Shown here: piece after piece, positions 1 through 64,000 of the stretch | How the letters are laid out: the number at the start of each line of letters is the position of its first letter | Numbering within the stretch: position 1 is the first letter of the stretch | Assembly (NCBI GenBank): GCA_018238155.1 | Contig: JABCTZ010000003.1 | Location: 164,289-228,288, forward strand | DNA from: Candidatus Heimdallarchaeota archaeon | Lineage (GTDB): Archaea; Asgardarchaeota; Heimdallarchaeia; JABLTI01 | Reading direction: 5' to 3' | DNA length: 64,000 bases | The notes under the pieces: model-generated | What the model was told of the DNA's origin: nothing | Seen by the model: the letters and a program-made list of their open reading frames with translations, nothing else | Database searches by the model: none | Translations under genes and position numbers: made by a program

Positions 1-2
1 TT

Positions 3-284
3 ACTGGATATCGTCCAACAATTGAATCCAGAAAGCAGTTGTCACAATTTACTAATGAAATAAAGTCAAGTGTAGATTCTCTCTTTGTGTGTCCTGATTG
101 TAATGATCCTACTTTTGAACTTGTGATTGATGTTGGTAAATCAAGTTTCTTGATGAAATGCAAGTCTTGTTCCCACTCTGAAGGCATTCCACTAATTGAA
201 CCCGAGGATGTCTCATATTCCACAAAAGCTTACTTTTTCAAAACTCTTGGTAAACATAAAACCACACAGGAGGATAACAAATGA
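3..284 (+). CDS. 5'-truncated ORF ending in a Zn-ribbon (CPDC...CKSC)
   Basis: Frame is open from base 3 (TGYRPTIESRKQLSQF...), so the TTG at 39 is probably not the true start; two CxxC pairs; stop overlaps next ATG (ATGA). Confidence 0.6.
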   Translation, partial: TGYRPTIESRKQLSQFTNEIKSSVDSLFVCPDCNDPTFELVIDVGKSSFLMKCKSCSHSEGIPLIEPEDVSYSTKAYFFKTLGKHKTTQEDNK

Positions 285-2068
285 CTACTGTTGGAAATTT
301 AGGTGACGTTTTAACTGAAGTAATTAAATTGAAGAATGTTAAAATTGCTTTAATTGAATGGCTGCCTTTTGATAGGAATCAACTTTCTGCACTCAATATT
401 AAATTAGATAGTTTGCACAGAAGACGAGGACATATTGTAACCGCACTCAAAGATGATTCACCTGAAGAACTAATCTTCAAAGATAGTGGTGTTTCATGCA
501 AAGTTGTGGTAAAAGACTTTCAACCATCAGAATATGTTTCATTCCAAGCATCTCTCAATTTTCCCGAAGATGAAGGCATTGTTCAAAATGAAGAACTCAG
601 TGGAAATATCAATTCTTGGGGACGAGTTGTCTATGGTGCTGATATCGTTGAGGTTGAAAATAGTTCAAATGGTTGGGTTTCTCTTGATGTCCTAACACGT
701 ATCATTGTTGATTTAACCATGGATACTTCACAAATGATAGATTCACTCTTAACTGAATATCAAAGAAATCTTTTAGATTTAGTATTCATGGATGAATCAA
801 GTAAACGTTCAAAGTATCTGTTAATAATGGCAGAAGATATCTCTGTTCGTCCGAGAAATCCTGAAGATTTTTTGGATGGGGAAGATCTACAAAATGAAAT
901 TGAACAAGTTATTGGTGTTTTACACAAAGTTGAGAAAATAGATGATGGCTATATTTTCAGAGGTAATACAGGTCAAATTGCGATTTCCAATCATATCGAT
1001 GATTTTGAAAAACCTTTACTTGAAAGAGGTTTCTCTTCAGCAATTAAATTATTCTTGGATGATTATTCGTCAATCATATGGCATTTGTGGGATGAGTCTC
1101 GATTAATTGAGAAAGATATTGATAAGGCTCTCCTGGGCGATATTACAAGCTTAACTAAAGCTCAAAACTGGATTGCACGTGCGAGTTCGGATGCTATCAT
1201 GTTAGGAGATATTCTTTCGTATCTTAGAGATAGTATTTTTAACTTTGTGGAAGACCTAACCGAAAATGATCCTTCAAAATTAAATGATGATCCTCTTTTG
1301 ATTGAATTAAAGCAAATAATGAATGATTCTCAAATAACTACTAAACGTGTGAATGATACTCAAAAGGTCATCCATGGATTAGAATCAAAAATGACTGCAT
1401 TGCGTGATTTTTCAAATACTTTAGCAGAAAAGCATATGAGAAAGCTTTCAGATTCTATGGCACAAAACACTAAATCTCTATCTCAAATGACAGAATCTAA
1501 TAATCGTGCAAGTGATGCTCTAAGTATCATAGAGTTAATACTTGCCGGTTCTGTGATTATTGATATTGTATTGGTGTTAGTAGGCGAATATGCAATTCCT
1601 GACTGGACGTGGCTAGGTCAACTTTTCAGTTCTGGGGTTGGCAATCTCCTCATTATGCTCATTACAGTCTCTCTTTGGATTGGTGTTTTTGTTTTCCTTC
1701 GACTAAGCAAGCGAAAGCTTGAAAGCACTGCAGTAAAACGTCAGCTTAGTACAAATGTTATTGGCAGACGTTGTAACGTTGCTGCTCTTGAACTATTTAT
1801 AGAAGAACGAAACATCACCTTAAAGAGTACAGATAGAGAAGGAGACTCTCGCATTGTAACTGTAACATGCGAACCTCCTTCTAAAAAAGATCAACCAGAT
1901 TTAGATTACATAACATTACTATACGATGCAAGTGAACACTTTTTGATTCAAATGGATTTCGAAACTCCAGATATGTCTTTAGATCTTGATCAATGTTATA
2001 ATCACATCCTCAAAGAAATGGAAAAAGCTGGAATATTCAATGATTTGAATTTTGAGAAAAGTTGTTAA
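281..2068 (+). CDS. Hypothetical membrane protein (helical stalk plus 2 TM helices, loosely CorA-like architecture)
   Basis: 595-aa ORF, GGAGG RBS, long amphipathic helix then two hydrophobic segments; no GMN motif. Confidence 0.55.
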   Translation: MTTVGNLGDVLTEVIKLKNVKIALIEWLPFDRNQLSALNIKLDSLHRRRGHIVTALKDDSPEELIFKDSGVSCKVVVKDFQPSEYVSFQASLNFPEDEGIVQNEELSGNINSWGRVVYGADIVEVENSSNGWVSLDVLTRIIVDLTMDTSQMIDSLLTEYQRNLLDLVFMDESSKRSKYLLIMAEDISVRPRNPEDFLDGEDLQNEIEQVIGVLHKVEKIDDGYIFRGNTGQIAISNHIDDFEKPLLERGFSSAIKLFLDDYSSIIWHLWDESRLIEKDIDKALLGDITSLTKAQNWIARASSDAIMLGDILSYLRDSIFNFVEDLTENDPSKLNDDPLLIELKQIMNDSQITTKRVNDTQKVIHGLESKMTALRDFSNTLAEKHMRKLSDSMAQNTKSLSQMTESNNRASDALSIIELILAGSVIIDIVLVLVGEYAIPDWTWLGQLFSSGVGNLLIMLITVSLWIGVFVFLRLSKRKLESTAVKRQLSTNVIGRRCNVAALELFIEERNITLKSTDREGDSRIVTVTCEPPSKKDQPDLDYITLLYDASEHFLIQMDFETPDMSLDLDQCYNHILKEMEKAGIFNDLNFEKSC

Positions 2069-2111
2069 AATTGGGTTCAGAACAAAAAATTCTATCCCAA
2101 CTTTAATTATT

Positions 2112-3173
2112 TTATTTTTTCCCACCAAAGAATGCATCTAATGTAGGTTGTTTTTTCTGCTCATCAAGAATTTTAAACGTCTTTTCTAGAGCATTTCTCA
2201 CTCGAGTTTCAGAAAAACCTCGCTCACCTGAAAGGAAATCAACAATTTTCTCTACATTTGGTGATTCCCACTTCAAAGAATAATCCGTAATAGTTGGAGG
2301 GTCAAGAAATATGCTTCTAATTCTTTCAATGTCAAAATCGATATTGGCATCAGCCATTTTGGGTAGATCCAGAACACGCTCAATTTTCTTATGTTCTTTG
2401 ATAAGCTTAACTGCTGTTTTTGGTCCAATACCTGAAACTCCAATGCCATCTGGATTGAAATCCGTTCCAAGCAAAATTGCAATATCAATTAATTCCTCTC
2501 GAGTTAGCTCTATTGCTTTCAAAGAAGCGTCAAGGTCGATTAATTCAGGTTTAACTTCAACATAGATATTTTTTCTTGGAAGTTTTCTCTTACCAGAAAT
2601 AGTAAGATTCCTTACTAAGCGTGGTGTGCCAAAAAGAAGACTATCATAATCTTGAGAGCAACTAGCCCAAACATCTCCTCTTTTAGCCATCATTGCTGCT
2701 TGACCTTCTCCTTCTGATAGTGCTTGAATAACAGGAATTCCCATCAACTCGAGCAATCTTTTTGCATCACTTATCATTGGAGATGTTAAACGGGCAGTTC
2801 TTTGGGCATAACGCTGAGCTAATTCCATATCACCTTTTTCAAGCGCTTCCTGATAGGCAACATCTGCTTCCTTCTTTACTTTTTTGCGTTTCATAATCTC
2901 TTTTGTTTTCTCTTCTGGAGGTTTTCCATCAAAAATAAATACAACTTCAATTCCACTTTCAAGAGAACGTGTGACCCTATAGAGAAGCCCTGATAAATGA
3001 CTTGTAACATTCCCATGTGCATCCGTCAATAGACTTCCATCAGATTGTCGGATTCGAGTCAAAAATTGATATAAAATATTATTCCCATCAAAAGCAATAG
3101 CTTTGTCATGGAAGAAATCAAAATTTACTTCTTCACGATCTGGAAATAAGTCACCTAATTTTGTAACACCCAT
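2112..3173 (-). CDS. fen: Flap endonuclease 1
   Basis: MGV start, DGNN..YQF, TSHLSG, FDGKPP, EGEGQAA, SQDYD, GTDFN, GIGPK, C-terminal PIP box QPTLDAFF. Confidence 0.97.
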   Translation of the reverse strand: MGVTKLGDLFPDREEVNFDFFHDKAIAFDGNNILYQFLTRIRQSDGSLLTDAHGNVTSHLSGLLYRVTRSLESGIEVVFIFDGKPPEEKTKEIMKRKKVKKEADVAYQEALEKGDMELAQRYAQRTARLTSPMISDAKRLLELMGIPVIQALSEGEGQAAMMAKRGDVWASCSQDYDSLLFGTPRLVRNLTISGKRKLPRKNIYVEVKPELIDLDASLKAIELTREELIDIAILLGTDFNPDGIGVSGIGPKTAVKLIKEHKKIERVLDLPKMADANIDFDIERIRSIFLDPPTITDYSLKWESPNVEKIVDFLSGERGFSETRVRNALEKTFKILDEQKKQPTLDAFFGGKK

Positions 3174-3286
3174 GATTATATCCTCAAAATAACACTCATT
3201 AAAATACTTATTATACTACTAATTCTATAGGAGTTCTGAATCAGAAAGTCATATATAAGCATTATTTATTATCGAGTTGACAAAGA

Positions 3287-3622
3287 ATGCCTGAAAACCG
3301 AATTACCAATTATAACAAGCTCGTACGAGACAAGATTCCCGCAATTATAAACAACGATGGAAAAACCTTTGAGTTACAGTTTGTTAATACTGATGATGCT
3401 TTTCTTTCTTTACTTGGTGAAAAATTAGTCGAAGAATCTCAGGAATTTGTCGAAAGTAAAGATCTCACTGAATTAGCTGATATCTTAGAAGTGATGTTAA
3501 CTATTCTCCATCTAAAAAAAATCTCTTTCTCTAAATTGGAGAAAATTCGCCTAGATAAACGAGAAAATCATGGTGGATTTGATAAAAGAATTGTTTTACT
3601 TTCTACAACTGAATCCATTTAA
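3287..3622 (+). CDS. MazG-like/PRA-PH nucleoside triphosphate pyrophosphohydrolase
   Basis: YNKLVRDKIP, KLVEE..EF, ELADILEV, KR...GGF motifs. Confidence 0.85.
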   Translation: MPENRITNYNKLVRDKIPAIINNDGKTFELQFVNTDDAFLSLLGEKLVEESQEFVESKDLTELADILEVMLTILHLKKISFSKLEKIRLDKRENHGGFDKRIVLLSTTESI

Positions 3623-3753
3623 TGATCAAATAAAAGGAATACTTTTGGTTAACTCTCCTTAGAGAGTCCTCTTTTTACAGCTATGCTTCTTGAACTAAGA
3701 ATCTAATTTCACTTGAATGAACTGAGAGAAATTAAATGCTGCCGGATTATACT

Positions 3754-4113
3754 TTACAGTATTTTTCCTTCAATTGCATTTGATGTTTCTTTTAGATCAA
3801 GGAGGAATTTCTTCAAATGGTTATCAACCTTTGTGCGAAATTCAGACCAACTCTCATCCTCATTTCGATGAAGATCTTCCCAAGTGAATGCATAATGATT
3901 CACATGTGGTCTTTGACTATGAGCGACTTGATATATTCTTACATTGACAGCCTTCAATTGTCTTGGATCATTCGTAAAACAATCCGCGAAAAATTCAACT
4001 GTAAAGGTGATAAATTGACTCGTCTTGATCTCTCTGTAGAATTCTTCTCTACCGTCATTTATTTTCTTTATATTTGTATTGAATTTCAATGGCATTTCAA
4101 CTATAGTTGTCAT
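3754..4113 (-). CDS. Hypothetical protein
   Basis: 119-aa ORF preceded by AGGTGA RBS. Confidence 0.6.
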   Translation of the reverse strand: MTTIVEMPLKFNTNIKKINDGREEFYREIKTSQFITFTVEFFADCFTNDPRQLKAVNVRIYQVAHSQRPHVNHYAFTWEDLHRNEDESWSEFRTKVDNHLKKFLLDLKETSNAIEGKIL

Positions 4114-4373
4114 ACCTTTTCACCTGCTACCATGTCTCATTATAGACTACACCCACTCCCCTTCATTTCCACTGGAACTCCGAGGGGCTAACTATCGCTT
4201 GGGTTACCTAAGACTATATATGGACAATATACTATTATCGATACTCATCTATAAGTATTTTGGTTTATCTATACAACTAATGTACTATCTATATATTACA
4301 CTGATAATATATACTTTTAAATAGAAACTTGTTCTTTATAGTAACTACAAGAATAAATCTGTCTGTGAAAAAA

Positions 4374-4682
4374 ATGATTACAATTCAAGAAACCCAAAAT
4401 AAATTGGTAGATTTAATTAATTCTAGATTATCAGTAAGACAAATAGCAACACCAGGAGTACAAGGTCCAATGCGAATGCTAGGAGAAAAAATGCTTAATA
4501 TGTTCGCCGGACAAATGATCTCTGATTCAATGATGGCTGAACAAAAAGAAGACATTAAGGATGAATTACTAGAAAATGTAATGAGTTCTCTCGCCCTCGC
4601 AGGATTGCTCGGAATTGATCTTCAACAAGAATTGTCAGATGCAATATCCTTACTCGAACAAGTCACCGCTGAAGGTTCATGA
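4374..4682 (+). CDS. Hypothetical protein, weak MazG-like helical fold
   Basis: Likely ATG at 4374; DELLENV..LALAGLLGIDL resembles the MazG C-terminal helix pair. Confidence 0.5.
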   Translation: MITIQETQNKLVDLINSRLSVRQIATPGVQGPMRMLGEKMLNMFAGQMISDSMMAEQKEDIKDELLENVMSSLALAGLLGIDLQQELSDAISLLEQVTAEGS

Positions 4683-4893
4683 ACTCTTAATCATTTTTCA
4701 TGATTATAAGAGTTCTAATATTTCATTATTCCCGAAAAACAGAGGCTATGTTTTAATCATTTCGTAAATGTTTTTTGTGCTTTAACTCTATTTTTGGCTC
4801 GAATTTTGCAAGGAAAAAACTTTTAGAAAGAAGCTTACTTTTAAAGTAATGTACCTATTATGAGTTAATAGCTTACTTTATGAGGTTAATTTA

Positions 4894-6390
4894 ATGGCTG
4901 ATAACATCACAGTACCGATTAGGATGCTCGTTTTTTCATCTCCTGATTGTTATGCTTGTCCAGAAGTAGAACGGATTGTCCACAAACTTGTAGGTTCAAG
5001 TATGGCTGATATTTGTCATGTTAGTACAATAGATGTTGTTCGTGAGCCAAAAACTGCAGAAAGGTACAACGTCAGAATGCTCCCTACAATAATGATTGAC
5101 GATGAAATAGTTTTACAAGGTTTAGTAGGCGAAAGTGATATTAGAGATGTTTTGTGGGAGCGAGTTATCAGCTCGATTATTAAACGAGAGAAAACTTTTG
5201 ATGTTCGAAAAGAATCTTTGTTATATATTAGTAAAAACAGTTTTGATTCAATAATGAATGAGGAATTCATTCGTCCCTACATTGGTGATTATATCCATGT
5301 TGGTGTAATGCAACAAATGATCGTTTCATTGGTTGCTCTTGATAAATTGGTTCCAAATTTACTCTACCAATCGGGACGAGAAGTTGGTCTGTATGGCGTT
5401 GGAACTTATCTTATGATTACTCTTAATCCAAATATTGGCACTGAGTTTCGAGCTAAAGAGCGATTTGAAGAAGTCTTAGATGGTCTAGTAAAATATTTCT
5501 CTGATAATGAATCAATAAATATTCCAATGAAATTAGCAGAATCTGCTGAGGTTGTTAACATTGATTCTGATTCAGCTACGATGAGAATTATGGGGTTGGC
5601 TAGTGCCTCGGGTTCTCCTTTTGTCGGTGAACCTTTATGTCACTTTTCTGCGGGTGAAATAGCTGGCCTAACTGAGGTCTTAACAGGTCGGAATTGTGTT
5701 GTTCATGAGGTAAAGTGTGTTGGTACAGGTCATGAATATTGTGAGTTTGAAATCACTGTTTCAGATGAACCGATAAGCAGAAATCTGTCGGATAATCAAG
5801 AAGAAGAATATATAGTTGAAGATCGCAGTCAACATTTCCAAGGTATCTTGCATGATATTTCAACTCGTTTACATGAGTCATTTATTAGCCCAAAAGATGT
5901 TTTTAATAGAGGTAATATTGGTAATGAAGTTCATTTTACAAAACTTCAACAAGCAATTGTAACATTGAAATTAACTGATCCATATTGTGGAGCCCTACTT
6001 TACGCAGCAGGAAGAGAATTAGGTATTTTTGGTCCCGGTCGTGATATCCTACAAAGATATCTTGAGGACGAAAATTACACCTGGCCTCTGAATTTGCAAC
6101 AAGCATTATATATTTTGAATAAATTCTTTCATTTTGGAATGATACAAGCAGCAAAAGAAAGAGCTGACGTTAAAATTATTGAAGATGGCGATCAATTAAA
6201 AATTAGAATAGATGAATGTGCAATATCCTCAGGAGCAACTGATTCTGGGGTTTCATTCTGTGATTTCATGGCAGGATATATTGCAGGACGAATAACTATC
6301 ATAACAAATAGAGATTGTGTTGTTACTGAAACTCATTGTCATGGATTAGGCGATAAATACTGTGAATTTGGGATCTCGTTTGTAGATTGA
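4894..6390 (+). CDS. Thioredoxin-like domain fused to two V4R domains
   Basis: N-terminal CYAC and LPT cis-Pro; CHFSAG..AG...EVKC..G...CEF and CDFMAG.IAG...ETHC...G...CEF. Confidence 0.85.
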   Translation: MADNITVPIRMLVFSSPDCYACPEVERIVHKLVGSSMADICHVSTIDVVREPKTAERYNVRMLPTIMIDDEIVLQGLVGESDIRDVLWERVISSIIKREKTFDVRKESLLYISKNSFDSIMNEEFIRPYIGDYIHVGVMQQMIVSLVALDKLVPNLLYQSGREVGLYGVGTYLMITLNPNIGTEFRAKERFEEVLDGLVKYFSDNESINIPMKLAESAEVVNIDSDSATMRIMGLASASGSPFVGEPLCHFSAGEIAGLTEVLTGRNCVVHEVKCVGTGHEYCEFEITVSDEPISRNLSDNQEEEYIVEDRSQHFQGILHDISTRLHESFISPKDVFNRGNIGNEVHFTKLQQAIVTLKLTDPYCGALLYAAGRELGIFGPGRDILQRYLEDENYTWPLNLQQALYILNKFFHFGMIQAAKERADVKIIEDGDQLKIRIDECAISSGATDSGVSFCDFMAGYIAGRITIITNRDCVVTETHCHGLGDKYCEFGISFVD

Positions 6391-6397
6391 AAAACTA

Positions 6398-6895
6398 TTG
6401 GAGAAGTTTATTATTAGCAAATCAAAATCGGAAAAAACAAAAGTGAAAGTTGGAGATTCCGCTCCTTTATTTTCTCTCGCCGATAGTTCTGGAAAGGAAG
6501 TCAAATTAAAAGATTATCTTGGAAAGAAATCAATAGTACTTTATTTTTATCCCAAAGATTACACACGAGGATGCACTACTGAAGCTTGTTCTTTCCGTGA
6601 CAGATATGAGTTATTCTTAAAAGCTGGTGCAGAAGTAATTGGTATTAGTGGTGATAGCTCAGAATCACATGCGAATTTTGCTGTAACATATAAACTTCCA
6701 TTTGTTTTGTTAAGTGATGTAAAAAACAAAGTAAGAAAACTCTATAATGTAGGCTCAACTTTTGGTATTATTCCTGGAAGAGTTACTTATATCCTTGATA
6801 AAAGAGGAATCATTCAACATATTTTCTCTTCACAAATCAATCCCAAAAAGCATATTGATGAAGCATTGCGCATATTGGACGAAATGAAGGAATAG
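6398..6895 (+). CDS. bcp: Peroxiredoxin BCP/PrxQ
   Basis: FYPKDYTRGCTTEAC motif. Confidence 0.93.
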   Translation: MEKFIISKSKSEKTKVKVGDSAPLFSLADSSGKEVKLKDYLGKKSIVLYFYPKDYTRGCTTEACSFRDRYELFLKAGAEVIGISGDSSESHANFAVTYKLPFVLLSDVKNKVRKLYNVGSTFGIIPGRVTYILDKRGIIQHIFSSQINPKKHIDEALRILDEMKE

Positions 6896-7020
6896 ATTTT
6901 ATGGTCAAAGGTTCAGAAATTTAAACTATACCTATGTCAACAATTAAAACTGAAAAACAACATTTAAATTATATAATATCTCTTCTAGAAGAAATAATAA
7001 TCGAAGGATGTCCAAGTACA

Positions 7021-7653
7021 ATGTTTGCAAAAAGATCTGAAGCTCTACTATTAATTTCAGCAACACTTGCGATTATTCCTATGTTCTTTATTCCGAAATC
7101 CTTGTTTGTATTAATTCCATTTGTGTTTTTCGTAATTGTGACTGGCTTTCTAATGTATTTTTTCCGCGATCCAGAGAGAATATCTCCAGAAGAGGAAGGA
7201 ATAATTGTTTCTCCCGCTGAAGGAAAAATACGCGAAATAGTTAAAGAAGACGATGGGTCAACACGAATTCAAATTGAATTATCTGTGTTTAATGTTCATG
7301 TGAATCGTGCTCCAATTGATTGCAAAATTACTGCTATTACAAGAGAAAAAGGAGCTCATTGGCCTGTATGGTTTAAAGGAAATTTTGCAACTCAAAATGC
7401 ACGACAGCACTTCGATCTTGAGACAAATGAAGGGTTCTCTTTTAGAATAACACAAATTTCAGGTATTTTTGCTTGGAGATGTGTAAGTTATGTTGATGCT
7501 GGTGAGACGGTAAAGCAAAATGATAAAATTGGCATTATTCGTTTTGGTTCTGCTGCAAATGTTATTTTGCCAAAAGATTGTGGATATGAATCTTCAGTGG
7601 AAATAGGAGATACCATTAGAGCTGGTGAAACTATTATCGCCCGAAGAAAGTGA
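7021..7653 (+). CDS. psd: Phosphatidyl/archaetidylserine decarboxylase proenzyme
   Basis: FFRDPER, SPAEG, NVHVNRAP, IRFGS self-cleavage site; ORF open from 6934, likely ATG 7021. Confidence 0.92.
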   Translation: MFAKRSEALLLISATLAIIPMFFIPKSLFVLIPFVFFVIVTGFLMYFFRDPERISPEEEGIIVSPAEGKIREIVKEDDGSTRIQIELSVFNVHVNRAPIDCKITAITREKGAHWPVWFKGNFATQNARQHFDLETNEGFSFRITQISGIFAWRCVSYVDAGETVKQNDKIGIIRFGSAANVILPKDCGYESSVEIGDTIRAGETIIARRK

Positions 7654-7659
7654 TTTAAT

Positions 7660-8538
7660 ATGGATGCTTCTGAAAACTCCAAGAATTCAGATGAAACTGA
7701 AATCAGTGAGGATGTTCAGGACAGCAAATTAAAAATTCCCGAATTTTCAAAACCTGTTCGGATGTTTTTTGCATTCTTAGCAAATCTAATTACAACACTT
7801 AATTTCGCTAGTGGAGTGATAGCAATAATTTTGGTAGTAATAGACCCTAGAAATCCTGTATATGTTCTCTGGGCTTCAAAATTAATTCTATTAGCGATTA
7901 TTTTTGATTTCTCAGATGGGATACCTGCAAGATTAGCAAAGAAAGAACCGGGATTTTTTGGTATAGTAGTAGATTCCGTAGCCGATACAGTTTCGTTTGG
8001 TTTAGCTCCTGCAGTAATGTTATCATTGAGTTTACCACTTATAGGATCTGAAAGTACTGCTCATTTTGTCTTAGCAATCTTATCTGTTGTGGTAGGTGTT
8101 TATTTCGGTTTTTGCACAATATTCAGACTAGTTCGTTTTACGAAATCACCCAGCAAGAAATGGTTTAAAGGAATTCCTGCACCTGGTGCGGGATGTATTG
8201 CTGCCAGTTATTTTATCATCAAACTATATATTGAGGAAATGATTCCTTCTACATCGATAGTGGTTCCAATTGTAGGTCTTTTATTAATGATTTTTACTAG
8301 TTCTATGATGATAGTGAATTTCAAATACCCTACAACAAAATTGCGAAAAAACTTTTTAGAAATTTTTCTACTAGGATTAACAGCTATAACGATTGTCGCA
8401 ATGGCAATATTACCTTTGAATTACATAATCTATCCAGCAGGATTGTTGGCTGCTTTAACTTCATTATATGTTTTCTATGGACCATTCTATTTGCTGGGTC
8501 ATATGTTAGATCGAGCAAAAGAAGTAGACAATAAATAG
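7660..8538 (+). CDS. pssA: CDP-alcohol phosphatidyltransferase (phosphatidyl/archaetidylserine synthase)
   Basis: ANLIT, DFSDG..AR..G..VDSVAD.VSFG.APA, RL.RF, F.GIP.P; adjacent to psd. Confidence 0.88.
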   Translation: MDASENSKNSDETEISEDVQDSKLKIPEFSKPVRMFFAFLANLITTLNFASGVIAIILVVIDPRNPVYVLWASKLILLAIIFDFSDGIPARLAKKEPGFFGIVVDSVADTVSFGLAPAVMLSLSLPLIGSESTAHFVLAILSVVVGVYFGFCTIFRLVRFTKSPSKKWFKGIPAPGAGCIAASYFIIKLYIEEMIPSTSIVVPIVGLLLMIFTSSMMIVNFKYPTTKLRKNFLEIFLLGLTAITIVAMAILPLNYIIYPAGLLAALTSLYVFYGPFYLLGHMLDRAKEVDNK

Positions 8539-8651
8539 AATCTGTTTTTCTCTTCTTTTTCAAGAAAAAATTATCTTTGCACAATAACAAAACTTTACAA
8601 ATGAGTGTGTTTAAGTTTATAAAAGAAAAACAATGTTCAGAGGAAAAAAGA

Positions 8652-9425
8652 ATGGATTTTCAACGTATACCTACAAGTTCACCATTAGATGATTTAAGAA
8701 AAATAAAGCTTCTCGCAACTGGCATTCCCGGATTTGATGTTAGCATAGGTGGAGGTGTTCCTGATGGGTCCCTAATTCTATTGTTAGGTGAACCTGGTTC
8801 GGGTTTTGATATTTTTGCATTACAAATGCTTCATGAACAAGCTAAACTAGGCAAGAAAATCTATTATGTTTCTGTAGATAAACCTCCTTCAGAGGTTGAA
8901 TTAGAGATGCTAACTTTTGGCTGGAATATTGATACTTACAAATCAATTGGTTCTTGGTCTTACATCGATGCATATGGAGCTAAATATGCCACTCCAGGTG
9001 AGGATTCTTCTCCAGTAATTTCTTGGGACAAAGGACTGTTAAATCTTTTGAGAACTAAATTCGTTAGTTTAGTAAGTAAATCAACTCAATCATTTACTAT
9101 TATTGATACTCTCTCACATTTACTACTTGATTATGATGAAGAACAAGTAAGAGATTTAATTGAAAACTTCATCAATAATGTTGTTCGAAAAGTAGGTGGA
9201 GTGCACTTGTTGTTGATGGTAAAAGGAATGCATGATTTGAAAACTGAAACGTTATTTTCGCATTTAGCTGATGGAGTAATTGATTTCTATTTACGGGAAA
9301 GATCAGAACAGCTTCAACGAACATTTCGAGTAAGAAAAATGCGAAAAGCAATTTATGATACAAGATTATATCCAATTAATCTCGAAGAAGACGGCTTGCA
9401 GATTGAAACAGCTAGAAGAATATAA
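8652..9425 (+). CDS. KaiC/RAD55-family RecA-superfamily ATPase with degenerate Walker A
   Basis: TGIPGFD...GG.P, GEPGSGFD, IIDTLS, ADGVI, RVRKMR. Confidence 0.85.
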   Translation: MDFQRIPTSSPLDDLRKIKLLATGIPGFDVSIGGGVPDGSLILLLGEPGSGFDIFALQMLHEQAKLGKKIYYVSVDKPPSEVELEMLTFGWNIDTYKSIGSWSYIDAYGAKYATPGEDSSPVISWDKGLLNLLRTKFVSLVSKSTQSFTIIDTLSHLLLDYDEEQVRDLIENFINNVVRKVGGVHLLLMVKGMHDLKTETLFSHLADGVIDFYLRERSEQLQRTFRVRKMRKAIYDTRLYPINLEEDGLQIETARRI

Positions 9426-9550
9426 TTTCACTTTTCTAGCTCAACTCGTTTTTACTATTTTTATTTTTGATAAAGGTAATAGTGAAGCTTTTATTCTTGA
9501 AATACGACAAAGGATTAGAGAAAAATTGCTAGTTTATCTCTGTCTTTCAA

Positions 9551-11131
9551 GTGAGGATGTTACAAGTGGTTGATGAACAAGTTCTGTGGACAGAATCATT
9601 TCGCCCAACAAATCTAGGACAAGTTATCGGTAATGAGGATGCTGTAATTGCACTCAAAGATTGGTTTGATTCATGGTCACCAACTGCGAAAAAGAAAGTT
9701 GCCATTTTACATGGACCCGCCGGAACAGGAAAAACAAGTAGTGTTATAGCACTTGCAAATGAACGGCAATATGAATTAGTTGAAATGAATGCAAGTGATT
9801 CGAGAAATAAAGCTGCTATAATGAGGTTAGCGGGAAGTTCAGCAAGAGAAGGCACTATTGTAGGTGGTGCAAAAGGTAAAAGAATATTACTGATAGATGA
9901 AGTAGACGGAATTGCTGGCAGGGAAGATCGCGGGGGTGTAAAATCATTAATTGATGTTATACGTGAAGCAGCAGTACCGATTATTTGTACTGCAAACGAA
10001 GCCTATTCTCCGAAATTAAAAGCTTTAAGGAAGATTGCAAAAGTAATAGCTTACAAACCTGTTCATCATGAATATATTTTCAAAATTTTAAAGAAAATCG
10101 CACGAGTAGAAAAAATAACCATTTCAGAAGATAACCTTCAATTTTTGGCAGAGAACGCAGGAGGAGATATGCGAAGTGCAATCAACGATTTTCAAGGAAT
10201 GGTTCTTCAACTGAAAAGTGGCAAGGTAACCGATTTCGAGTTACTAAAACCTTATAGAGATCAAACAAAAAATTTGCAATCTGCGTTAACGGAATTATTT
10301 AATGCAAAAGATTATTTGAAAGGAAAGAAAGCAATTGATGGCTTAAAAATAAAATACGACGAGTTGCTTCTATGGATTTTTGAGAATGCATATATTCATA
10401 CAAGTGAAGAAAATTTAGCTGAAGTATATGAAACGCTAGCTGATGCAGATCTGTATCTAGGAAGGATTATGCGTAGACAAAGCTGGGGCTTGTTGAAATA
10501 TTTCTTTGATTTAGTTTCTGGTGGAGTAGCAGTAGCTGTTGATAAACCCAAAATGTCCACACAACATATTTTCCCGCAAAAAATAGGCATGTATGCTCAA
10601 ACAATGTTTACTCGAGCAATTACTAAATCTATAGCATCGAACCTAGCGTCTAAAATACATGTTTCTCGAAGTGCTGCAAGAACTGGTTCAATGTACTTGG
10701 TTCAACAAGTTTTGAATGGCAATATTGGTGATGCAGCAAAAATGGTTGATTGGTTGGAATTAGATGACAATCAAGTAAAATCTATGCTGAAAAAACCCGA
10801 GTCACTTAGAAAAATACGAAAAGTTGTTAATGCTTTTGAAGATGACCGAATGAAAATTCAAACTATAATGGGTGATTTGAAACATTCGAGTTTCGATAGA
10901 CAAGGTGATGATTGGACTTCAATTCTAAAAGATTATGAAATAAAGAAAGAACAAAAATTAGAAGAGGAGAAGAGACGAAAAGAAGAAGAAAAGAAGAGAA
11001 AAGCTGCTAAAGCAAAAAAGAAAGCAGAAGCAAAAGCAAAGAAAGAACAAGATAAAACAAATCAAGTGAAAGAAGAGCCAAAAAAGAAGGAAAAGAAAAA
11101 ACAAACTTCACTTGATCAATACTTTTCTTAA
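9551..11131 (+). CDS. rfcL: Replication factor C large subunit
   Basis: WTESFRP, GPAGTGKT, EMNASD.R, IDEVDG, GDMRSAIND, charged tail, PIP box QTSLDQYF. Confidence 0.95.
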   Translation: MRMLQVVDEQVLWTESFRPTNLGQVIGNEDAVIALKDWFDSWSPTAKKKVAILHGPAGTGKTSSVIALANERQYELVEMNASDSRNKAAIMRLAGSSAREGTIVGGAKGKRILLIDEVDGIAGREDRGGVKSLIDVIREAAVPIICTANEAYSPKLKALRKIAKVIAYKPVHHEYIFKILKKIARVEKITISEDNLQFLAENAGGDMRSAINDFQGMVLQLKSGKVTDFELLKPYRDQTKNLQSALTELFNAKDYLKGKKAIDGLKIKYDELLLWIFENAYIHTSEENLAEVYETLADADLYLGRIMRRQSWGLLKYFFDLVSGGVAVAVDKPKMSTQHIFPQKIGMYAQTMFTRAITKSIASNLASKIHVSRSAARTGSMYLVQQVLNGNIGDAAKMVDWLELDDNQVKSMLKKPESLRKIRKVVNAFEDDRMKIQTIMGDLKHSSFDRQGDDWTSILKDYEIKKEQKLEEEKRRKEEEKKRKAAKAKKKAEAKAKKEQDKTNQVKEEPKKKEKKKQTSLDQYFS

Positions 11132-11252
11132 AAAATGAGTTAAATATTTCAAGCATCAATTATCTTGTGAAATTAGAATTTATTAGATGAGCAAGAAATA
11201 GCATTTAGCTATTTTAAAAGAAAACCTGTACTAGCATCTATAGTAGATCTAA

Positions 11253-13091
11253 TTGCTAGGGATTGATATTAGCTTGAATTTAGGTTCTGGAAAAAAAACT
11301 TCATCGGATTCCATATTTTGGCAAAGAATGAATGAAATATTCCCATATCCAGCATATCGAAAAGAGCAATTTTCAATTATATCAGCAATTCAAAATGAAT
11401 CTAACAAGACATTGCTTATTGATGCAGAAACAGGGAGTGGAAAAACTGCTGCTGTTCTCTCTGCGGTATTGAGCAGAAAACAACCAGGAGAACGAATAGT
11501 AATTTTTACTAAAATGCTTAGTCAAATGGATGCCTGGTTTAGAGAATTAGGAAAGATTAACGATTTTAACAAAAAAATTGGTAATCCGATATATACAATA
11601 GTTCCACTTATCGGGAAAAGCCATGTCTGTTCATTGGTAACTCGAGAGACAAAAAAACAATTCGCTCAACTGGGGTGTGCCTTATTTGAATGCCCATATA
11701 ATAAAGCGTTTCATATTATAAAGGCACAAGAAAGTTCAGAATTGTTCTCAGCAAGAATTGCTAGAGAACTTGGTGAACATATCAAAATTGGTGTTGGATT
11801 ATCTGAAGTACTGTGGACCTTGGAGAACAAAATAGAAAATTTCGGTTGTTCATATCTTGCACTTAAATGTGCATTAAATCAAGCTGATATAGTTATTACA
11901 ACATATCCTTTTCTTTTAGAACCTGGATTACAAGAAATGTTATTTGAGAATATGTCACTAGATCTTAGAAATGCAACACTAATCGTGGATGAAGCACATA
12001 ATTTAGCAAAAGGTGCAGTGGGAAGTTTAACATATCGAATGGTTGAACGTGCGATTGCTGAAATAGGACAAAATGAGATTTTAGATCAATTGTTGGATCT
12101 AAGAATGGAAGAGGGGTTACATACACTTAGTTTAGATGAAAATCTAGTGAAGGATCTAGAAAATAGAGGTAGACAATACCTCCTTTGGAGATTTGATAAT
12201 GGGCACCGAGAAATAAGCTATACATTGAAGGTAAGTGAATTTCTGAGAAGAGTAAATTATTGCTATTTAACCGCAGAAAAGAGATTCACACTTTTCTTGA
12301 AAGACCCAAGAACAATTCTCAATTCAGTAAAACCTTCAAAACAGATAATACTTATGTCAGGCACTTTTCGCCCCTTGAATCATTTCGCAGATTTTCTTGG
12401 GGTAGCAAATGCCCATAAAGTTTCTGTACTCTCAGAAAAATTAAACTGTAATAGATTAATTTTAACAACAAGTGATTCTGAGTTAACGATGAAATATAAC
12501 AAAAGATCAAAAGAGCTTTTTATCAAATATGGTGAAACCATAAAACAGCTTGCAGAAAAAATTCCCGGACATTCACTAGTCTTTACTCCAAATTATGAAG
12601 TTTCAACCATTATTTCAACTTTAGTCGACACAGAATATTTTGAGAGACCTAATCAAGATGTTTCTAAATTGATTTCAGCAGTTACTTCAAGCAAAAAGAA
12701 AGTCATTCTTGTTGCTCCTGCAAGAGGAAAAGTATCTGAAGGTGTTGAATTTGTGAAAAATGATCGCTCTCTTATCTCCGCAGTTATAATTGCTGGGTTA
12801 CCCTATCCTCCTCCTTCAAGATCTTTAAAAGAAATTACTAAAGAATATAGCAAATTTTGGGGTGAAGAGAAAGCAACACATTATATGAATTATCTCCAAG
12901 CTGCAGTAACAATGAGACAATGTTTGGGGAGAATGTTGCGCTCAGAAAATGATATTGGCGCATGGATAATTCTTGATAATAGAGTTAATAATATGAATAT
13001 CTTCCCAAGATCGATTGAATGTAAAAATACCGCTAGAATGTTGGAAAGATTGATTTTCTTTTTCAGCCAACATGAAATGATTTGCAAGTAA
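11253..13091 (+). CDS. XPD/Rad3/DinG-family Fe-S DNA helicase
   Basis: Q motif YRKEQ, AETGSGKT, Cys cluster (GK..C...C....CP...C.Y), VDEAHN, MSGT, SEGVEF, GLPYP, Q..GR..R. Confidence 0.9.
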   Translation: MLGIDISLNLGSGKKTSSDSIFWQRMNEIFPYPAYRKEQFSIISAIQNESNKTLLIDAETGSGKTAAVLSAVLSRKQPGERIVIFTKMLSQMDAWFRELGKINDFNKKIGNPIYTIVPLIGKSHVCSLVTRETKKQFAQLGCALFECPYNKAFHIIKAQESSELFSARIARELGEHIKIGVGLSEVLWTLENKIENFGCSYLALKCALNQADIVITTYPFLLEPGLQEMLFENMSLDLRNATLIVDEAHNLAKGAVGSLTYRMVERAIAEIGQNEILDQLLDLRMEEGLHTLSLDENLVKDLENRGRQYLLWRFDNGHREISYTLKVSEFLRRVNYCYLTAEKRFTLFLKDPRTILNSVKPSKQIILMSGTFRPLNHFADFLGVANAHKVSVLSEKLNCNRLILTTSDSELTMKYNKRSKELFIKYGETIKQLAEKIPGHSLVFTPNYEVSTIISTLVDTEYFERPNQDVSKLISAVTSSKKKVILVAPARGKVSEGVEFVKNDRSLISAVIIAGLPYPPPSRSLKEITKEYSKFWGEEKATHYMNYLQAAVTMRQCLGRMLRSENDIGAWIILDNRVNNMNIFPRSIECKNTARMLERLIFFFSQHEMICK

Positions 13092-13181
13092 AAATTGATT
13101 TTTCTTATCATTTAGCTCTTTTAAAGCAAAATTTTACCAGAGATGTTTGAGAATGAAATAGAATCATCAGAGGTTGAAAAA

Positions 13182-16100
13182 ATGAAAAAGAAAGCACTGA
13201 TCTTAATTGCACTTTATATATTAACGATTGCAATATCTGCGAACAATACAATTGGAAATTCTTTTCCAAAAGAATATCAAATTGTCTATGATAATCAAGA
13301 TTTGGAAAATGGTTTTATTAGCTTTGAAGTTCAAGAAGAAGCACAAAATATCCCAATTAATAATGATATATCTCCTTCAGATTTGACTTCTCCATCATAT
13401 ACAAGCTTAGCTCTTTCAGAGAGTGATCCAATAGGAGAAGGAACAAATGTATCATTACAAAGCATTACGACATCTAGTGGATATGGAGTTTCCTCCGGTG
13501 AAGTTGATTTTCTAGATTTTAAACTCTACAAAGTAGAAAATGACACAACCTCTGACATAATCTACTCAAATAAATTAGCCGTAAAAATTAACATCCCTGA
13601 AGATATGACAATATTTGGTTTTATTATTGATGTAACGCCTACCATTAGAGAAGATGTCAATTTCTATATTAGGAACAGTCTTTCGGGTGCTAACTTAAAA
13701 ACAGGTCTTATCTCTGAAAGTATAGGTGATAGTGCCCATACTGATCAACAATTATTGCACGTTCCTTTCAGCTATTCTGGAACAAGTGGTTCCTTATCCT
13801 TAGTCGCCGATACTGATTATTATATTATACTGGAACCAACAATTTCAAACTCTTCTTCATTTTTTAAAATCACTCAATCTGATGATACTCCTGACAACAT
13901 GGGTGTATTTACTTGGACAGGAAGTGCTTATGAAGAGATAAATTCGGATATTCATTTCTATTTCATAACCCAACAAAATCAACTCACAGTAAACGAACCT
14001 GTGAATGGAAGTGGAGAAGCAACTACAACTTGGGTACCAATTACAACAGGTGATTACTCAATAGTTGCTTGGTATGGAGGATCAATATTTTATAAAGAGA
14101 GTTTTGGGTCAATCTATAGACGTGTCATTCCTTCACTGGAGATATTCCATGTAACAGTAAATTCTGCTTCTGCAGCCTATCAAGATGAAGTAAATATTCA
14201 AGCATCTGTTCTAACTGAATCCTTCTCTCCTGCTCTTGGAACTACAGTTCAATTTTCATATTCTGAAGATGGATTTTCATGGATATCAATTGGAATTGGC
14301 ATTTGTGATAGTTTAGGTGTAGCAACTATTGATGTTCAACTTGATTTACAAACAGATAATTATTCATTAATGGCCAAAGTAAATGAAGTTTCATATGATG
14401 AAAGCTATTTGCTAATTTCTCCTGAAACAGTTATTTGGTCAAATATTGTACTAGAAGGGTCATATAGAAATAATTTCGGTTATCCATCTGAAGTGAAATT
14501 AACAACAACCATTCTAGTAGAAGATAATGATGGAATCATTATACCAAATATGGATTTTGATTTTTGGTATCTAATCGAAGGTGAATTTGAACGCATACCA
14601 CATGCTTTCACAACAAATGAAAGCGGAATGTTTGATGTGGTTTACTCAATAGATGATCTTACAGTTGGTACATTTTCTAATACTCATTTCTTCTGTCCTG
14701 CAGATTATGAAATAAATTACGAAGGAGATTCAGAATTTGGTGACTCCGTTGTTCACCGTGGTAATTTTAACGTTGAGATCGATGATTATAGTATTGATTG
14801 GTTTGATGATGTAGAGTTTGTTACTCGAGTAGTATCTATTGGTGATGGTATCAGCGATATTTCTGTTGAATTTGCTTACTATGCAAATAACCAATGGAAT
14901 AACATTGGCACTGTAGAAACAAATAGCTCAGGATATGCAATCTATACTTGGAATCAAGTTGATCTACTAATGGGTATCTATCCTTTGAGAGTAAGGACAC
15001 AAGAAACTTCATTTTTCAATTCAAACGAATCTGTATGTAGCTTTGCAGTTGGAAAAAGTGATATTATACTTCTTATCATGAATGATGGAGAAGCAAAAGG
15101 GAATGGAGAAGAAATCGATGTTGAATTTACAACTTCTATGAACCTCGTATTCTACGTAGAATTTTCAGATGGTTCACCTGCACCAAATCTTCTAATTGAA
15201 GTTAAAGGGCGATTATTAGGTGAAGTGTTTTATCAGACACTTGGATTCATCACAACAAATGGTTCTGGGTATGCGACTCTAACGAGTTACGAAGAATTGG
15301 ATTTAGTTGGATACCAATATACATGTATTGCAGAAATAGCTGAAAATGGGCAACACAGTGGCGCACAACTCTACTTCAAAATAAACCTTCAAAAATGCAC
15401 TCCTGTAATCATCTTTACTAATCATCTAGGAGAAAAAGGTGCTTTCGTAGAATTCACCGCACAATTGTTTAACTCTGAAGACTTAGCCCTAGAAAATGTT
15501 GTAGTGCAATTCGTAATCAATGGTATAATCCTTGAAGGAACAACAGATCAAAATGGTTTTACTAGAATTCTTTATGCTCCAATAATCAATGTAGGACAAC
15601 ATACTATCTATTGTCGTAGTGTTGAAGATGATTTCTTTAACGATGTTCAGGTTGAAGCTGAATTAACACTCAATAAAGGAATACCATATCTTTCTGTACT
15701 TGAAGCTCATGGGAAAATTGACGATTACATAACGATCAAGTTAATAGCTGTCGATTCGTTAGGTCGACCGATAGAAGGTCTAGTAATTAGAATTACATTT
15801 GATAGTTGGAGTCAACTCTTAACTACAGATGAATTTGGTTTAATTGATTATACATTTCAAGCTGGTGATATTGAGGTTGGAAGCTATTTGCTCATTCTTT
15901 CGTTTGAAGGCAATAATAATTGGGTGGATATTGTAGAAACTGAGTCATTAATTATTACAGCATCTAATTCGATCATTGAATTACAGCAAGAGGCAATCAT
16001 CAAATCCTTTGGTGAAGAATTGGTACTGGAAGCTATTCTTCTATCTGAATTAGGCAATCCAATAAATGGGCGATTAATAGAGATTGTAATTTTCTTTGAT

Positions 16101-18257
16101 AATGGAACATATCTTGTTTTAGGGCAAGATATTACAGATATTAATGGTTATGCGCAATTTACAATTGTAATTCAAATAACACCTGATACTTATGAAATCG
16201 GTGTGCGCTATTCCGGGGATCTTGAATTTGGTCCGTCTTCTGACAGCACAAATCTTGTAGTGCAACAAGCAACAGCTATCTTAATTGGCGATAATTTCGA
16301 AGGAATTCAGGGTTCAACTGTATCCTTTCGTGTTACCTTGGTGGATCAATTTGGTGTTTTAATTTCCAATCAAATAATCGAGCTTTATTATTGGGAGGAT
16401 GATTCATGGACATATATCGGTGCCTTCATCACATCTTCATTTGGTGTTGCTGAGCTCTCAATGCATGGACCATCTTCTCTTGGTGTGCATTACCTAAGAG
16501 TAAATTATAATGGCAACAACAATTACACTTCAGTTTATCTGCCCATAGAGATGACTATTGTAGAACCTCCTCCAAAAATCGTTCCAGCAATAACTTTAGT
16601 TGTAAATAAGCCAATAATTGCTGACCACGAAATAGGTCAAATAACTATCTCTGTTTCAAATGCACTTTCAGGTGCATCCATTGAAGCTTTTGTGTATGTT
16701 AATAATGTGTTATTTGAGGTTGTTACAATTGTCAATGGTTTAACAATTTACTATTGGAATTCTTCTGTCACAGGCACGTTTACAATAAAATTTGTTACAT
16801 TGGCTGATTCAGTATATGAAATAGCAGTCAAGTCAATCGCAATTGAAGTGGAAACAAATTTATCTCCTGAATTAGTTAGCTGTTCTTTCATAGAATACTT
16901 GTGTGAGGGAGATCTATTCTTTTTTGATGCACTATTAACTGATTCATCAGGAATGAAATCTGTTTGGTGTATTTTAAATGGAACAAAATATGAAATGAGT
17001 TTTGTAAATGGAAAATATGAAGTTACGATCTTCTTGTTACAGAAGGGACATTACATTATTAGTATTCAAGCAGAGGATAAGCAAGGAAATATTGCAAATT
17101 ACTTACTTAAAAAAGTATTAACAGTTCATGACAGAAAAACACAACTGGTTGATTTTAATTTAAAGTCAAATATAGTTGAAGAGGGTAAAAAATTCACTTT
17201 CGCTGTTTTTATCTATTCAGAGAATTCTATCAATGAAATCATTTTGATGATGAATTCAACAGAATATTCAATGTCTTTCAATTACCAAACAAGTCAACAT
17301 AGAAGTGTTTGGAAAATAACCATAAACTCTCTGAAAGTAGGAATATATGAAATTCGAATTAAAATCAACGAAGAATCAAAAGATTCTTTCATATTCAATG
17401 TTGAAGAAGAAATCTTGGTTATTCCTAAAACACCACTGCTAACCAAATACGAATCTTCAATAATAGATGACGGAATAGGCGATTATATCTCTGGGAACGT
17501 CACAATTAAATCCTATTATGAACTAAGTTCAGTGCAAATTTGGATAGATGATCAACTGATTACAGTGATTAAAATTGGTGAAGGGATATACTCATTTTAC
17601 GGTACTGTTTCTACAGCAAAAAATCATCTATTAACAATTAGAGCAGTTGATATTAATGAAAGAGTTTTGAATGTTCAAATAGAACTCAAACAAGAACCCG
17701 AAGCAAATATAATAATGATTTCATTATTGATATCCGGCGTATTACTAATGTTTCTATTAAGTGGTGGGGTATTTGTTGCTTCAAAGTATTTGAAGAAAAA
17801 TCCCACAAATAGCATTGATTCACAAATCGAACTACCTGAAATTGAAGAAACAATCTCTTCCCCTGGAAATCCCTCAGATGAAGAACCAAATGATGAATTT
17901 ATTGACTCAGATAATTTAGCTGTAGTTTCAACTTGCCCTATAACAGTTGAGACAGAAGAATCTAGTGAAATGGAAGAACAACATGATGATGATCTAAAAC
18001 AGGTCAAAGAGTATTTACAAAAAGTAAAAGAAGATGGTCTAATCGAATATGTAAATGGTTCTAAAGATAATGGCAATGAGGAACATGCCTCACTCGATCA
18101 ATTAACCACATTTTCTATTGAAATTGATCAAAGAGTATTACCAAAGAATCTCCTAACTGCCAAAATGATTACAGAGTCAGAAGAAGAGCTTTCACAATCT
18201 ACTGTCTTTAATTTAAAAGAAATTGCCGATGAAATTGAACAAATATTTAGTGAATAA
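13182..18257 (+). CDS. Large cell-surface protein with Ig-like beta-sandwich repeats, C-terminal TM helix and acidic cytoplasmic tail
   Basis: MKKK plus hydrophobic signal; recurrent T(D/N)xxGxA and YxG(D/N)xxY motifs; TM near aa 1525; ORF open from 13143. Confidence 0.8.
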   Translation: MKKKALILIALYILTIAISANNTIGNSFPKEYQIVYDNQDLENGFISFEVQEEAQNIPINNDISPSDLTSPSYTSLALSESDPIGEGTNVSLQSITTSSGYGVSSGEVDFLDFKLYKVENDTTSDIIYSNKLAVKINIPEDMTIFGFIIDVTPTIREDVNFYIRNSLSGANLKTGLISESIGDSAHTDQQLLHVPFSYSGTSGSLSLVADTDYYIILEPTISNSSSFFKITQSDDTPDNMGVFTWTGSAYEEINSDIHFYFITQQNQLTVNEPVNGSGEATTTWVPITTGDYSIVAWYGGSIFYKESFGSIYRRVIPSLEIFHVTVNSASAAYQDEVNIQASVLTESFSPALGTTVQFSYSEDGFSWISIGIGICDSLGVATIDVQLDLQTDNYSLMAKVNEVSYDESYLLISPETVIWSNIVLEGSYRNNFGYPSEVKLTTTILVEDNDGIIIPNMDFDFWYLIEGEFERIPHAFTTNESGMFDVVYSIDDLTVGTFSNTHFFCPADYEINYEGDSEFGDSVVHRGNFNVEIDDYSIDWFDDVEFVTRVVSIGDGISDISVEFAYYANNQWNNIGTVETNSSGYAIYTWNQVDLLMGIYPLRVRTQETSFFNSNESVCSFAVGKSDIILLIMNDGEAKGNGEEIDVEFTTSMNLVFYVEFSDGSPAPNLLIEVKGRLLGEVFYQTLGFITTNGSGYATLTSYEELDLVGYQYTCIAEIAENGQHSGAQLYFKINLQKCTPVIIFTNHLGEKGAFVEFTAQLFNSEDLALENVVVQFVINGIILEGTTDQNGFTRILYAPIINVGQHTIYCRSVEDDFFNDVQVEAELTLNKGIPYLSVLEAHGKIDDYITIKLIAVDSLGRPIEGLVIRITFDSWSQLLTTDEFGLIDYTFQAGDIEVGSYLLILSFEGNNNWVDIVETESLIITASNSIIELQQEAIIKSFGEELVLEAILLSELGNPINGRLIEIVIFFDNGTYLVLGQDITDINGYAQFTIVIQITPDTYEIGVRYSGDLEFGPSSDSTNLVVQQATAILIGDNFEGIQGSTVSFRVTLVDQFGVLISNQIIELYYWEDDSWTYIGAFITSSFGVAELSMHGPSSLGVHYLRVNYNGNNNYTSVYLPIEMTIVEPPPKIVPAITLVVNKPIIADHEIGQITISVSNALSGASIEAFVYVNNVLFEVVTIVNGLTIYYWNSSVTGTFTIKFVTLADSVYEIAVKSIAIEVETNLSPELVSCSFIEYLCEGDLFFFDALLTDSSGMKSVWCILNGTKYEMSFVNGKYEVTIFLLQKGHYIISIQAEDKQGNIANYLLKKVLTVHDRKTQLVDFNLKSNIVEEGKKFTFAVFIYSENSINEIILMMNSTEYSMSFNYQTSQHRSVWKITINSLKVGIYEIRIKINEESKDSFIFNVEEEILVIPKTPLLTKYESSIIDDGIGDYISGNVTIKSYYELSSVQIWIDDQLITVIKIGEGIYSFYGTVSTAKNHLLTIRAVDINERVLNVQIELKQEPEANIIMISLLISGVLLMFLLSGGVFVASKYLKKNPTNSIDSQIELPEIEETISSPGNPSDEEPNDEFIDSDNLAVVSTCPITVETEESSEMEEQHDDDLKQVKEYLQKVKEDGLIEYVNGSKDNGNEEHASLDQLTTFSIEIDQRVLPKNLLTAKMITESEEELSQSTVFNLKEIADEIEQIFSE

Positions 18258-18338
18258 AGGATTGGAGGGGTAAGAATTCTAAAAAGAAACTCATTAAAGA
18301 ATAAAGATGCTTTCCGCACAGCACTAAAAAATTGGTTA

Positions 18339-19511
18339 GTGACATTTGTAATTCTCCTTTCTTTTAGTAGTTCTTTCTTGAAAATTAATCAAGAATCCAA
18401 TGCCTATATAGATTATTCACTAAATGAGCTAATACAAAGTTCTGTTCAAGAATATACTTTCTTGGACTTGGGAATAACAATAAACCAATTTGATTGGTCT
18501 GAAAAGGGTACATTCCAACTGTTTGTAAACAAATCATTCGATATCAAAAATGACGGTCCAATTGTTTTACTATTGGAATTTTCTACTCAAGGGGACAAAC
18601 CAGATAGTCCTGGTTATAAATTAATAGGCGAATTTAATCAACAATTATTTGAAACATCAATCCCAAGGTGGATGATTGGTAGTTCTGATGATCATGAAGT
18701 AATTAAACAATTAGCTGTTCCTCTTGAAGGAGAAGGAAGATTGTATGGTAACTATTTCGAGCTGACAATTGAAGCCAAAAATGAGTTTGATGCTTTTGCT
18801 GAAGGATCTTTACAAATCCTAGGAAGCTCGAAATTTATGGTCGGTGATGATTTGCTCATTGACGCTTTTGGTCATTTTTCAGCAAAAATGCACACTGACT
18901 TTTTGTTTGGTTCGACTACTTTAGGTGGAATCAGAGCTCACTCATATATTCGAATGACGATAAATAATGAAACACTCCTATCCCATGGACTGTACCACCT
19001 GCAATTTTCATTAGAAATTCATGGAGAAGTTGCTTTTTCTTTATTTTTATTTGATACAAATGAACAATCATTTTCCATGGAAAAAAATCAATCAGACGAC
19101 TTTACTTATGATATTGCCGCAGAAATTTCTCCTGTTTTAGGGATTAATCTCTACACACTTGAAATAGCAATCTATGGCGAAAATCTTTGGAGTTCAACTT
19201 TCAATATTAGTATTTCAAATGTGTATTTAAATGTAGAATATTTTGAAGAAGGTGGGTTTGGATTTGATGATCTTGAGATACATTTCTTCCAATGGCCTCA
19301 ATATCCTGTTATAGGGATAATAATTTTAGCGATTTGGATTTTACCTTATTCTGTTCTTAAATATCGAGCATGGAAGAAGCTTCCTGGAGAAGTAGAAATC
19401 AATTTTCTTGATGACGATGATGCGATAAACATTCTGGACCCAGACGGGATGTCTGTAGAAGATCAAGATGATGACATCGATGAAACATTTGAATTTGATG
19501 AGGATGTGTAG
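18339..19511 (+). CDS. Exported beta-rich protein with C-terminal TM and acidic tail
   Basis: N-terminal hydrophobic stretch, TM VIGIIILAIWILPY, D/E-rich end. Confidence 0.65.
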   Translation: MTFVILLSFSSSFLKINQESNAYIDYSLNELIQSSVQEYTFLDLGITINQFDWSEKGTFQLFVNKSFDIKNDGPIVLLLEFSTQGDKPDSPGYKLIGEFNQQLFETSIPRWMIGSSDDHEVIKQLAVPLEGEGRLYGNYFELTIEAKNEFDAFAEGSLQILGSSKFMVGDDLLIDAFGHFSAKMHTDFLFGSTTLGGIRAHSYIRMTINNETLLSHGLYHLQFSLEIHGEVAFSLFLFDTNEQSFSMEKNQSDDFTYDIAAEISPVLGINLYTLEIAIYGENLWSSTFNISISNVYLNVEYFEEGGFGFDDLEIHFFQWPQYPVIGIIILAIWILPYSVLKYRAWKKLPGEVEINFLDDDDAINILDPDGMSVEDQDDDIDETFEFDEDV

Positions 19512-19513
19512 AA

Positions 19514-20293
19514 ATGACTAATGATTCAACAGTGCTGATAGAACAACAATCACTAACAACAAATAATGAAAATAACTCTTCAGTAAAAAGACTAAAAGAT
19601 AAAATGACAGAAATACTTCCATATTTAAAACCTGATCTAATAAATTCAATAATTTCTTTCATGGTTTTCCTAATTATATTATTAATTTCACAAAAATTAC
19701 TGATATCATTTCTAATCACTATTCTAACCTACTTAACAATTAGCTTGTTCGTTAAACCTGTCATTGTAGAGAAATTTGGTTCAAACCTAAATTTCCCCGG
19801 GTTTTCTAGCTCAAAAACGAAGACTGGAATTATTGATACAACAAGCAAATCAACTATTTTAATTCGTCAAGACAAATTTTTGGTTTGTTTAGCTTTATTG
19901 AAAGTAGAATGGGATTTGAGTTATATACGATTAGTCAATCTTTGGGACTTCTTTCAAGAAGAAGGAATACAAATTCATGATTGTAGAGAAGGTTGTTTCT
20001 TCGTCATTAGAAAAAAAGGTCGTTTCAAAAATAGTAAATCTATTGAAGATGATGCGAAAAAATTAATCAAAGAAATTGAAAGAACAACACTTCTAACTAG
20101 AAAAAAAATCGACTTGGAATATGATAATTTTCATTTACGTTTAGTAAAAGGACAAAAGAACATTTTAATGATTCTAAATTTGGGCTTAGCTCCCAATAAA
20201 TTCAAAATCTATCAAGAAATGTCCGAAGAGGATTTTTCAAGCTTACGATTAGTTTCTTCGGAAGTGCAATCTAAACAAGGACGTGAAGAATAA
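19514..20293 (+). CDS. Hypothetical membrane protein (2 TM plus soluble domain)
   Basis: Hydrophobic hairpin aa ~43-82; 2 bp from upstream stop. Confidence 0.65.
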   Translation: MTNDSTVLIEQQSLTTNNENNSSVKRLKDKMTEILPYLKPDLINSIISFMVFLIILLISQKLLISFLITILTYLTISLFVKPVIVEKFGSNLNFPGFSSSKTKTGIIDTTSKSTILIRQDKFLVCLALLKVEWDLSYIRLVNLWDFFQEEGIQIHDCREGCFFVIRKKGRFKNSKSIEDDAKKLIKEIERTTLLTRKKIDLEYDNFHLRLVKGQKNILMILNLGLAPNKFKIYQEMSEEDFSSLRLVSSEVQSKQGREE

Positions 20294-20299
20294 ATAAAG

Positions 20300-20983
20300 G
20301 TGAAAACTATGGCTTTTGATTCGTTTAGTATCTTAACATTGTACAAAGCAATCGAACTAATACTCATCTTCTGGATATTGGGTTTGTTATTCAAGTGGGT
20401 ACTTGCTTTTGTTTTCGGTGAAAAAGGGGCAAAGATGATTGGGTTCATCGGTTATGCAGTTAACTTTGCTTTAAAGAAATTCATTCTGACAAAAGTTTTC
20501 AGTATTGAAGTTGAAGAGAGTAATCCTTTCAAATTAGCTTTCAAACATGAAGAAACAAAGAGATGGGATATCTTGTTTACATCCCTAGTATTAATACCAA
20601 TGAGTCTTGGGTTAGTATTAGGTGTGTTAGTTGGAACGATCGGTTTAATATTAGAAGAGGAGCTGGTAATTTTATCTATCTTTTTATACATTTTCGGTTT
20701 TCTAATTTCAGTTAATTCTGTACCAACTTTTCAAGATGTAAAAGAGTTAAAAGATTGTTCTGCTCGGTCAATTCTAATCTGGTTTGGAATAGCAACAATT
20801 CTATGTGCAATCATATCTTCTCTTTTATATCCATTCATTGAAGCTTTGGGGATTGTACTTGGAGTTATAACTGGTATCTTGATCACAACTCTCATGACAT
20901 TCTTTATACCTCCATTATCCGAAAAAATGAACTCAGAAGAAAGCGCCTCATTAGTAGGAGGAACAGTTGATTTAGATGGATAA
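20300..20983 (+). CDS. Polytopic membrane protein, possibly degenerate M50-like zincin
   Basis: About 6 TM; SVPTFQD resembles the PSxxD motif; overlaps next gene. Confidence 0.6.
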   Translation: MKTMAFDSFSILTLYKAIELILIFWILGLLFKWVLAFVFGEKGAKMIGFIGYAVNFALKKFILTKVFSIEVEESNPFKLAFKHEETKRWDILFTSLVLIPMSLGLVLGVLVGTIGLILEEELVILSIFLYIFGFLISVNSVPTFQDVKELKDCSARSILIWFGIATILCAIISSLLYPFIEALGIVLGVITGILITTLMTFFIPPLSEKMNSEESASLVGGTVDLDG

Positions 20984-21662
20984 TGGTTTATTGATTTCTT
21001 CAAGAATGGTTGAGAGACCATTCATCCAAAGTGGAAAAGTTACTCATATCTATGGTCCGCCAAAAATTGGCAAATCAACTCTTTCAGCAACCATTGCTCT
21101 TGAGCTTGCTAAAGAAAGAAAAAAATCAATCATTATTTCCACAGAACGTCCCATTGAAATCAGAATGGAATCAATGTTAATTGCAAACGAGGAGTACTCT
21201 AAAGAATTATTAGAACACATCTCAACTGCAGATATTTTTACAATTGACGAGCTGTTTCTTACTATTGAAAACGAGCTTCAGAATTGCATTCAAGATGTTT
21301 CATTGATAATAATTGATTCATTGACTTCAACATATCGAATAGATGCCGGACCAATTGCTTTAACCCTTCTCAGGAAAGCTCTCTCAACACTACAAGCATT
21401 AGCAATAAATAATAAATTAGCAATTATGTTTACTAATCAAGTTGCTTCAAAAATGGATCAAACGGATGATTTTCGACCTGTGGCTGCTGCTTCTACTAGA
21501 AGCTATAGTGATATTACAATCCGTCTCTCAAAAAAGAGAGATGATAGTACTGAAATCACTTTTGAAAATATATTAGGTGAGGAGGAAGCAGTATTAGATT
21601 CCTTTTCAATAACATCTGCCGGAATTGAAGAAATACTTCAAATATTTGACTTCCAAATGTAA
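20976..21662 (+). CDS. RadB-like RecA-family ATPase
   Basis: HIYGPPKIGKST, ISTE, LIIIDSL, FTNQV; no N-terminal HhH; no KHR motif. Confidence 0.8.
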   Translation: MDNGLLISSRMVERPFIQSGKVTHIYGPPKIGKSTLSATIALELAKERKKSIIISTERPIEIRMESMLIANEEYSKELLEHISTADIFTIDELFLTIENELQNCIQDVSLIIIDSLTSTYRIDAGPIALTLLRKALSTLQALAINNKLAIMFTNQVASKMDQTDDFRPVAAASTRSYSDITIRLSKKRDDSTEITFENILGEEEAVLDSFSITSAGIEEILQIFDFQM

Positions 21663-21666
21663 AATT

Positions 21667-24075
21667 CTACTGATATTCTAGATTTACAAGGTCAATTATT
21701 TTCTTACTTTTTTTAGGCCCAACACCTTCAATTTCAGTCAATTCTTCTTCAGTGGAATTTACCACTCCTTTTATCGTTCCAAAGGTTTCAAGCATACGGG
21801 ACGCAAGCGTTCGATTAATTCCTGGAAATGAGCTTATTACTTGTACAGAGTTTTCCTTTGGATTTGAAATCCTCATTGCTTTTCGAATCAATGTTGGTCG
21901 TTTTTTGTTTTTTTGCTCACGCATCGCAAGACGCTTCAAGATAACTGCTGTTTCTTCTGATGACTGTGTCTGAATAATAGATACACCAAAGTCTATCATA
22001 AAAGAAGACAACGCACCTGCAATAGCTTCTGGATGTATTCCACCCGAAGGGAACCCCTCAATAAGTAGAATTGGGATTTGATAAGCATTTGTCATTGAGC
22101 CGAGTTGTGCAAATAACCGTCCATCAATTATTGATGAAAGCAAATCCTCTCCTTTTTTGTACTCTACAACAACTCGATCACTTAAAATGTAATCTCCACA
22201 ATCAAGTTGTTTGAAATCAAGATCGATCCCCTCTTTTTTGAGATAAAATAAAATCTTACTATTCTTTTCTCTACTATCAATAATAATTTTAATCGGATTA
22301 GAATTTGTTTTTACTGTTTTTGGTTTTTTAATTGTTTGAGTTTCTTCAATTTGCTCTTCAACTTGCTTTTCCTCCCATGTTGATTTTTGCCAATTTTCTA
22401 AATCGTTCAGCGCAATTTTGAAGGAAGCAAGCTTTTCATTCAGTGCAGGAGCTTCAAACTCAATATCTGCATCATTATTTTTCTCATCAGAAGGTTTTGA
22501 ATCTTTAATAACTGGAGCAAATGCACGCGTATCTACTTCCGGTTCTTTTTCTAACTCTATTTTTAACCAAGAAATATCGCTCAGAAGAATATTCATTCTT
22601 CTTTCCTTTGCATTAGAGATATAGTGTAATGTAGTATCTGCTGTATGATGAGTTGTTAATACAACCACTCGACCTTTTTGTTTGCGCCCTGTTCGTCCTG
22701 CTCTTTGAATTTTTCTTATGGCGGATGCCGTGCCATCATAAAAAATCACTAGATTACACTCATCAACATCTAACCCTTCCTCTAAAACACTGGTAGAAAC
22801 TAGGACTGGGAATTTATCATTTCTAAAAGCTTCAAGGAGAGCGATTTGCTTTTTCTGAGACAATCCTCCCCTTCTTCCTTTGCCTTGTCCAACAAAAGCT
22901 TTTGATTCTATTCCTCTCTCAGTTAAGGCTTCGCTTATGGCATAACAAGTAGCTCTAAGGTTACAGAATATTAACACTCGAGAGTTTATTAGATCAACTT
23001 TATCTAAAATATCTAATAAATAAAGCAGTTTGGGGTGAATTACTCCTTGCTCTTGTAAAATAGCTATACTTTCAACCATTTTCCGGAATTCTTCTAAATT
23101 GAAAAGACCCTTAATACTCTTACTATTTCGCTCCTTCCAAGTTTGAATCAAAGAATATGTGCTAGGGATGCCTTGACTTTCTATTGTTTCTCGTAATAAT
23201 TGAATATATACTAATCTATTACAAGCCATAATTTCAAGATAATTTGCTCGAAAATTTTCCGATAATTGGTTTTTGATTTTAAGTAGTTCTCCTTTGTAGA
23301 GATAACTGAACCTTTTTTCAGTGATATTTTTATTACGTAAAAAGGCAACTTCCCTCTCTCCGAGTTGATTAATTATTTTCAATATTTCTTCGAACTCTAG
23401 TGGAAGAGGAACTTCAATACGTTCAATTTTAACTTGTTGAATATACTGTCTAACTTCGGGGTCATCTTTTGGTCTGCTTTCAACTGACTCAATAAACAAA
23501 TTCTTACAAATTTCTAGTATTGCATCTTTATCTGTTCCAGGAGAAGCAGTTAAAGCGATTATTCTCATTTTAGGATTCATTTGATGCATAATATCTGCTA
23601 TATGAACGTAATCGTAATCTCCTCTTGCTCGGTGAGCTTCATCAAAATAAACTAATTTACATTTTTTAGGGTCGAGATGGTTGTGAATAATATCATTCCG
23701 AATTGTTTGAGGAGTGGCAATAATCACTTTTGCGGTTGTAATAATCTTTTTGCGAGTAGCAGGGGCTATTGCTCCCGAAAGCTCAACTATCTTTTTCTCA
23801 GGTATTTTCAGGAAATTGCGAAATGATTTTGCATGTTGATTTACTAACGGTTTTGTTGGAGCCATGATAAGAATATACTCACCTTCTCCATTTAGCTCTC
23901 CTTTCTGTAATAAAAATGCAATATGCAGTACAGAAATAATTGTTTTTCCGGTTCCCGTGGGGAGAACAACTAAGGTGTTTTTGTTGATACAAGTGCTCAA
24001 GATCGTTTGCTGAAATAATCTTGGTTCGATACCTGTACTCAAATAAGGGTGGGTTATTGTTTCAGCTTTAGCCAA
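21667..24075 (-). CDS. hef: Hef helicase/ERCC4 nuclease (FANCM-like)
   Basis: LPTGTGKT, FDEAHRA.G, LTASPG, EEGLDV, QRAGRTGR, IDSRE, GDY..S..VVEYK, DGRL..Q, HhH2. Confidence 0.94.
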   Translation of the reverse strand: MAKAETITHPYLSTGIEPRLFQQTILSTCINKNTLVVLPTGTGKTIISVLHIAFLLQKGELNGEGEYILIMAPTKPLVNQHAKSFRNFLKIPEKKIVELSGAIAPATRKKIITTAKVIIATPQTIRNDIIHNHLDPKKCKLVYFDEAHRARGDYDYVHIADIMHQMNPKMRIIALTASPGTDKDAILEICKNLFIESVESRPKDDPEVRQYIQQVKIERIEVPLPLEFEEILKIINQLGEREVAFLRNKNITEKRFSYLYKGELLKIKNQLSENFRANYLEIMACNRLVYIQLLRETIESQGIPSTYSLIQTWKERNSKSIKGLFNLEEFRKMVESIAILQEQGVIHPKLLYLLDILDKVDLINSRVLIFCNLRATCYAISEALTERGIESKAFVGQGKGRRGGLSQKKQIALLEAFRNDKFPVLVSTSVLEEGLDVDECNLVIFYDGTASAIRKIQRAGRTGRKQKGRVVVLTTHHTADTTLHYISNAKERRMNILLSDISWLKIELEKEPEVDTRAFAPVIKDSKPSDEKNNDADIEFEAPALNEKLASFKIALNDLENWQKSTWEEKQVEEQIEETQTIKKPKTVKTNSNPIKIIIDSREKNSKILFYLKKEGIDLDFKQLDCGDYILSDRVVVEYKKGEDLLSSIIDGRLFAQLGSMTNAYQIPILLIEGFPSGGIHPEAIAGALSSFMIDFGVSIIQTQSSEETAVILKRLAMREQKNKKRPTLIRKAMRISNPKENSVQVISSFPGINRTLASRMLETFGTIKGVVNSTEEELTEIEGVGPKKSKKIIDLVNLEYQ

Positions 24076-24230
24076 TTATTTCCTCTCGAGAGGTTCATTT
24101 CCTCAATATATAATCCAAAGTATTGTATTTAAGCAGCTAAATTTTGATTTAATGTTTCTTCTAAAGTTCGATTTCTTGTGTTTAGCTACTTAAAAAGAAT
24201 TTTTAGTAGTACTAGTTGAGGTAATGCTAA

Positions 24231-27200
24231 TTGATAGAGAATATTCCATCATCCAATAACTCCAATCCAAAAATAGGTGCTGAATTCTATATTTATAAGA
24301 ATAAGAATTCAAAAATGGATGAATCTATATTGGTCCAACACTTCCCAGAAAATAGATCATATTCATTACATGTCTATTCTATTGTACTGCTTAAAACTCC
24401 TGTAACAAAAATGGGTAGAAATGAAATAGATTTAAGAAAAAAAGTGGGGAAAAATTTCCAAAACCCTCTAAGCATTATTGGAAACCAAAAGAAAGGAAGT
24501 CTCTCGTTTACAAGGATTTTTATTAAAAACCCTGAAGAAAAGAAATATTTAGAAAAATTAAAAGAAAAATATCCAAATAAGAAGAATGTTAAATCCAAAG
24601 TACATTTCTTTCCTCTACTAGTTTTAGTAGCCAATTATTGTGATTATTACAATTACACAGATGAGAAAAGTAACATTGAAGAATTGATTCAAGAATCACT
24701 AATTGATTTTGATATTAGAATCCAAGAACAAGTTCATCAGACATTAAGAGTTATTGGCAGTCCTCTCTATTTGAAAGGATATTCTAGCCTACTCAATTTT
24801 CACATCTCAAGAGAAATACCAAATAGTATTCTTGTAAAATTGACTGATAATAAGAAAATACTAGCTACAACACAATTATCAAATTATACTGTTTTAGGAC
24901 CTGTTGTAAAAGGTATGAGAAAAGAGATTAGTGAACAAAAACCTCTATTCAATAAATTCGCTGAACCAACAGCAATAACACACATTTTGAATAGTAATGA
25001 TAAATTGTTATCAATTCCTGAAGATCTATTCCCAATTATTGTAGTTGGAGAACCCAATGCTCGACGAAATGTTATCTTCAACATGCTCAACAATTTAAAT
25101 TCAAGATTTCTTATGTTTGATCCTGAAGAAAATTATGGTAAATTTGCTGAAAATAACCCTCGTATTAGGGGGTACCTATTAGGGCAGAATTTTATGCTCA
25201 ATATTATTGGTACAGAAGGGGACTATATACGAGAACAAGTGTATTCATATTGGTTTGCAAAAATCATTGCTTTTTCTACTGGTCTCAGAAAAGAGCTAGA
25301 GAAAACGTTGGAAACATATTTGCTAGGTGCATATAAAGATCCAAGTAATCAAAGTAAAACAGAAATACAATTCCAAAAATTCGCTAATCAAGAAATAACT
25401 TCTGAAGTTACTAAAATGGGTAGAAATGAAGCAAGTGTAATTTCAAATGTTCTATATCCTCTGGGTACCTATGATGAGCTTTCACTCATTACTCGAATTG
25501 GGCGTTCCAATTCTCTCGAGACACTATTTGATACAAAAGGATCCATAATTCAATTTGCTAAAGATGATGAACAATTAACTAAAATTGCTTACCTTTTTAC
25601 TCTGTTAAAATTGCGTAGTATTCAAAATGATGATCCGAAAATATTAGTTTTAGAAAATTTAGATTCAATTATTGGTTCCGAATCATGGAAAGATGGTGAT
25701 TTAAGTAATTTAATTCTTAGTTTAATGGATAAGTATCATCTGGTTATCGGTATTCGTTCTCCATCAAAAGTCAAAGAGATTTTCAAGAATGCTAAAACTA
25801 AATTTATCAATCGATTATTACTTCCTGTAGACCAACAATTACTTGAAAAAGAATACAACATTTCAAACCCTGAACTCACTTCATTGAAGCAATTCTCAGA
25901 TAGAGAGTTCTTAACGCTTCTTCCTGATTTTTCATCCGCCCAAAGAGTTAAGGTTGACTCTGTTCCGGATATTAAAATGAGAGTCAAAATCGATCAATTA
26001 GAACGGGAAAGCTCTCAAAGAATACTAAAATCAGAAAATTACCTGCGAAGGGATGGCATTCCACCTGAAACTCAAAAAGCATTATTCGAATTAATTAAAA
26101 TACTAAAAGATAAACCAAGAAAGATGTTGCCAATCGAAGGGCTAGAACGTTTAATTTCCAATTGCAGTGAAATAGATGTTATTCGTGCAAAAGAAATAGC
26201 ACTATCTGATGCATTTATTACTCATATTGAAAGCAGTCCTACTGATTCTGAAGAGACCATTATTCTTGCAAAACTAACTGAATTGGGCGAAGAATATTAT
26301 AAAAGCTATTTGTCTTTGCAAGAAAGAATGCCAAAAATTTCTCTAAAGTCCTTGGCTTCTGAGAAAGATTTTGAGGTGAAGATTTTTGCTAAATTGTCAG
26401 CAATAAAAGAAGATTTAGCTATAGATGATTTCAAGAATGCCTTAGATGAAATGTTAGAGGTTACAGTTAGGTTACTAGCTGTGTTACCTGAATCTGAACG
26501 ATTTGTTTCTGGAAAAATCACTTCAAAATTGTTAGATCATTGGTCTTATTTATCCTCACTTAAAGCAACAGAAAATGAGCGGAAAGTTCAACGGCAATAC
26601 CAAGAGTTCTCACAAATTGTGAAAAACGCTTTGAAAAATATCAAACATGATATTTTAGATAAAAAAGAGATCCTTCAAGAAATTAAAACAACAAGTGACG
26701 ATTTTCAACTGGAAAATGAAAAAAAAGGTGAAGAGCAAAAATCAGACGAATTTGAATATGATTTTGATTTTATAAAGGATGAAAAAAATAATTCCAATCA
26801 ATCCAATTTACAACAAAATAATGATACAACAACTTCTTCCAAAGAAAGAGAAAATTCAAGTCGTTTTCTTGCTGCAACAGATGATTTGCGATCTGCAGGC
26901 TTGTCTCATAGAGATTCAAATGGGGGTATTTTTAAACCAAAAAAAGTAAAACAAACGAAGGTACTTTATGATCCCTTTGAATCAAAGTCCGAAGATAAAT
27001 CCGTAATAGATATTTATTTTGATCAACAAGAAAATGAAGTTACTCACATGAAGGAGTTGCTAATGAAACAATTAGCAAAGAAATTTGAAATAGATAAAAT
27101 TGACGATGAAGATTTCCTTTGGCACTGTTTGAATTCAAGATTTAGTGGAAATTTGAATGATGGATATACAATATCAGAAGTAGTTTCAACATTGAAGAAA

Positions 27201-27335
27201 CTAGAACGTGAAGTAAAGTCCGAAGCATTAATTTCTGATGAGACTATCAAGAGGTTAGAGAAGCTGATAATGAGCTCTAAATTGATTGATGAAAAATTAG
27301 AAATCGATTTAAAACAATATTTAGCAGAGCAATAA
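24231..27335 (+). CDS. Large protein with degenerate HerA/VirB4-like ATPase core, wHTH-like region and low-complexity tail
   Basis: IIVVGEPNARR (Walker A remnant), FLMFDP..NY, ILVLENLD (Walker B remnant), VIGIRSPS...NAKTKFINRL. Confidence 0.55.
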   Translation: MIENIPSSNNSNPKIGAEFYIYKNKNSKMDESILVQHFPENRSYSLHVYSIVLLKTPVTKMGRNEIDLRKKVGKNFQNPLSIIGNQKKGSLSFTRIFIKNPEEKKYLEKLKEKYPNKKNVKSKVHFFPLLVLVANYCDYYNYTDEKSNIEELIQESLIDFDIRIQEQVHQTLRVIGSPLYLKGYSSLLNFHISREIPNSILVKLTDNKKILATTQLSNYTVLGPVVKGMRKEISEQKPLFNKFAEPTAITHILNSNDKLLSIPEDLFPIIVVGEPNARRNVIFNMLNNLNSRFLMFDPEENYGKFAENNPRIRGYLLGQNFMLNIIGTEGDYIREQVYSYWFAKIIAFSTGLRKELEKTLETYLLGAYKDPSNQSKTEIQFQKFANQEITSEVTKMGRNEASVISNVLYPLGTYDELSLITRIGRSNSLETLFDTKGSIIQFAKDDEQLTKIAYLFTLLKLRSIQNDDPKILVLENLDSIIGSESWKDGDLSNLILSLMDKYHLVIGIRSPSKVKEIFKNAKTKFINRLLLPVDQQLLEKEYNISNPELTSLKQFSDREFLTLLPDFSSAQRVKVDSVPDIKMRVKIDQLERESSQRILKSENYLRRDGIPPETQKALFELIKILKDKPRKMLPIEGLERLISNCSEIDVIRAKEIALSDAFITHIESSPTDSEETIILAKLTELGEEYYKSYLSLQERMPKISLKSLASEKDFEVKIFAKLSAIKEDLAIDDFKNALDEMLEVTVRLLAVLPESERFVSGKITSKLLDHWSYLSSLKATENERKVQRQYQEFSQIVKNALKNIKHDILDKKEILQEIKTTSDDFQLENEKKGEEQKSDEFEYDFDFIKDEKNNSNQSNLQQNNDTTTSSKERENSSRFLAATDDLRSAGLSHRDSNGGIFKPKKVKQTKVLYDPFESKSEDKSVIDIYFDQQENEVTHMKELLMKQLAKKFEIDKIDDEDFLWHCLNSRFSGNLNDGYTISEVVSTLKKLEREVKSEALISDETIKRLEKLIMSSKLIDEKLEIDLKQYLAEQ

Positions 27336-27345
27336 ACAATGATGA

Positions 27346-27834
27346 CTATGACAAATGCAGTAGTCTCTTCTGTATCAAACTTTTAATTACATTCCTAATA
27401 TAGGGTGAGATTTCAATATCAACAGGTTCGAGAACAGGGAGAAGTGTTCCAATTGTGGAAACTTTGATAACACCAATGCCTTTGGATTTTGCTAATTGTA
27501 ATTGTTCTGCATCTGTAGGCGTGCTATATTCTGCAGGATATGCTAAGAAAACCCTTTGGGCAAAATTTCTGTATAATAATGGATGTGTAGACCAAAACCC
27601 ATTTTCAACTTCAATAAAAATAATAATATCTCCTTTAACCGCAGCAACATCAATGCGCACTTTAGTTAGATCTTTACCAGTTATTTTTTTGATATTCAAA
27701 TGTGCTTCATTTAACACTAATTCAGTAACAGCATGGTAGCCTAATTTATCTAAGTGATAGATTAACACTCGAGCAATTTCCTTCTCTGAAAGGCGAGTAG
27801 TTTTCTTTTTAGTTGAACTTGTTTCTTCAGTCAA
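27346..27834 (-). CDS. PD-(D/E)XK-fold nuclease-like protein
   Basis: LSEKEI...TE...RIDVAAV...FIEVE...VFLAYP...GIGVI. Confidence 0.65.
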   Translation of the reverse strand: MTEETSSTKKKTTRLSEKEIARVLIYHLDKLGYHAVTELVLNEAHLNIKKITGKDLTKVRIDVAAVKGDIIIFIEVENGFWSTHPLLYRNFAQRVFLAYPAEYSTPTDAEQLQLAKSKGIGVIKVSTIGTLLPVLEPVDIEISPYIRNVIKSLIQKRLLHLS

Positions 27835-27995
27835 TGTGGTCTCAGTAGTTTACTGCCCAATAATCAATATAAAACTACAAATAATCTCTATTTAGCTCTT
27901 TTAAAAGAAAATTTGCTAGAATTAAGTTGACTAGATTCAATTTCTAGTAGATTACAATGAAAATACCGTTATAAATTAGAAGGAAGAAAAGAGCA

Positions 27996-28811
27996 ATGAT
28001 TGAAACTATTCAAGGGATATTCATAGCAATTGATACTACTGTATTTGAGAGTTATTTGGAATGGTTACAAAATATCTTAAAATATACCGGAATGTCTCTT
28101 GGAGCGATTTTTCTTTTTCTGATAACCTTCTGGTTAGTACAAAATTTACTTCTAGTTATGTTAGCAGAAATGATTCCAATGATAAAAGGTATACTCGCAA
28201 TTCTAGAGTTTCTTTTGCTTCCGGGAACATTGATGCACTTAGTGTGGCATGTTTTGGCAGCTAAAAAAATGAACATTCCAAGTGAACATGTAGGCAATAT
28301 GGGTTACGGTTGGAGTCGGTCAGGCATAAGACTTGTGCGTGATCTGGGAAGTTTACGTGAGGCTATGATATTCTATTATGCTCCATTAATGAATATTCCA
28401 GTAATCATTGGTTGGGTTATGCCTGGAATGATGTTATTTCAATGGTTGGATTCATTGATAGATAATACCGTATTTTACTGGATATGGTTGTATATACTAG
28501 TTTCACTCATAATGTTTGGTTTACCTGATATTGCTGATTTAGTAAACCCGTTCCAAATATCAATAATTAAAACACCTGAATTCTTCGTTTTTGTGATGTT
28601 TTATGTCGTTATTGCTCCTACAACACTCATTTTTTGGGGGTGGGGAATAACCATTATATTCTCACTAATTTATGCCATTAGTGCATTTTATGAAGTAAAT
28701 ACTATTTCAAAGCATGAAGAAAAGCGGCTTATGAAATCATTTGATAAATATTTTGCAACAACAAAAACGATAACAAAAGCTCCACCAAAAGTGTTAACGG
28801 ATACAGAATAA
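27996..28811 (+). CDS. Membrane protein, M50-like zincin with HExxH changed to HLVWH
   Basis: PGTLMHLVWH, YAPL, LPDIAD; multiple TM. Confidence 0.6.
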   Translation: MIETIQGIFIAIDTTVFESYLEWLQNILKYTGMSLGAIFLFLITFWLVQNLLLVMLAEMIPMIKGILAILEFLLLPGTLMHLVWHVLAAKKMNIPSEHVGNMGYGWSRSGIRLVRDLGSLREAMIFYYAPLMNIPVIIGWVMPGMMLFQWLDSLIDNTVFYWIWLYILVSLIMFGLPDIADLVNPFQISIIKTPEFFVFVMFYVVIAPTTLIFWGWGITIIFSLIYAISAFYEVNTISKHEEKRLMKSFDKYFATTKTITKAPPKVLTDTE

Positions 28812-28835
28812 TCATTTCAATACTAAGGATTATTC

Positions 28836-29579
28836 CTAATCCTTTTTTTCATGAAGTTTTATGAATTCAAAGAGACTGATAATATCTTTTTGTAATCTTC
28901 TAATGAGGATTATTGGTGCAATACGTTCTGTAGCAAGATCATGTTCAAAAGCAATTATTAGATTTTCAAGTTGCTTCAAGAAATAGCTCGAATATTGAGG
29001 AGTAATTTGTAGCTGTGGTTGATCCATAATTAAATGAATTGTTCCTGTATAAGTTTTATCGCAAACTAGTTTTGTTACTTCCCAGAAAAGCTGCTCATAA
29101 ATTGCTACTCCTACATCTGTTAGGCGTTCAAGAATAGCCTCAACAAGAGGTTGTATTTTTAGTAATTTTCTGATTTCATTTAATACTTTTGGATCTTCAG
29201 GAATAATTCTTAAAAGACGATAATTGCTCAATTCAATATATTTCCTGTAGATTGGATGTTGTGTTGGGATGGGGTCAACTTTTGTTTTCATTGCAGAACC
29301 AATATATTCTCCGTCATAAACAAGACGGATTAAGTGAATTGGACCACCTATTTGAAGAAGATTTTTCCGCAAAAACATGTCTACAGGGGCGTAAATGTCA
29401 TCATTGCTCCATATTTGAACAAAAATATCTTTTGAACTTGGATCAGTTAGTACCAATCTAAGATATGGTTGCTTGTTTTTGGCAACAAGATCTAATGCAG
29501 CTTTCAATGTAGCGAAAATGCTTACTTCCCTTGGATTTTGTAGTTCTCTGAAGAAGAGAATAGGTTCTTCATTTGACAT
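28836..29579 (-). CDS. OB-fold nucleic-acid-binding protein
   Basis: AKNKQPYLRLVLTD...VQIW resembles the YhaM/RPA-type OB fold; likely ATG 29579. Confidence 0.55.
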   Translation of the reverse strand: MSNEEPILFFRELQNPREVSIFATLKAALDLVAKNKQPYLRLVLTDPSSKDIFVQIWSNDDIYAPVDMFLRKNLLQIGGPIHLIRLVYDGEYIGSAMKTKVDPIPTQHPIYRKYIELSNYRLLRIIPEDPKVLNEIRKLLKIQPLVEAILERLTDVGVAIYEQLFWEVTKLVCDKTYTGTIHLIMDQPQLQITPQYSSYFLKQLENLIIAFEHDLATERIAPIILIRRLQKDIISLFEFIKLHEKKD

Positions 29580-29823
29580 CAAAATAACTTTCTCCAATAA
29601 TAGCTCAATTACAATATACACTTCAATTCTTTTCATTCCTTTTAGGGATTTTGTATTGGATGTTGTAGTTTAGAAAGTGAAATTTCCACTTGCAACTAGT
29701 AAAGAAAGAAAACATACAATTATAACAATGAGGAAGTGTGTTCTAAAACCGCACGGAAGCTTTAAATATCACTATAAATCACAAAAAACCATAAAATAAA
29801 CATTTTCTTGGTGAGAAACAAAG

Positions 29824-31458
29824 ATGTCTCAACAAAACATTCCTGTAATATTACTAAAAGAAGGTACCCAAAGAACTAGGGGTAAAGAAGCACAGAAAAA
29901 CAATATCAGAGCTGCAATGGCTATGGCCGAGGCTGTTAAATCAACCTTGGGACCAAAAGGCTCAGATAAGATGTTGATTGATAGCCTTGGTGATGTTGTT
30001 ATAACAAACGATGGCGCAACCATTTTGGATGAAATTGATGTAGAACATCCAGCTGCAAAATTAATGGCTCAAGTAGCTAAAACTCAAGACGATCAAGCTG
30101 GAGATGGCACAACTACCGCAGTTATTCTTGCAGGCACTCTACTCAAAGATGCAGATTCTCTAATTGAATTAGGTATTCATCCTTCCATTATCATCAGCGG
30201 TTTCAAGAAAGCTGTTGATAAAGCATTATCTGTCTTAGACGAAATTGCCATTGATGTTGATTCAACAGATAAGAAAACTTTAGCCAAAGTTGCTTCAACT
30301 TCACTCAATAGTAAAGTTGTTGCTTATGAGAAGGATCTCATGTCCAAAATCTGTATTGATGCAGTATTGCAAATTACAGAAGATAGAAATGGTAAGAAAA
30401 TCGCCGATCTTGATTGGATTAAAGTTGTTCAAAAACCAGGCAAAGCTTTGAATGATACTGAATTAATCAAAGGAGTTCTCCTTGATAAGGAAGTAGTTCA
30501 TCCTGGAATGCCAAAATCAATTTCTCAAGCAAAAATTGCACTCATTGATGATAACATTGAAATCCAAAAAACTGAATTCAGTGCAGAAATCAGAATCGAA
30601 GAGACAAGTCAAATGCAAGCATTCCTCGACCGTGAACAAACCATGATCGAAGAAATGGTTGAAAAGATTGTCAAATCAGGTGCAAATGTATTAGTCTGTC
30701 AAAAAGGCATTGATGATTTAGCTCAACATTTCTTGGCAAAGAAAGGCATTCTTGCAGTTCGTAGAGTTAAGAAATCTGATATGGAAAAAATCTCACGAGC
30801 TACTGGTGGAAAAATCGTTTCTACACTTGATGATCTTTCAAAGAAAGATTTAGGTTTAGCCGGAAAAGTTGAAGCCATGAAAATCGGTGATGACGATAAT
30901 ATACTAATTTCTGAAGTCAAGAATCCTCGCTCTGTTACAATTCTCATTCGTGGTGCAAGTAAATATGTTACCGACGAAGCTGAAAGAGCAATCAATGATG
31001 CTCTCTGCGTAGTTAGAGATGTTATTGAAGACGGTAAGATTGTTGTTGGTGGTGGTGCTTCTGAAGTAGAACTCGCAATGGAAATAAGAACACTAGCAGA
31101 AAGCACAGGTGGTCGCGAACAATTAGCAATTGAAAAATTCGCTAATGCTTTAGAAATCATTCCAAAAACACTCTCAGAAAATGCCGGTTTAGATGCTATT
31201 GATGTATTAACTGAAATCAAATCCAAGCATTCTGGTGAGACTGGATATAAATTTGGAATCGATATTTTGAAGGGCAAAGTAACTGACCTTGAAAAAGCTG
31301 GTGTCCTTGAACCTCTCAGAGTAAAATCACAAGCTATTCGCTCAGCTTCCGAAGCTGCAGAATTGATTCTCAGAATTGATGATGTAATTGCTGCGAAATC
31401 CAAACCTGGTGGAATGCCCGGTGGTATGCCAGGTGGAATGCCACCCGGAATGATGTAA
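29824..31458 (+). CDS. ths: Thermosome (group II chaperonin) subunit
   Basis: [36 protein letters not shown] tail. Confidence 0.98.
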
Positions 31459-31483
31459 AAAACATCAAAAATTAGTTCTAAAT

Positions 31484-31518
31484 GAGACCACTGGTCTCTC
31501 TTTTCATCTTTATTTTTT
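31484..31518 (+). terminator. Hairpin plus T-tract after thermosome gene
   Basis: GAGACCA-C-TGGTCTC followed by pyrimidine/T runs. Confidence 0.55.
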
Positions 31519-31607
31519 GCCTTCTTCTGATGAATGTGAGTTCATTGAAAAAAAAGTTTCTGTTGAATAAATATAAAAAGAAAATATTGTAGCTCAAGTA
31601 AATTTGA

Positions 31608-32174
31608 CTATATTGAGCTTACTGCATTGAGTTCTTTTCTTAAATCTTCAATATCGGTTTCAGTAAGATCAACTGCATCAGCTTCACTGAAATCAGATGG
31701 AGAAACATTGACTGATTTTGATTTAATTTCCATTTCTCTTTGTTGGAGCAATCTTTTCTCTCGAGCTTGAAGGTCTGATTGAATAGCATCAAAGAAACCT
31801 TTGAACTGTGTTAAATCAATGGGTGGTATTATCCAGAAATCATTTGGTTTGAAACTAAAGGATTCCATACCTAACCCGAATACACTCGAGCGAAGTTTAA
31901 TTAAATTAGTAAATTCTCCTAAATAAGTAACAATGCAGATTTTTCCATCTGTGGTTACAGGAAGCCAATCAATGGAATTTCGATTTCGAACCAAGGAGAC
32001 GACTCGTTTAAGTTTTTTCTCCTTATCACCTGCACAATTTTGAAAGACCCACAATGCGCAAACAGTATCTGTCTTTTCTGGTTCACCTTTTTTACTTTCA
32101 GTAGGGATTCTGATATCTTCTATCAAAAATTTCTTGCCTTTAGTGTTCTTTGATTGTGGACTCATTTGAATCAA
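31608..32174 (-). CDS. Hypothetical protein
   Basis: 188-aa ORF with GAGGGAG RBS-like sequence. Confidence 0.55.
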   Translation of the reverse strand: MIQMSPQSKNTKGKKFLIEDIRIPTESKKGEPEKTDTVCALWVFQNCAGDKEKKLKRVVSLVRNRNSIDWLPVTTDGKICIVTYLGEFTNLIKLRSSVFGLGMESFSFKPNDFWIIPPIDLTQFKGFFDAIQSDLQAREKRLLQQREMEIKSKSVNVSPSDFSEADAVDLTETDIEDLRKELNAVSSI

Positions 32175-32321
32175 GAGAAATAACTCCCTCTTAGTATTTT
32201 ACGTTTTCTCAAAGGACATAATGAAACCATAAGACATTTTGTGATTAAAACACTAAATTAAAAGAAGGTTTTTATCTCTAGAACTCTTAAAGGGTGCCTG
32301 TTGTCCAAAAGGTGAATTCCT

Positions 32322-33095
32322 ATGTCTAAAGAGAAAAATGGAACCATTATTCCCGGTGCAGAACCATTCTATATTGAAAAAGGAAAAGTAGGGTGCTTAT
32401 TATGCCATGGTTTTACTGGTACACCAAATGAAGTGCGTAAAGTAGGGGAATATTTGGCAAGTAAAGATATCACTGTTATTGGACCAAGATTACCTGGACA
32501 TGGAACGACAGTAAATGAACTAAAAACTACTGATTACAAAGATTGGTATCAAGAATATGAGCGAGCATATCAGAAATTAGCCAATGTTTGTGATGAAATA
32601 TTTATTGGAGGATTGTCATTGGGTGGTGCATTAACTTTGCATTTTGCTGCTCAAAATAATGTAACAGGTGTTATTTCTATGGCTGCTCCTGCGAAATTAA
32701 AGCAACCAGAGATGCCATTTCTACTTGCTTTCGGTTCGATATTTAGAAAAATAGCTGTAAAGAAAAATAAAAAAGAATTAGCTGGTCAAAAAAAATACAA
32801 TATTCTTGCATATAAAAAATACCCAATTGGATCAGCAAGATCATTATCAAAATTAATATTGAAAATCAAGAAAGATTTAGTTAACATTACAGCACCAATT
32901 TTGATAATTCAAGGATTACTTGACGCACGATGGTTAAGAGTATCATCATTAATCATTTTTGATAAAGTGTCATCAGATGATAAAGAATTAGTTTTACTTC
33001 GAGAATCGCCACACAATTTGACCGAAGGACCCGAAGTGGATAATGTTCAAAAAACAATTTATCAATTCATCAAAAGAAAATCCAAAAACTTATAA
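32322..33095 (+). CDS. Carboxylesterase/monoacylglycerol lipase (alpha/beta hydrolase)
   Basis: GAEPF, HGFTG, LPGHG, GLSLG nucleophile, IIQG..D, SPH. Confidence 0.92.
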   Translation: MSKEKNGTIIPGAEPFYIEKGKVGCLLCHGFTGTPNEVRKVGEYLASKDITVIGPRLPGHGTTVNELKTTDYKDWYQEYERAYQKLANVCDEIFIGGLSLGGALTLHFAAQNNVTGVISMAAPAKLKQPEMPFLLAFGSIFRKIAVKKNKKELAGQKKYNILAYKKYPIGSARSLSKLILKIKKDLVNITAPILIIQGLLDARWLRVSSLIIFDKVSSDDKELVLLRESPHNLTEGPEVDNVQKTIYQFIKRKSKNL

Positions 33096-33153
33096 CTTGG
33101 ATTTAGCGATAATTAAAAATAACTATTTTTTGATTAAGGGAATGTGATTATTT

Positions 33154-34048
33154 TTGACACAAAAATGGAGTTATTTGCAAAGCATTGATGAAATTACTGT
33201 AGGAAGATATTTTGAATATGATTTAGATGCATTGAATTTATTTAGAAAATGGCTTAAATTTATGACTGTTCCTGAGATAAAAGTATTGGAGATTGGGTCG
33301 GGTTCAGGTTTTTTTACCAATATTTTATTGACACTTTTTCCTGAAATAGAACTAACCTGTTTAGAACCAGATGAAGTTTTTGTAGAGAAATTAAAGGAAA
33401 GATTTGGAAAAAAAATTAACATCATCGTAGATGAAGTTGAAACGATGAGGATAAAGAAAAATACCTTTGATGTAGTAATTTCGCATATTGTTATTCACAA
33501 TCTTACAGAACCAGTAGTAGCATTGGAACAAATGAAACGAGTGGTAAAAATAAATGGTAGGGTAGTCGTTATTGAACCATTACCAGCATCTCGAAACTAT
33601 TATCCATCCGAAGAGGTTACTGATGCGTTTGACTTTCTCAATAAAGCAAGGATTCACAAATGTATACAAAGAGCGAAATCTATGACTATAGAGGCAAGTG
33701 TAAATCCATGGAAAAATTGCTATCCACGTTTTTACAAAGAAGTAGATTTAACTAATATCAATAATTATGGATGGACTTCTGTGTTTACTCTATCTGATGG
33801 TAGATACGATTATCATGAGAAAAAGAAATGGTTGAAGATGAGAACACAATTAATGGAAAATAGTAAAAGAGCAAATAGTAAAAACCCTCTTAGAAGCAGG
33901 AGAAAAGAAAGAGAATATAGAAGCCGCGTTTAAGGAAATTTCAGCTTATTTTAAGAAATTGAACAATGCCTCTAAAGAGGAAATGCTGGATATACATGAA
34001 CAAGAAATAGTTCATAGAATAATAGTGATAGGGCAAAAAACTGACTGA
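33154..34048 (+). pseudogene. Class I SAM methyltransferase split by a +1 frameshift near 33857-33860
   Basis: VLEIGSGSG, FDVV, GRVVVIEP; the +1 frame continues IVKEQIVK...HRIIVIGQKTD* to 34048. Confidence 0.75.
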
Positions 34049-34243
34049 GAGAGATATTTTTTTGCATTAGCTAAGGGGGGTTCTTTCTTGATTCTTGACT
34101 GTTCTTTTTATGTAAATAATTTCATTTAATCAGACAACCTCTCTAGTTTTGCTATTTTACTCATTTTTGGTTTTATTAGAAAAAGTATAAATTACCGCTA
34201 AATGATGTATAGTAATTTCTACACAAAATAGTTGGTTTGAACT

Positions 34244-35053
34244 ATGAGAAAAATTGTTACATATTATCTTTCTGCATCAATGGCAATGAAAAGAATATTA
34301 TGGCGTGCAATGCACCGATTCATTATCAACAAGTATAAAGGATCTGAATTAGTTTTCTTGAATTACGGATATGACTATTTAGATTCAAAAAAAGAATCTC
34401 CAAAACTGCAGGATATTGATGAAAAAGAAAGATATTGTCTACAGCTATATCACTCAACAGTAGCAGATGTTGAACTTAAAAATAGAGACATACTCGAAGT
34501 TGGTTGCGGTCGTGGTGGTGGAGCATCGTATATTACTCGTTATTTCAAACCAAAATCCTATATTGGTTTAGATATGTCTAAGGAAGTTATTAAATTTAAT
34601 AATAGATATCACAAGATGCCTGGTCTTTCTTTTGTGACCGGTAATGCTCAAAAACTTCCTTTTGAAGATCAATCATTTGATGCGATAGTAAATGTTGAGT
34701 CATCAAGAAGTTACAACGATATAGATGCTTTCATATCAGAAGTTCATCGAGCTCTTCGACCTAAGGGATATCTATTGTTTGCTGACATTCGAACCGAAGA
34801 AGAAAATGAGCTGTTAAGAGAGCGATTCAACAGGTTTGGCTTAAAAGTAATAAAAGAAGTTAATATTATACAGAATGTTGTCACAGCACTTAACTTGGAT
34901 TCTGAAAGACGATGTGACCTCATAAAAAAGAAGACACCTAAAATGTTTCATGGGTTTGCAGAAGAATTCTCGAGTACAAAAGATTCAAAACGATATGAAG
35001 AGTTTGCTGATGGTACTATGATCTACTTACAATATGTACTTCAAAAAGAATAA
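34244..35053 (+). CDS. Class I SAM methyltransferase (fatty-acid/phthiotriol O-MTase-like)
   Basis: FLNYGY, RYCLQLYH, LEVGCGRGGG, NVESS, LRPKG. Confidence 0.88.
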   Translation: MRKIVTYYLSASMAMKRILWRAMHRFIINKYKGSELVFLNYGYDYLDSKKESPKLQDIDEKERYCLQLYHSTVADVELKNRDILEVGCGRGGGASYITRYFKPKSYIGLDMSKEVIKFNNRYHKMPGLSFVTGNAQKLPFEDQSFDAIVNVESSRSYNDIDAFISEVHRALRPKGYLLFADIRTEEENELLRERFNRFGLKVIKEVNIIQNVVTALNLDSERRCDLIKKKTPKMFHGFAEEFSSTKDSKRYEEFADGTMIYLQYVLQKE

Positions 35054-35159
35054 TTGTGATGAAACAAAAAACTGGTGTTAGAGAGTACTATTTCACAATT
35101 TTGGGCATTTCATTGAAGGAAAGTTTATATTTGCAAAGTCAGACCTCATACTGATTGAT

Positions 35160-35597
35160 ATGTGGGTGCTTGATATCCTATCCAATATTGGAAAAATGAG
35201 TCCAATTCAAATTGCTATTCTAATGGAATATGCTCGATATAAAGGAGGACCAAGAAAAATAACGGAAATTTTGAACATTCTCTCTGAAGATTACGAGGGT
35301 CTTTGGATTCCAAAGAAAGGAACAATTTATCCGGCAGTGCACAACTTACATGTTCGAGGATATCTAAAATTACATGCAATAAAACCATATGGATATAGTA
35401 TCTCTGATAACGGAATAAAACTAATTGAGGATGTAATGTCGAATTTAGAAATTCAATTGAAAGCATATCTGAAATTTATGACAAAAATGTTAGAACACTA
35501 CTCTCAAATTAATAAAACAGAAGCAGCAAAATTGGTAAAAGTTCAACAAGTGATATTACAAGAACAGCTAGAGATATTAAAAAAATTACCTAAATAA
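35160..35597 (+). CDS. PadR-family transcription regulator
   Basis: W.PKKGTIYPAVHNL...GY...YSIS..G. Confidence 0.8.
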   Translation: MWVLDILSNIGKMSPIQIAILMEYARYKGGPRKITEILNILSEDYEGLWIPKKGTIYPAVHNLHVRGYLKLHAIKPYGYSISDNGIKLIEDVMSNLEIQLKAYLKFMTKMLEHYSQINKTEAAKLVKVQQVILQEQLEILKKLPK

Positions 35598-35601
35598 GAA
35601 G

Positions 35602-35678
35602 TGGAGCCGCTGACGGGATTTGAACCCGCGATCCTTTGATTACGAATCAAATGCTTTACCGAGCTAAGCCACAACGGC
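35602..35678 (-). tRNA. tRNA-Thr(CGU), intronless, CCA encoded
   Basis: Reverse complement GCCGTTG..GCTT..AAGC TTTGA-TT CGT AA-TCAAA GCGGG TTCAAAT CCCGT CAGCGGC T CCA folds as a cloverleaf. Confidence 0.96.
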
Positions 35679-35816
35679 TAGAGATTATTTTCTTTACCAA
35701 TATTTTTGCTTAATATTTCTTCCTATTCAGCGAATAATTTTAACTTGTAGTCGTTTGAATTTAAGGAAAATATTGTCGTTAAATAATAGCTTGCTCTCAC
35801 CTAGAATTTTGGGAAT

Positions 35817-36473
35817 CTACTTTTTGGACTTTCTAATTATTATCAAAGTTGAGATAACTACACATCCAAAATACATAATGAATGATTTTTGGTATCCAAC
35901 TGCAACTGATGGTAAACATCCAAAGTCAATATCAGCAATTCCATTTTCAATCCTCAAAATTGTTTCATTATATACTACCGTGGGAACACAATAAACAAAC
36001 ATCCATACTGTATAGATACCATCTGGTAATATTTCAAGTTCTGTTTCATTAATTGCTAAATAATAGCCACTTTTTTTGTGAGTTATTCCTGGATCAACAT
36101 CAATATAACCTATAGCACAAGCATAACCCCATCCATAGTCATAAGTATCTAAACTTTTGTTTGCAAAATCTGTAGTCATATTTGCCTGAAAAGAACAAAG
36201 ATATGGTGTAACTATTGTAACTTTATGTAAAGTTAGATTTCGAATTGAAAAATCAATTGAGAAATTAAAGTGTGAATAACCTTCTCCCGGATTATTTAAA
36301 TCTGTTTTACTCCAAGAAATATTTGTAATTGCAGTACTAATTGTGACATTATTATAAGCAATGCTTCTCTTTGAGTGTGTGTTAGTAAATATAATCACAA
36401 TAAGAAATATCATTATCCAAATTTTCTTGTACATTTTATTCATAACAATACAAGCGGTTTTTACTATAAACAT
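35817..36473 (-). CDS. Exported hypothetical protein with C-terminal anchor
   Basis: KK plus hydrophobic signal, beta-rich body, C-terminal hydrophobic segment and RKSKK; start probably downstream of 36473. Confidence 0.6.
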
Positions 36474-36590
36474 TTTCTGGTAAAATCTTCATCCTCAAAG
36501 GATTTAAGTATTGGTTTTGTAAAGATTCGTATTACCATTGGAGGATTCTCTTCCAAATTATTTATTTTATCAAAGGTGAACGATGAAACA

Positions 36591-36752
36591 ATGAACTTAA
36601 TTTCAGTAAAGATTCCGGAAAACTCTCTTGAAGGATTAGATGATTTGGTGAGATTGGGAGTCTATCCAAGTAGATCTGAGGCAATCAGGGTTGCAATAAG
36701 AGATCTTTTGAGAAAAGAACTCTGGGAAAGTAAAAAACGGAAAGGTCAATAA
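36591..36752 (+). CDS. Ribbon-helix-helix protein, CdrS/aCcr1-like
   Basis: MNLISVKIP...[21 protein letters not shown]; AGGTGA upstream. Confidence 0.85.
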
Positions 36753-36859
36753 TTAGCTGTCCATATTTTCATTATTTTGATATACATTAATATCATTGAT
36801 TATTACAGATATTTCTGAGGGTTGCAACTGTTCTCATAGAGTATGGATAATTAGACCAT

Positions 36860-37088
36860 TTCATCTCTGGAAACGATTGCTTTTGTGTATCGAATTACTT
36901 TTGTCCATCTCCTTGAACGAAATGTAAATAGGAACCTCTTCAAAAGAGAAGAAGAATCAACCTATCTGAAGTACAAGGTGGTTCTTTTAAAAAAAACTGC
37001 TTGCCTTTGAGGCTCGTACCAGCCCCGTGCCCTACATGGACTCGGGAATCCCTCACCTAACTGTTCCTGGTGGGGACTCAGAGATGAA
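36860..37088 (-). ncRNA. Candidate structured non-coding RNA (~230 nt), family not recognised
   Basis: 10-bp terminal inverted repeat enclosing several hairpins; GC-rich island; G-U pairs favour the minus strand. Confidence 0.5.
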
Positions 37089-37176
37089 CTGTAACAATTT
37101 GCTTGTCATGGTAACTGGGAAGGGATAAATAGCTTAATGCCCTATTTGTCCTTATAAAAAGGAACGGTAATGAATT

Positions 37177-37593
37177 ATGGTGATCTACTCTGCAGAAATT
37201 GATTTGGATACTGAAGGCGAGATTCAGATTTTTGATATTACTTTGAATGTCAGGAATGTGGTCAAAGATTCTGGTATAAAAAATGGTTTGGTCAATGTTT
37301 TTATTCCAGGTGCTACTGGAGCAATATCTACAATGGAATATGAACCAAGAATGGTTGATGATACGATTAACCTGCTTAAAAAGCTCATTCCAAAGGGTGT
37401 TGGTTACCAGCATGACCATCAAGATGATAATGCACACAGTCATCTTCGAGCTACAATGTTATCTCCAGAAGTAACTCTACCCATTATCAAAAAAGCACCC
37501 ATCCTGGGGACCTGGCAACAAATTGTCTTTATCGAGCTTGATACTAGAGGTCGAGAAAGAAAGCTCATTGTAACTGTAATGGGTGACAAATAA
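37177..37593 (+). CDS. yjbQ: YjbQ/UPF0047 secondary thiamine-phosphate synthase family
   Basis: DIT, GATG, EYEP, DNAHSHLRA, LGTWQQI.FIE.D. Confidence 0.92.
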   Translation: MVIYSAEIDLDTEGEIQIFDITLNVRNVVKDSGIKNGLVNVFIPGATGAISTMEYEPRMVDDTINLLKKLIPKGVGYQHDHQDDNAHSHLRATMLSPEVTLPIIKKAPILGTWQQIVFIELDTRGRERKLIVTVMGDK

Positions 37594-37621
37594 GCTAAAT
37601 TGTTTATACAAAACGTGAGGA

Positions 37622-37855
37622 TTGTTCTTGGACGTTAAAGAATTTATTGTTATTCGCTGCCCAAAATGTGGGAAATGGACCTATGCTAAAACGACGCAAA
37701 AATCACGTTTTTGTAGCCGTTGCGAAAAACAATTCAAAATTGACCCAATAAAAGTTGTTTATGCAGAAACCCATAAGCAAGCTCAAATGATGGTAAAAGT
37801 AAGAAATGAGCAGGAGATGTATCAGTCTCCATTATTCAAAGCAAAGAAACGATGA
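37622..37855 (+). CDS. Small Zn-ribbon protein (DUF1922-like)
   Basis: VIRCPKCG..YA.....K.RFCSRC. Confidence 0.7.
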   Translation: MFLDVKEFIVIRCPKCGKWTYAKTTQKSRFCSRCEKQFKIDPIKVVYAETHKQAQMMVKVRNEQEMYQSPLFKAKKR

Positions 37856-38071
37856 TAATTATTTAGTCAAAGAGGACTTCTGTTCTCACATTTTTTCTAT
37901 TTCAAATATTTATTTTGTCTAGAAAGAATAAAAGTAATTTATATGGTATATAAGCTTAAAATGAAACAATTTCAGATATTAATCGTTATTGAGAGAAGCA
38001 AGGAAAAATATTTTAAAGGCAAACTTTCTTATCAGCATTAGTTCTGAGAAAAAGTAAGTTTTGGAACATTC

Positions 38072-38269
38072 GTGGTGAAGAAATTGAAACCAAGATCATG
38101 GCTTATCCTAATCATTGCAATTGGAACGATTTCGTTAACAATTGGGCTTGTACTAGGATTACAAAATGAATTAGTGAATATGTTTAACATTGATCCAACA
38201 GCTATCGCTGCTTTCGAGGATATTCTTGAGCAATATTTAGCTGGCATACCACTACCTAAAGCAGTTTAA
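38072..38269 (+). CDS. Small single-TM protein
   Basis: Basic N-terminus then hydrophobic helix; directly upstream of Fe-S membrane protein. Confidence 0.45.
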   Translation: MVKKLKPRSWLILIIAIGTISLTIGLVLGLQNELVNMFNIDPTAIAAFEDILEQYLAGIPLPKAV

Positions 38270-38289
38270 AAATAAACAAAGAAAATGCG

Positions 38290-39255
38290 GTGAAAATCAA
38301 CATGGGCACACGTTCTTCTCAAGATAACAAAATAAAAACATTTAGCCTGCGCGTACTTGATGCAATGAATTCCAGAAAAGTCCGCCTTCTAAGATGGATC
38401 GTTCAAATTTTCTCATTTGTTTTACTAAACGGCGGTTTGATTGGTTTAGGATGGACACAGATACCTTTACCAATAGAACAGCCAAGTCTTAATCCATTTA
38501 CAACTATTGTAAGTGCTTTTGAATCATTTCAAGCATTTATCTCACAGGGAATGTTTCCGTTTCTAGTATTTGGAATAAGCTTACTAATTGGTGGTATATT
38601 TGGTAGAATGCTTTGTAGTTGGGTTTGTCCCTTTGGTTTTTTCCAAGATTTACTCAGACTAGTTCCAGTTAAGAAATGGAAAATTTCAAAACCACTTAAC
38701 AAAGGTTTGAGAGATATTCGAGCAGTTATTTTCTGGGCGGCAGTAATTATTGCCGGTTTCCTTGGTTACAGATATCTGATTGGTGAGAGCCTTCAAGGTA
38801 ATTTCAGTTTCTTTGACAGTCAACCATGGACACCTTTGAATCCTGTAGCAACATTGTTTGTTATGTTCTTTTATATGATTTTCAATGGAAACTATCCAGG
38901 TGGAGCAGAATCATTTGAAATAGGCAATTGGACATTTATGTTCTACTTTAGAGTAGTTATTTTACTTGCAGTAATCATTGTAAGTATCTTTGTTCCAAGA
39001 TTCTATTGTCGATATGTCTGTCCAACAGGTTACGCAATGGGCTTTACAGCAAAATACAGTCTAATTGGTATTGCTAGAAATCCTGCAAGATGCACACGGT
39101 GTGGAGCTTGTGAGGATATGTGCGAAACAACAGCAATGCAAGTGCCTATCTTGGACTATAGTTATAAACGAGTCAGAGATGAAAACTGTACAAATTGTGG
39201 AAACTGTTTGGATGCTTGTCCTCACGGTGCAATCCATTTCAAATTCAAAGCTTAG
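38290..39255 (+). CDS. NapH/MauN/RdxA-type membrane 4Fe-4S protein
   Basis: GR..CSWVCPFG, RFYCRYVCP.G, CxxCxxCxxxC and CxxCxxCxxxCP. Confidence 0.9.
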   Translation: MKINMGTRSSQDNKIKTFSLRVLDAMNSRKVRLLRWIVQIFSFVLLNGGLIGLGWTQIPLPIEQPSLNPFTTIVSAFESFQAFISQGMFPFLVFGISLLIGGIFGRMLCSWVCPFGFFQDLLRLVPVKKWKISKPLNKGLRDIRAVIFWAAVIIAGFLGYRYLIGESLQGNFSFFDSQPWTPLNPVATLFVMFFYMIFNGNYPGGAESFEIGNWTFMFYFRVVILLAVIIVSIFVPRFYCRYVCPTGYAMGFTAKYSLIGIARNPARCTRCGACEDMCETTAMQVPILDYSYKRVRDENCTNCGNCLDACPHGAIHFKFKA

Positions 39256-39531
39256 GGAAATCGCTTCGTGCGAATTCATTCCTTTTTCTTCTTTTATTTC
39301 ATTTATACTAAACATAATGTGATTAAACGTAGCGAAAAAAAATATTTAAGAAAACTACAATGGGTGTGCTGTGTTGATGGAACTACTAATTTGATAAAGA
39401 CCAAATCAGTAGTAGTTTTGTCAAATTTTTTGTGGTTGAAGAAAAAATCAATTATTTAATTTCTATCTTTTTCCCACAAAAATTAATTAAGGACGAATTT
39501 TAACTTAATAAGCTGATTAAGGTGCATAATT

Positions 39532-40281
39532 ATGTTCGAAAGTATAAAACAAGCTGTGTCACTTGTAAAAGAACTTGAAGCTAAAGAACGAATTCAGAGT
39601 TATGTGCTGACAGGTGCAGGTATTTCAAAAGGATCTGGTATACCAACATTTCGAGGTGAAGATGGATTATGGGATACTTATGATTTTGAAGAAGTAGCTA
39701 CTTTAGAGGGCTGGATGAGAAATCCTGAAAAAATATGGCTGATGTACCAGGAAGGCATTCACCAAATATTTGATGCAAAACCAAATGCGGCACACAAGGC
39801 ATTAGTGGAATTGGAAAAGAATGGCTATTGTCATTATATTATTACTCAGAATGTTGATTCATTACACCAAAAAGCAGGGTCGGAAAATGTTATTGAAGTC
39901 CACGGGAATATTGCTAGAATCAAATGTATTATTTGTGGTAAGTTTCAACAATTAAAAGAAACACCAAAAATAGTTCCTCCTATGTGCTCTTGCGGTGGTA
40001 TGATGAGACCAGATGTTACTTTATTTAATGAACCATTACCTGAAGATGAAATTACCAAATCTTTTGAAATTGCAAATAAGGCAAATCTCGTTTTGATTGT
40101 TGGAACAAGTGCAGAGGTGTATCCTGCTGCTCGATTGCCTTCAATTTCTAAAAAAAATGGCGCGAAAATAATCGTTTTTAATTTTGAACAAACTGAGCAT
40201 GTCAATATTGCCGATTCCTTTATAGAAGGAAAAAGTGAGAAGACATTACCAATATTCATTGAAATGCTTCTAAATCGATAA
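39532..40281 (+). CDS. cobB: Sir2/CobB NAD-dependent deacylase
   Basis: TGAGIS..SGIPTFRG, TQNVD, EVHG, Zn Cys pairs, GTSA.VYPAA. Confidence 0.95.
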   Translation: MFESIKQAVSLVKELEAKERIQSYVLTGAGISKGSGIPTFRGEDGLWDTYDFEEVATLEGWMRNPEKIWLMYQEGIHQIFDAKPNAAHKALVELEKNGYCHYIITQNVDSLHQKAGSENVIEVHGNIARIKCIICGKFQQLKETPKIVPPMCSCGGMMRPDVTLFNEPLPEDEITKSFEIANKANLVLIVGTSAEVYPAARLPSISKKNGAKIIVFNFEQTEHVNIADSFIEGKSEKTLPIFIEMLLNR

Positions 40282-40376
40282 ATTGACATTTTGGATAGCT
40301 TTTTAATGAAATTCAATCGGAAAATTTACATTCAAGAACTAAATCATTTGTAATTGAATCATTGGAGTAAAACAAA

Positions 40377-41639
40377 ATGAAAACTTATCTTGCGATTTCA
40401 TATGTAGGACCCTTTCTCTTGGATGAAGAGGGTAATATTATTGATGTTCGCTATTTTGAGCTCGAACCAGCCCAAGTTGCTGAAAAATTGATCATGTTGG
40501 ATGGTGGAGAACTGCCAAAAGAATTGACAGAAATGTTAAAAGAACATCCAAATGACGAAATTTCAGTTCAACGTCCAGATATTGGAAGGACTCTCTCTGG
40601 AAAAGGCAACAAAGTTTTAAGAAATTATGAAAATTTAATAATTGACAAATTCCACAAAGAAATAATAGATCAAGTTGTAAATTCCGGTCTATTCTCTGAT
40701 GATTACAAATACAGAAAGTTCCTAAGAGAAGTTAATATTCTAATCACTCGTGAAAGAGTTAGACAAGCAGCAGAAAAAAGAGATAGATTGGTTGTTCATG
40801 CAATTGAAACAATAGATGATTTAGATAAAACACTCAATTTATTCGCTGGGAGGTTGCGAGAATTTTATGGCATGCATTTTCCAGAATTGGTTGATGCAAT
40901 CGAAAATCATTATACTTTTGCGATAATTGTTAGCAAAACCGGCGACAAGTCAAACATTGATAAAAAATTGCTTACTGATGAACTTCATCTTCCTACTAAA
41001 AAAGCCCAGGCTCTACTTGATGCACGAGAAAAATCGATGGGTTCAACGCTCCTTGACCGCGATATTGAAATCATTCAAGAACAAGCCAAAATTGTGGCTG
41101 ATTTGTATGTTAGAAGAATAGCCTTAGAAAAATGGATGGAGGAAACAATGTCCGCAATAGCACCAAATATTTGTGGTGTAACAAGCGCTCTTATTGGTGC
41201 TCGATTAATAGCGCTAGCGGGTAGTCTTAGAAATCTTGCTATGGCACCATCAAGTAAAGTACAAATATTGGGCGCAGAGAAAGCACTTTATCGGACAATT
41301 AAAACAGGTGCACCCCCTCCAAAACACGGAATTATTTTTCAAGATCCAAAATTAAATCAAGCAAAATGGTGGTTAAGAGGTAAAATTGCTCGAGTAATTG
41401 CAGGAAGGCTATCTATTGCCGCTCGAATGGATTTCTTTGAGGCTGATGACAATTCAAAAGAAATTGCTAAAGATTTGGAAAGAAAAATTAATGAAATAAA
41501 AACCAAATATCCTGAACCTTCTGACAAACCGAAAAGAACTCAAACTCCTAGAACGAGATCACATTCAAATCAGAAATCAAGGCAGCCAAAAACATCTAGT
41601 AAATACAAAGGTGGAGAGCGTTCCCAAAGAAGACGATAA
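40377..41639 (+). CDS. nop5: Box C/D sRNP protein Nop5 (Nop56/58)
   Basis: RLREFYG.HFPEL, SMG, APN, QILGAEKAL, PKHG.IF, RGKIAR. Confidence 0.96.
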   Translation: MKTYLAISYVGPFLLDEEGNIIDVRYFELEPAQVAEKLIMLDGGELPKELTEMLKEHPNDEISVQRPDIGRTLSGKGNKVLRNYENLIIDKFHKEIIDQVVNSGLFSDDYKYRKFLREVNILITRERVRQAAEKRDRLVVHAIETIDDLDKTLNLFAGRLREFYGMHFPELVDAIENHYTFAIIVSKTGDKSNIDKKLLTDELHLPTKKAQALLDAREKSMGSTLLDRDIEIIQEQAKIVADLYVRRIALEKWMEETMSAIAPNICGVTSALIGARLIALAGSLRNLAMAPSSKVQILGAEKALYRTIKTGAPPPKHGIIFQDPKLNQAKWWLRGKIARVIAGRLSIAARMDFFEADDNSKEIAKDLERKINEIKTKYPEPSDKPKRTQTPRTRSHSNQKSRQPKTSSKYKGGERSQRRR

Positions 41640-41644
41640 GGAAT

Positions 41645-42343
41645 TTGAAGGTGAAATACATGGAAATTAAAAAATACAAATCATTTAAGGAAATTTATAA
41701 TGTGTTCTTTCGGGATGGATCCAGACGTCTTGCTACCAAAAATCTAAATCCAGGCTATAAAGTCTATGGAGAAGATTTGATTCTGGAAGGTAAAGATGAG
41801 TATCGTTTGTGGGATCCAACAAGATCAAAATTAGCTGCAGCGCTTGTGAAAGGATTAAAGCATTGCCCCATTGTTCCTGGATCTAAGGTTCTCTATTTAG
41901 GTGCTGCATCAGGTACCACTCCTAGTCATGTATCTGACATTCTTGGTAAACAAGGATTCGAGTATTGTGTGGAATTTGCTCCAAGATCAATACGCGATCT
42001 AGTTTTTCTATGTGAGAAGAGAGAGAATATGCTTCCCATTCTTGATGATGCTCGTATCCCGAGAAATTATGAAAATGTTGTTGATCAAGTTGACGTCGTC
42101 TATTGTGATGTTGCTCAACCAGATCAAGGGAAGATTATCACAGAGAATGCAAAGCTGTTCCTCAAGAAAGGAGGTTATCTAATGCTTGCTGTTAAGGCAA
42201 GAAGCATTAGTCCGACAAAGAATCCTTCTGTTGTGTACAAACAACAAATGAATATCATTGAAGCTGAAGGCTTTCAGAACATTGAAGCAGTAGATTTACA
42301 CCCACTCGAAAAAGACCACGCAATGATTCTTGCTAAATATTAG
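41645..42343 (+). CDS. flpA: Fibrillarin rRNA 2'-O-methyltransferase
   Basis: VYGE, W.P.RSKL.A, VLYLGAASGTT.SHVSD, DVAQPDQ, KARSI. Confidence 0.97.
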   Translation: MKVKYMEIKKYKSFKEIYNVFFRDGSRRLATKNLNPGYKVYGEDLILEGKDEYRLWDPTRSKLAAALVKGLKHCPIVPGSKVLYLGAASGTTPSHVSDILGKQGFEYCVEFAPRSIRDLVFLCEKRENMLPILDDARIPRNYENVVDQVDVVYCDVAQPDQGKIITENAKLFLKKGGYLMLAVKARSISPTKNPSVVYKQQMNIIEAEGFQNIEAVDLHPLEKDHAMILAKY

Positions 42344-42455
42344 TAAAATTTGGAAGAACCACAAACAAAGAACTAATAAATAAAAAAATGCTCTATAATA
42401 CTAATCGAAAGAATCACTCATCAAACTCACTTTCATATTAAGGAGTACGAGAAAT

Positions 42456-43319
42456 TTGGCAAACTCACTGAAGCTTCTAAGAAAATTAATCAAGGATAAA
42501 AAAGCAGTATCTGAGACCCTCGCTGCAATTATGATGATTTTTATGTTTATAACAGCTATTGGTGTTGTTTGGGGATATTTGTATCCGACCTATAAACAAT
42601 TTCAAACTGATAACTCAATAAATAGTGTTGTCTCGTATATGCTAAGTGTTGATAATAAAATTTATGACTTACTGAGTGATGGACCTGGTTCAACAACGGC
42701 AGTTAATGTTGATAGTTTCTTTGGATATTATCAATATGAAACAGGAAAAAATGTTTCTTTACAATTTGCTGATGAAGGCAGTACATTTAGCAATTCTTAC
42801 AGTTATGGTAATATGGGTTCATTTGCTTATTGGTTGATTGGTAGGCAAGGCAGTGCTATAAATGTTGATAGCCACAAATACTTGAAGGGTCCTGCCACTC
42901 AAAACAATTTCTTTGTAAACAATTCTGATTCATCATCGTATCAAGGCTTAACCAATCTTACATTAGTTAGACCTGAAACAGACATAATGAATATAGAATT
43001 GAATTATAGAGTCAGTTTGTATTATTGGTATGATCAAACAAATGATGTTCTGTCAATAACAATTAGCTTGTTGATAATAGATATAATTGGACCAAAACTC
43101 ATGCTTAGTTCCTTTAATACCCTGAATATAGGGTATAATGAATCAGAGACATTATTTACCGATTCAGCAACTATTACCACTGATTTCTATGTTGATGGGT
43201 CAATAGCATCTGGATTCTCACCCTTTGAACGCGTCTTGGATTTTGCTAAACCACCTGCTGTAGGTAGTTATGATGTGACAATAGAAATAGTAGCATCATA
43301 TTTATTATTTTATATTTAA
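42456..43319 (+). CDS. Type IV pilin/archaellin-like protein with class III signal peptide
   Basis: KDKKA|VSETLAAIMMIFMFITAIGVV prepilin pattern. Confidence 0.75.
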   Translation: MANSLKLLRKLIKDKKAVSETLAAIMMIFMFITAIGVVWGYLYPTYKQFQTDNSINSVVSYMLSVDNKIYDLLSDGPGSTTAVNVDSFFGYYQYETGKNVSLQFADEGSTFSNSYSYGNMGSFAYWLIGRQGSAINVDSHKYLKGPATQNNFFVNNSDSSSYQGLTNLTLVRPETDIMNIELNYRVSLYYWYDQTNDVLSITISLLIIDIIGPKLMLSSFNTLNIGYNESETLFTDSATITTDFYVDGSIASGFSPFERVLDFAKPPAVGSYDVTIEIVASYLLFYI

Positions 43320-43449
43320 TTAAACAGAGACCGAAGATTTTATAACTGAAAGTTTCTGTGAAAGCTTTACCTTTATTATGCTAACTTTTAAATACGGATT
43401 TTGTTCCGAACAGCATACAGTTAGTGAATTTAGCTGGAGATTGTAGCAA

Positions 43450-43758
43450 ATGGTAAAAATTCCTGCAAAAATGCGTACCCATTGTCCAAAATGTGGAAAA
43501 CACACTACTATGACCGTCAGACAAGAAAAAGGTGGAAGACGTGGTAGTGGAATGGTAGCGGGTACTAGACGTGCCGTTAGAAATAAAAAAGGATCAGGCA
43601 ACAAAGGAAAGTACTCAAAGAAAGCTATCAGCCAATCTAAAATGGCTTCAAAGACATCACAAAAAGTTGATTTGCGTTTAACATGTGATGTATGCAAAGC
43701 TACTTGGGTTAGAAATTATCCAAGATCTCGTGGTGTAGAGATAGTTAAATCAGCATAA
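43450..43758 (+). CDS. rpl44e: 50S ribosomal protein L44e (eL42)
   Basis: IP....T.CPKC.KHT, G.G..G.Y, K..LRL.C..C. Confidence 0.92.
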   Translation: MVKIPAKMRTHCPKCGKHTTMTVRQEKGGRRGSGMVAGTRRAVRNKKGSGNKGKYSKKAISQSKMASKTSQKVDLRLTCDVCKATWVRNYPRSRGVEIVKSA

Positions 43759-43908
43759 TTGCTGCAATTGTTGGGATGCAATTTTTTTCTAAAATCCCAA
43801 ATTCTTTCTTCTTTTATTAATTTTTCATCCTTTCTTAACAAAGAAAACTTAGTCATTTTATTTAGGTTAGGCTATAGATTACTATATACAGAAAGAGTTG
43901 TATGTAAA

Positions 43909-44697
43909 ATGACTTCAAAATACCCAGATACATTTGTCAAAATAATTAAGGAACATAAATTAAAAGGTGGAGTATTATTACAATGTTTTCCCGGGCAAGG
44001 GTTAGTAGGACGTATGGCAGGAATGCATTTAATTGATTATTTCGATGTAAAAGAATCAGCAAAAATATTTTCAAGTTATTTTCCACATCTAGTAATCTTC
44101 CAAGGAAATTTAGGTAAATTGATTCATGCAGAACTTTATGCAATAGAAGATTCCAATCCACCAATTCTTGTACTCACGGGAGAAAGCCAACCACAAGAAG
44201 GACCTGATGGAATGTTTAGAGTAATAAATGCAACATTAGATTTAGCTCAAGACTGGGGGATCGAAACGGTAATTGCCATAGGTGGTTTTAGACCTGCTGA
44301 TGTAAAAACAACTCCAGATACAACAGCCTTTGCTTTCACTGAGGACGACGCTCAAAGTATTAAGGATTGGGGTATCAAATTATTCACTGAAGGAAGAGTA
44401 AGTGGTGCAGTTGGTGTTCTAACCGCTCTTGCTGCAGAACGAGGGATGAAATCATTTGGATTAATGGGTAAAGTAAATCTAAGTGATAATAATTCAATGT
44501 CTTTTGGAGTGGATCCAAATGCAGCAAAAAATGTTTTAAAAGCTATTATGAAAATGACTGGAATCAAATTAGACCTTTCTAAAATGGATAAAATGATAAA
44601 GGAAATAGAGCAAACTGAAGCTAGTGCAATGAAAGTGATGGATGATATGCGTAAAACAGGTCCTGGTAAGAAAGATGCAAAATCCTTTATGATTTAA
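43909..44697 (+). CDS. Proteasome assembly chaperone PAC2 family
   Basis: PG.GLVG, GESQP, IGG, VSG..G; likely ATG 43909. Confidence 0.88.
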   Translation: MTSKYPDTFVKIIKEHKLKGGVLLQCFPGQGLVGRMAGMHLIDYFDVKESAKIFSSYFPHLVIFQGNLGKLIHAELYAIEDSNPPILVLTGESQPQEGPDGMFRVINATLDLAQDWGIETVIAIGGFRPADVKTTPDTTAFAFTEDDAQSIKDWGIKLFTEGRVSGAVGVLTALAAERGMKSFGLMGKVNLSDNNSMSFGVDPNAAKNVLKAIMKMTGIKLDLSKMDKMIKEIEQTEASAMKVMDDMRKTGPGKKDAKSFMI

Positions 44698-44712
44698 GCA
44701 GATAGAAAAAAC

Positions 44713-44730
44713 GTGGGAGAAATTTCCCAC
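44713..44730. terminator. Hairpin between convergent genes
   Basis: GTGGGAGA-AA-TTTCCCAC with nearby A/T tracts on both sides. Confidence 0.5.
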
Positions 44731-44745
44731 CTCAACTATTTTTTA

Positions 44746-45582
44746 CTACATTTCTTTCAAAATATTTTCAACGATATTTTGAAAAGCTTCTTTTGTTTCA
44801 GATTCTACAGAAACAATTGGTTTACCTGCATCCGCAAGTGGAACTATTTCAGGATTTAGAGGAATGGCTCCTAAGAAGGGGATATTGAGTTCCTTTGCAG
44901 CATTTCTTCCGCCATCTATACCAAATATGTTAATGACTTTACTGCAATGTGGGCACTTAAAACCACTCATATTCTCAACTATGCCAATTACTTTCAATCC
45001 CACCTTCTTTACGAAGTTAATTGATTTTCTAACATCTAACAAAGCTACTTCTTGTGGAGTAGTGACAATTATAACTCCATCTGCCTCTGGTATCATTTGT
45101 GCGATACTTAATGGTTCATCGCTGGTTCCAGGTGGAAGATCTATGATTAAAAAGTCTAATTCACCCCACTTGACATCTCCAAGAAATTGGTTGATTGCGC
45201 CCATTTTAAGAGGACCACGCCAAATAATAGCGTCTGTGTTGTCTTCTAAAAGAAATTCCATAGAAATTACTTTGACTCCTTGTGCAGATTCAACAGGAAT
45301 GATTTTTTTCAATTCATCATTATAGTCTGGTCTTTGTCCTTCTAATCCAACCATTTTTGGAACATTTGGACCGGTGATATCTGCATCGAGAATACCAACT
45401 TTATGACCTTTTTGAGATAATGATGTAGCTAGATTCACCGCTACCGTCGTTTTACCTACTCCACCTTTTCCACTCGCTACGATTAAAACATGTTTAATGT
45501 CTTTCAAAGTAGCAGATACTTTGGCTTTCTTTGGGTCAATAGCTAGACCTGAAAGTTTTGGTTTTTCATCTTTTTTTGACAT
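44746..45582 (-). CDS. mrp: Mrp/NBP35 Fe-S cluster carrier ATPase
   Basis: [35 protein letters not shown]...CPHC. Confidence 0.96.
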
Positions 45583-45721
45583 ATTTTAACTATCCTTTAG
45601 TCTTCAAACAAAAAGTTAACTGTTTATCCTTTTAAATTAAATCATTGATAATGAAAGAAAAATAAAAGACTGAACCAAAGAAATTGTTGGTCAGCCATAC
45701 TTTATAATAATAAATGAGCTT

Positions 45722-46051
45722 TTAACACCAAGTGATAACTTTCTCGTACTTGTCCATAATGATGGAAATAGATTCATCATAATCTACTTGTTTTATGTCT
45801 GGATGAACTTTGTCTCCAGTAATCCCACGAGCTTCTAAATCTTCTTTTATTGCATATACTTCAATACCGTGAGCTGCAGCATCAGCAATGATATTCTTTC
45901 CACCTTTCCAAGCAGCTAAAGTGCTATCTTGTATTAAGAGGACGCCAACATCATGACCGTTATCCATTTGGCTTTTCGTAATATCAAGTAAAGTTCCTTG
46001 TGCAGCACAAGTATAGATACTTTTTGATGTGATATAGAGTACTTTTACCAT
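45722..46051 (-). CDS. tusB: TusB/DsrH sulfur relay subunit
   Basis: LLIQD, EDLEARG, VDY...I.W. Confidence 0.85.
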   Translation of the reverse strand: MVKVLYITSKSIYTCAAQGTLLDITKSQMDNGHDVGVLLIQDSTLAAWKGGKNIIADAAAHGIEVYAIKEDLEARGITGDKVHPDIKQVDYDESISIIMDKYEKVITWC

Positions 46052-46064
46052 TTATTTTATCCTC

Positions 46065-46424
46065 CTATAATGCAATAGTTGCACATGCATCTAAGAGTAA
46101 TTCACTTAGATCTGCAACAGAAATAACTTTTACTTCAAGCTTTGGGTCCAAATCTTTAATTTGGATTCCTCTCTGCTCGAGAGATTTATCTAGAGCATAA
46201 ATTGGCACTTCATATCTGTGAAGAGCTTCAAGAGCGCCCATTACTGAATGATGCCCAATTCCATCGGGGTTCTGATCTTTTATGAGATTAAAAACTCCAT
46301 CATCAATGAATATAGCATCATTTTCCACATCTAAAACAAGTAATCCTTGGCCAACACGAACGCCTTCGAGGCTGTTGATTATTCCATAAGGACCCTTTCG
46401 AAAAAGAACAATTACACGATCCAT
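46065..46424 (-). CDS. tusC: TusC/DsrF sulfur relay subunit
   Basis: K.PYG...EG.R, FIDDGV, SL.QRGI. Confidence 0.85.
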   Translation of the reverse strand: MDRVIVLFRKGPYGIINSLEGVRVGQGLLVLDVENDAIFIDDGVFNLIKDQNPDGIGHHSVMGALEALHRYEVPIYALDKSLEQRGIQIKDLDPKLEVKVISVADLSELLLDACATIAL

Positions 46425-46437
46425 TCTTCATTCACCT

Positions 46438-46812
46438 CTAAGCTGAAAAGATGAGGATTCTATCCGAATCTTCAACATACTCACTAAGAGCACCAAGACC
46501 ATCGAAGCTACTTCCTTCGATAATCTTATCTTGACCCATTGTTCCACGATATTCAGCACAAATTGGACAAGCAACCACAGGAATACCTGCTTCAACAAGT
46601 TCCTTAAATAATTCAGAAATATTTCTATCTCGATCATCAGATGGCTTAATATCTTTGACAACGTTGAAAACACCATCTGTGTATAGATATATTCCTGTAA
46701 CCTCATGACCTGCTTTTATTGCTGCTTTTGCAAGATGTATAACTGTATCTGAATTTTGAAAAGTATAAGGCGAGGTCATAACGAGAAATGCAATTCTACC
46801 CAAAAGTATCAC
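46438..46812 (-). CDS. tusD: TusD/DsrE sulfur relay subunit
   Basis: SPY, GHEV..IYLY.DGV.N, CPICAEYRG, GLGAL, DRILIF; start may be TTG 46803. Confidence 0.88.
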   Translation of the reverse strand: MILLGRIAFLVMTSPYTFQNSDTVIHLAKAAIKAGHEVTGIYLYTDGVFNVVKDIKPSDDRDRNISELFKELVEAGIPVVACPICAEYRGTMGQDKIIEGSSFDGLGALSEYVEDSDRILIFSA

Positions 46813-46974
46813 CTAACATATCTAATTCTAGTAAATTAATAAATTTGTTAAGAATAATGGTTTAAAAAGTATACGCACGGGACGGCTCTTCTACTTAAGA
46901 AAATATACCCCCAACTTTATTTAAATTCTCGTTATTTCAAACTTAGATAATAATTGACTGTTTTTGTGATAAAA

Positions 46975-47397
46975 ATGTCTGACAGTAAAAAAAGTATGTC
47001 CATTATAGTCCATTCTGGTACTCTGGACAAAGCTTATCCTCCCTTGATGCTTGCTGTAGCTGCAGCTGCATCTGATATGCATGTTGATTTATTCTTTACT
47101 TTCTGGGGTTTACCTCTAATCAAGAAAAACGGTTTGAAAAAAGCCAAACTCCCAGGACTGATGCGTTTCGGAACCTTTATGATGAGACGCCGAATAAAGA
47201 AAGTAGGTATCGCAAAATTGCAAGAGTTACTTGAAGCTGCTGTTGAAACAGGCAATTTGAATATTTATGCTTGTACTGCTACAATGGACTTGATGATGAT
47301 CAAAAAAGAACAATTAATTCCTGAAGTAGATGGGTTCATAGGTGCCGCAGGTTTCATGGACATAGCTGTTGATGCTGATATTCATTTGTTCATATAA
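46975..47397 (+). CDS. DsrE2/DsrE-like sulfur carrier
   Basis: SGTLDK, FFTFWGL, YACTATMD, GAAGF. Confidence 0.88.
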   Translation: MSDSKKSMSIIVHSGTLDKAYPPLMLAVAAAASDMHVDLFFTFWGLPLIKKNGLKKAKLPGLMRFGTFMMRRRIKKVGIAKLQELLEAAVETGNLNIYACTATMDLMMIKKEQLIPEVDGFIGAAGFMDIAVDADIHLFI

Positions 47398-47413
47398 ATA
47401 AAGGAGAAATTAA

Positions 47414-47656
47414 ATGACTGATATTCCAACTTCTGATAAACTTTTAGATGCACGTGGATTACAATGTCCAATGCCTATTTTGAAAGCAAAGAAAGAAATA
47501 GTAAAACTTGAAATAGGACAAATACTCGAGATATATTCAAATGATGAGGGATCAAAAGAAGATTTCCCACGATGGGCAAGAAGAACAGGTCATGAAATGC
47601 TTGGTATTTTCGATGAAGCCGATTATGCTCGGTATTTTGTAAAACGTCTGGTCTAA
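47414..47656 (+). CDS. tusA: TusA/SirA sulfurtransferase
   Basis: LDARGLQCPMPI, D.GS..D.P.WA...GH. Confidence 0.93.
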   Translation: MTDIPTSDKLLDARGLQCPMPILKAKKEIVKLEIGQILEIYSNDEGSKEDFPRWARRTGHEMLGIFDEADYARYFVKRLV

Positions 47657-47763
47657 TCCAAGACCTTCCGTTATTTTTTTAAGTAAGTTTTTTTTAGTTT
47701 CAGATATTCTAAAAATAACAGTTTTTAGATTAATGGAATCAATCGTTTGTATTCCGTAAAAAC

Positions 47764-47778
47764 GGCAAACTTTAAAAA
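47764..47778 (+). promoter_or_regulatory. Putative BRE/TATA promoter of the permuted 5S gene
   Basis: GGCAAAC-TTTAAAAA about 25-30 bp upstream of the processing stem. Confidence 0.5.
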
Positions 47779-47806
47779 CCAAAAGGCAAAACGATTGAAT
47801 CACGCA

Positions 47807-47955
47807 AAAACTCATCACCGGAAGTTAAGCCTTCATACGTAGTGATAATTACTGATCTGAGAGATCGTTCGGGAACATCATTAAGCTGCGTTGCGACGCG
47901 GTCAAAGCTGGAGGGCAACACCCGGACCCGTCCGATCCCGGAAATGGTGAGTTTT
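47807..47955 (+). other. Precursor processing stem with BHB/BHL-like motif around permuted 5S
   Basis: AAAACTCATCA (47807-47817) pairs with TGGTGAGTTTT (47945-47955); CCGG/CCGG 4-bp helix; AAG and AAA unpaired 3' of each CCGG. Confidence 0.85.
47824..47943 (+). rRNA. rrf: 5S rRNA, circularly permuted (canonical 3' part 47824-47892 precedes canonical 5' part 47895-47943)
   Basis: GUUAAGCC...UACUG...GGGAAC...GCUGCGUU then GACGCGGUCAAAGC...GGGCAACACCCGGACCCGUCCGAUCCCGGAA; helices I, II, III and V pair; 120 nt. Confidence 0.92.
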
Positions 47956-48060
47956 GGCGACTAATTGTACCAGAAACGATTCTTTCTTATTATAATTACC
48001 TCAAAATCATTTGAATTATAGTTAATTTTTTTTAAATAAAAGAAATAATAAAAGATTAGC

Positions 48061-48417
48061 TTATTCTAGCTTATCTTCTACATCAAAAGCCATTTTTCCA
48101 GCTTCAACAGTTATAAAACTGAAACTCAATGTATGTGTTCCTGAAGATAAAGAACCTTTGATTTTAAAAGTAAAAGTATCTCCCTTTGTTAATTTGAAGG
48201 GATTTTCCTTGGAAATTTCTGCTACTGCTATTTCTTGTTCTTTAACAAAAATGTTAATTGTGTTCAAATTTAATTCTTGACCATCAATTTTAAGATATTC
48301 AACTTTTTTAACAGTGCCAGGGTATAAATTATTCCGTAATTGAAAGGAATATTCTTCTCCTTCTTGAGCTAAGCTGCCTTGAACATACAATTTCTTTAAC
48401 ATCGCTTTTGGAATCAT
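48061..48417 (-). CDS. Small beta-sandwich protein (similar to the accessory domain found on some HMG-CoA reductases)
   Basis: IP...LKKLYV.GSL...F.L.N.L..GT pattern recalled from memory; not a reductase catalytic domain. Confidence 0.5.
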   Translation of the reverse strand: MIPKAMLKKLYVQGSLAQEGEEYSFQLRNNLYPGTVKKVEYLKIDGQELNLNTINIFVKEQEIAVAEISKENPFKLTKGDTFTFKIKGSLSSGTHTLSFSFITVEAGKMAFDVEDKLE

Positions 48418-48526
48418 CTAATACATCTCATTATTTTTTGTTATTTTTTCCCTTCTCATCATTTTAATTTATCGGTTATTTTCTCTTTGTTTTGGATAAA
48501 TCTTTTATATTATTGGGAGAAGTATT

Positions 48527-48546
48527 TTTTACGAATATTCGTAAAA
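48527..48546. promoter_or_regulatory. Perfect 20-bp palindrome, candidate DtxR-family operator
   Basis: TTTTACGAATATTCGTAAAA between TATA-like TTTTATAT (48503-48510) and the ATG at 48568. Confidence 0.75.
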
Positions 48547-48567
48547 TAAACTTGGAGTCTTAAATAA

Positions 48568-49593
48568 ATGAGACAAATGCAGACATTTATTGTTCTTCTA
48601 TTAATAGTATCATTACAAACTAATACAGAGTTTATAGACAATGTTACATCTCATACTGGCGAAAATAACCTAAAAGAGATTAATAATGGGACAATAAATG
48701 TTGTAGCTTCGATTTCAATTGTGGCTGATTTTAGCAATCAAATTGGCGAGGGAATTTTTACTGTAGAAAGTATTGTGTCTGGGAATGAAAATCCACATGT
48801 CTATGAACCATCTCCACATGAAATAGAAAAGGTCGCACAAGCAGATCTTTTTGTGAGATTAGGATTAGAAGGATTAGAGCCATGGGTTCAATCTGTTTTG
48901 GATGTAAACCCTGGAATAAATGTTTTAGAATTAGTAAATTCATCAATGATAGAATTCGATGATGTAATTAATTCTAATAATCCTCATGTTTGGATGGATC
49001 CAAATAATGTTAAAATAATGATTGAAGAAATTTATCAAAGTGTCTCATTATTAGATCCAACAAATATTGCAACTTATGAATCTAATAGAGACTCTTATCT
49101 CAATGAACTTGATTTATTACTTATTCGAATTGATCAAGCAAAGGGCGTTTTTAGTGGAACAAAGGTAGTTGTTCATCATCCCTCATTCAAATATTTCTTT
49201 GATTTACTCGGAATTATTCGAATTGGGGCAATTGAAGAACAAGATGGTGTTGAACCTTCTCCTGATCATATACAAGAAATAATTTCTGCTATTGAATTAG
49301 AAAATGTCACTTTAATAATAAATCAACCTCAATTGGATGATGAAACTGTAAATCAAATTGCAAGAGATACAGAAATACAGATTGTTAATTTAACTCCCTT
49401 GCTAGGAGTTTATAGTTTAGTTGATTATATTTCTATGATTGACTACAACATATTGGCACTCAAGAATCCTTTCAATCCATCTTCATCATTCTTACCATGG
49501 ACAACTTGGTTACTAATAGGGTTTGCCGGAACAATACTTGTAGCATTAGGTGTTGCAATAATAATTGTAAGAAGTAAAAATCCAAGAAAATAA
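48568..49593 (+). CDS. znuA: Zn/Mn ABC transporter substrate-binding protein with C-terminal TM anchor
   Basis: NPHVYEP, NPHVWMDP, HPSF.YF, EPS. Confidence 0.9.
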   Translation: MRQMQTFIVLLLIVSLQTNTEFIDNVTSHTGENNLKEINNGTINVVASISIVADFSNQIGEGIFTVESIVSGNENPHVYEPSPHEIEKVAQADLFVRLGLEGLEPWVQSVLDVNPGINVLELVNSSMIEFDDVINSNNPHVWMDPNNVKIMIEEIYQSVSLLDPTNIATYESNRDSYLNELDLLLIRIDQAKGVFSGTKVVVHHPSFKYFFDLLGIIRIGAIEEQDGVEPSPDHIQEIISAIELENVTLIINQPQLDDETVNQIARDTEIQIVNLTPLLGVYSLVDYISMIDYNILALKNPFNPSSSFLPWTTWLLIGFAGTILVALGVAIIIVRSKNPRK

Positions 49594-49609
49594 AGGGCTG
49601 GTTATCAAA

Positions 49610-50044
49610 TTGAAACGTAGAATAGATTTGGAAGAAAAGTTGTTAGATTTCTTGCATTCGTGGCTTCGTCCAATACGAATTGGAGATTTAAAGAAAGAAT
49701 TAGAGAAAGAACATATTGCCATCCCTCATTCATCTATTAATTCAATAATCAAGAGGTTGGTGGATGATAAGTTAATTACTTGGCAAAAATACGGTCCAAT
49801 TTCTTTAACTCAGAAAGGACAACAACAAGCAGCTCATAAACAAAGACATTTTCATTTATTGATAATGTTCTTTATGAATACTCTCCATTTGTCACATCGG
49901 GAAGCAAAAAAAGAGAGTCATGTAATAGCAAGTGTCATATCATGCAATATGATCGGTCAAATTAGCAGAGAGTTAAATAACCCTTTGAAGTGTCATTGCA
50001 ATGAAACCATTCCTAGAGTGGAGCAATGCACAGTAAGAAACTAA
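49610..50044 (+). CDS. DtxR/MntR metal-dependent repressor
   Basis: wHTH ..YG.I.LT.KG, RHFHLL..F...L, EA..ESH, L.NP..C. Confidence 0.85.
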   Translation: MKRRIDLEEKLLDFLHSWLRPIRIGDLKKELEKEHIAIPHSSINSIIKRLVDDKLITWQKYGPISLTQKGQQQAAHKQRHFHLLIMFFMNTLHLSHREAKKESHVIASVISCNMIGQISRELNNPLKCHCNETIPRVEQCTVRN

Positions 50045-50060
50045 TCAAGGTGAGTAAACA

Positions 50061-51071
50061 ATGAGCGTTTTACTAGAATTCTTCCAAGCATTTCAATATC
50101 CATTTATGCAAAGAGCATTTGTATCCGCATTTGTGATTGGCATCGTTTGTTCAATTATTGGTGTTTTTGTTCTCTTGAGAGGGCTAATCTTCCTAGGGCA
50201 AGCAATTGCTCATTCTGCATTTGCAGGTGCGGCATTAGCTATTCTTACAGGCATCGATCCGATATTAACAATAATTGGTTTTTCAGTTGTATCTGCAATT
50301 GGCATTGGTTATGTCAATCAAAAGAAATTAATGAATAGTGAGGTGATAATTGGCATTGTCTTTGCATTCTTTATGGCGTTGGCAATACTTTTCATTGGTT
50401 TACATGGAGAATATAGTTCAGATATCAATTCAATCCTTTTTGGTAATATATTACTCGTTGACCTTGCAGATATGCTTCTTCTAATAGTTTTTTCTGTTGT
50501 TATTCTTCTGATAGTTTTTGCAATCAAAAAGGAGTTATATTTTATGACGTTTGACTCTCAACAAGCACAAGTTTCAGGTGTGCCTGTTAAATTCCTTTCC
50601 TATCTCTTCCTTATTGCAGTTTCTTTAACAATTTCAGTTTCACTAAAAGCGATCGGAGCAATTTTGGTTTTTGCTATGATTGTTACTCCTGCGGCAGCAG
50701 CATATCAATGGACTTTCAAAATTAATACTATGATTATACTCTCAGCTATCTTTGGGGTTTTCTCAGCTATCTTTGGTTTATTCTTTTCATATATTTTGGA
50801 TTTGCCTTCAGGTTCAACTATTGTTATATTAATAACATTGATCTTTGTTATCTCGTTTATTGCTTCTCCAAAAAGAAGAGCTTCTAAAAAAGATCTCCTG
50901 GAATGTCCTTTCTGCAAAGATTATCTTCCTGGACCTTGTGAGGATTGTAATGGTGATTGTGATTTGGGAATACCTCATACACATGAAGAAGAACGAATTA
51001 TAATAAGTACAAAACATTTACCTGATAAGGATCCAACTACACACAACCATATGGAGGAGGAAACAAAGTAA
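50061..51071 (+). CDS. znuB: Zn/Mn ABC permease with Cys/His-rich C-terminal tail
   Basis: FMQRA, AIAHSAFAG, LFGNIL, TFD...A..SG, G.ILV.A...PA. Confidence 0.92.
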   Translation: MSVLLEFFQAFQYPFMQRAFVSAFVIGIVCSIIGVFVLLRGLIFLGQAIAHSAFAGAALAILTGIDPILTIIGFSVVSAIGIGYVNQKKLMNSEVIIGIVFAFFMALAILFIGLHGEYSSDINSILFGNILLVDLADMLLLIVFSVVILLIVFAIKKELYFMTFDSQQAQVSGVPVKFLSYLFLIAVSLTISVSLKAIGAILVFAMIVTPAAAAYQWTFKINTMIILSAIFGVFSAIFGLFFSYILDLPSGSTIVILITLIFVISFIASPKRRASKKDLLECPFCKDYLPGPCEDCNGDCDLGIPHTHEEERIIISTKHLPDKDPTTHNHMEEETK

Positions 51072-51859
51072 TGACTAGTAAGGAAATTAATAAAGTGAAT
51101 AATTCTACTGTTGCTTCTTCTAGCAAAACTCCAAAGCCAATTATTTGTGTTCATGATGTTGTTGTTGCTTATCAATCAAATGTTGCGATATTTGATATTA
51201 ATCTCGACATCTTCAGGAACGAGTTTGTTGGTATTTGTGGTCCAAATGGTTCTGGGAAAAGTACATTATTAAAAAGTATTATTGGCGCTGTTGACCCGCT
51301 AAAAGGAACAGTCAAGATTTTAGGTGAAGATATTTTAAAGAAAGGAAGTCTACATGGACTAAGGAAAAAATTTGGTTACCTTCCTCAAAAAACTGAAATT
51401 GATCGTAACTTTCCTGCATTAGTAAAAGATGTTGTAGGGATGGGACTCTATTCAACCGTTGGTCTCTTTAGAAGTTTAAACAAAAAAGATTATGAAAGAA
51501 TCGATCGAGCACTTGAAATTGTGGAGTTGGATCAGTTCAAAGATAGACCAATAGGGCATCTATCTGGCGGACAACAACAGAAGGTAATGATTGCCAGAGG
51601 AATTGTTAATGAACCCGAAATTCTCTTTTTGGACGAACCCACCTCGGCTCTAGATTTCAAGGTTGCAAGAAATATTATGACCCTTATACGGAAGATTCAC
51701 GAAGAAACAGAACTAACAATTATCTTGGTAAGTCACGATATTGACTTTATCAAGAATAATTGTTCTAGAGCAGTTTGTATGAATAGGCGGATTGTTTGGG
51801 AAGGAAATCCAAAAGATGAAGAATTTGATGAAGTGATAAACAGAGTTTTCCTAAAATAG
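51071..51859 (+). CDS. znuC: Zn/Mn ABC ATPase
   Basis: GPNGSGKST, YLPQ, LSGGQQQ, LDEP, SHD. Confidence 0.92.
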   Translation: MTSKEINKVNNSTVASSSKTPKPIICVHDVVVAYQSNVAIFDINLDIFRNEFVGICGPNGSGKSTLLKSIIGAVDPLKGTVKILGEDILKKGSLHGLRKKFGYLPQKTEIDRNFPALVKDVVGMGLYSTVGLFRSLNKKDYERIDRALEIVELDQFKDRPIGHLSGGQQQKVMIARGIVNEPEILFLDEPTSALDFKVARNIMTLIRKIHEETELTIILVSHDIDFIKNNCSRAVCMNRRIVWEGNPKDEEFDEVINRVFLK

Positions 51860-51867
51860 GCTATTTT

Positions 51868-53196
51868 TTAGGGGAACGCTGATTTTAAGAACTCGAAGAT
51901 ATGTTTGGATGAAATCTTAGATTCACCACGCACTCTAGGATTGAAAACATAACCAACTCGGCTCACAGTAGTTTCTTTCTTTTTGGAATGTTTTAGTAAT
52001 TCAAACATGATTTTATATCCCTTTGGTCTGAAACCTTTAGGGTGGTTTTCAATAATCATTTTTGAATATTCAGTTTCCCCACCAAAAAGTCCACTCATTA
52101 CATCAGTACAAGTGGCAGATCTGTGAATCCAAAGAGAAAATTTACCAATTGTTTTTGCACCCCAAGAAATCAATCTTCTTTTGAAGGGCCAATCTGGTAT
52201 TTCATCTCGTTCACCAATAACAAAATGGAATCCTTCACGAAGTTTGACTGCAATTTCACCTGCCTTCTCTGGGGGATGTTGGAAATCACAATCCATAACA
52301 ACATAATATGGTGTTTGAACCCTCTTGATAGCATCAATAACACTAATCGTTAAACCATGAATTTCCTCTTGCTCTCTATCAAGCAAAGAAACATTTGGGT
52401 TCCTAGCATTAAATTCACGAACTTGCTCTCGAGTTCCGTCTTTTGAACCATCATCAGCAATAATTAATTTTACATTAGCATATTTTTCAGTAATGACTTC
52501 CATAAGTTGACCGACATTTTCATTTTCGTTAAATGTTGGAGAAATGACCGTTAAATCACAGAAATCCATATCTGGAGGAACAACAATTGGTTCATCAGGT
52601 GTTTTTTCAGAAACGGAAAAAGTCCATATTTCATTCCAAAGAAAATTCCACAAAACCGTAATAATAAATGCTATCATAGTTGAGGGGATGAGTGAATGTT
52701 TCTCTTGAACAATAACTAAACTGAACAAACCATTCAACCCTGAAGTCAGAAAATATTTCAAAATAGCTCCAGAGCCACCCACTAAACCATATTTTAAGAA
52801 TTGTAAGAAGAAGTTTTCACTCTTAGCTTCTTTGAAGGTCCAAAATTTATTTAATAAGAAATTTGACGTTGTTGCAGCACCAATACCTAACGTGAGCGCA
52901 ATAAAACCAATAATTGAATAACTAAAGAGATTTACATTACCTATAGTGATATATTGGTCTGCCAGACTTGGCCAATATTTATTTATAATAATCTCTGTCA
53001 AATACACTGCTAAAGTATTAATTCCAAAACCAATCAGAGATACTATAGTGAACTGAGGAAGCCTTCTCTTCATTCTTTGACCAAAGCTTTTACTTCGTTC
53101 TTTGAAACTAAGTTTCTCTTGCTCTTCTGATTCATCAAAAGTTTCTATTAGCTCAGCGTCTTCCAAAGCAATCCTTCTCCTAAAGACAAATCTCAA
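51868..53196 (-). CDS. GtrA domains fused to GT2 polyprenol-phosphate glycosyltransferase (Dpm1-like)
   Basis: Two GtrA repeats (NF.LN..WTF, NF.WN..WTF), then PTFNE, DDGS.DGT, DCDFQHPPE, D.MSG.F, R..GESK. Confidence 0.88.
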   Translation of the reverse strand: MRFVFRRRIALEDAELIETFDESEEQEKLSFKERSKSFGQRMKRRLPQFTIVSLIGFGINTLAVYLTEIIINKYWPSLADQYITIGNVNLFSYSIIGFIALTLGIGAATTSNFLLNKFWTFKEAKSENFFLQFLKYGLVGGSGAILKYFLTSGLNGLFSLVIVQEKHSLIPSTMIAFIITVLWNFLWNEIWTFSVSEKTPDEPIVVPPDMDFCDLTVISPTFNENENVGQLMEVITEKYANVKLIIADDGSKDGTREQVREFNARNPNVSLLDREQEEIHGLTISVIDAIKRVQTPYYVVMDCDFQHPPEKAGEIAVKLREGFHFVIGERDEIPDWPFKRRLISWGAKTIGKFSLWIHRSATCTDVMSGLFGGETEYSKMIIENHPKGFRPKGYKIMFELLKHSKKKETTVSRVGYVFNPRVRGESKISSKHIFEFLKSAFP

Positions 53197-53415
53197 TTAT
53201 ATTCGAGATTTTAAATAGATATTAGATAATTCATTATTAAAACTATTCAAATTATTCATTGAGTGTAATATTCTCACGTCTTCTTTACCATTTAAAATAA
53301 ATGCTCCTTTTATTTCAAATACACTTTAGACTAGTTGAATTTATTCCCTGTTGATTGTTTTATCGTTAATGTCAATATCAGTATAAAACGTTCTTTGTTT
53401 CTTTTATTTAGAACT

Positions 53416-54390
53416 TTAGTATTGGGTTAGCTTCATTTTCCCATCTAAAACGCAGGTAGCATTGCCACCAATGTAAATTTCTTTTATAACCTCATTAACA
53501 GTAACCATTTCCACAACAATTTCTCCAATTCGGTTATCATTTGATTGTTGAACAAAAGTGGTAATGATTTTGGAACCAGAAATAGTAATTAACTTTTGCT
53601 CATAAACATAAGCTGCTATTCCTGGATTACTTAATCCAGTTATCAGATCTTCAAAATAACCCCCAGAATCAATAGTAATTACATTAGGATTGAAAACTCG
53701 AGTGTATATTTTATTATCAGCTTGCAATTCATCAATATAGAATAAACAAATATATTCAACATTAATTTCTGTTGCAAGATTGATTAATTTACTTCTATTC
53801 TTAATGACTTTGTTAAGCGCTTCTTTATTTGTCACTGGAACCATTACAGACCAATGCTTCATTTTCACCGCTTGTATAGGAACAGCTCTGTGAATGTCTT
53901 CAGAAGCTAATCCTAGCGCTTCTGCCATCATCGTATTATCATAATCAATTCTACGAAATTCAGCTTTTTCATTCCAATCAAGCATAATCATCAATTGATG
54001 TAATTCTCGTCCTTTTGATTGAACAAGTAAAGGAAAAACACCGTCTTTTGTTTGCACTGTTAATACATTAGTACCTCCATCTTTCAAAGTAACTTGTTTT
54101 TCTGCGATCATTACAAAAGTAGAACCAATCAAACTTTGATAATCACAATCGATTTCTGCATGTTTTGAATAGGAGTTTATTTTGAAATCAGATTTACCAT
54201 CATCTGAATCACCGATAAAAACACCTTTTGTAGCATTCATCTCTCGAATAATTGATGTTTTTTCTTCTAATGCCAAATTCTCGCCATAGAGTACAACTAC
54301 AAGAGAATTGCCTTGAAATGGTTCTTTAGTAAAAACATCAACTAATTTCAAATCAACTTGTTTTGCTGTTGTTTTTCGGTGGTATGTCAA
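53416..54390 (-). CDS. PhzF/DapF-like isomerase family, partly degenerate
   Basis: VDVFT..PF.GN, EMN, RVF.P, ED..TG, IGG.A; consensus E..xCGH reads EIDCDYQ. Confidence 0.8.
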   Translation of the reverse strand: MTYHRKTTAKQVDLKLVDVFTKEPFQGNSLVVVLYGENLALEEKTSIIREMNATKGVFIGDSDDGKSDFKINSYSKHAEIDCDYQSLIGSTFVMIAEKQVTLKDGGTNVLTVQTKDGVFPLLVQSKGRELHQLMIMLDWNEKAEFRRIDYDNTMMAEALGLASEDIHRAVPIQAVKMKHWSVMVPVTNKEALNKVIKNRSKLINLATEINVEYICLFYIDELQADNKIYTRVFNPNVITIDSGGYFEDLITGLSNPGIAAYVYEQKLITISGSKIITTFVQQSNDNRIGEIVVEMVTVNEVIKEIYIGGNATCVLDGKMKLTQY

Positions 54391-54531
54391 CTCAATATCT
54401 CCTTAATTCCGAATAATAGTTAGCCTAACTAATAGTTCTCTTTTGAAAGAATACATGCCACTCACATTTAATTTTATGGTTATTTTCAAAATCACTACTG
54501 ATAAGAAGAATAGATGAAAAAGAAAGGATTT

Positions 54532-54551
54532 GAGGTTGAAGAATCAACCTC
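54532..54551 (-). terminator. Hairpin downstream of transporter gene
   Basis: GAGGTTGA-AGAA-TCAACCTC with T-rich run on the minus strand. Confidence 0.5.
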
Positions 54552-54567
54552 GGTGATATTAAAACTA

Positions 54568-55992
54568 CTACATTACAAGTTTTGCAATTGATTTGTTAGA
54601 ATCAAGTGATCTACCTGCTTCCTTAATGTCTCCACGTAATTCTGCAGGCATTCTGGAAGGTAATTTATGGTTGGTTTCTTCATCTTGAGCGTAAGCGAAA
54701 ATAAACGTAAGATACGCTGTCTTCATTGGTCTAAAGATAAAGAATGTTGGAATATTACCAAATATCAACATGGGTATTATTGTAACCAATAGAGCTACAG
54801 TCCAAGTGATACCAGTACCTAAAACACCTTTGAGAATAACACCAATGATAGCTCCAATAATGCCATAAATTAAAAAGGCAATTGCTTGAATGAATGACAT
54901 TCCCGTACTAACACCTGTTTCACGAATAAGAACATCCATATAGTATTTTTTCAACAAGGCGAAGCTTCTCGTAACACCATCTTTGAATTTTCTGCCTTCG
55001 ATAGCGATTGCTGGGAGTGTAAAGTAAGTAAGATATTTGAAGATAATTCCCATAATTCTGGCAACTATTCGAGCCAAAATTGCAAATATAATACCTAAAG
55101 CATTACCTTGTTTACTTGTTTTTGCGGCAGAATTCCTGAGCATTTGTTGAGCCCAAGTCACTAATGCAGTTACTATACCAAATATTAAGATAGGTCCAAA
55201 CATTCCTGCGACATTTCTTACACAGAATTTCATATCTGGGTCTCTTTTTCGATACCATTCATAGGCATAGGTTGTGTTAATTGCTTCTGCAACATAAAAC
55301 ATACCATAGTAAATAACTAATTGCAAAAGTGAAGCCAATGATCCTAAAACATACCCTAACCATTCTACCGACCCTTGGAAAGTAAATACTAAGAATGCGA
55401 ATATTGATCCCATTGTTATGAAGTTAATAATCGAAACAAAAGTCACAAATAGAGGTGCAATGATCATGCCCTTTTCTGCAAGAACAACTCTGCCGGTAAA
55501 TTTCATAAATTCACCTGCTCGTTTGAATTTTTTAAAATTAGTAATCATTCCAATGATTAATCCTACTGCAGGAAGAAGTGTTCCGATCATGCCTATTGGA
55601 TTAGTCAAACCGAAGAGAAGTGCTCCAACAATTGCTCCAATGATGTAAAAAATACATCCTGCATAAACAATAATATGTCCAAATTTTGCTACTAAAACTA
55701 ATAGTAACCAACCAACTAAAAATCCAATTGCTGTTAAACCTACAACAATGAGAAGAATGATCCACCAATATTGTGCAATAGTTGCTCCAGTTCCTACTAT
55801 TAACTCCATCAAGTCATTAAGAAGAAGAGAAATTATTTCTCCAATTGTTTCAGTTGAACCTTGAGGGGTTATTCTCAGTAAGAGAATGAAACACAAAACA
55901 CCTATACCTACAAATATTAGGGACGTTAAGGAGTAACCTAAAATTGCTCCTTTGTTTGCCGGCTTGGGTTTTATTTTTCCTACAGCTGTCAT
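54568..55992 (-). CDS. Choline transporter-like (CTL/SLC44/Pns1)-type polytopic membrane protein
   Basis: About 10 TM; FG.I..FG..TAL and YLTYF..PAIAIEG..F......SF.LL resemble the CTL GS+.FGS and Y.N.YAY..+AI.G..F..A...+ motifs. Confidence 0.6.
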   Translation of the reverse strand: MTAVGKIKPKPANKGAILGYSLTSLIFVGIGVLCFILLLRITPQGSTETIGEIISLLLNDLMELIVGTGATIAQYWWIILLIVVGLTAIGFLVGWLLLVLVAKFGHIIVYAGCIFYIIGAIVGALLFGLTNPIGMIGTLLPAVGLIIGMITNFKKFKRAGEFMKFTGRVVLAEKGMIIAPLFVTFVSIINFITMGSIFAFLVFTFQGSVEWLGYVLGSLASLLQLVIYYGMFYVAEAINTTYAYEWYRKRDPDMKFCVRNVAGMFGPILIFGIVTALVTWAQQMLRNSAAKTSKQGNALGIIFAILARIVARIMGIIFKYLTYFTLPAIAIEGRKFKDGVTRSFALLKKYYMDVLIRETGVSTGMSFIQAIAFLIYGIIGAIIGVILKGVLGTGITWTVALLVTIIPMLIFGNIPTFFIFRPMKTAYLTFIFAYAQDEETNHKLPSRMPAELRGDIKEAGRSLDSNKSIAKLVM

Positions 55993-56151
55993 TTTTAATC
56001 CTCAATAGATAGTTAAATAATTCTGATTTCTCATATCAGTAATTCTTTATAATAATATTGTTAGTCTATTTTTCATTTGATGGAAATTAATTTATTCACA
56101 TGAATAACAATCGAAGATATCAAATAGAACTACTCTGGGAGAATTCAGTAG

Positions 56152-57027
56152 ATGTCAGGTGAAACTAAGTCAACTTCTGTTGATGAAATAAAAAATGCTA
56201 TCCAAATTTCTAATGTAACCAAAGTTTATGGTGTAACTATTGCCCTCGCAGGAGTTTCATTTGAAGTAAAACTTGGAGAGATATTTGGTTTATTAGGTCC
56301 AAATGGTGCGGGGAAAACCACTTCGATTAGAATTCTTAAAGGAATGATTAAGCCAACATCCGGAGAGGCATTTATTCTAGGGAAAAGAATAAGTGATGAT
56401 CCTAATTGGGCGAAAGAGCATACTGGTTATTTACCTGAAGAAGGTAGTCTCATAGGAAGATTAACTCCATTAGAACTTTCAGAATTCATTGGAGGATTAT
56501 TTGGTGTTTCTGCAGAAATTTCTAGAAATAGATCCACTGAATTATTCCGAATGTTTGAACTCTATGAGAAAAAAGATGAACTTATAGAAAAACTCTCTCG
56601 AGGGATGAAACAAAAATTATCCATTATTTGTTCTCTTATACACGATCCTGATATTCTTCTGATGGATGAGCCGTTAGCTAGTTTAGACCCTTCAGCTGCT
56701 AAAATGGTTAAAGATTTCATTAAATTTCTATCTCGAGAAAAAGAAAAAACGATCATTATCTCATCACATCGATTGTCTTTAGTAGAAGATGTTTGTGATC
56801 GCGTAGCAATTATTCATCAAGGTGTAATCATCGCAGAAGGAACTCCAAAGAGCATTATGCAAGAAACAAATACTTCTTCGTTAGAAGATGCTTATTTAGC
56901 TGTTATTCCCGGTTATAAAAGTCCTGTAATTACAAACGAAGGCATAATTGTTGAATCTGCTCCTGAGATTAACACCAACGATGCTTCTGAGCTTTCAGAA
57001 TTGAAAACAGATGAAAGTAATAACTAA
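56152..57027 (+). CDS. ABC-2 type ATP-binding protein
   Basis: GPNGAGKTT, LSRGMKQK, MDEP, SSH, SLEDAY. Confidence 0.93.
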   Translation: MSGETKSTSVDEIKNAIQISNVTKVYGVTIALAGVSFEVKLGEIFGLLGPNGAGKTTSIRILKGMIKPTSGEAFILGKRISDDPNWAKEHTGYLPEEGSLIGRLTPLELSEFIGGLFGVSAEISRNRSTELFRMFELYEKKDELIEKLSRGMKQKLSIICSLIHDPDILLMDEPLASLDPSAAKMVKDFIKFLSREKEKTIIISSHRLSLVEDVCDRVAIIHQGVIIAEGTPKSIMQETNTSSLEDAYLAVIPGYKSPVITNEGIIVESAPEINTNDASELSELKTDESNN

Positions 57028-58675
57028 TTTCAAAGGAGATTTAGACTTGGAAAAAACAATTCGCTTTCAAAATAAAGTCCATCCACAATGGTGGTATGTA
57101 TTTCTCGCGGATTTGCGTGTTCGTACCTCTCGGTTTAGATTTCTGGGGAAATTTCGATTTGCCCTTCCCTTTATCATGATAGTTCTATTTATCATCCAGT
57201 TTATTTTAGTTATAACAAGCAAGTTTAACACTGAATTTACTGATATGTTTTCTTTTCTATTAACTGAAGGAGCATTTATGGTTGAAACGATCATAGCAGC
57301 TTTTGTTATTTTCACAGCTTTTAATTCAAGTATTAGTTTCTTTGGGCAAAATACTACAATGGAGGAACTGGAATTAATATCCGGTTCACCAATTAGTACT
57401 CGATCATATTTGTTCGGTAAGTATCTGAGTATGCAAATCAATTATCTTATTTTCGTTCCATTTATAATGATTGCACAGGTAGAAGTTGCAAAACTGGCAG
57501 GAATGGATATAAATTGGTTCTATCTCTTCTTTCATTTTATAGTCATTAGTGTATTATTTTTATCTCTAAGTTGGTTAGGATTAACACTAGGTCCAAAAGT
57601 AGTCTTCAATATTGATAAACAAAGAAAAGGTCAGAAAGGTGCAAGAGATATTAGATCAATATCATTAAGTATGCTTGTGGTCTTTCAATTCTTCATACCA
57701 ATTATTTTAGCTTTCCTTTTAACTCCGGAACAATTTGAAATTGGCTTTACTTATGTACCAACAGGATGGTATGCAAAACTGGCTCGAGAGATATTTTTCT
57801 CCCGTTCAATAGAAATAATCCCTTCTGTATATGGATTGTTAGCTCTCCTGTTCGGTTCACTGTTCCTAGTGGTAGCTTATTTCAGGACTAATTATTCACT
57901 CAATTTAGAAAACTTCGAAGCACTCACTGGTGGAGGTTCTTCTAATTCAAAAACACCGTTTGTTGTGAAGGTAATTGATAAATTACCACTGCCACATAAA
58001 TATTCAATCAAAACTTTCTACTTGCTAAGTAGTAGAAAAAACTCACTCAACAGGCTTGTAGATATTGCATTTATCATTGGTCTTATTGGAATAACAATTG
58101 TGGGATTTTTATTCGAACAATACGATTGGTCTAAATACGTTTTTTTAGGAGCGGTTGTTATTGGATTTATTCTACTCACAGTATCTTCTACAGGAGGATT
58201 ACAGATATTATTTGGTGGGAAGAATACTTTTCTGGTTTGCCAATCTGCTCCAAATGGAATTCGAAAAATGTTAATTGGAAAAATAATTCAACTTCTTTTC
58301 TCATATACAATTGAAATTTTATCTGTAGCTATTTTGCTGTTGATTTTTCATAACAGTAAACTGGATGCTCTATTACTGATATTGGTTATTATTTGTGGAG
58401 CATTTAATGGTGTAATGACAGGTGTTTTGTCTCTATCTATCGCTCCATTTTTTGAAACAACAGATATAACTTCAAATCCAATTAGGGGGTTACAAATTGC
58501 CCTTCCATTAAATATCAATATGTTCTTAGTTGGTGGCATAGTAATTATATTAGTGCTAATTTTTCAAACAATTCCATTCTGGTTGTTATTTTTAATTCTA
58601 GCATTGATTTTTGTAGGGTTGGGTATCATTTATTTTATTATTGCGGAGAAATTCTTACTTCGATTTCAAACCTAG
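57011..58675 (+). CDS. ABC exporter permease (duplicated TM halves)
   Basis: About 12 TM; ELI..SP....YL.GK and QSAP.....L.GK; start may be TTG 57047. Confidence 0.8.
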   Translation: MKVITNFKGDLDLEKTIRFQNKVHPQWWYVFLADLRVRTSRFRFLGKFRFALPFIMIVLFIIQFILVITSKFNTEFTDMFSFLLTEGAFMVETIIAAFVIFTAFNSSISFFGQNTTMEELELISGSPISTRSYLFGKYLSMQINYLIFVPFIMIAQVEVAKLAGMDINWFYLFFHFIVISVLFLSLSWLGLTLGPKVVFNIDKQRKGQKGARDIRSISLSMLVVFQFFIPIILAFLLTPEQFEIGFTYVPTGWYAKLAREIFFSRSIEIIPSVYGLLALLFGSLFLVVAYFRTNYSLNLENFEALTGGGSSNSKTPFVVKVIDKLPLPHKYSIKTFYLLSSRKNSLNRLVDIAFIIGLIGITIVGFLFEQYDWSKYVFLGAVVIGFILLTVSSTGGLQILFGGKNTFLVCQSAPNGIRKMLIGKIIQLLFSYTIEILSVAILLLIFHNSKLDALLLILVIICGAFNGVMTGVLSLSIAPFFETTDITSNPIRGLQIALPLNINMFLVGGIVIILVLIFQTIPFWLLFLILALIFVGLGIIYFIIAEKFLLRFQT

Positions 58676-58813
58676 AAAAATAGTGGCAATATTTGCAATA
58701 ATGCTTTTAAAATAACAGTGAGTCAACAACTTGAGGCATTTAATGCTATTCATTTAATACTAAAATAAAGAATATAAAAATAATAATACAAAATAGTATA
58801 CTGGTGATAAACG

Positions 58814-60253
58814 ATGACTTTGAAAGTGCGTAATAGTTTAAAAATGGAATTAGAAGAATTCATTCCTCTTGAAGATGGGAAAGTCAAGATGTACACGTGT
58901 GGACCAACGGTATATGGAACTCCACACATTGGCAATTATCGGACATTCTTTATGGGTGATATGATTCGAAGATATTTAGAATTTAAAGGCTATGTGGTTT
59001 TTCACCTCCTAAATATAACGGACATCGATGACAAAACTATACGTGAATCAGGGAAAGAAGGAGTGACTCTAAAAGAGTTCACTGAAAAATACACTCGAGA
59101 GTTTCTTGAAGGAATAGATTGGTTGAATATCAAAAGAGCACATATGTATCCACGCGCAACTGATCATATACAAGAAATGGTTGATGTAATCAAAGTGTTA
59201 GAAAAGAAAGGATATGCATATGATGCAGAGGATGGAGTATACTTCAATATTAAGAAATACAAAGACTATGGAAAGTTAGTGAAAATCAACCTTGAAGAAC
59301 AAAAGGTTGGTGAACGAGTAAAAGATGATACTTACGATAAAGATAATCTTCAAGATTTTGCTCTCTGGAAGAAAAGCACCCCGGAAGAAATTGAACGAGA
59401 TATCTTCTATGAAAGCCCATGGGGTAAGGGACGACCAGGTTGGCATATAGAATGTTCTGCTATGGCCATGAAATATCTAGGAGAATCCTTTGATATCCAT
59501 ACAGGTGCAGTAGACCTACGCTTTCCACACCATACTAATGAAATAGCTCAATCAGAAGCAGCTACAGGAAAAGAATTTGCTAGATATTGGTTACATGGTG
59601 AATTTCTGAATTTTGCCAAAGAAAAGATGTCAAAATCCTTAGGGAACGTTACAAGCTTACACCAATTAATGGATAAATTTACTCCCGATGCAATTAGATA
59701 CTTTTTCTTATCAACACGATACGATGCAATATTGGTGTTTACTGAGGAAAAATTAACTGGTGCAATAAACAGTGTTGAACGGTTAAGAAATACCTACACT
59801 AATATCATAGCCGCATTGAGAACTCCAGGACAAAAATCACCCATGGGTAAAAATGAAGAAGAGCTCTTAACAGAAGTTCACAAGACGAGAAAAGACTTCG
59901 AGGAATTTATGGATGTTAATTTTGATACCCCAAAAGGTTTGAAAGCTATACATGAACTCTCCAAAGCACTAAATAAATATCTGAAAGGAGAAATCAATAG
60001 TGGAACTCTTCTAGAAGCATCTATAATTTACAAAGAGCTTTTATCCACATTTGGTTTATTCGAAGGTATACACGTTTCATCTGAAGGAAATGAAACCATG
60101 GATCAACTTCTTCAATTAATTATTAATCTGAGAAATGAAGCTCGAAAGAAGAAAGACTATGCAATGAGTGACAAAATTCGAGATGGTCTTTCGGAATTAA
60201 ACATTATCTTGGAAGATTCTCCAAAAGGAACGATTTGGAAGTACAAAAAATAG
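58814..60253 (+). CDS. cysS: Cysteinyl-tRNA synthetase
   Basis: [48 protein letters not shown]. Confidence 0.98.
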
Positions 60254-60356
60254 TCAGTAATAAAAGCAATTCATTTGCTTTTATTTTTCTTCTCACAATA
60301 TTTTTTTTAGATTTGTTTATATAGATGAATATTCCTTCCATTCTTGGTGAATTAAT

Positions 60357-60560
60357 TTGTTTGATTTTTACAATAAAGAACACAAAATACGGTTACCAAG
60401 AAATCTCAGATGCCCTAATTGCAAGGAAATGATCCATGATATTGTACTAGTATTTGGAAAAATGAAAGTTGCATTTGGCTCAACTTGGGAAGAAGTGTGT
60501 TACTGCCCAAAATGCTTAGTAATTTTATCAATAAATAATGTTGAAAGAGGCTCAAGCTAA
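60357..60560 (+). CDS. Small Zn-finger protein
   Basis: CPNC...YCPKC; GGTGA RBS. Confidence 0.6.
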   Translation: MFDFYNKEHKIRLPRNLRCPNCKEMIHDIVLVFGKMKVAFGSTWEEVCYCPKCLVILSINNVERGSS

Positions 60561-60712
60561 ATTACACTAAAATCACTCTTTTTAAGAGTAAAAAAGAATA
60601 TTTAATTCGGGTTTAATAGAAAAACTTGAAAGGTAATTTCAATTGCCGATTATTCATAGGATCAGTTTAAACTAAATGCCTAATTGTAAATAATTATTGG
60701 ATGTAATATAAG

Positions 60713-62908
60713 ATGCCAGATAAACCTAGTATATCATTAAAAATTGCTGAAGCGCGGCAAAGGGACATTGGGAGACAAAAAGTGCGAATCGATGGTTTGT
60801 CTATGCGACAAATCAATGTGACCACTGGGGATGTTGTAGAAATCAAGGGGAAAAAAACTACTGCCGCAATTGCATGGCCAGCTTATCCTGAAGACCAAAA
60901 TGCCGGTTTGATACGAATGGATAAACTCTTGAGAAATAATGCTGATGTTGGTTTATCTGAAAAAGTTACTGTTACAAAAGCCAATGCAAAGAATGCTAAA
61001 GTAGTTACTCTTGCTCCATTTCAAACTCCAGTAGCAATTGATTATAGCTTCGAGAATTTCGTTAAAAGAAAACTATTAGGTTATCCTCTAACAGCAGATG
61101 ATACAGTGCTAATCCCTATTTTAGGAAAGTCATTACCATTCACAGTTACATCAACCACTCCAAAAGGTATCATTAGAATCACAGAGGACACAGAACTTAA
61201 AGTAATTGATAAACCTGTTCGAGTTGCTGATGATGACATATTAACAAGAACTTCATATGAAGATATCGGTGGTCTTGGTGGACAGATTCGAAGAATCAGA
61301 GAAATGGTAGAGCTACCTATGAAACATCCTGAATTATTCCAGAAATTAGGAATTGATCCTCCAAAGGGTGTTCTTCTACATGGTCCTCCTGGTTGTGGAA
61401 AAACACTTATTGCGAAAGCAGTTGCAAACGAGAGCACATCACATTTTGCTGTTATCAATGGTCCTGAAATAATGTCTAAATTCTACGGTGAATCTGAACA
61501 TCGCTTGAGACAAATATTCAAAGATGCCTCTGCAAAAGCACCATCAATTATTTTCATAGATGAGTTGGATGCTATTGCTAGTAAAAGAGCTGAAGTTACT
61601 GGAGAAGTTGAAAGAAGAGTGGTTGCTCAATTACTTGCTCTTATGGATGGAATGGTCTCTCGAGGTGAAGTTATAGTTATTGGTGCAACGAATAGACCAA
61701 ATGCTATCGATCCTGCTCTCAGAAGACCTGGAAGATTTGATAGAGAAATTGAGATAAGTGTTCCTGATAGAGATGGGCGTAGAGAAATATTACTTATCCA
61801 CTCAAGAAGTATGCCCCTGGCAAAAGATGTTAATCTTGATCTTCTCGCTGAGAAGACTCATGGGTACGTTGGTGCAGACTTACAAGCTCTCTGTAGAGAA
61901 TCTGCTATGAAAGCTCTGCGAAGATTTCTCCCTGATATTGATGATGCAGAGAATATTATCACTCCCGAATTACTCGAAAAGCTAGAAGTTACTCATGACG
62001 ATATGATTTCTGGAATGAAAGAAATTCAACCAACAGCAATACGTGAAGTATTCACTGAAATACCTAATATTCGTTGGAATGATGTGGGTGGGTTAGATAG
62101 TCAAGTACGTGAGTTGAAAGAAGCAATTGAATGGCCGCTTAAATTTAAGGAATCGTTCACTCGAATGGGTATTAGCCCCCCAAGAGGAGTGTTGCTTTTT
62201 GGTCCTCCTGGTTGTGGGAAAACATTGTTAGCGAAAGCTGTTGCAACAGAAAGTGAAGTAAATTTCATCAGCATTAAAGGACCTGCTCTCTTAAGTAAAT
62301 GGGTTGGAGAATCAGAAAAAGCCGTCCGAGAGATCTTCCGGAAAGCAAAGATGGCATCACCATCAATAGTCTTTTTTGATGAAATTGATTCATTAGCTCC
62401 AAAAAGAGGAAGTGGATTTGGTGACTCAGGGACAACTGAAAGAGTAATTAGTCAACTGTTAACTGAAATAGATGGTTTAGAGATGATGAAACAAATAGTT
62501 GTCATTGCAGCAACAAATAGACCTGATATTGTGGATACCGCTCTTCTCAGACCAGGACGATTCGATAGATTTGTTCTAATTTCACCACCAACACAAAAAT
62601 CGCGACTGAAGATTCTTGAAATCTTTACCAAAGAAATGCCCATAGCTGACGATGTAGACTTGAAATTACTAGCAAAATCATTAGATGGTTTCTCAGGCGC
62701 AGATATTGAATCACTATGTCGAGAAGCAGCAATGCTTGCTCTGAGAGAAGATATGAATACAAGTATAGTGAAACTGAAACATTTCAAGGGAGCAATGCAA
62801 AAAGTTCATGCATCAATCACGCCTGAAATGATGAAATTCTATGAAAAAGCAGCTGAGAACTTTAAGAGAACCAATATAGAAGTTTCACAAATAAATACCA
62901 CAATTTAA
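60713..62908 (+). CDS. cdc48: Cdc48/VAT AAA+ ATPase
   Basis: N domain plus two AAA modules ([22 protein letters not shown]). Confidence 0.97.
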
Positions 62909-62915
62909 TTAGTAA

Positions 62916-63630
62916 ATGAATTCCTATAGTGATTTACGATATTTTGATCACTGCCCTTATGCTTACAAATGACCATTCATCTATGACTTTAATCCTGAAA
63001 TTACCAATTGCCCATAACAAGTCCATTCATAATATTCTCAATATTATTCACTCCAACAATCGTGCAAACCCTCCCAGTTTTGAGCTTGTAGAATAGATCG
63101 TTGATGAGAATTTCTTTCTCAGATATTGTACTCGAGAGTATATGGAGAGATTCAAGAGTAGTGCTACTCGCATCGTTCAAAATTACGTCAAGAATTTCGC
63201 TCATGAATTCAACTTGATCCTTGAAACCGAGAAATCTATTGACTTTGCTTTGGAAGAAACGCTTATTGCCAGTCAAATTAATCTTATCAAGAAGCTCAAT
63301 GAAAAAGGCGAGTTGGAAGCCCTCAAGATTGTTGACTTTAAAGAGCATGATAATACTGAGCTTGCTACCGATTATGTCAAACAGCTCCGACTCTACGCTA
63401 TTACTTCTATTCGTGCTTTAGGTTTCCATCCTAAACAAGCAACTGTTCACCTTTTAGATGAAGGAACTAGGTCTGAAGTTGATATCAGTCAAGACATCCT
63501 GAATGATGTTGAGGGTGAAATCTCTGAAACTGTTAGTAAGATTATGAGTCGTAAATTCTCCAAATATCCCTCTAAGAAAAAGTGCTTCGCTTGTGATTGG
63601 TTCTTTTTCTGTACAAAAAAGGGGAAATAG
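62916..63630 (+). pseudogene. Decayed RecB/AddB-type PD-(D/E)XK Fe-S nuclease domain
   Basis: SYSDL..F..CPY.YK* (TGA 62970), frameshift near 63010, KSIHNILN, TAG 63094, QINLI, IVDFK, QL.LYA, C..C....C. Confidence 0.8.
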
Positions 63631-63890
63631 GCAAAATTTATTGTTTCTGCTCAAGAGGTGATTAAGATTATCAAATGGTTTTTCAAAGATTTTCTATAGT
63701 CATAAAGTAGATGGATTATTCATAAAAATGCTGATTGAAAAAAGCACCTTAAATGCTAAAAATCAATTACTTGATGTGTCACTATGCTCCCAATCTTTAT
63801 ATAATCCTACGTAAATACTATCGCTTAATACTTGTGTGAAAGGAAGTATTAGAGAAAATGAGAGAGTGTATTATAAGAAAGGTTGTTAGT

Positions 63891-63983
63891 CTTTACTAAT
63901 CTTTTCTTTACTAATCTTTTCTTTACTAATCTTTTCTTTACTAATCTTTTCTTTACTAATCTTTTCTTTACTAATCTTTTCTT
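63891..63983. repeat. Perfect 15-bp tandem repeat (CTTTACTAATCTTTT)x6
   Basis: Six identical units with no spacers, plus a partial CTT. Confidence 0.97.
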
Positions 63984-64000
63984 CGCAAAAGGAATGATAA

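What the first reader, a model, noticed from the sequence alone, without database searches (positions are those of the whole stretch)
47807..47955. Circularly permuted 5S rRNA gene that would be restored by splicing into a 120-nt circle
Seen in sequence: all archaeal 5S hallmarks are present but in swapped order. The canonical 3' part (GUUAAGCCUUCA...UACUG...GGGAAC...GCUGCGUU, 47824-47892) comes first. The canonical 5' part (GACGCGGUCAAAGCUGGAGGGCAACACCCGGACCCGUCCGAUCCCGGAA, 47895-47943) follows. Helix I (GACGCGG/CUGCGUU), helix II (UGGAGG/CCUUCA), helix III and helix V (AGUGAU/AUCAUU) all still pair, so the gene does not look decayed. It has a TATA-like box at 47771 and a T-rich tract near 47980. 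Established: permuted tRNA genes (Thermofilum, Cyanidioschyzon) and the permuted SRP RNA of Thermoproteus are restored by endonuclease cleavage and circularising ligation. Inference: this organism builds a ribosomal RNA the same way. I know of no described permuted 5S gene. Linear HMM/CM rRNA finders would report only fragments, so relatives may be wrongly recorded as lacking 5S.
Basis: partly seen in the sequence, partly recalled or inferred. Interest (0 to 1): 0.97.

Follow-up and report, generated by a model that had tools for sequence, protein, structure and literature searches.

The report
Back-to-front 5S rRNA gene, rejoined
This Heimdall-group Asgard archaeon encodes its only 5S ribosomal RNA with the back half first, between tRNA-splicing-type cut signals, and environmental RNA contains exactly the predicted rejoined 120-nt form; the same layout holds in most Asgard lineages, which explains why their 5S genes look missing.

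Summary
Window 47824-47943 holds a complete archaeal 5S rRNA in the order 3' part, UGCG cap, 5' part. Rfam sees only two sub-threshold halves, and the genome has no other 5S. The flanks form a bulge-helix-bulge (BHB) motif: an 11-bp leader/trailer stem, a 4-bp central helix and two 3-nt bulges. The predicted cuts join A47943 to G47824 and restore the canonical sequence.

The layout is conserved with strong covariation. In the 5S fold, 26 of 33 pairs show compensatory changes. The BHB stems are 93% paired against 64% when shuffled, and all 10 pairs counted in the outer stem change on both sides. It occurs in all 11 relatives of the same family, in all six Heimdallarchaeia families sampled and in most other Asgard families, including closed genomes. 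It is mutually exclusive with canonical 5S, which I found only in a Hermodarchaeota-labelled family and a few others.

RNA contigs from three metatranscriptome studies cover only 47818-47943 and carry a joint that goes back 120 nt. Two contigs are 150 nt, which is 120 + k-1 and means a closed cycle. The genome encodes two EndA paralogues and RtcB.

Cutting and rejoining is well supported. That the ring itself is the ribosomal 5S is inferred. I found no publication. This scan has already reported the same feature on other DNA (91 notes, at least 73 genomes).

The parts
47757..47778 (+). Archaeal promoter: purine-rich BRE-like element followed by the TATA box TTTAAAAA (47771-47778). The expected transcription start is near 47800.
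   Evidence: AAAAACGG[C/T]AAACTTTAAA(A/T)A is conserved at a near-constant distance upstream of the leader in 10 of 11 family members, with a TATA-like variant in the 11th. The start site is inferred from the usual spacing of about 25 nt, which I recall from general knowledge.
47803..47817 (+). Leader strand of the outer processing stem: CGC 47803-05 and h1a AAAACUCAUCA 47807-17.
   Evidence: It pairs with 47945-47959 in the minimum-free-energy fold of the precursor. On 27 precursors, all 10 counted pairs show changes on both sides.
47818..47821 (+). Leader strand (Ha, CCGG) of the 4-bp central BHB helix.
   Evidence: It pairs with 47938-41. Relatives covary: CUGG:CCGG, CGGG:CCUG, CAGG:CCUG, CGUG:CACG, CCGC:GCGG, CUGG:UCAG.
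47822..47824 (+). Bulge B1 (AAG). The predicted 5' cut lies between 47823 and 47824.
   Evidence: It is a 3-nt bulge 3' of the central helix. The cut position follows the BHB rule that I recall from the literature (cut after the 2nd bulge nucleotide). The RNA joint agrees but cannot resolve the cut within the repeated CCGGAA (both=6).
47824..47943 (+). The 120-nt 5S rRNA in permuted order: 3' part 47824-47891, UGCG cap 47892-47895, 5' part 47896-47943.
   Evidence: RNA contigs cover exactly this stretch.
47892..47895 (+). UGCG (UNCG-type) tetraloop that caps helix I where a normal 5S has its two ends.
   Evidence: Helix I is 47885-91/47896-47902. The automatic fold gave a UNCG loop in 26 of 58 distinct relatives; correcting misfolded helix I regions by eye brings this to about 34. 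The other caps are 3-6 nt, with no conserved sequence.
47938..47941 (+). Hb (CCGG): the 3' strand of helix III in the mature fold, and the partner of the leader's Ha in the precursor.
47942..47944 (+). Bulge B2 (AAA). The predicted 3' cut lies between 47943 and 47944. A47942-A47943 become the universal AA bulge of helix III.
   Evidence: The joint 47943->47824 is seen in RNA contigs.
47945..47959 (+). Trailer strand of the outer stem: h1b UGGUGAGUUUU 47945-55 and GCG 47957-59.
47980..47988 (+). T-rich tract (TTCTTTCTT), a possible archaeal terminator. The evidence is weak.
   Evidence: T-rich runs follow the trailer within about 10-40 nt in all 11 family members. No RNA data bear on it.

Best explanation
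This is the organism's single, functional 5S rRNA gene, with its two halves in swapped order. It is transcribed on its own from a conserved BRE/TATA promoter. In the precursor, the leader (47803-47823) and trailer (47944-47959) pair. Together with the last four nucleotides of helix III they form a relaxed bulge-helix-bulge motif: an 11+3 bp outer stem, a 4-bp CCGG:CCGG helix and 3-nt bulges AAG and AAA. The tRNA-splicing endonuclease (two paralogues are encoded, so probably an alpha2-beta2 enzyme) cuts in both bulges. RtcB ligase then joins A47943 to G47824. The product is a 120-nt covalently closed RNA with every canonical 5S helix, the universal ...CCGGAA-GUUAAG... connection restored, and helix I capped by UGCG. 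Most likely the ring is not re-opened and is itself the 5S rRNA of the large subunit. Shown here: the gene order, its conservation and covariation, the BHB geometry, the presence of the enzymes, the absence of any other 5S, and the rejoined 120-nt cycle in environmental RNA. Inferred: which enzymes act, the exact cut positions, covalent circularity, that the ring is never re-opened, and residence in the ribosome. My odds are about 0.9 for real, cut and rejoined, and about 0.6 for the whole statement including the ring as the mature ribosomal form.
For: 1. Permuted order with all helices. RF00001 finds two half-hits. The consensus fold has compensatory changes in 26 of 33 pairs. The model R1 scores 123.7 bits on the window locus.
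2. It is the only 5S candidate in G000, which is 90.7% complete. Closed relatives G016, G026, G051, G061 and G074 have no RF00001 hit over the cut-off but do have R1 hits.
3. BHB motif. The precursor's minimum-free-energy fold shows it. The outer stem pairs 8/8 and the central helix 4/4 in nearly all lineages where the two are adjacent, with unrelated stem sequences. Own leader/trailer partners pair 7.8 of 8 against 3.9 of 8 for crossed partners. On 27 precursors, 93.4% of cells are paired against 64.1% when shuffled (0 of 500 shuffles reach it) and at most 47% when slid. The covariation score is 0.82 against 0.23.
4. Lineages whose BHB register is shifted by one nucleotide still give the same-length canonical product.
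5. RNA evidence. Contigs of metatranscriptome runs X1, X16 and X17 (three studies) cover 47818-47943 only. X16 and X17 carry the joint 'goes back 120'. X17 has two 150-nt contigs, which is 120 + 30 and means a closed k=31 cycle. X1 has a zero-mismatch contig whose loose end equals 47923-37 (checked). The same contigs span the helix-I cap. None reaches the leader or trailer.
6. Enzymes. There are two EndA paralogues with 22% identity, and in my reading of the pairwise alignment only one keeps the conserved His. RtcB is present.
7. The conserved promoter argues for an expressed gene.
8. E. coli ribosomes tolerate a 5S whose native ends are joined by a 4-nt connector (PMC7283268).
9. Precedent: the permuted SRP RNA gene of Thermoproteus is cut at the circularisation site by the splicing endonuclease and is functional as a circle (PMC4731332).
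Against: All RNA evidence comes from assembled contigs of environmental metatranscriptomes, not single reads. It cannot prove a covalent circle, measure abundance, or exclude a mixture of forms. The DNA control run laid nothing. The inner helix (h2) of a strict hBHBh' motif is missing, so B1 opens into a larger loop; this is a relaxed motif, and cleavage by EndA is not shown. The exact cut sites are hidden by the 6-nt CCGGAA repeat. G000 is only 90.7% complete. Nothing here places the RNA in a ribosome.
Confidence: 0.62

Rival explanations
1. The ring is only an intermediate. After cutting and ligation, a nuclease opens the helix-I cap, giving an ordinary linear 5S with native-like ends. This is how permuted tRNA genes work, where RNase P and tRNase Z remove the linker.
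For: It is the established route for permuted tRNA genes (reviewed in references cited by PMC4267664). Archaeal circular pre-16S/23S RNAs are usually thought to be re-linearised (PMC12918454). Contigs cannot exclude a linear majority form.
Against: The cap is only 3-6 nt. It has no conserved sequence, and a majority of sequences have a hyper-stable UNCG tetraloop, which suggests a retained structural cap rather than a processing site. RNA contigs span the cap but contain no leader or trailer, so cap-intact molecules have already been cut at the BHB. In X17 the RNA graph is an unbranched 120-nt cycle. No 5S-specific end-forming enzyme with such a target is known to me.
Confidence: 0.27
2. The RNA works as a linear permuted 5S, cut at the flanks but not ligated, with its ends at the helix III AA bulge. 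This would resemble the permuted mitochondrial 5S of brown algae, and the joint seen in RNA would be a minor by-product.
For: Permuted 5S RNAs that stay permuted exist in stramenopile mitochondria (PMC4267664). Contigs give no stoichiometry.
Against: The joint is present in all three RNA data sets that hold the sequence. It closes the graph into a cycle rather than leaving ends at 47824 and 47943. BHB cleavage products (2',3'-cyclic phosphate and 5'-OH) are the natural RtcB substrates, and RtcB is encoded. The break would lie inside the conserved helix III/loop C protein-binding arm.
Confidence: 0.06
3. It is an artefact or a dead gene: a mis-assembly or decayed 5S fragments. The real 5S would lie elsewhere, or the RNA joint would come from a canonical-order 5S of another organism.
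For: G000 is a 46-contig MAG with 5.9% contamination and 90.7% completeness.
Against: The same order is found in all 11 other genomes of the family searched (10 of the same genus, 1 of a second genus), in more than 40 distinct sequences in the class, and in closed chromosomes CP084166, CP084167, CP147779 and CP147780. Strong structure-preserving covariation shows selection. Canonical and permuted forms are mutually exclusive across 151 genomes. A canonical-order transcript would not contain the helix-I cap that the RNA contigs cover, and X1 holds a contig identical to the window.
Confidence: 0.02

Closest known systems
Permuted, circularised SRP RNA gene of Thermoproteus tenax (Plagens et al. 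2015, eLife, PMC4731332)
   Same: A structural non-coding RNA gene is permuted in the DNA. [quoted passage not shown] The circle is the functional molecule, and canonical gene finders fail (abstract read).
   Different: Here the RNA is a ribosomal RNA (5S). The trait spans most of a phylum rather than a few species. Enzyme action, circularity and function are not shown experimentally.
Circularly permuted tRNA genes (Cyanidioschyzon merolae; also Thermofilum), as cited in PMC4267664
   Same: The 3' half is encoded before the 5' half. Leader and trailer form a BHB. Cut and ligation restore the normal order through a circular RNA.
   Different: In tRNAs the linker between the native ends is then removed to give a linear tRNA. 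Here the linker is a 4-nt stable cap with no evident processing signal.
Circular pre-16S/23S rRNA and circular or permuted mature 23S rRNA of archaea (PMC12918454; PMC7758197; bioRxiv 10.64898/2026.03.23.713588)
   Same: A BHB in a leader/trailer processing stem, EndA cutting and RtcB ligation give a circular rRNA. For 23S the circle, or a re-opened permuted form, sits in ribosomes.
   Different: Those genes are colinear with the mature RNA, so circularisation is not needed to restore connectivity. The Genome Biology paper states that this processing involves 16S and 23S but not 5S rRNAs.
Permuted mitochondrial 5S rRNA of brown algae and other stramenopiles (Valach et al. 2014, PMC4267664)
   Same: It is a 5S rRNA whose helix I is a closed hairpin, and it is missed by standard models.
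   Different: There the final RNA stays permuted and linear, with its ends at the junction of domains alpha and gamma and no rejoining. Here the break lies in helix III and is re-sealed. No Rfam family other than RF00001 matched this RNA in the window.
Engineered cp5S rRNA in E. coli (Huang et al. 2020, PMC7283268)
   Same: The native 5S ends are joined by a 4-nt connector, and ribosomes carrying it are active.
   Different: It is an artificial construct fused into 23S rRNA, not a free ring and not natural.

Membership tests
5S rRNA (Rfam RF00001) | Three-arm fold with helices I-V | tested here: met
   The RNAalifold consensus on 41 sequences recovers all helices, and 26 of 33 pairs have compensatory changes.
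5S rRNA (Rfam RF00001) | Conserved loop motifs: GUUAAG after the AA bulge, loop C CCGA, the loop E region UACU...GGGAA, and loop A CAAAG | tested here: met
   These are invariant or nearly invariant columns in alignment A1. The sequence opened at the cap aligns end to end with canonical Asgard 5S, with 73-87 of 120 positions identical and positive global scores, against negative scores for the genomic order.
5S rRNA (Rfam RF00001) | Scores above the Rfam gathering threshold as a colinear sequence | tested here: not met
   17.5 and 16.6 bits against a cut-off of 38, as two half-hits. This is the expected consequence of the permutation. The rearranged sequence could not be given to the Rfam tool.
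5S rRNA (Rfam RF00001) | Part of the large ribosomal subunit | not testable with these tools
   No ribosome or RNA-protein data are available. Indirect support: it is the only 5S candidate in the genome.
BHB-spliced permuted RNA genes (permuted tRNA / SRP RNA type) | The 3' part is encoded upstream of the 5' part on one transcript | tested here: met
   There is a single conserved promoter upstream.
BHB-spliced permuted RNA genes (permuted tRNA / SRP RNA type) | Leader and trailer form a bulge-helix-bulge (or relaxed BHL) motif with the cut sites at the new ends | tested here: met
   The outer stem, 4-bp helix and two 3-nt bulges are present. The inner helix h2 is absent, so the motif is the relaxed form.
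BHB-spliced permuted RNA genes (permuted tRNA / SRP RNA type) | The genome encodes the splicing endonuclease and the RtcB ligase | tested here: met
   PF01974 matches twice (93 and 65 bits), and both proteins also carry the N-terminal domain. PF01139 matches at 573 bits.
BHB-spliced permuted RNA genes (permuted tRNA / SRP RNA type) | RNA with the rejoined junction exists | tested here: met
   The joint 47937(+6)->47818(+6), 'goes back 120', occurs in X16 and X17. Matching loose ends occur in X1. Two contigs are 150-nt cyclic contigs. These are contigs, not reads.
BHB-spliced permuted RNA genes (permuted tRNA / SRP RNA type) | Cleavage by EndA and covalent circularity shown biochemically | not testable with these tools
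   This needs an in vitro cleavage assay, RNase R treatment, 2D gels and divergent RT-PCR.
Permuted mitochondrial 5S (mtPerm-5S type, Valach 2014) | The final RNA stays permuted, with open ends at the alpha/gamma junction and no rejoining | tested here: not met
   The break here lies in helix III and is re-sealed in RNA. No mitochondrial permuted-5S family was among the hits.

The most novel reading that the evidence does not exclude
The covalently closed 120-nt ring is never re-opened and is itself the 5S rRNA in the ribosomes of this organism and of most Asgard archaea. That would be the first natural ribosomes with a circular 5S. The permuted gene would then be ancestral to the large Asgard clade that carries it. 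On that reading, the canonical order in the Hermodarchaeota-labelled family, in family f10 and in a few others is a secondary return. The same would hold for eukaryotes if they branch inside this clade. One route back would be a DNA copy of the RNA.
Probability: 0.35. Interest if true: 0.95.

Novelty: new variant of a known kind. Interest (0 to 1): 0.88.

Why it matters
5S rRNA is one of the most conserved and most easily recognised genes in biology. A whole group of archaea, the closest known relatives of eukaryotes, encodes it back to front and depends on the tRNA-splicing machinery to make it. This has four consequences.

1. It explains why 5S genes appear to be missing from Asgard genomes, including closed ones, and why such MAGs fail the 'high-quality' rRNA criterion. 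A permuted covariance model fixes the annotation.
2. It adds a ribosomal RNA to the very short list of genes that need RNA circularisation to function. Until now that list held permuted tRNAs and one SRP RNA.
3. It predicts ribosomes with a ring-shaped 5S. This can be tested now in the cultured Asgard strains and by cryo-EM.
4. It provides a rare, discrete genomic character that is either permuted or canonical. It was mutually exclusive across 151 genomes and could help to polarise deep Asgard phylogeny and the branch leading to eukaryotes.

In the library I could search, no paper reports this. A 2026 paper explicitly excludes 5S from archaeal rRNA circularisation (PMC12918454).

Tried and rejected
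- **Rfam on the rearranged sequence.** I replaced it with a covariance model built from permuted relatives and with global alignment of the ring, opened at the cap, to canonical Asgard 5S.
- **DNA control run.** Run X2 laid nothing, so read-level confirmation of the DNA order was not obtained. Independent assemblies cover that point.
- **Promoter/terminator scan.** The bacterial-type scan is uninformative for an archaeon.
- **Pattern scan of genome contigs.** It also returned about 20 bacterial records. None matches model R1, so they are chance hits. One record labelled 'Deferrimicrobium' does match and looks mis-binned.
- **Naming family f10.** The attempt to name this canonical-order family failed: its records are titled 'uncultured archaeon'.
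- **ORF over the promoter and leader.** ORF 47552-47818 (minus strand, 88 aa) has no Pfam match and is probably spurious.
- **The 178-nt contig of X16.** It is not evidence for rolling-circle cDNA. Its two pieces carry different variant letters, so it is a path through two strains' cycles.
- **Second look-up of earlier notes.** The query on canonical-order lineages returned nothing.
- **Literature.** Searches for a permuted or circular 5S in Asgard, Heimdall or Loki archaea found nothing relevant.

Full report
**The observation**

Rfam at gathering threshold reports no 5S anywhere in the 64-kb window. With permissive thresholds it reports two adjacent sub-threshold RF00001 hits. One, at 47779-47894 (17.5 bits), aligns well only to the 3' half of the model. 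The other, at 47898-48007 (16.6 bits), aligns well only to the 5' half. The cut-off is 38 bits. The window's genome is G000 (4.08 Mb, 46 contigs, 90.7% complete), and it has no other RF00001 candidate.

**Anatomy**

- The RNA-coding core is 47824-47943 (120 nt).
- The canonical 3' part comes first, at 47824-47891. It holds the helix II 3' strand (47830-35), helix V (47841-46/47877-82), helix IV (47852-60/47865-72) and the helix I 3' strand (47885-91).
- A UGCG tetraloop follows at 47892-95.
- The canonical 5' part is 47896-47943. It holds the helix I 5' strand (47896-47902), the helix II 5' strand (47909-14), helix III (47922-25/47938-41) and loop C.

The flanks pair with each other.
- Leader CGC (47803-05) and AAAACUCAUCA (47807-17) pair with trailer UGGUGAGUUUU (47945-55) and GCG (47957-59).
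- Leader CCGG (47818-21) pairs with CCGG (47938-41).
- This leaves a 3-nt bulge on each strand: AAG at 47822-24 and AAA at 47942-44.

The unconstrained minimum-free-energy fold of the precursor shows exactly this arrangement. It is the geometry of an archaeal bulge-helix-bulge (BHB) splice motif. The inner helix h2 is missing, so it is the relaxed form.

Under the BHB rule, which I recall from the structural literature, the cut falls after the second bulge nucleotide. The cuts would then be 47823|47824 and 47943|47944. Joining the ends gives ...GAUCCCGGAA-GUUAAGCC..., the universal 5S connection with its AA bulge.

**Surroundings**

The gene stands alone in a 404-nt spacer. On one side is a TusA gene (47414-47656, + strand), downstream of DsrE-family genes. 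On the other is a minus-strand ORF at 48061-48417. A BRE-like element plus the TATA box TTTAAAAA (47771-78) is conserved at a near-constant distance in the family. T-rich tracts follow the trailer.

**Conservation**

- A blastn search of 47790-47970 finds a colinear match at 85-96% identity in all 11 other genomes of the family.
- Pattern scans and regular-expression extraction gave 40 distinct permuted sequences, and I added the G036 (family f6) sequence by hand to make 41. All come from the same class. By record titles the class is Heimdallarchaeia, and it includes the closed chromosomes of Ca. Heimdallarchaeum aukensis and Ca. H. endolithica, with two copies each.
- Their alignment folds into the 5S helices in permuted order. 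Of 33 pairs, 26 show compensatory changes.
- The leader/trailer motif covaries even more strongly. The 8-bp stem next to the central helix is fully paired in nearly every lineage, with unrelated sequences.
- Own leader/trailer partners pair 7.8 of 8 positions, against 3.9 of 8 for crossed partners.
- On 27 precursors, 93.4% of cells are paired, against 64.1% in shuffles (0 of 500 reach the observed value) and at most 47% when the partner is slid. All 10 outer-stem pairs counted change on both sides.
- The central helix covaries as a pair rather than as a copy: CGUG:CACG, CAGG:CCUG, CCGC:GCGG, CUGG:UCAG.
- In lineages where the BHB register is shifted by one nucleotide, the leader carries one more A. 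The product therefore keeps the canonical length.

**Distribution**

I built covariance model R1 from the permuted alignment and searched 151 genomes of the phylum.
- R1 gives strong full-length hits (about 75-133 bits) in nearly all of the Heimdallarchaeia genomes sampled; family f5 scores 59 bits.
- It gives similar hits in many other Asgard families.
- It gives 37-65 bits in an AT-rich family, f13.
- Reading 20 of these loci confirmed the permuted order and a BHB in 16 further families. Families f10 and f16 have the canonical order.

RF00001 on the same 151 genomes gives the mirror image.
- Canonical 5S scores above the cut-off only in f10 (25/26), f16 (17/19), f19 (3/5), f14, f26 and f27.
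- No family that carries the permuted gene has such a hit. The single f6 hit is the permuted locus itself, at 38.4 bits.

Record titles name the permuted loci as Heimdallarchaeum, Hodarchaeum, Odinarchaeia, Baldrarchaeum, Njordarchaeota, Atabeyarchaeia (closed genomes), Asgardarchaeum and a Helarchaeota MAG. Family f16 is labelled Hermodarchaeota, and f10 stayed unnamed.

**RNA evidence**

Six public metatranscriptome runs hold part of the stretch. I laid three of them, plus one DNA run, on 47700-48050.
- The RNA contigs cover 47818-47943 only. Positions 47818-23 are ambiguous with 47938-43, and no contig reaches the leader or trailer.
- X16 and X17 carry a joint from 47937 to 47818, 'goes back 120', with 6 letters shared by both sides. 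This is 47943 joined to 47824.
- In X17 two contigs are exactly 150 nt, which is 120 + 30. Each starts and ends with the same 30 letters, which is the signature of an isolated closed cycle in a k=31 graph.
- X1 holds a contig with no mismatch to the window. Its loose end equals 47923-37, and a second contig has a loose end equal to 47824-32 (verified).
- The contigs also span the helix-I cap.

Molecules with an intact cap but no leader or trailer, together with the rejoined junction, are most simply explained by a 120-nt ring.

The limits are real. These are assemblies, not reads. They give no stoichiometry and no proof of covalent closure. The DNA run laid nothing.

**Machinery**

G000 encodes two splicing-endonuclease paralogues (197 and 193 aa). 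Each has the N-terminal and the catalytic-type domains, and they are 22% identical. In my reading of the pairwise alignment, only one retains the conserved histidine context. This fits a heterotetrameric enzyme of the kind that, from my recollection of the literature, accepts relaxed BHB motifs. G000 also encodes an RtcB ligase.

**Ring or intermediate?**

- The cap that replaces the native ends is 3-6 nt in the 58 distinct sequences I folded.
- In a majority of sequences it is a UNCG-type tetraloop. The automatic fold gave 26 of 58. Correcting misfolded helix I regions by eye brings this to about 34.
- It has no conserved sequence. That looks like a retained structural cap, not a processing site.
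- E. coli ribosomes tolerate a 5S whose native ends are linked by a 4-nt connector (PMC7283268).
- The permuted SRP RNA of Thermoproteus is functional as a circle (PMC4731332).

I therefore favour the ring as the mature form, at about 0.6. Re-opening at the cap, as happens with permuted tRNAs, remains a serious rival at about 0.27.

**Comparison with what is known**

The mechanism is known: a BHB cut plus RtcB ligation restores a permuted gene. The substrate and the scale are new. Permuted 5S RNAs have been described in stramenopile mitochondria, but those stay permuted and linear (PMC4267664). Archaeal 16S and 23S rRNAs are circularised, but from colinear genes, and a 2026 paper states that this does not involve 5S (PMC12918454). 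My searches found no paper on a permuted or circular 5S in Asgard archaea.

This scan itself has already noted the same feature on other DNA: 91 notes in at least 73 genomes. Those notes reached the same reading. One later check priced the claim that the ring is the ribosome's 5S at 35/100.

**Verdict**

It is a new variant of a known kind and of high interest. The ring-in-the-ribosome step still needs to be shown.

Noticed in passing
L035, L039, L042 and other family-f2 loci (Heimdallarchaeum and relatives), leader region about 10-45 nt upstream of the core: In family f2 a conserved hairpin of about 20 nt (for example UCUGGA-UGUGU-UCCAGA) sits between the leader strand of the long outer stem and the 4-bp central helix. 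The splice signal is therefore a three-way junction, not a plain BHB. The outer stem itself (for example CCUAGUAAGGU / ACCUUACUAGG) is still perfect.
   Followed up: partly
L050 (G015:C30, about 19077-19225): One genus-g4 (family f3) genome has a 29-nt insertion in the loop C / helix III region of its permuted 5S. The insertion repeats UCAUUCCG and contains a small hairpin. It may be an additional intron inside the 5S. Model R1 still scores the locus at 97.6 bits.
   Followed up: no
L119 (G126:C251); also G067, G057, G140 and G047: Several genomes of the AT-rich family f13 have 150-nt permuted 5S genes. In L119 an insertion of about 30 nt lies in the helix IV/V arm.
   Followed up: no
L155, 1455-1676: A second, weaker R1 hit (45.9 bits, 222 nt) lies about 40 nt downstream of a good permuted 5S copy. 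It may be a diverged or interrupted tandem copy.
   Followed up: no
L132 (DATKTP010000169.1), L079 (DATKZI010000026.1), L068 (JBHLQZ010000003.1), L174 (JAPDJY010000015.1): Contigs in records labelled Deferrimicrobium (a bacterium), Bathyarchaeia, Thorarchaeota and Thermoproteota carry Asgard-type permuted 5S genes. R1 scores L132 at 109.6 bits and L174 at 80.4 bits; L079 and L068 were identified by sequence extraction. The permuted 5S could serve as a marker for mis-binned or mislabelled Asgard contigs.
   Followed up: partly
G036 contigs C77, C90, C106, C132 (L033, L061): The family-f6 genome has four identical permuted 5S copies. At least three lie within about 130 nt of a contig end, which suggests a repeat that breaks the assembly.
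   Followed up: no
window 46065-47656: A DsrE/DsrF-like, DsrE_2 and TusA sulfur-relay gene cluster lies directly upstream of the 5S gene. A ZnuA-type binding-protein gene lies downstream at 48568-49593.
   Followed up: partly
window 35605-35678 (-): This tRNA gene (68.6 bits) is the only Rfam hit above threshold in the whole window.
   Followed up: no

What the first reader, a model, noticed from the sequence alone, without database searches (positions are those of the whole stretch)
47807..47955. BHB-like motif formed by a duplicated CCGGAA places both cuts exactly at the 5S junction
Seen in sequence: CCGGAA occurs at both ends (47818-47823 and 47938-47943). CCGG is self-complementary, so the two copies form a 4-bp central helix. 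It stacks on the 11-bp outer stem AAAACUCAUCA/UGGUGAGUUUU with a clean 3-nt AAA bulge (47942-47944) on the 3' strand, and AAG (47822-47824) follows the helix on the 5' strand. The inner flanking helix is weak, so this is a relaxed bulge-helix-loop form. Established: the archaeal splicing endonuclease cuts after the second nucleotide of each bulge. Applying that rule gives AA^G and AA^A and releases 47824-47943, exactly 120 nt, whose ligation regenerates a single CCGGAAGUUAAG. Inference: the 5S is excised like a circularising intron by EndA and RtcB. A native conserved 5S motif was co-opted as the splice signal, which suggests an origin by partial tandem duplication or circle re-insertion.
Basis: partly seen in the sequence, partly recalled or inferred. 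Interest (0 to 1): 0.9.

Follow-up and report, generated by a model that had tools for sequence, protein, structure and literature searches.

The report
Back-to-front 5S rRNA gene, spliced circular
This Heimdall-group Asgard archaeon encodes its only detectable 5S ribosomal RNA with the two halves swapped between tRNA-intron-type cut signals, and public environmental RNA contains exactly the predicted cut-and-rejoined 120-nt form, which explains why 5S genes seem to be missing from these relatives of eukaryotes.

Summary
47824-47943 is a circularly permuted 5S rRNA gene: 3' half, helix I capped by a UGCG tetraloop, then 5' half. It is the only 5S-like locus found in this genome. Leader and trailer form an 11-bp stem, a 4-bp helix and 3-nt bulges, which is a relaxed bulge-helix-bulge (BHL) motif. 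In relatives, 10 of 11 stem pairs covary. The leader 4-mer is a complement of the 3' strand, not a duplicate (CAGG/CCUG, CGUG/CACG, CCGC/GCGG); CCGG merely happens to be a palindrome. Metatranscriptome contigs from three studies carry the predicted 47943|47824 joint and no flank sequence. The genome encodes an (alpha-beta)2-type splicing endonuclease and RtcB. A model of the permuted gene matches 79 of 83 genomes of the class and most other Asgard families. Normal and permuted 5S are mutually exclusive by family. A pattern scan of 185,579 species genomes found true hits only in Asgard-type records. Still unproven: that EndA/RtcB do the cutting and joining, and that the closed ring is the ribosomal form. 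This scan has already noted the same phenomenon on other DNA (94 notes, at least 73 genomes). I found no published description.

The parts
47767..47778 (+). TATA/BRE-like box AAACTTTAAAAA, about 26-30 nt upstream of the base of the stem; candidate promoter of an independent 5S transcription unit
   Evidence: Seen in sequence. (G)AAACTTTAAA is conserved at the same distance in most f1 relatives; the g2 genome G011 has TAACTTTTTAAGG there (5' flanks printed). Promoter function was not tested.
47803..47817 (+). Leader strand of the outer (processing) stem: CGC (47803-47805), then an 11-nt strand (47807-47817)
   Evidence: The MFE fold pairs it with 47945-47959. 10 of 11 pairs covary across f1 and f3.
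47818..47821 (+). Leader strand of the 4-bp central helix (CCGG); it mimics the 5' strand of native 5S helix III
   Evidence: 95% of cells paired in 21 loci. Compensatory variants occur in other lineages: CUGG/CCAG, CAGG/CCUG, CGUG/CACG, CCGC/GCGG.
47822..47824 (+). 5' 'bulge' AAG with no adjoining inner helix (the BHL side); predicted cut between 47823 and 47824
   Evidence: Sequence. The RNA joint is compatible with this position within a 6-nt ambiguity. The cut after the 2nd bulge nucleotide is pinned by lineages whose two bulges differ.
47824..47891 (+). 3' half of the 5S rRNA (Rfam model positions ~54-120): 3' strand of helix III (outer part), 3' strand of helix II, helices V and IV, 3' strand of helix I
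   Evidence: Rfam partial hit with high posterior probabilities. RNAalifold recovers the helices with compensatory changes.
47892..47895 (+). UGCG (UNCG-type) tetraloop capping helix I where a normal 5S has its 5' and 3' ends
   Evidence: Helix I (47885-47891 with 47896-47902) is 100% paired, with 3 covarying pairs. 46 of 81 distinct cores across Asgard have a UNCG cap.
47896..47943 (+). 5' half of the 5S rRNA (model positions ~5-53): 5' strand of helix I, loop A, 5' strand of helix II, helix III and loop C up to ...CCCGGAA
   Evidence: Rfam partial hit; consensus structure.
47938..47941 (+). 3' strand of the central helix (CCGG). This is also the native 3' strand of helix III, so the BHB fold and the native 5S fold compete for it
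   Evidence: In G023 the helix III 5' strand, the 3' strand and the leader copy all changed together (CUGG, CCAG, CUGG).
47942..47944 (+). 3' bulge AAA; predicted cut between 47943 and 47944
   Evidence: AAA is invariant in the 21 f1/f3 loci. No RNA contig piece extends beyond 47943; beyond it one contig reads GTTAAGCCT (= 47824-47832).
47945..47959 (+). Trailer strand of the outer stem (11 nt at 47945-47955, plus GCG at 47957-47959)
47980..47988 (+). T-rich tract TTCTTTCTT; possible archaeal terminator
   Evidence: Seen in sequence only; not tested and not checked for conservation.

Best explanation
47824-47943 is this organism's 5S rRNA gene in circularly permuted order. It is transcribed on its own with a short leader and trailer. 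The leader and trailer pair into an outer stem. A leader 4-mer that mimics the 5' strand of helix III pairs with the 3' strand of helix III to form the 4-bp helix of a relaxed bulge-helix-bulge (BHL) motif. The two-subunit (alpha-beta)2 splicing endonuclease cuts after the second nucleotide of each 3-nt bulge, at 47823|47824 and 47943|47944. RtcB then joins the new ends and restores loop C/helix III (...CCCGGAA-GUUAAG...). Because helix I is capped by a UNCG tetraloop, the product is a 120-nt covalently closed 5S, which most likely enters the ribosome as a ring. Shown: the permutation; selection on all five 5S helices; covariation of the processing stem; the ligated junction in RNA; presence of the enzymes; distribution across Asgard. 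Inferred: which enzymes act; the exact cut positions in this locus; that the ring is the mature ribosomal form.
For: No 5S reaches Rfam's cut-off in the window or the genome. Two abutting half-hits cover the model once, in swapped order. On 31 gene-order sequences RNAalifold recovers helices I-V, with 27 of 35 pairs compensatory. Outer stem: 10 of 11 pairs change on both sides; slid controls drop to 29-46% paired. Geometry chosen by pairing alone restores the canonical loop-C spacing in 60 of 76 loci, against 4.5% with shuffled flanks, and in two different registers (...GGAA|GUUAAG and ...GGA|AGUUAAG). Where the two bulges differ (leader AGA with 3' GAU or GAA), only a cut after nucleotide 2 yields the conserved GGAAGU. 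RNA: contigs in X2 and X3 'go back 120' at the predicted joint, and X3's contigs are 150 nt, which equals 120 + k-1. X1 contigs with 0 mismatches read across the same joint. No RNA contig reaches the flanks. X16 holds a relative's colinear flanks without the joint. Enzymes: a catalytic alpha subunit (Y/H/K kept), a structural beta subunit (catalytic His replaced) and RtcB. Only (alpha-beta)2 and epsilon2 enzymes cut relaxed motifs efficiently (PMC6379350, PMC5829648). Precedent: the permuted SRP RNA of Thermoproteus is circularised at a leader/trailer BHB by a heterotetrameric EndA (PMC4731332). The UNCG cap occurs in 46 of 81 distinct cores. The permuted model matches 79 of 83 class genomes. 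Normal and permuted 5S are mutually exclusive by family.
Against: No enzymology was done. The 6-nt repeat hides the exact cut sites in this locus. Contigs show that joint k-mers and intact-cap k-mers exist, not that single molecules are closed rings or that rings sit in ribosomes. The X2 contig threads two sequence variants, so it is a graph path and not one molecule. The 5' side lacks an inner helix, and some (alpha-beta)2 enzymes have narrow specificity (PMC5829648). The central helix competes with native helix III. In four f3 genomes the fourth central pair is A.C. In 16 of 76 loci the blind geometry search gave another answer or none.
Confidence: 0.75

Rival explanations
1. The ring is only an intermediate. 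After ligation it is re-opened at or near the helix I cap to give a conventional linear 5S, as happens for permuted tRNAs of Cyanidioschyzon and as is classically assumed for circular pre-16S/23S rRNA.
For: Precedent for circular intermediates in archaeal rRNA and in permuted tRNA maturation (PMC12918454 background; PMC4267664 citing Soma 2007). Contig data cannot tell rings from a mixture of precursor and re-opened molecules.
Against: The cap is only 4 nt here and mostly 3-5 nt elsewhere, and it is a hyper-stable UNCG tetraloop in 46 of 81 cores, leaving no spacer for a processing signal. Helix I has 7 bp in 60 of 81 cores. RNA contigs run through the cap without a break.
Confidence: 0.12
2. 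The transcript is cut but not ligated. The functional 5S is a linear permuted molecule with its ends in loop C, and the 'joint' in RNA-seq comes from reverse-transcriptase template switching.
For: Brown-algal mitochondrial 5S is permuted in the final product without ligation (PMC4267664). Template switching can imitate back-splice joints that lie exactly at RNA ends.
Against: The joint is assembled into contigs in three independent studies, and those contigs are the only forms of this 5S found in these runs. EndA-type ends (2',3'-cyclic phosphate and 5'-OH) are RtcB substrates by established knowledge, and RtcB is encoded. The break would lie in the most conserved, protein-contacting part of the 5S.
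Confidence: 0.06
3. Excision and joining are real but done by other enzymes: a different endonuclease acting on the stem, and a different RNA ligase.
For: No enzyme assay exists. The 5' site is not a canonical bulge. Archaea hold other RNA ligases that circularise RNAs (mentioned in PMC7758197).
Against: The 4-bp helix with 3-nt bulges is conserved while its sequence changes, and it is kept in two registers, which is the EndA signature. In Thermoproteus a like motif is cut by recombinant EndA (PMC4731332).
Confidence: 0.05
4. Chance similarity, a pseudogene, or an assembly artefact.
For: Rfam scores are sub-threshold (17.5 and 16.6 bits).
Against: The same arrangement occurs in 79 of 83 class genomes, including closed chromosomes. 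There is compensatory evolution in every helix. The RNA is present in metatranscriptomes. It is the sole 5S candidate in the genome.
Confidence: 0.01

Closest known systems
Permuted, circularised SRP RNA of Thermoproteus tenax / T. uzoniensis (Plagens et al. 2015, eLife, PMC4731332; read)
   Same: An essential structured RNA gene with swapped halves. Leader and trailer fold into a BHB. The junction lies in a functionally important loop and is restored by ligation. The host has a heterotetrameric EndA, and RtcB was proposed as the ligase. The canonical gene had been 'missing' from the genomes.
   Different: A different RNA (5S rRNA, a ribosome component). Here the trait spans most of a phylum rather than a few species of one genus. 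Here the 3' strand of the splice helix is itself part of the mature RNA. No biochemical proof exists here.
Circularly permuted tRNA genes (Cyanidioschyzon merolae, Soma et al. 2007, as cited in PMC4267664 and PMC6379350; also reported in archaea)
   Same: 3' half before 5' half, BHB-type processing of the joined ends, and a circular RNA stage.
   Different: tRNA rings are re-opened at an intervening sequence to give linear tRNAs. Here the native ends are replaced by a 4-nt UNCG cap with no spacer.
Circular pre-16S/23S rRNA intermediates and circular 23S rRNA in archaeal ribosomes (PMC12918454; permuted 23S in Pyrococcus, PMC7758197)
   Same: BHB motifs in processing stems, with EndA-type excision and circularisation of ribosomal RNA. 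A circular rRNA can be the mature form.
   Different: Those genes are colinear, not permuted. The same 2026 paper states that 5S rRNAs are not processed in this way. Here circularisation is obligatory to rebuild the molecule.
Permuted mitochondrial 5S rRNA of brown algae (Valach et al. 2014, PMC4267664)
   Same: A 5S whose helix I is closed into a hairpin and whose ends lie elsewhere. Standard covariance models miss it.
   Different: It is organellar. Its ends lie at the three-way junction. It is permuted in the final linear product, with no BHB and no ligation.

Membership tests
5S rRNA (Rfam RF00001) | Score at or above the curated gathering cut-off (38 bits) in gene order | tested here: not met
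   17.5 and 16.6 bits for two abutting half-matches. This is expected for a circular permutation. Together the two halves cover the model once.
5S rRNA (Rfam RF00001) | Helices I-V and the conserved loop A, C and E sequences, kept by compensatory change | tested here: met
   RNAalifold on 31 gene-order sequences gave 35 pairs, 27 with both-side changes. GUUAAG, GGGAA, CA(A/U)AG and the CCGA loop motifs are conserved.
5S rRNA (Rfam RF00001) | Free 5' and 3' ends at helix I | tested here: not met
   Helix I is closed by UGCG (47892-47895) in the gene, and RNA contigs run through it.
BHB/BHL substrate of the archaeal splicing endonuclease | Central 4-bp helix | tested here: met
   CCGG/CCGG here. 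95% of cells paired in 21 loci, with complementary rather than identical 4-mers in other lineages.
BHB/BHL substrate of the archaeal splicing endonuclease | Two 3-nt bulges on opposite strands, each flanked by helices (the strict hBHBh' form) | tested here: not met
   The 3' bulge AAA is clean and is flanked by the outer stem. The 5' AAG is not followed by an adjoining inner helix, so the motif is the relaxed BHL form.
BHB/BHL substrate of the archaeal splicing endonuclease | Host enzyme of a type that accepts relaxed motifs | tested here: inconclusive
   Catalytic alpha plus His-less beta subunit indicates the (alpha-beta)2 type, the type reported to have broad specificity (PMC6379350). At least one (alpha-beta)2 enzyme is narrow (PMC5829648). 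I did not examine the specificity loop.
BHB/BHL substrate of the archaeal splicing endonuclease | Cleavage by EndA at the second/third bulge nucleotide | not testable with these tools
   Indirect support only: the RNA joint lies within the 6-nt window, and lineages with unlike bulges need the cut after nucleotide 2 to give GGAAGU.
Permuted RNA genes matured by splicing-type circularisation | Ligated junction of the gene's two ends present in RNA and absent from DNA | tested here: met
   The joint is seen in RNA runs X1, X2 and X3 (three studies). X16 shows colinear flanks and no joint. X16's kind is not on record, so the DNA control is weak.
Permuted RNA genes matured by splicing-type circularisation | Covalently closed topology of the mature molecule | not testable with these tools
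   Contigs of 150 nt (120 + k-1) fit a cyclic k-mer path but do not prove single closed molecules.

The most novel reading that the evidence does not exclude
The ribosomes of most Asgard archaea, including the Heimdall/Hod group nearest to eukaryotes, carry a covalently circular 5S rRNA made by the tRNA-splicing machinery from a permuted gene. If the permutation is ancestral to that clade, the linear, colinear 5S of eukaryotes must either descend from a lineage that kept the normal gene or reflect a reversal, which would make the 5S gene order a discrete character bearing on where eukaryotes branch.
Probability: 0.5. Interest if true: 0.9.

Novelty: new variant of a known kind. Interest (0 to 1): 0.8.

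Why it matters
It solves a practical puzzle. Closed Heimdallarchaeum genomes were published with the remark that no 5S gene could be predicted (PMC8813620), and standard models fail on most Asgard genomes, which affects annotation and genome-quality calls that require a 5S. It adds the 5S rRNA to the RNAs that depend on the tRNA-splicing endonuclease and ligase, whereas a 2026 survey of archaeal rRNA circularisation still excludes 5S (PMC12918454). It predicts a ring-shaped 5S in a cellular ribosome. It also offers a clean present/absent character: permuted and normal genes were mutually exclusive across 27 sampled families of the phylum closest to eukaryotes.

Tried and rejected
- Single-sequence MFE folding of the excised RNA, whether re-opened at the cap or folded as a circle, did not reproduce the 5S fold. 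This was uninformative, and the comparative fold replaced it.
- My first regex screen of the f2/f6 loci printed nothing because the patterns were too strict. I redid it by coordinates.
- RNA contigs do not cover the leader or trailer, and no leader-trailer ligation product (...CACCGGAA|AUGGUG...) was seen. Contigs drop rare species, so this says nothing about the precursor.
- The 10 bacterial hits of the genome-wide pattern scan have no match to the permuted model and are chance matches, close to the ~18 I expected. The pattern only catches GYTG...CGGYCAWAG...ACAC variants, so absence outside Asgard is 'not found by this pattern', not proof.
- The blind geometry finder gave another register or none in 16 of 76 loci. 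These were mostly f2 genomes whose first outer-stem pair is mismatched, f4, and second copies with weak stems.
- Duplication as the explanation of the two CCGGAA copies is rejected as the conserved principle (see the interpretation field). It is not rejected as a historical origin.
- I did not use the structure-prediction or complex-prediction tools because no claim here rests on them.
- The G handles with a normal 5S (f11, f17, f20 and others) could not be named.

Full report
**Observation.**
- CCGGAA lies at 47818-47823 and 47938-47943.
- The 11-nt strands 47807-47817 and 47945-47955 pair, with one G-U.
- The two CCGG form a 4-bp helix.
- AAA (47942-47944) is a clean 3-nt bulge, and AAG (47822-47824) follows the helix on the other strand.
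- No inner helix abuts the central helix, so the motif is the relaxed (BHL) form.
- The minimum-energy fold of 47800-47965 contains this 11+4 bp stack with the 3-nt bulge, plus three more pairs at the base (47803-47805 with 47957-47959). The z-score is -2.5, and none of 200 shuffles folds as well.

**What lies between the cuts.** Rfam finds no 5S at its cut-off in the window or anywhere in the 4.08-Mb, 90.7%-complete genome. At permissive thresholds two abutting half-matches appear. 47822-47894 aligns to model positions ~54-120, and 47898-47943 aligns to positions ~5-53. The gene is therefore circularly permuted: 3' half (47824-47891), a UGCG tetraloop (47892-47895) closing helix I where a normal 5S has its ends, then the 5' half (47896-47943). 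On 31 gene-order sequences from relatives, RNAalifold recovers helices I-V in permuted topology. 27 of 35 pairs show compensatory changes. This is a 5S under purifying selection, not a relic. A covariance model of the permuted form (R1) finds a single copy in this genome.

**Is the flanking motif real?**
- On 21 loci from two families (alignment A1), 10 of 11 outer-stem pairs change on both sides and 91% of cells pair. The central helix is 95% paired. Sliding the partner strand by 1-3 columns drops pairing to 29-46%.
- The leader 4-mer is a complement of the 3' strand, not a copy: CUGG/CCAG in one Hod-type genome, CAGG or CGGG/CCUG in the Heimdallarchaeum family, CGUG/CACG in Odin-type and several other families, CCGC/GCGG and CCGU/GCGG in f6, CCGA/UCGG in f21. 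The 'duplicated CCGGAA' of this window exists because CCGG is palindromic.
- Functionally the leader mimics the 5' strand of native helix III and competes with it for the 3' strand.
- A search that picks the best geometry (outer stem, 3-nt bulge, 4-bp helix) from pairing alone gave a product with canonical loop-C spacing in 60 of 76 distinct loci, 43 of them with high scores. With shuffled flanks the figures were 68 of 1520 and 2 of 1520.
- Two registers occur, ...GGAA|GUUAAG (as here) and ...GGA|AGUUAAG. Both rebuild the same 13-mer.
- Any symmetric cut rule would conserve length. But where the two bulges differ (leader AGA with 3' GAU in Atabey-type genomes, or with GAA in f13), only a cut after the second nucleotide gives the conserved GGAAGU.
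- The loci are related, so these counts are not independent events.

**RNA.** Twenty public runs hold part of the stretch, 14 of them RNA on record. I laid three RNA runs from three studies, plus one run of unknown kind, on 47740-48020.

| Run | Kind | What it shows |
|---|---|---|
| X2 | RNA | One contig carries the joint '47937 to 47818, goes back 120' with 6 letters fitting either side, i.e. 47943\|47824 within the CCGGAA ambiguity |
| X3 | RNA | Two contigs carry the same joint; both are 150 nt = 120 + k-1, as expected for a cyclic 31-mer path |
| X1 | RNA | Two contigs without a single mismatch to this window end in loose letters that read on across the same joint (the 15 nt of 47923-47937 before 47818; the 9 nt of 47824-47832 after 47943) |
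| X16 | not on record | Holds a close relative's colinear leader and trailer at low depth, without the joint |

No RNA contig piece lies outside 47818-47943. Two limits apply. The contigs prove that joint k-mers and intact-cap k-mers exist, not that single molecules are closed. The X2 contig also threads two sequence variants, so it is a graph path rather than one molecule.

**Enzymes.** The genome has two EndA-family ORFs and one RtcB.
- The 197-aa protein is closest to the catalytic subunits of crenarchaeal heterotetramers (2cv8, 3p1z_B, 2zyz_B) and keeps Tyr, His and Lys.
- The 193-aa protein has Pro where M. jannaschii EndA has the catalytic His, and it shows a weak Sen15 match. It is therefore a structural subunit.
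- This is the (alpha-beta)2 type. According to PMC6379350 and PMC5829648, this type, with epsilon2, is the one that cuts relaxed BHB/BHL motifs efficiently, although one (alpha-beta)2 enzyme is narrow. I did not examine the specificity loop.

**Distribution.**
- R1 matches full-length in 79 of 83 genomes of the class, in all seven families.
- In an even sample of 151 genomes of the phylum, 85 have a strong permuted match and 48 have a normal 5S over Rfam's cut-off. The normal ones are f11 25/26, f17 17/19, f20 3/5, f15, f27 and f28. No genome has both. The single 'normal' hit in f6 is the 5' half of a permuted gene.
- Normal genes in f17 follow a tRNA.
- An exact-pattern scan of 185,579 species genomes gave 86 stretches. 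70 of the 80 listed loci match R1 at 78-134 bits, and all of these are Asgard-type records. They carry Heimdall-, Hod-, Kari-, Odin-, Hel-, Hermod- and Atabey-type labels, Asgardarchaeum, and generic Asgard or 'uncultured archaeon' labels. Both closed Heimdallarchaeum chromosomes are matched, at two sites each. The 10 bacterial hits match nothing.
- Contig lengths tie the handles to names: G016/G026 to the 3.08 and 3.33 Mb Heimdallarchaeum chromosomes, G093 to Atabeyarchaeia-1, G068 to a Kariarchaeota record, G031 to a Hodarchaeota record.
- The window's own genus includes records labelled Heimdallarchaeota.

**Does the ring stay closed?** Helix I is capped by UNCG tetraloops in 46 of 81 distinct cores (UUCG 23, UGCG 18, UACG 5). 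The stems are mostly 7 bp and the loops 3-5 nt. That looks like a permanent cap rather than a spacer with processing signals. This is an inference, not proof.

**Comparison with what is known.**
- The closest case is the permuted SRP RNA of Thermoproteus. It is circularised at a leader/trailer BHB that recombinant heterotetrameric EndA cleaves (PMC4731332).
- Permuted tRNA genes share the logic but are re-opened.
- Archaeal 16S/23S precursors circularise at BHB motifs, and 23S can stay circular. The same 2026 paper says that 5S does not do so (PMC12918454).
- Brown-algal mitochondrial 5S is permuted as a linear end product without ligation (PMC4267664).
- Wu et al. 2022 state that 5S genes 'could not be predicted' in the closed Heimdallarchaeum genomes (PMC8813620).
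- Seven full-text searches found no description of a permuted or circular 5S in archaea.
- This scan itself has 94 earlier notes on the same phenomenon in at least 73 genomes. I used them for the lead to Plagens 2015 and re-tested their claims here.

**Verdict.** It is a new variant of a known kind of system: splicing-type maturation of a permuted RNA gene, now applied to the 5S rRNA across most of a phylum. The identity of the enzymes and the ring as the ribosomal form remain to be shown.

Noticed in passing
L017:1491-1699 (Heimdallarchaeum, f2); also L090 and L160 (Atabey-type) and L101 (f14): In these lineages a roughly 30-nt hairpin sits in the leader between the outer stem and the 4-bp central helix. 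The splice motif is then a three-way junction and not a continuous stem. How an EndA would accommodate this is unclear.
   Followed up: partly
L192-L201 and L102 (f4, Kariarchaeota-type; same class as the window): All 11 f4 genomes have leader NNNN-A[AG]A-GUUAAG (UAA in one) and a 3' strand NNNN-AU[AU] followed by the stem, with complementary 4-mers. The predicted product reads ...GAU|AGUUAAG, one nucleotide longer than elsewhere, which would give a 3-nt instead of a 2-nt AA bulge in helix III.
   Followed up: partly
G016 and G026 (closed Heimdallarchaeum chromosomes; L129/L170 and L143/L154); G036 contigs C77, C90, C106, C132: Heimdallarchaeum carries two permuted 5S copies per chromosome. 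For one copy of each pair (L129, L154) my blind geometry search picked a spurious motif. G036 shows four identical copies, three of them at contig ends, which suggests a repeat that breaks assembly.
   Followed up: no
L032 (G015:C30:19075-19225, f3): The permuted-5S match spans 151 nt instead of about 122, and the 5' half seems interrupted after ...CCGAA. This may be an insertion or an intron-like element in loop C.
   Followed up: no
L167 (DATKZI010000026.1) and L135 (JBHLQZ010000003.1): Records labelled 'Bathyarchaeia' and 'Thorarchaeota' by their submitters carry Heimdall-type permuted 5S genes whose scores are identical to G010 and G060 of this class. They are probably mislabelled or mis-binned.
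   Followed up: partly
L104 (G183) and L105 (G142), family f17: Asgard families with a normal 5S have it directly downstream of a tRNA gene, a different genomic context from the stand-alone permuted genes.
   Followed up: no
window 47767-47778: An AAACTTTAAA(A/T) box is conserved about 26-30 nt upstream of the stem in most genomes of the window's family. It is a likely TATA/BRE element, which would make the primary transcript start right at the base of the processing stem.
   Followed up: partly
window 35602-35678 (- strand): tRNA-Thr(CGU), the only tRNA and the only Rfam match over cut-off in the 64-kb window.
   Followed up: no

What the first reader, a model, noticed from the sequence alone, without database searches (positions are those of the whole stretch)
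47885..47902. Natural 5S termini are fused by a minimal loop, so the mature rRNA may stay covalently closed
Seen in sequence: the strands that are normally the free 3' and 5' ends of helix I are joined as GCUGCGU-UGCG-ACGCGGU, with only a 2-4 nt linker. Permuted tRNAs have a removable spacer between the natural ends, but here there is essentially none. Inference: the functional 5S may be a permanent circle that needs no end-trimming, or it is nicked in this loop. The helix IV/loop E arm (GAUCU-GAG-AGAUC-GUUC) also looks non-standard.
Basis: partly seen in the sequence, partly recalled or inferred. Interest (0 to 1): 0.7.

Follow-up and report, generated by a model that had tools for sequence, protein, structure and literature searches.

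The report
Hairpin-capped helix I, circular 5S rRNA
In this Heimdall-group Asgard archaeon the two strands that normally carry the free ends of 5S ribosomal RNA are joined by a stable 4-base loop inside a back-to-front 5S gene. Once the splicing enzymes rejoin the new ends, the ribosome's 5S RNA is most likely a closed 120-base ring, which has not been described for any organism.

Summary
Window 47885-47902 reads GCUGCGU-UGCG-ACGCGGU: helix I of a circularly permuted 5S rRNA gene (47824-47943), closed by a UNCG-class tetraloop.

- **Chance.** A 7-bp hairpin alone is at chance level. Its place in the 5S fold is not: helix I pairs in 53 of 53 Heimdall sequences, with compensatory changes at 4 of 7 pairs.
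- **The cap.** Across 99 permuted Asgard 5S genes from 20 families the cap is always a closed hairpin with a 3-5 nt loop. 58 loops are UUCG, UGCG or UACG. No conserved cleavage motif, bulge or unstructured spacer occurs. In five families the cap is lengthened by paired, covarying stems, so it behaves as a structural element and not as a processing site.
- **Size.** Compared with canonical Asgard 5S, the loop replaces the last two base pairs. The ring is the normal length, 120 nt.
- **The new ends.** The flanks form a 3-4-3 bulge-helix-bulge motif. Cutting and joining there restores the universal CCCGGAA-GUUAAGCC sequence. The genome encodes two EndA paralogs and RtcB, and it has no other 5S gene.
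- **Side remark rejected.** The "non-standard" helix IV arm is a register slip; the arm is standard archaeal.

This scan has already noted the permuted gene on other genomes. I found no paper describing it.

The parts
47771..47778 (+). TATA-like box (TTTAAAAA) of a stand-alone promoter, preceded by AAACGGCAAAC
   Evidence: The block AAACGG[CT]AAACTTTAAAA is conserved about 30 nt upstream of the leader helix in 10 genus relatives. Promoter function is inferred.
47809..47817 (+). Leader arm of the outer helix of the bulge-helix-bulge motif (AACUCAUCA). It pairs with 47945-47953.
   Evidence: Cofold. 9-10 bp in all genus relatives, with compensatory changes such as CAUCA/UGGUG versus CAUCG/CGAUG.
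47818..47821 (+). Leader strand of the central 4-bp helix (CCGG). It pairs with 47938-47941.
   Evidence: Relatives with CUGG keep the pairing through G.U.
47822..47824 (+). Leader-side 3-nt bulge (AAG). The predicted cut leaves G47824 as the first base of the 5S.
   Evidence: Cuts after bulge base 0, 1 or 2 all give the same joined sequence.
47824..47884 (+). Canonical 3' part of 5S rRNA: outer pairs of helix III, helix II 3' strand, helix V, loop E, helix IV with its GAGA loop, and loop A
47885..47891 (+). Helix I, natural 3' strand (GCUGCGU)
47892..47895 (+). UGCG tetraloop capping helix I, at the place of the natural 5S termini
47896..47902 (+). Helix I, natural 5' strand (ACGCGGU)
47903..47943 (+). 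Canonical 5' part of 5S rRNA: loop A (CAAAG), helix II 5' strand, helix III and loop C, ending ...CCCGGAA
47938..47941 (+). CCGG with two roles: trailer-side strand of the central 4-bp helix in the precursor, and 3' strand of helix III in the mature fold
47942..47944 (+). Trailer-side 3-nt bulge (AAA). The predicted cut is after A47943.
   Evidence: AAA or GAA is the commonest bulge across families.
47945..47953 (+). Trailer arm of the outer helix (UGGUGAGUU)

Best explanation
The hairpin at 47885-47902 is helix I of the genome's only 5S rRNA gene, which is written 3' half first (47824-47943).

- The strands that carry the free ends in every described 5S are joined here by a UGCG tetraloop. 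The loop takes the place of the last two base pairs of a canonical helix I.
- The gene has its own promoter.
- Leader and trailer pair into a bulge-helix-bulge motif: a 9-bp outer helix, a 4-bp CCGG/CCGG helix and two 3-nt bulges.
- The splicing endonuclease (two EndA paralogs, probably an alpha-beta enzyme) cuts in both bulges.
- RtcB joins A47943 to G47824 and rebuilds the universal CCCGGAA-GUUAAGCC stretch of helix III.
- Because the cap is never opened, the product is a covalently closed 120-nt ring, and that ring is the 5S that sits in the ribosome.

Shown here: the cap, the fold, the motif, the enzymes and the distribution. Inferred: the cutting, the joining and, least surely, that the ring is not nicked afterwards.
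For: - **The cap is real and constrained.** Helix I is 100% paired in 53 Heimdall sequences, and 4 of 7 pairs are compensatory. The hairpin is 17-19 nt in all 53.
- **The cap is structural.** Of 99 permuted Asgard sequences, 78 have tetraloops, 18 have triloops and 3 have pentaloops. UUCG occurs 32 times, UGCG 20 and UACG 6, spread over 13 of 20 families. These counts include relatives, so they are not independent.
- **No sequence-specific site.** Within the genus the loop reads UGCG, CGCG, CUCG, UGUG, AAUG or UUCG on nearly identical stems. Length is kept, sequence is not.
- **Extensions stay paired.** Families f12, f20, f21, f23 and f25 extend the cap by 3-6 bp that differ in sequence but remain paired.
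- **No spare length.** Canonical Asgard 5S has a 9-11 bp helix I. Here it is 7 bp plus 4 nt, and the predicted ring is 120-122 nt in 54 of the 55 loci where it could be derived.
- **The bulge-helix-bulge motif.** It is present in the window. Outside Heimdallarchaeaceae it is found with 8-10 bp outer helices of unrelated sequence, a 4-bp centre, and AAG/AAA and AAA/GAA bulges. The join always restores GGAA-GUUAAG or its equivalent.
- **Enzymes.** Two EndA-family genes (93.1 and 64.9 bits) and RtcB (572.6 bits) are present.
- **Only 5S gene.** The genome has no canonical 5S and one match to the permuted model.
- **Precedents.** E. coli lives with a 5S whose native ends are linked by a 4-nt connector, and the native ends lie at least 50 A from 23S rRNA (PMC7283268). 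The permuted SRP RNA of Thermoproteus stays circular (PMC4731332). Circular 23S rRNA has been reported within archaeal ribosomes (PMC12918454).
Against: - Neither the junction nor continuity across 47892-47895 was observed here.
- Circular pre-16S and pre-23S RNAs of many archaea are re-opened before use, so a ring can be an intermediate.
- The inner side of the leader bulge is not followed by a regular helix. The motif is of the relaxed kind.
- Heimdallarchaeaceae lack the long outer helix.
- Minimum-free-energy folding of the ring recovers only helix I of the comparative model, with a z-score near 0.
Confidence: 0.6

Rival explanations
1. A linear permuted 5S. The precursor is trimmed at the leader and trailer, but the new ends are not joined, or only in a minority of molecules. 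The working 5S would have a closed helix I cap and a nick between A47943 and G47824, held together by helices II and III.
For: Brown-algal mitochondrial 5S is permuted in the final linear product, with helix I replaced by a hairpin (PMC4267664). E. coli tolerates a 5S opened at loop C. No junction read was seen here.
Against: The flanks are built as a splicing-endonuclease substrate, not as simple ends. The join restores the universal sequence and the normal length exactly, in 20 families. RtcB is present. By established knowledge of the pathway, RtcB joins the 2',3'-cyclic phosphate and 5'-OH ends that this cleavage leaves.
Confidence: 0.17
2. The ring is an intermediate. After ligation an unknown nuclease opens the cap loop, recreating free ends in helix I. 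The mature 5S would then be linear, in canonical order, with a 7-bp helix I.
For: Circular pre-16S and pre-23S RNAs and circular permuted pre-tRNAs are re-opened in other archaea and in Cyanidioschyzon (cited).
Against: There is no spacer to remove. There is no conserved loop sequence, no bulge, and no tRNA-like or BHB-like element at the cap. The loops are of the most stable class. Cap extensions keep compensatory pairing, which a discarded or cleaved segment would not need. Opening would leave a helix I two pairs shorter than in canonical relatives.
Confidence: 0.1
3. A mixed population. Rings and molecules nicked at various places coexist, and both serve in ribosomes. The covalent state itself would not be under selection.
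For: Low-level circles of canonical 5S coexist with the linear form in Sulfolobus and Halobacterium (PMC3326292).
Against: Conservation of the cut-and-join motif and of a stable cap across a phylum points to selection on both closures.
Confidence: 0.1
4. A decayed or non-functional 5S relic, with the real 5S gene lying in the unassembled part of the genome.
For: The genome is 90.7% complete. Rfam scores are only 17.5 and 16.6 bits.
Against: The same layout is the only 5S candidate in about 82 of 151 Asgard genomes sampled, including closed genomes. None of them has a canonical 5S. Covariation is strong and the promoter is conserved.
Confidence: 0.02

Closest known systems
Permuted, circular SRP RNA of Thermoproteus tenax and T. 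uzoniensis (Plagens et al. 2015, PMC4731332)
   Same: A universal non-coding RNA gene written in permuted order, which made it look 'missing'. Leader and trailer form a bulge-helix-bulge motif cut by the tRNA splicing endonuclease. The ends are ligated and the ring is the mature, protein-binding form. The natural-end helix is replaced by continuous sequence.
   Different: A different RNA (SRP RNA, not rRNA). Known in two species of one genus, against 20 Asgard families here. There the ring was shown by RNA-seq, northern blots and enzyme assays; here it is predicted.
Circularly permuted tRNA genes (Cyanidioschyzon merolae, Soma et al. 2007, as cited in PMC4267664)
   Same: The 3' half precedes the 5' half. 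A BHB-type junction is cut and joined through a circular RNA.
   Different: Permuted tRNAs carry an intervening sequence between the natural 3' and 5' ends, which end-processing enzymes remove, so the circle is only an intermediate. The 5S has just a 3-5 nt hairpin loop there and no recognisable processing signal.
Permuted mitochondrial 5S rRNA of brown algae (Valach et al. 2014, PMC4267664)
   Same: A natural 5S whose helix I is a closed hairpin and not the meeting place of the two ends.
   Different: In the algae the ends lie at the three-way junction and the product stays linear and permuted. There is no BHB and no ligation. It is organellar and of independent origin.
Engineered E. coli 23S-cp5S rRNA (Huang et al. 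2020, PMC7283268)
   Same: The native 5S ends are linked by a 4-nt connector, and in one design the molecule is opened in loop C, close to the natural break point here. Such ribosomes translate and support growth.
   Different: It is artificial and bacterial. The cp5S is fused into 23S rRNA and is not a free ring. Assembly defects were seen.
Circular 23S rRNA in archaeal ribosomes, and low-level circles of canonical 5S (PMC12918454; Danan et al. 2012, PMC3326292)
   Same: Covalently closed rRNA inside, or alongside, archaeal ribosomes. 123-nt 5S circles were enriched by RNase R in Sulfolobus.
   Different: Those genes are in normal order. The 5S circles were minor, were not validated by RT-PCR, and may be decay products. 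PMC12918454 states that 5S, unlike 16S and 23S, is not processed through circularisation.

Membership tests
5S rRNA (Rfam RF00001) | Three-armed fold: helix I; helices II-III with loop C; helices V-IV with loops E and D | tested here: met
   All 36 model pairs fit in gene-permuted order. 95.1% of cells are paired and 27 pairs show changes on both sides. The rotated sequence aligns collinearly with canonical Asgard 5S.
5S rRNA (Rfam RF00001) | Score at or above the Rfam gathering threshold (38 bits) | tested here: not met
   Two adjacent half-matches of 17.5 and 16.6 bits. The failure is due to the swapped order. A model built in permuted order scores 136.3 bits.
5S rRNA (Rfam RF00001) | Free 5' and 3' ends meeting in helix I | tested here: not met
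   The two strands are joined by UGCG at 47892-47895.
Permuted RNA genes matured by BHB splicing into rings (Thermoproteus SRP RNA type) | Leader and trailer form a 4-bp helix flanked by at least one 3-nt bulge, placed so that joining restores the canonical sequence | tested here: met
   Outer helix 47809-17/47945-53, centre 47818-21/47938-41, bulges AAG and AAA. The join gives CCCGGAA-GUUAAGCC.
Permuted RNA genes matured by BHB splicing into rings (Thermoproteus SRP RNA type) | Splicing endonuclease and RtcB ligase encoded in the genome | tested here: met
   PF01974 matches of 93.1 and 64.9 bits, and a PF01139 match of 572.6 bits. By inspection one EndA paralog keeps the Tyr/His/Lys motif and the other does not.
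Permuted RNA genes matured by BHB splicing into rings (Thermoproteus SRP RNA type) | Junction-spanning RNA reads and exonuclease-resistant mature RNA | not testable with these tools
DNA metagenome contigs hold no joined form.
Permuted tRNA-type maturation (ring as intermediate) | A removable intervening sequence between the natural 3' and 5' ends, with end-processing signals | tested here: not met
   The loop is 3-5 nt in all 99 sequences. There is no conserved motif, and longer versions are paired stems.
UNCG tetraloop | Loop sequence U-N-C-G | tested here: met
   UGCG here. UUCG, UGCG and UACG together account for 58 of 99 caps.
UNCG tetraloop | C-G closing pair of the extra-stable C(UNCG)G form | tested here: not met
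   The closing pair is U47891-A47896. It is A-U in Heimdallarchaeaceae.

The most novel reading that the evidence does not exclude
In most Asgard archaea, including the Heimdall group nearest to eukaryotes, the 5S rRNA working inside the ribosome is a covalently closed ring with no ends at all. Helix I is sealed by a genome-encoded hairpin cap, and helix III is sealed by tRNA-type splicing. If so, the archaeal ancestor of eukaryotes probably had a circular 5S, and the linear eukaryotic 5S would be a reversion.
Probability: 0.55. Interest if true: 0.9.

Novelty: new variant of a known kind. Interest (0 to 1): 0.8.

Why it matters
5S rRNA has been treated as a universal linear molecule, and a recent paper states that archaeal 5S is not processed through circles (PMC12918454).

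- A 5S with a hairpin-sealed helix I and spliced-together new ends would be the first end-less small rRNA.
- It explains why standard tools find no 5S gene in about 82 of 151 Asgard genomes sampled.
- It places this oddity in the lineage nearest to eukaryotes.
- The cap is the key detail. Because there is no spacer and no cleavage signal, the ring has no obvious way back to a linear form.
- It gives an immediate, cheap experimental test on cultured Asgard strains.
- It gives annotators a ready covariance model.

Tried and rejected
- **Joined form in metagenome contigs.** I scanned JGI contigs for a pattern spanning the cap plus the joined junction. It returned only four ordinary archaeal 5S genes with a chance GCTG upstream, and no joined form in DNA.
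- **Thermodynamic folding.** Folding the 120-nt ring gave a z-score of about -0.3 and recovered only helix I of the comparative model. This is uninformative, as is usual for 5S.
- **Hairpin significance alone.** It is at chance level.
Rejected as a register slip.
- **A canonical 5S in relative G036.** The 38.4-bit Rfam hit turned out to be the 5' half of another permuted gene with a UUCG cap.
- **One bulge-helix-bulge structure for all 53 Heimdall sequences.** It gave only 68.5% pairing, because Heimdallarchaeaceae use a shifted centre and local hairpins.
- **Literature.** Searches for a permuted or circular archaeal 5S found nothing.

Full report
**What is at the coordinates.** Window 47885-47902 reads GCTGCGT-TGCG-ACGCGGT. 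As RNA this is a 7-bp stem (G.U, C-G, U.G, G-C, C-G, G-C, U-A) closed by the 4-nt loop UGCG. Rfam finds no 5S gene in the window at its threshold. At a relaxed threshold it reports two adjacent half-matches to RF00001 that meet at 47894/47898. The first carries the 3' part of 5S, from GUUAAGCC to GCUGCGU. The second carries the 5' part, from ACGCGGUCAAAGC to CCCGGAA. The gene is therefore circularly permuted, and the finding's hairpin is helix I with its two natural end strands joined.

**Chance.** A hairpin of 7 bp with a 4-nt loop is not remarkable on its own. There are 102 on the + strand of the window and 89 on average in shuffles. Its meaning comes from its place in the fold and from comparison.

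**Who has it.** The own genome (4.08 Mb, 90.7% complete) has no canonical 5S and one match to a model of the permuted form. Titles of matching public contigs identify the group as Heimdallarchaeia, including Hodarchaeales, Ca. Heimdallarchaeum aukensis and Ca. H. endolithica.

Nearly all of 40 relatives show the same two adjacent half-hits, and nhmmer aligns them collinearly with the window. A seemingly canonical hit in relative G036 is another permuted gene with a UUCG cap.

I built a covariance model from 53 distinct Heimdall sequences and scanned 151 Asgard genomes.
- Strong full-length matches (49-156 bits) occur in about 82 genomes of 20 families.
- The Rfam model finds canonical 5S genes above its cut-off in 48 genomes of six other families, apart from the G036 artefact.
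- No genome had both.

**The fold.** On the 53-sequence alignment the standard 5S model, written in gene order, pairs in 95.1% of cells. Slid registers give 24-44%, and no shuffle out of 500 reaches the observed value. 27 of 36 pairs change on both sides. Helix I is paired in every sequence, with compensatory changes at four of seven pairs. Examples are GCUGCGU/ACGCGGU, GCUGCAC/GUGCGGU, GUUGCGA/UCGCGGC and GCUGAAG/CUUCGGC.

**The cap, which is the subject of this finding.** I extracted the helix I hairpin from 99 permuted Asgard sequences, 53 from Heimdallarchaeia and 46 from other families.
- Every one is a closed hairpin: 78 tetraloops, 18 triloops and 3 pentaloops.
- UUCG (32), UGCG (20) and UACG (6) make up 58 of them and occur in 13 of the 20 families. 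CUCG, CGCG and CACG add six more. These counts include relatives and are not independent events, but the recurrence across families is clear. Random 4-mers would give UNCG 1.6% of the time.
- Within the window's own genus the stems are nearly identical while the loop reads UGCG, CGCG, CUCG, UGUG, AAUG or UUCG. Length is constrained and sequence is not. That fits a structural cap and argues against a sequence-specific cleavage site.
- Helix I has no bulges, so it is not a substrate for the splicing endonuclease.
- In families f12, f20, f21, f23 and f25 the hairpin is 11-13 bp long. The extra stems differ in sequence but stay paired (CCCC/GGGG, CCCGC/GCGGG, GUUCC/GGAAC, AUCCCCC/GGGGGA) and end in UUCG or GNRA-type loops. 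The tip behaves like a small expansion segment and not like a discarded spacer.

**Size.** Aligned with canonical Asgard 5S genes, the Heimdall helix I lacks the two terminal pairs, 7 bp against 9-11 bp, and has the 4-nt loop in their place. The predicted ring is 120-122 nt in 54 of the 55 loci where it could be derived, and 120 nt here. That is the length of an ordinary 5S.

Huang et al. found that the native ends of 5S lie at least 50 A from the nearest 23S rRNA. They also showed that an E. coli 5S with its native ends linked by a 4-nt connector works in translating ribosomes (PMC7283268). A capped helix I is therefore physically plausible.

**The other closure.** Leader 47809-47817 pairs with trailer 47945-47953 (9 bp). 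CCGG 47818-47821 pairs with CCGG 47938-47941. AAG (47822-24) and AAA (47942-44) are left as 3-nt bulges on opposite strands. This is the 3-4-3 geometry of the archaeal bulge-helix-bulge motif.

Cutting in both bulges and joining gives ...CCCGGAA-GUUAAGCC..., the universal helix III/loop C sequence.

A blind search for the best such motif in all 99 sequences found the same arrangement in nearly all sequences outside Heimdallarchaeaceae. Outer helices are 8-10 bp of unrelated sequence, and the join always restores the same junction.

Heimdallarchaeaceae keep the 4-bp centre and the AAA bulges but replace the long outer helix by a leader hairpin and a trailer hairpin. The helix on the inner side of the leader bulge is irregular, so the motif is of the relaxed type.

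The genome encodes two EndA-family proteins. By inspection one has the catalytic Tyr/His/Lys motif and the other does not, which suggests an alpha-beta enzyme. From established knowledge, that type accepts relaxed motifs. RtcB is also present.

**Transcription.** A conserved AAACGG[CT]AAACTTTAAAAA block lies about 30 nt upstream of the leader in the genus. This suggests the gene is its own transcription unit.

**What this adds up to.** With the natural ends sealed in the DNA and the new ends sealed by splicing, the product has no ends.

A scan of DNA metagenome contigs for the joined form found only ordinary 5S genes, as expected if the join exists only in RNA.

The comparative evidence favours a permanent ring:
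- there is nothing to trim;
- nothing marks a cut;
- the loops are of the most stable class;
- extensions keep their pairing.

Precedents exist: the circular, functional SRP RNA of Thermoproteus (PMC4731332) and circular 23S rRNA in archaeal ribosomes (PMC12918454). Against this, circular pre-16S and pre-23S RNAs are intermediates in many archaea, and brown-algal mitochondria use a linear permuted 5S (PMC4267664).

My odds:

| Reading | Odds |
|---|---|
| Ring is the working form | about 0.6 |
| Unligated linear permuted form | about 0.17 |
| Ring re-opened at the cap | about 0.1 |
| Mixed population | about 0.1 |

**The side remark.** The helix IV arm is not unusual. The covarying register is CUG-AUC-U-GA-[GAGA]-UC-GUU-CGG, the same bulged-U, GNRA-capped arm seen in canonical Asgard 5S. 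The genus does have a U.U mismatch in the arm and AUUA in place of AGUA in loop E.

**Novelty.** Full-text searches for a permuted or circular archaeal 5S returned only:
- organellar permuted 5S;
- the engineered E. coli construct;
- minor, unvalidated circles of canonical 5S in Sulfolobus and Halobacterium (PMC3326292);
- a statement that archaeal 5S, unlike 16S and 23S, is not processed by circularisation.

Earlier notes of this scan describe the same permuted gene on other genomes and on this window. Some report the joined 120-nt form in environmental RNA. I treat those as untested leads.

The mechanism is of a known kind (BHB-matured permuted RNA genes). A hairpin-sealed, end-less 5S rRNA spread across a phylum is a new variant of it.

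Noticed in passing
L186 (G156:C7:20038-20340), helix I cap: In one Loki-like (f13) genome the cap carries a 31-nt insert just 5' of a UUCG loop. Removing it restores ACUGUAAA-UUCG-UUUACGGU, as in its relatives. It could be an intron or an expansion inside the cap.
   Followed up: no
L140 (G015:C30), L185, L187, L179: loop C region: About 30 extra bases sit next to loop C and the splice joint of the permuted 5S in some Hod-type, f13 and f5 genomes.
   Followed up: partly
Heimdallarchaeaceae loci such as L025, L005, L009 (flanks of the permuted 5S): This family lacks the long leader-trailer helix. A leader hairpin and a trailer hairpin followed by a U-run flank the conserved 4-bp centre and AAA bulges. 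This is an unusual split form of the splice motif.
   Followed up: partly
L011/L075, about 350 nt upstream of the permuted 5S: An extra partial copy of the 5S 3' half alone (nhmmer 56 bits), probably a remnant of a duplication.
   Followed up: no
window 47847-47851: Loop E of this genus reads AUUA where other Asgard 5S genes, permuted or canonical, read AGUA or GUA. The usually conserved G of the loop E motif is replaced.
   Followed up: no
G036 contigs C90, C132, C77, C106: In this GC-richer Heimdall-class genome the permuted 5S lies at the very end of four contigs. This suggests a multi-copy gene at assembly breakpoints.
   Followed up: no
G016 and G026 (Ca. Heimdallarchaeum aukensis and endolithica, closed genomes): Each closed genome carries two permuted 5S copies and no canonical one.
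   Followed up: partly
window 35602-35678 (-): An ordinary tRNA-Thr (CGU) gene, the only Rfam match above threshold in the window.
   Followed up: no
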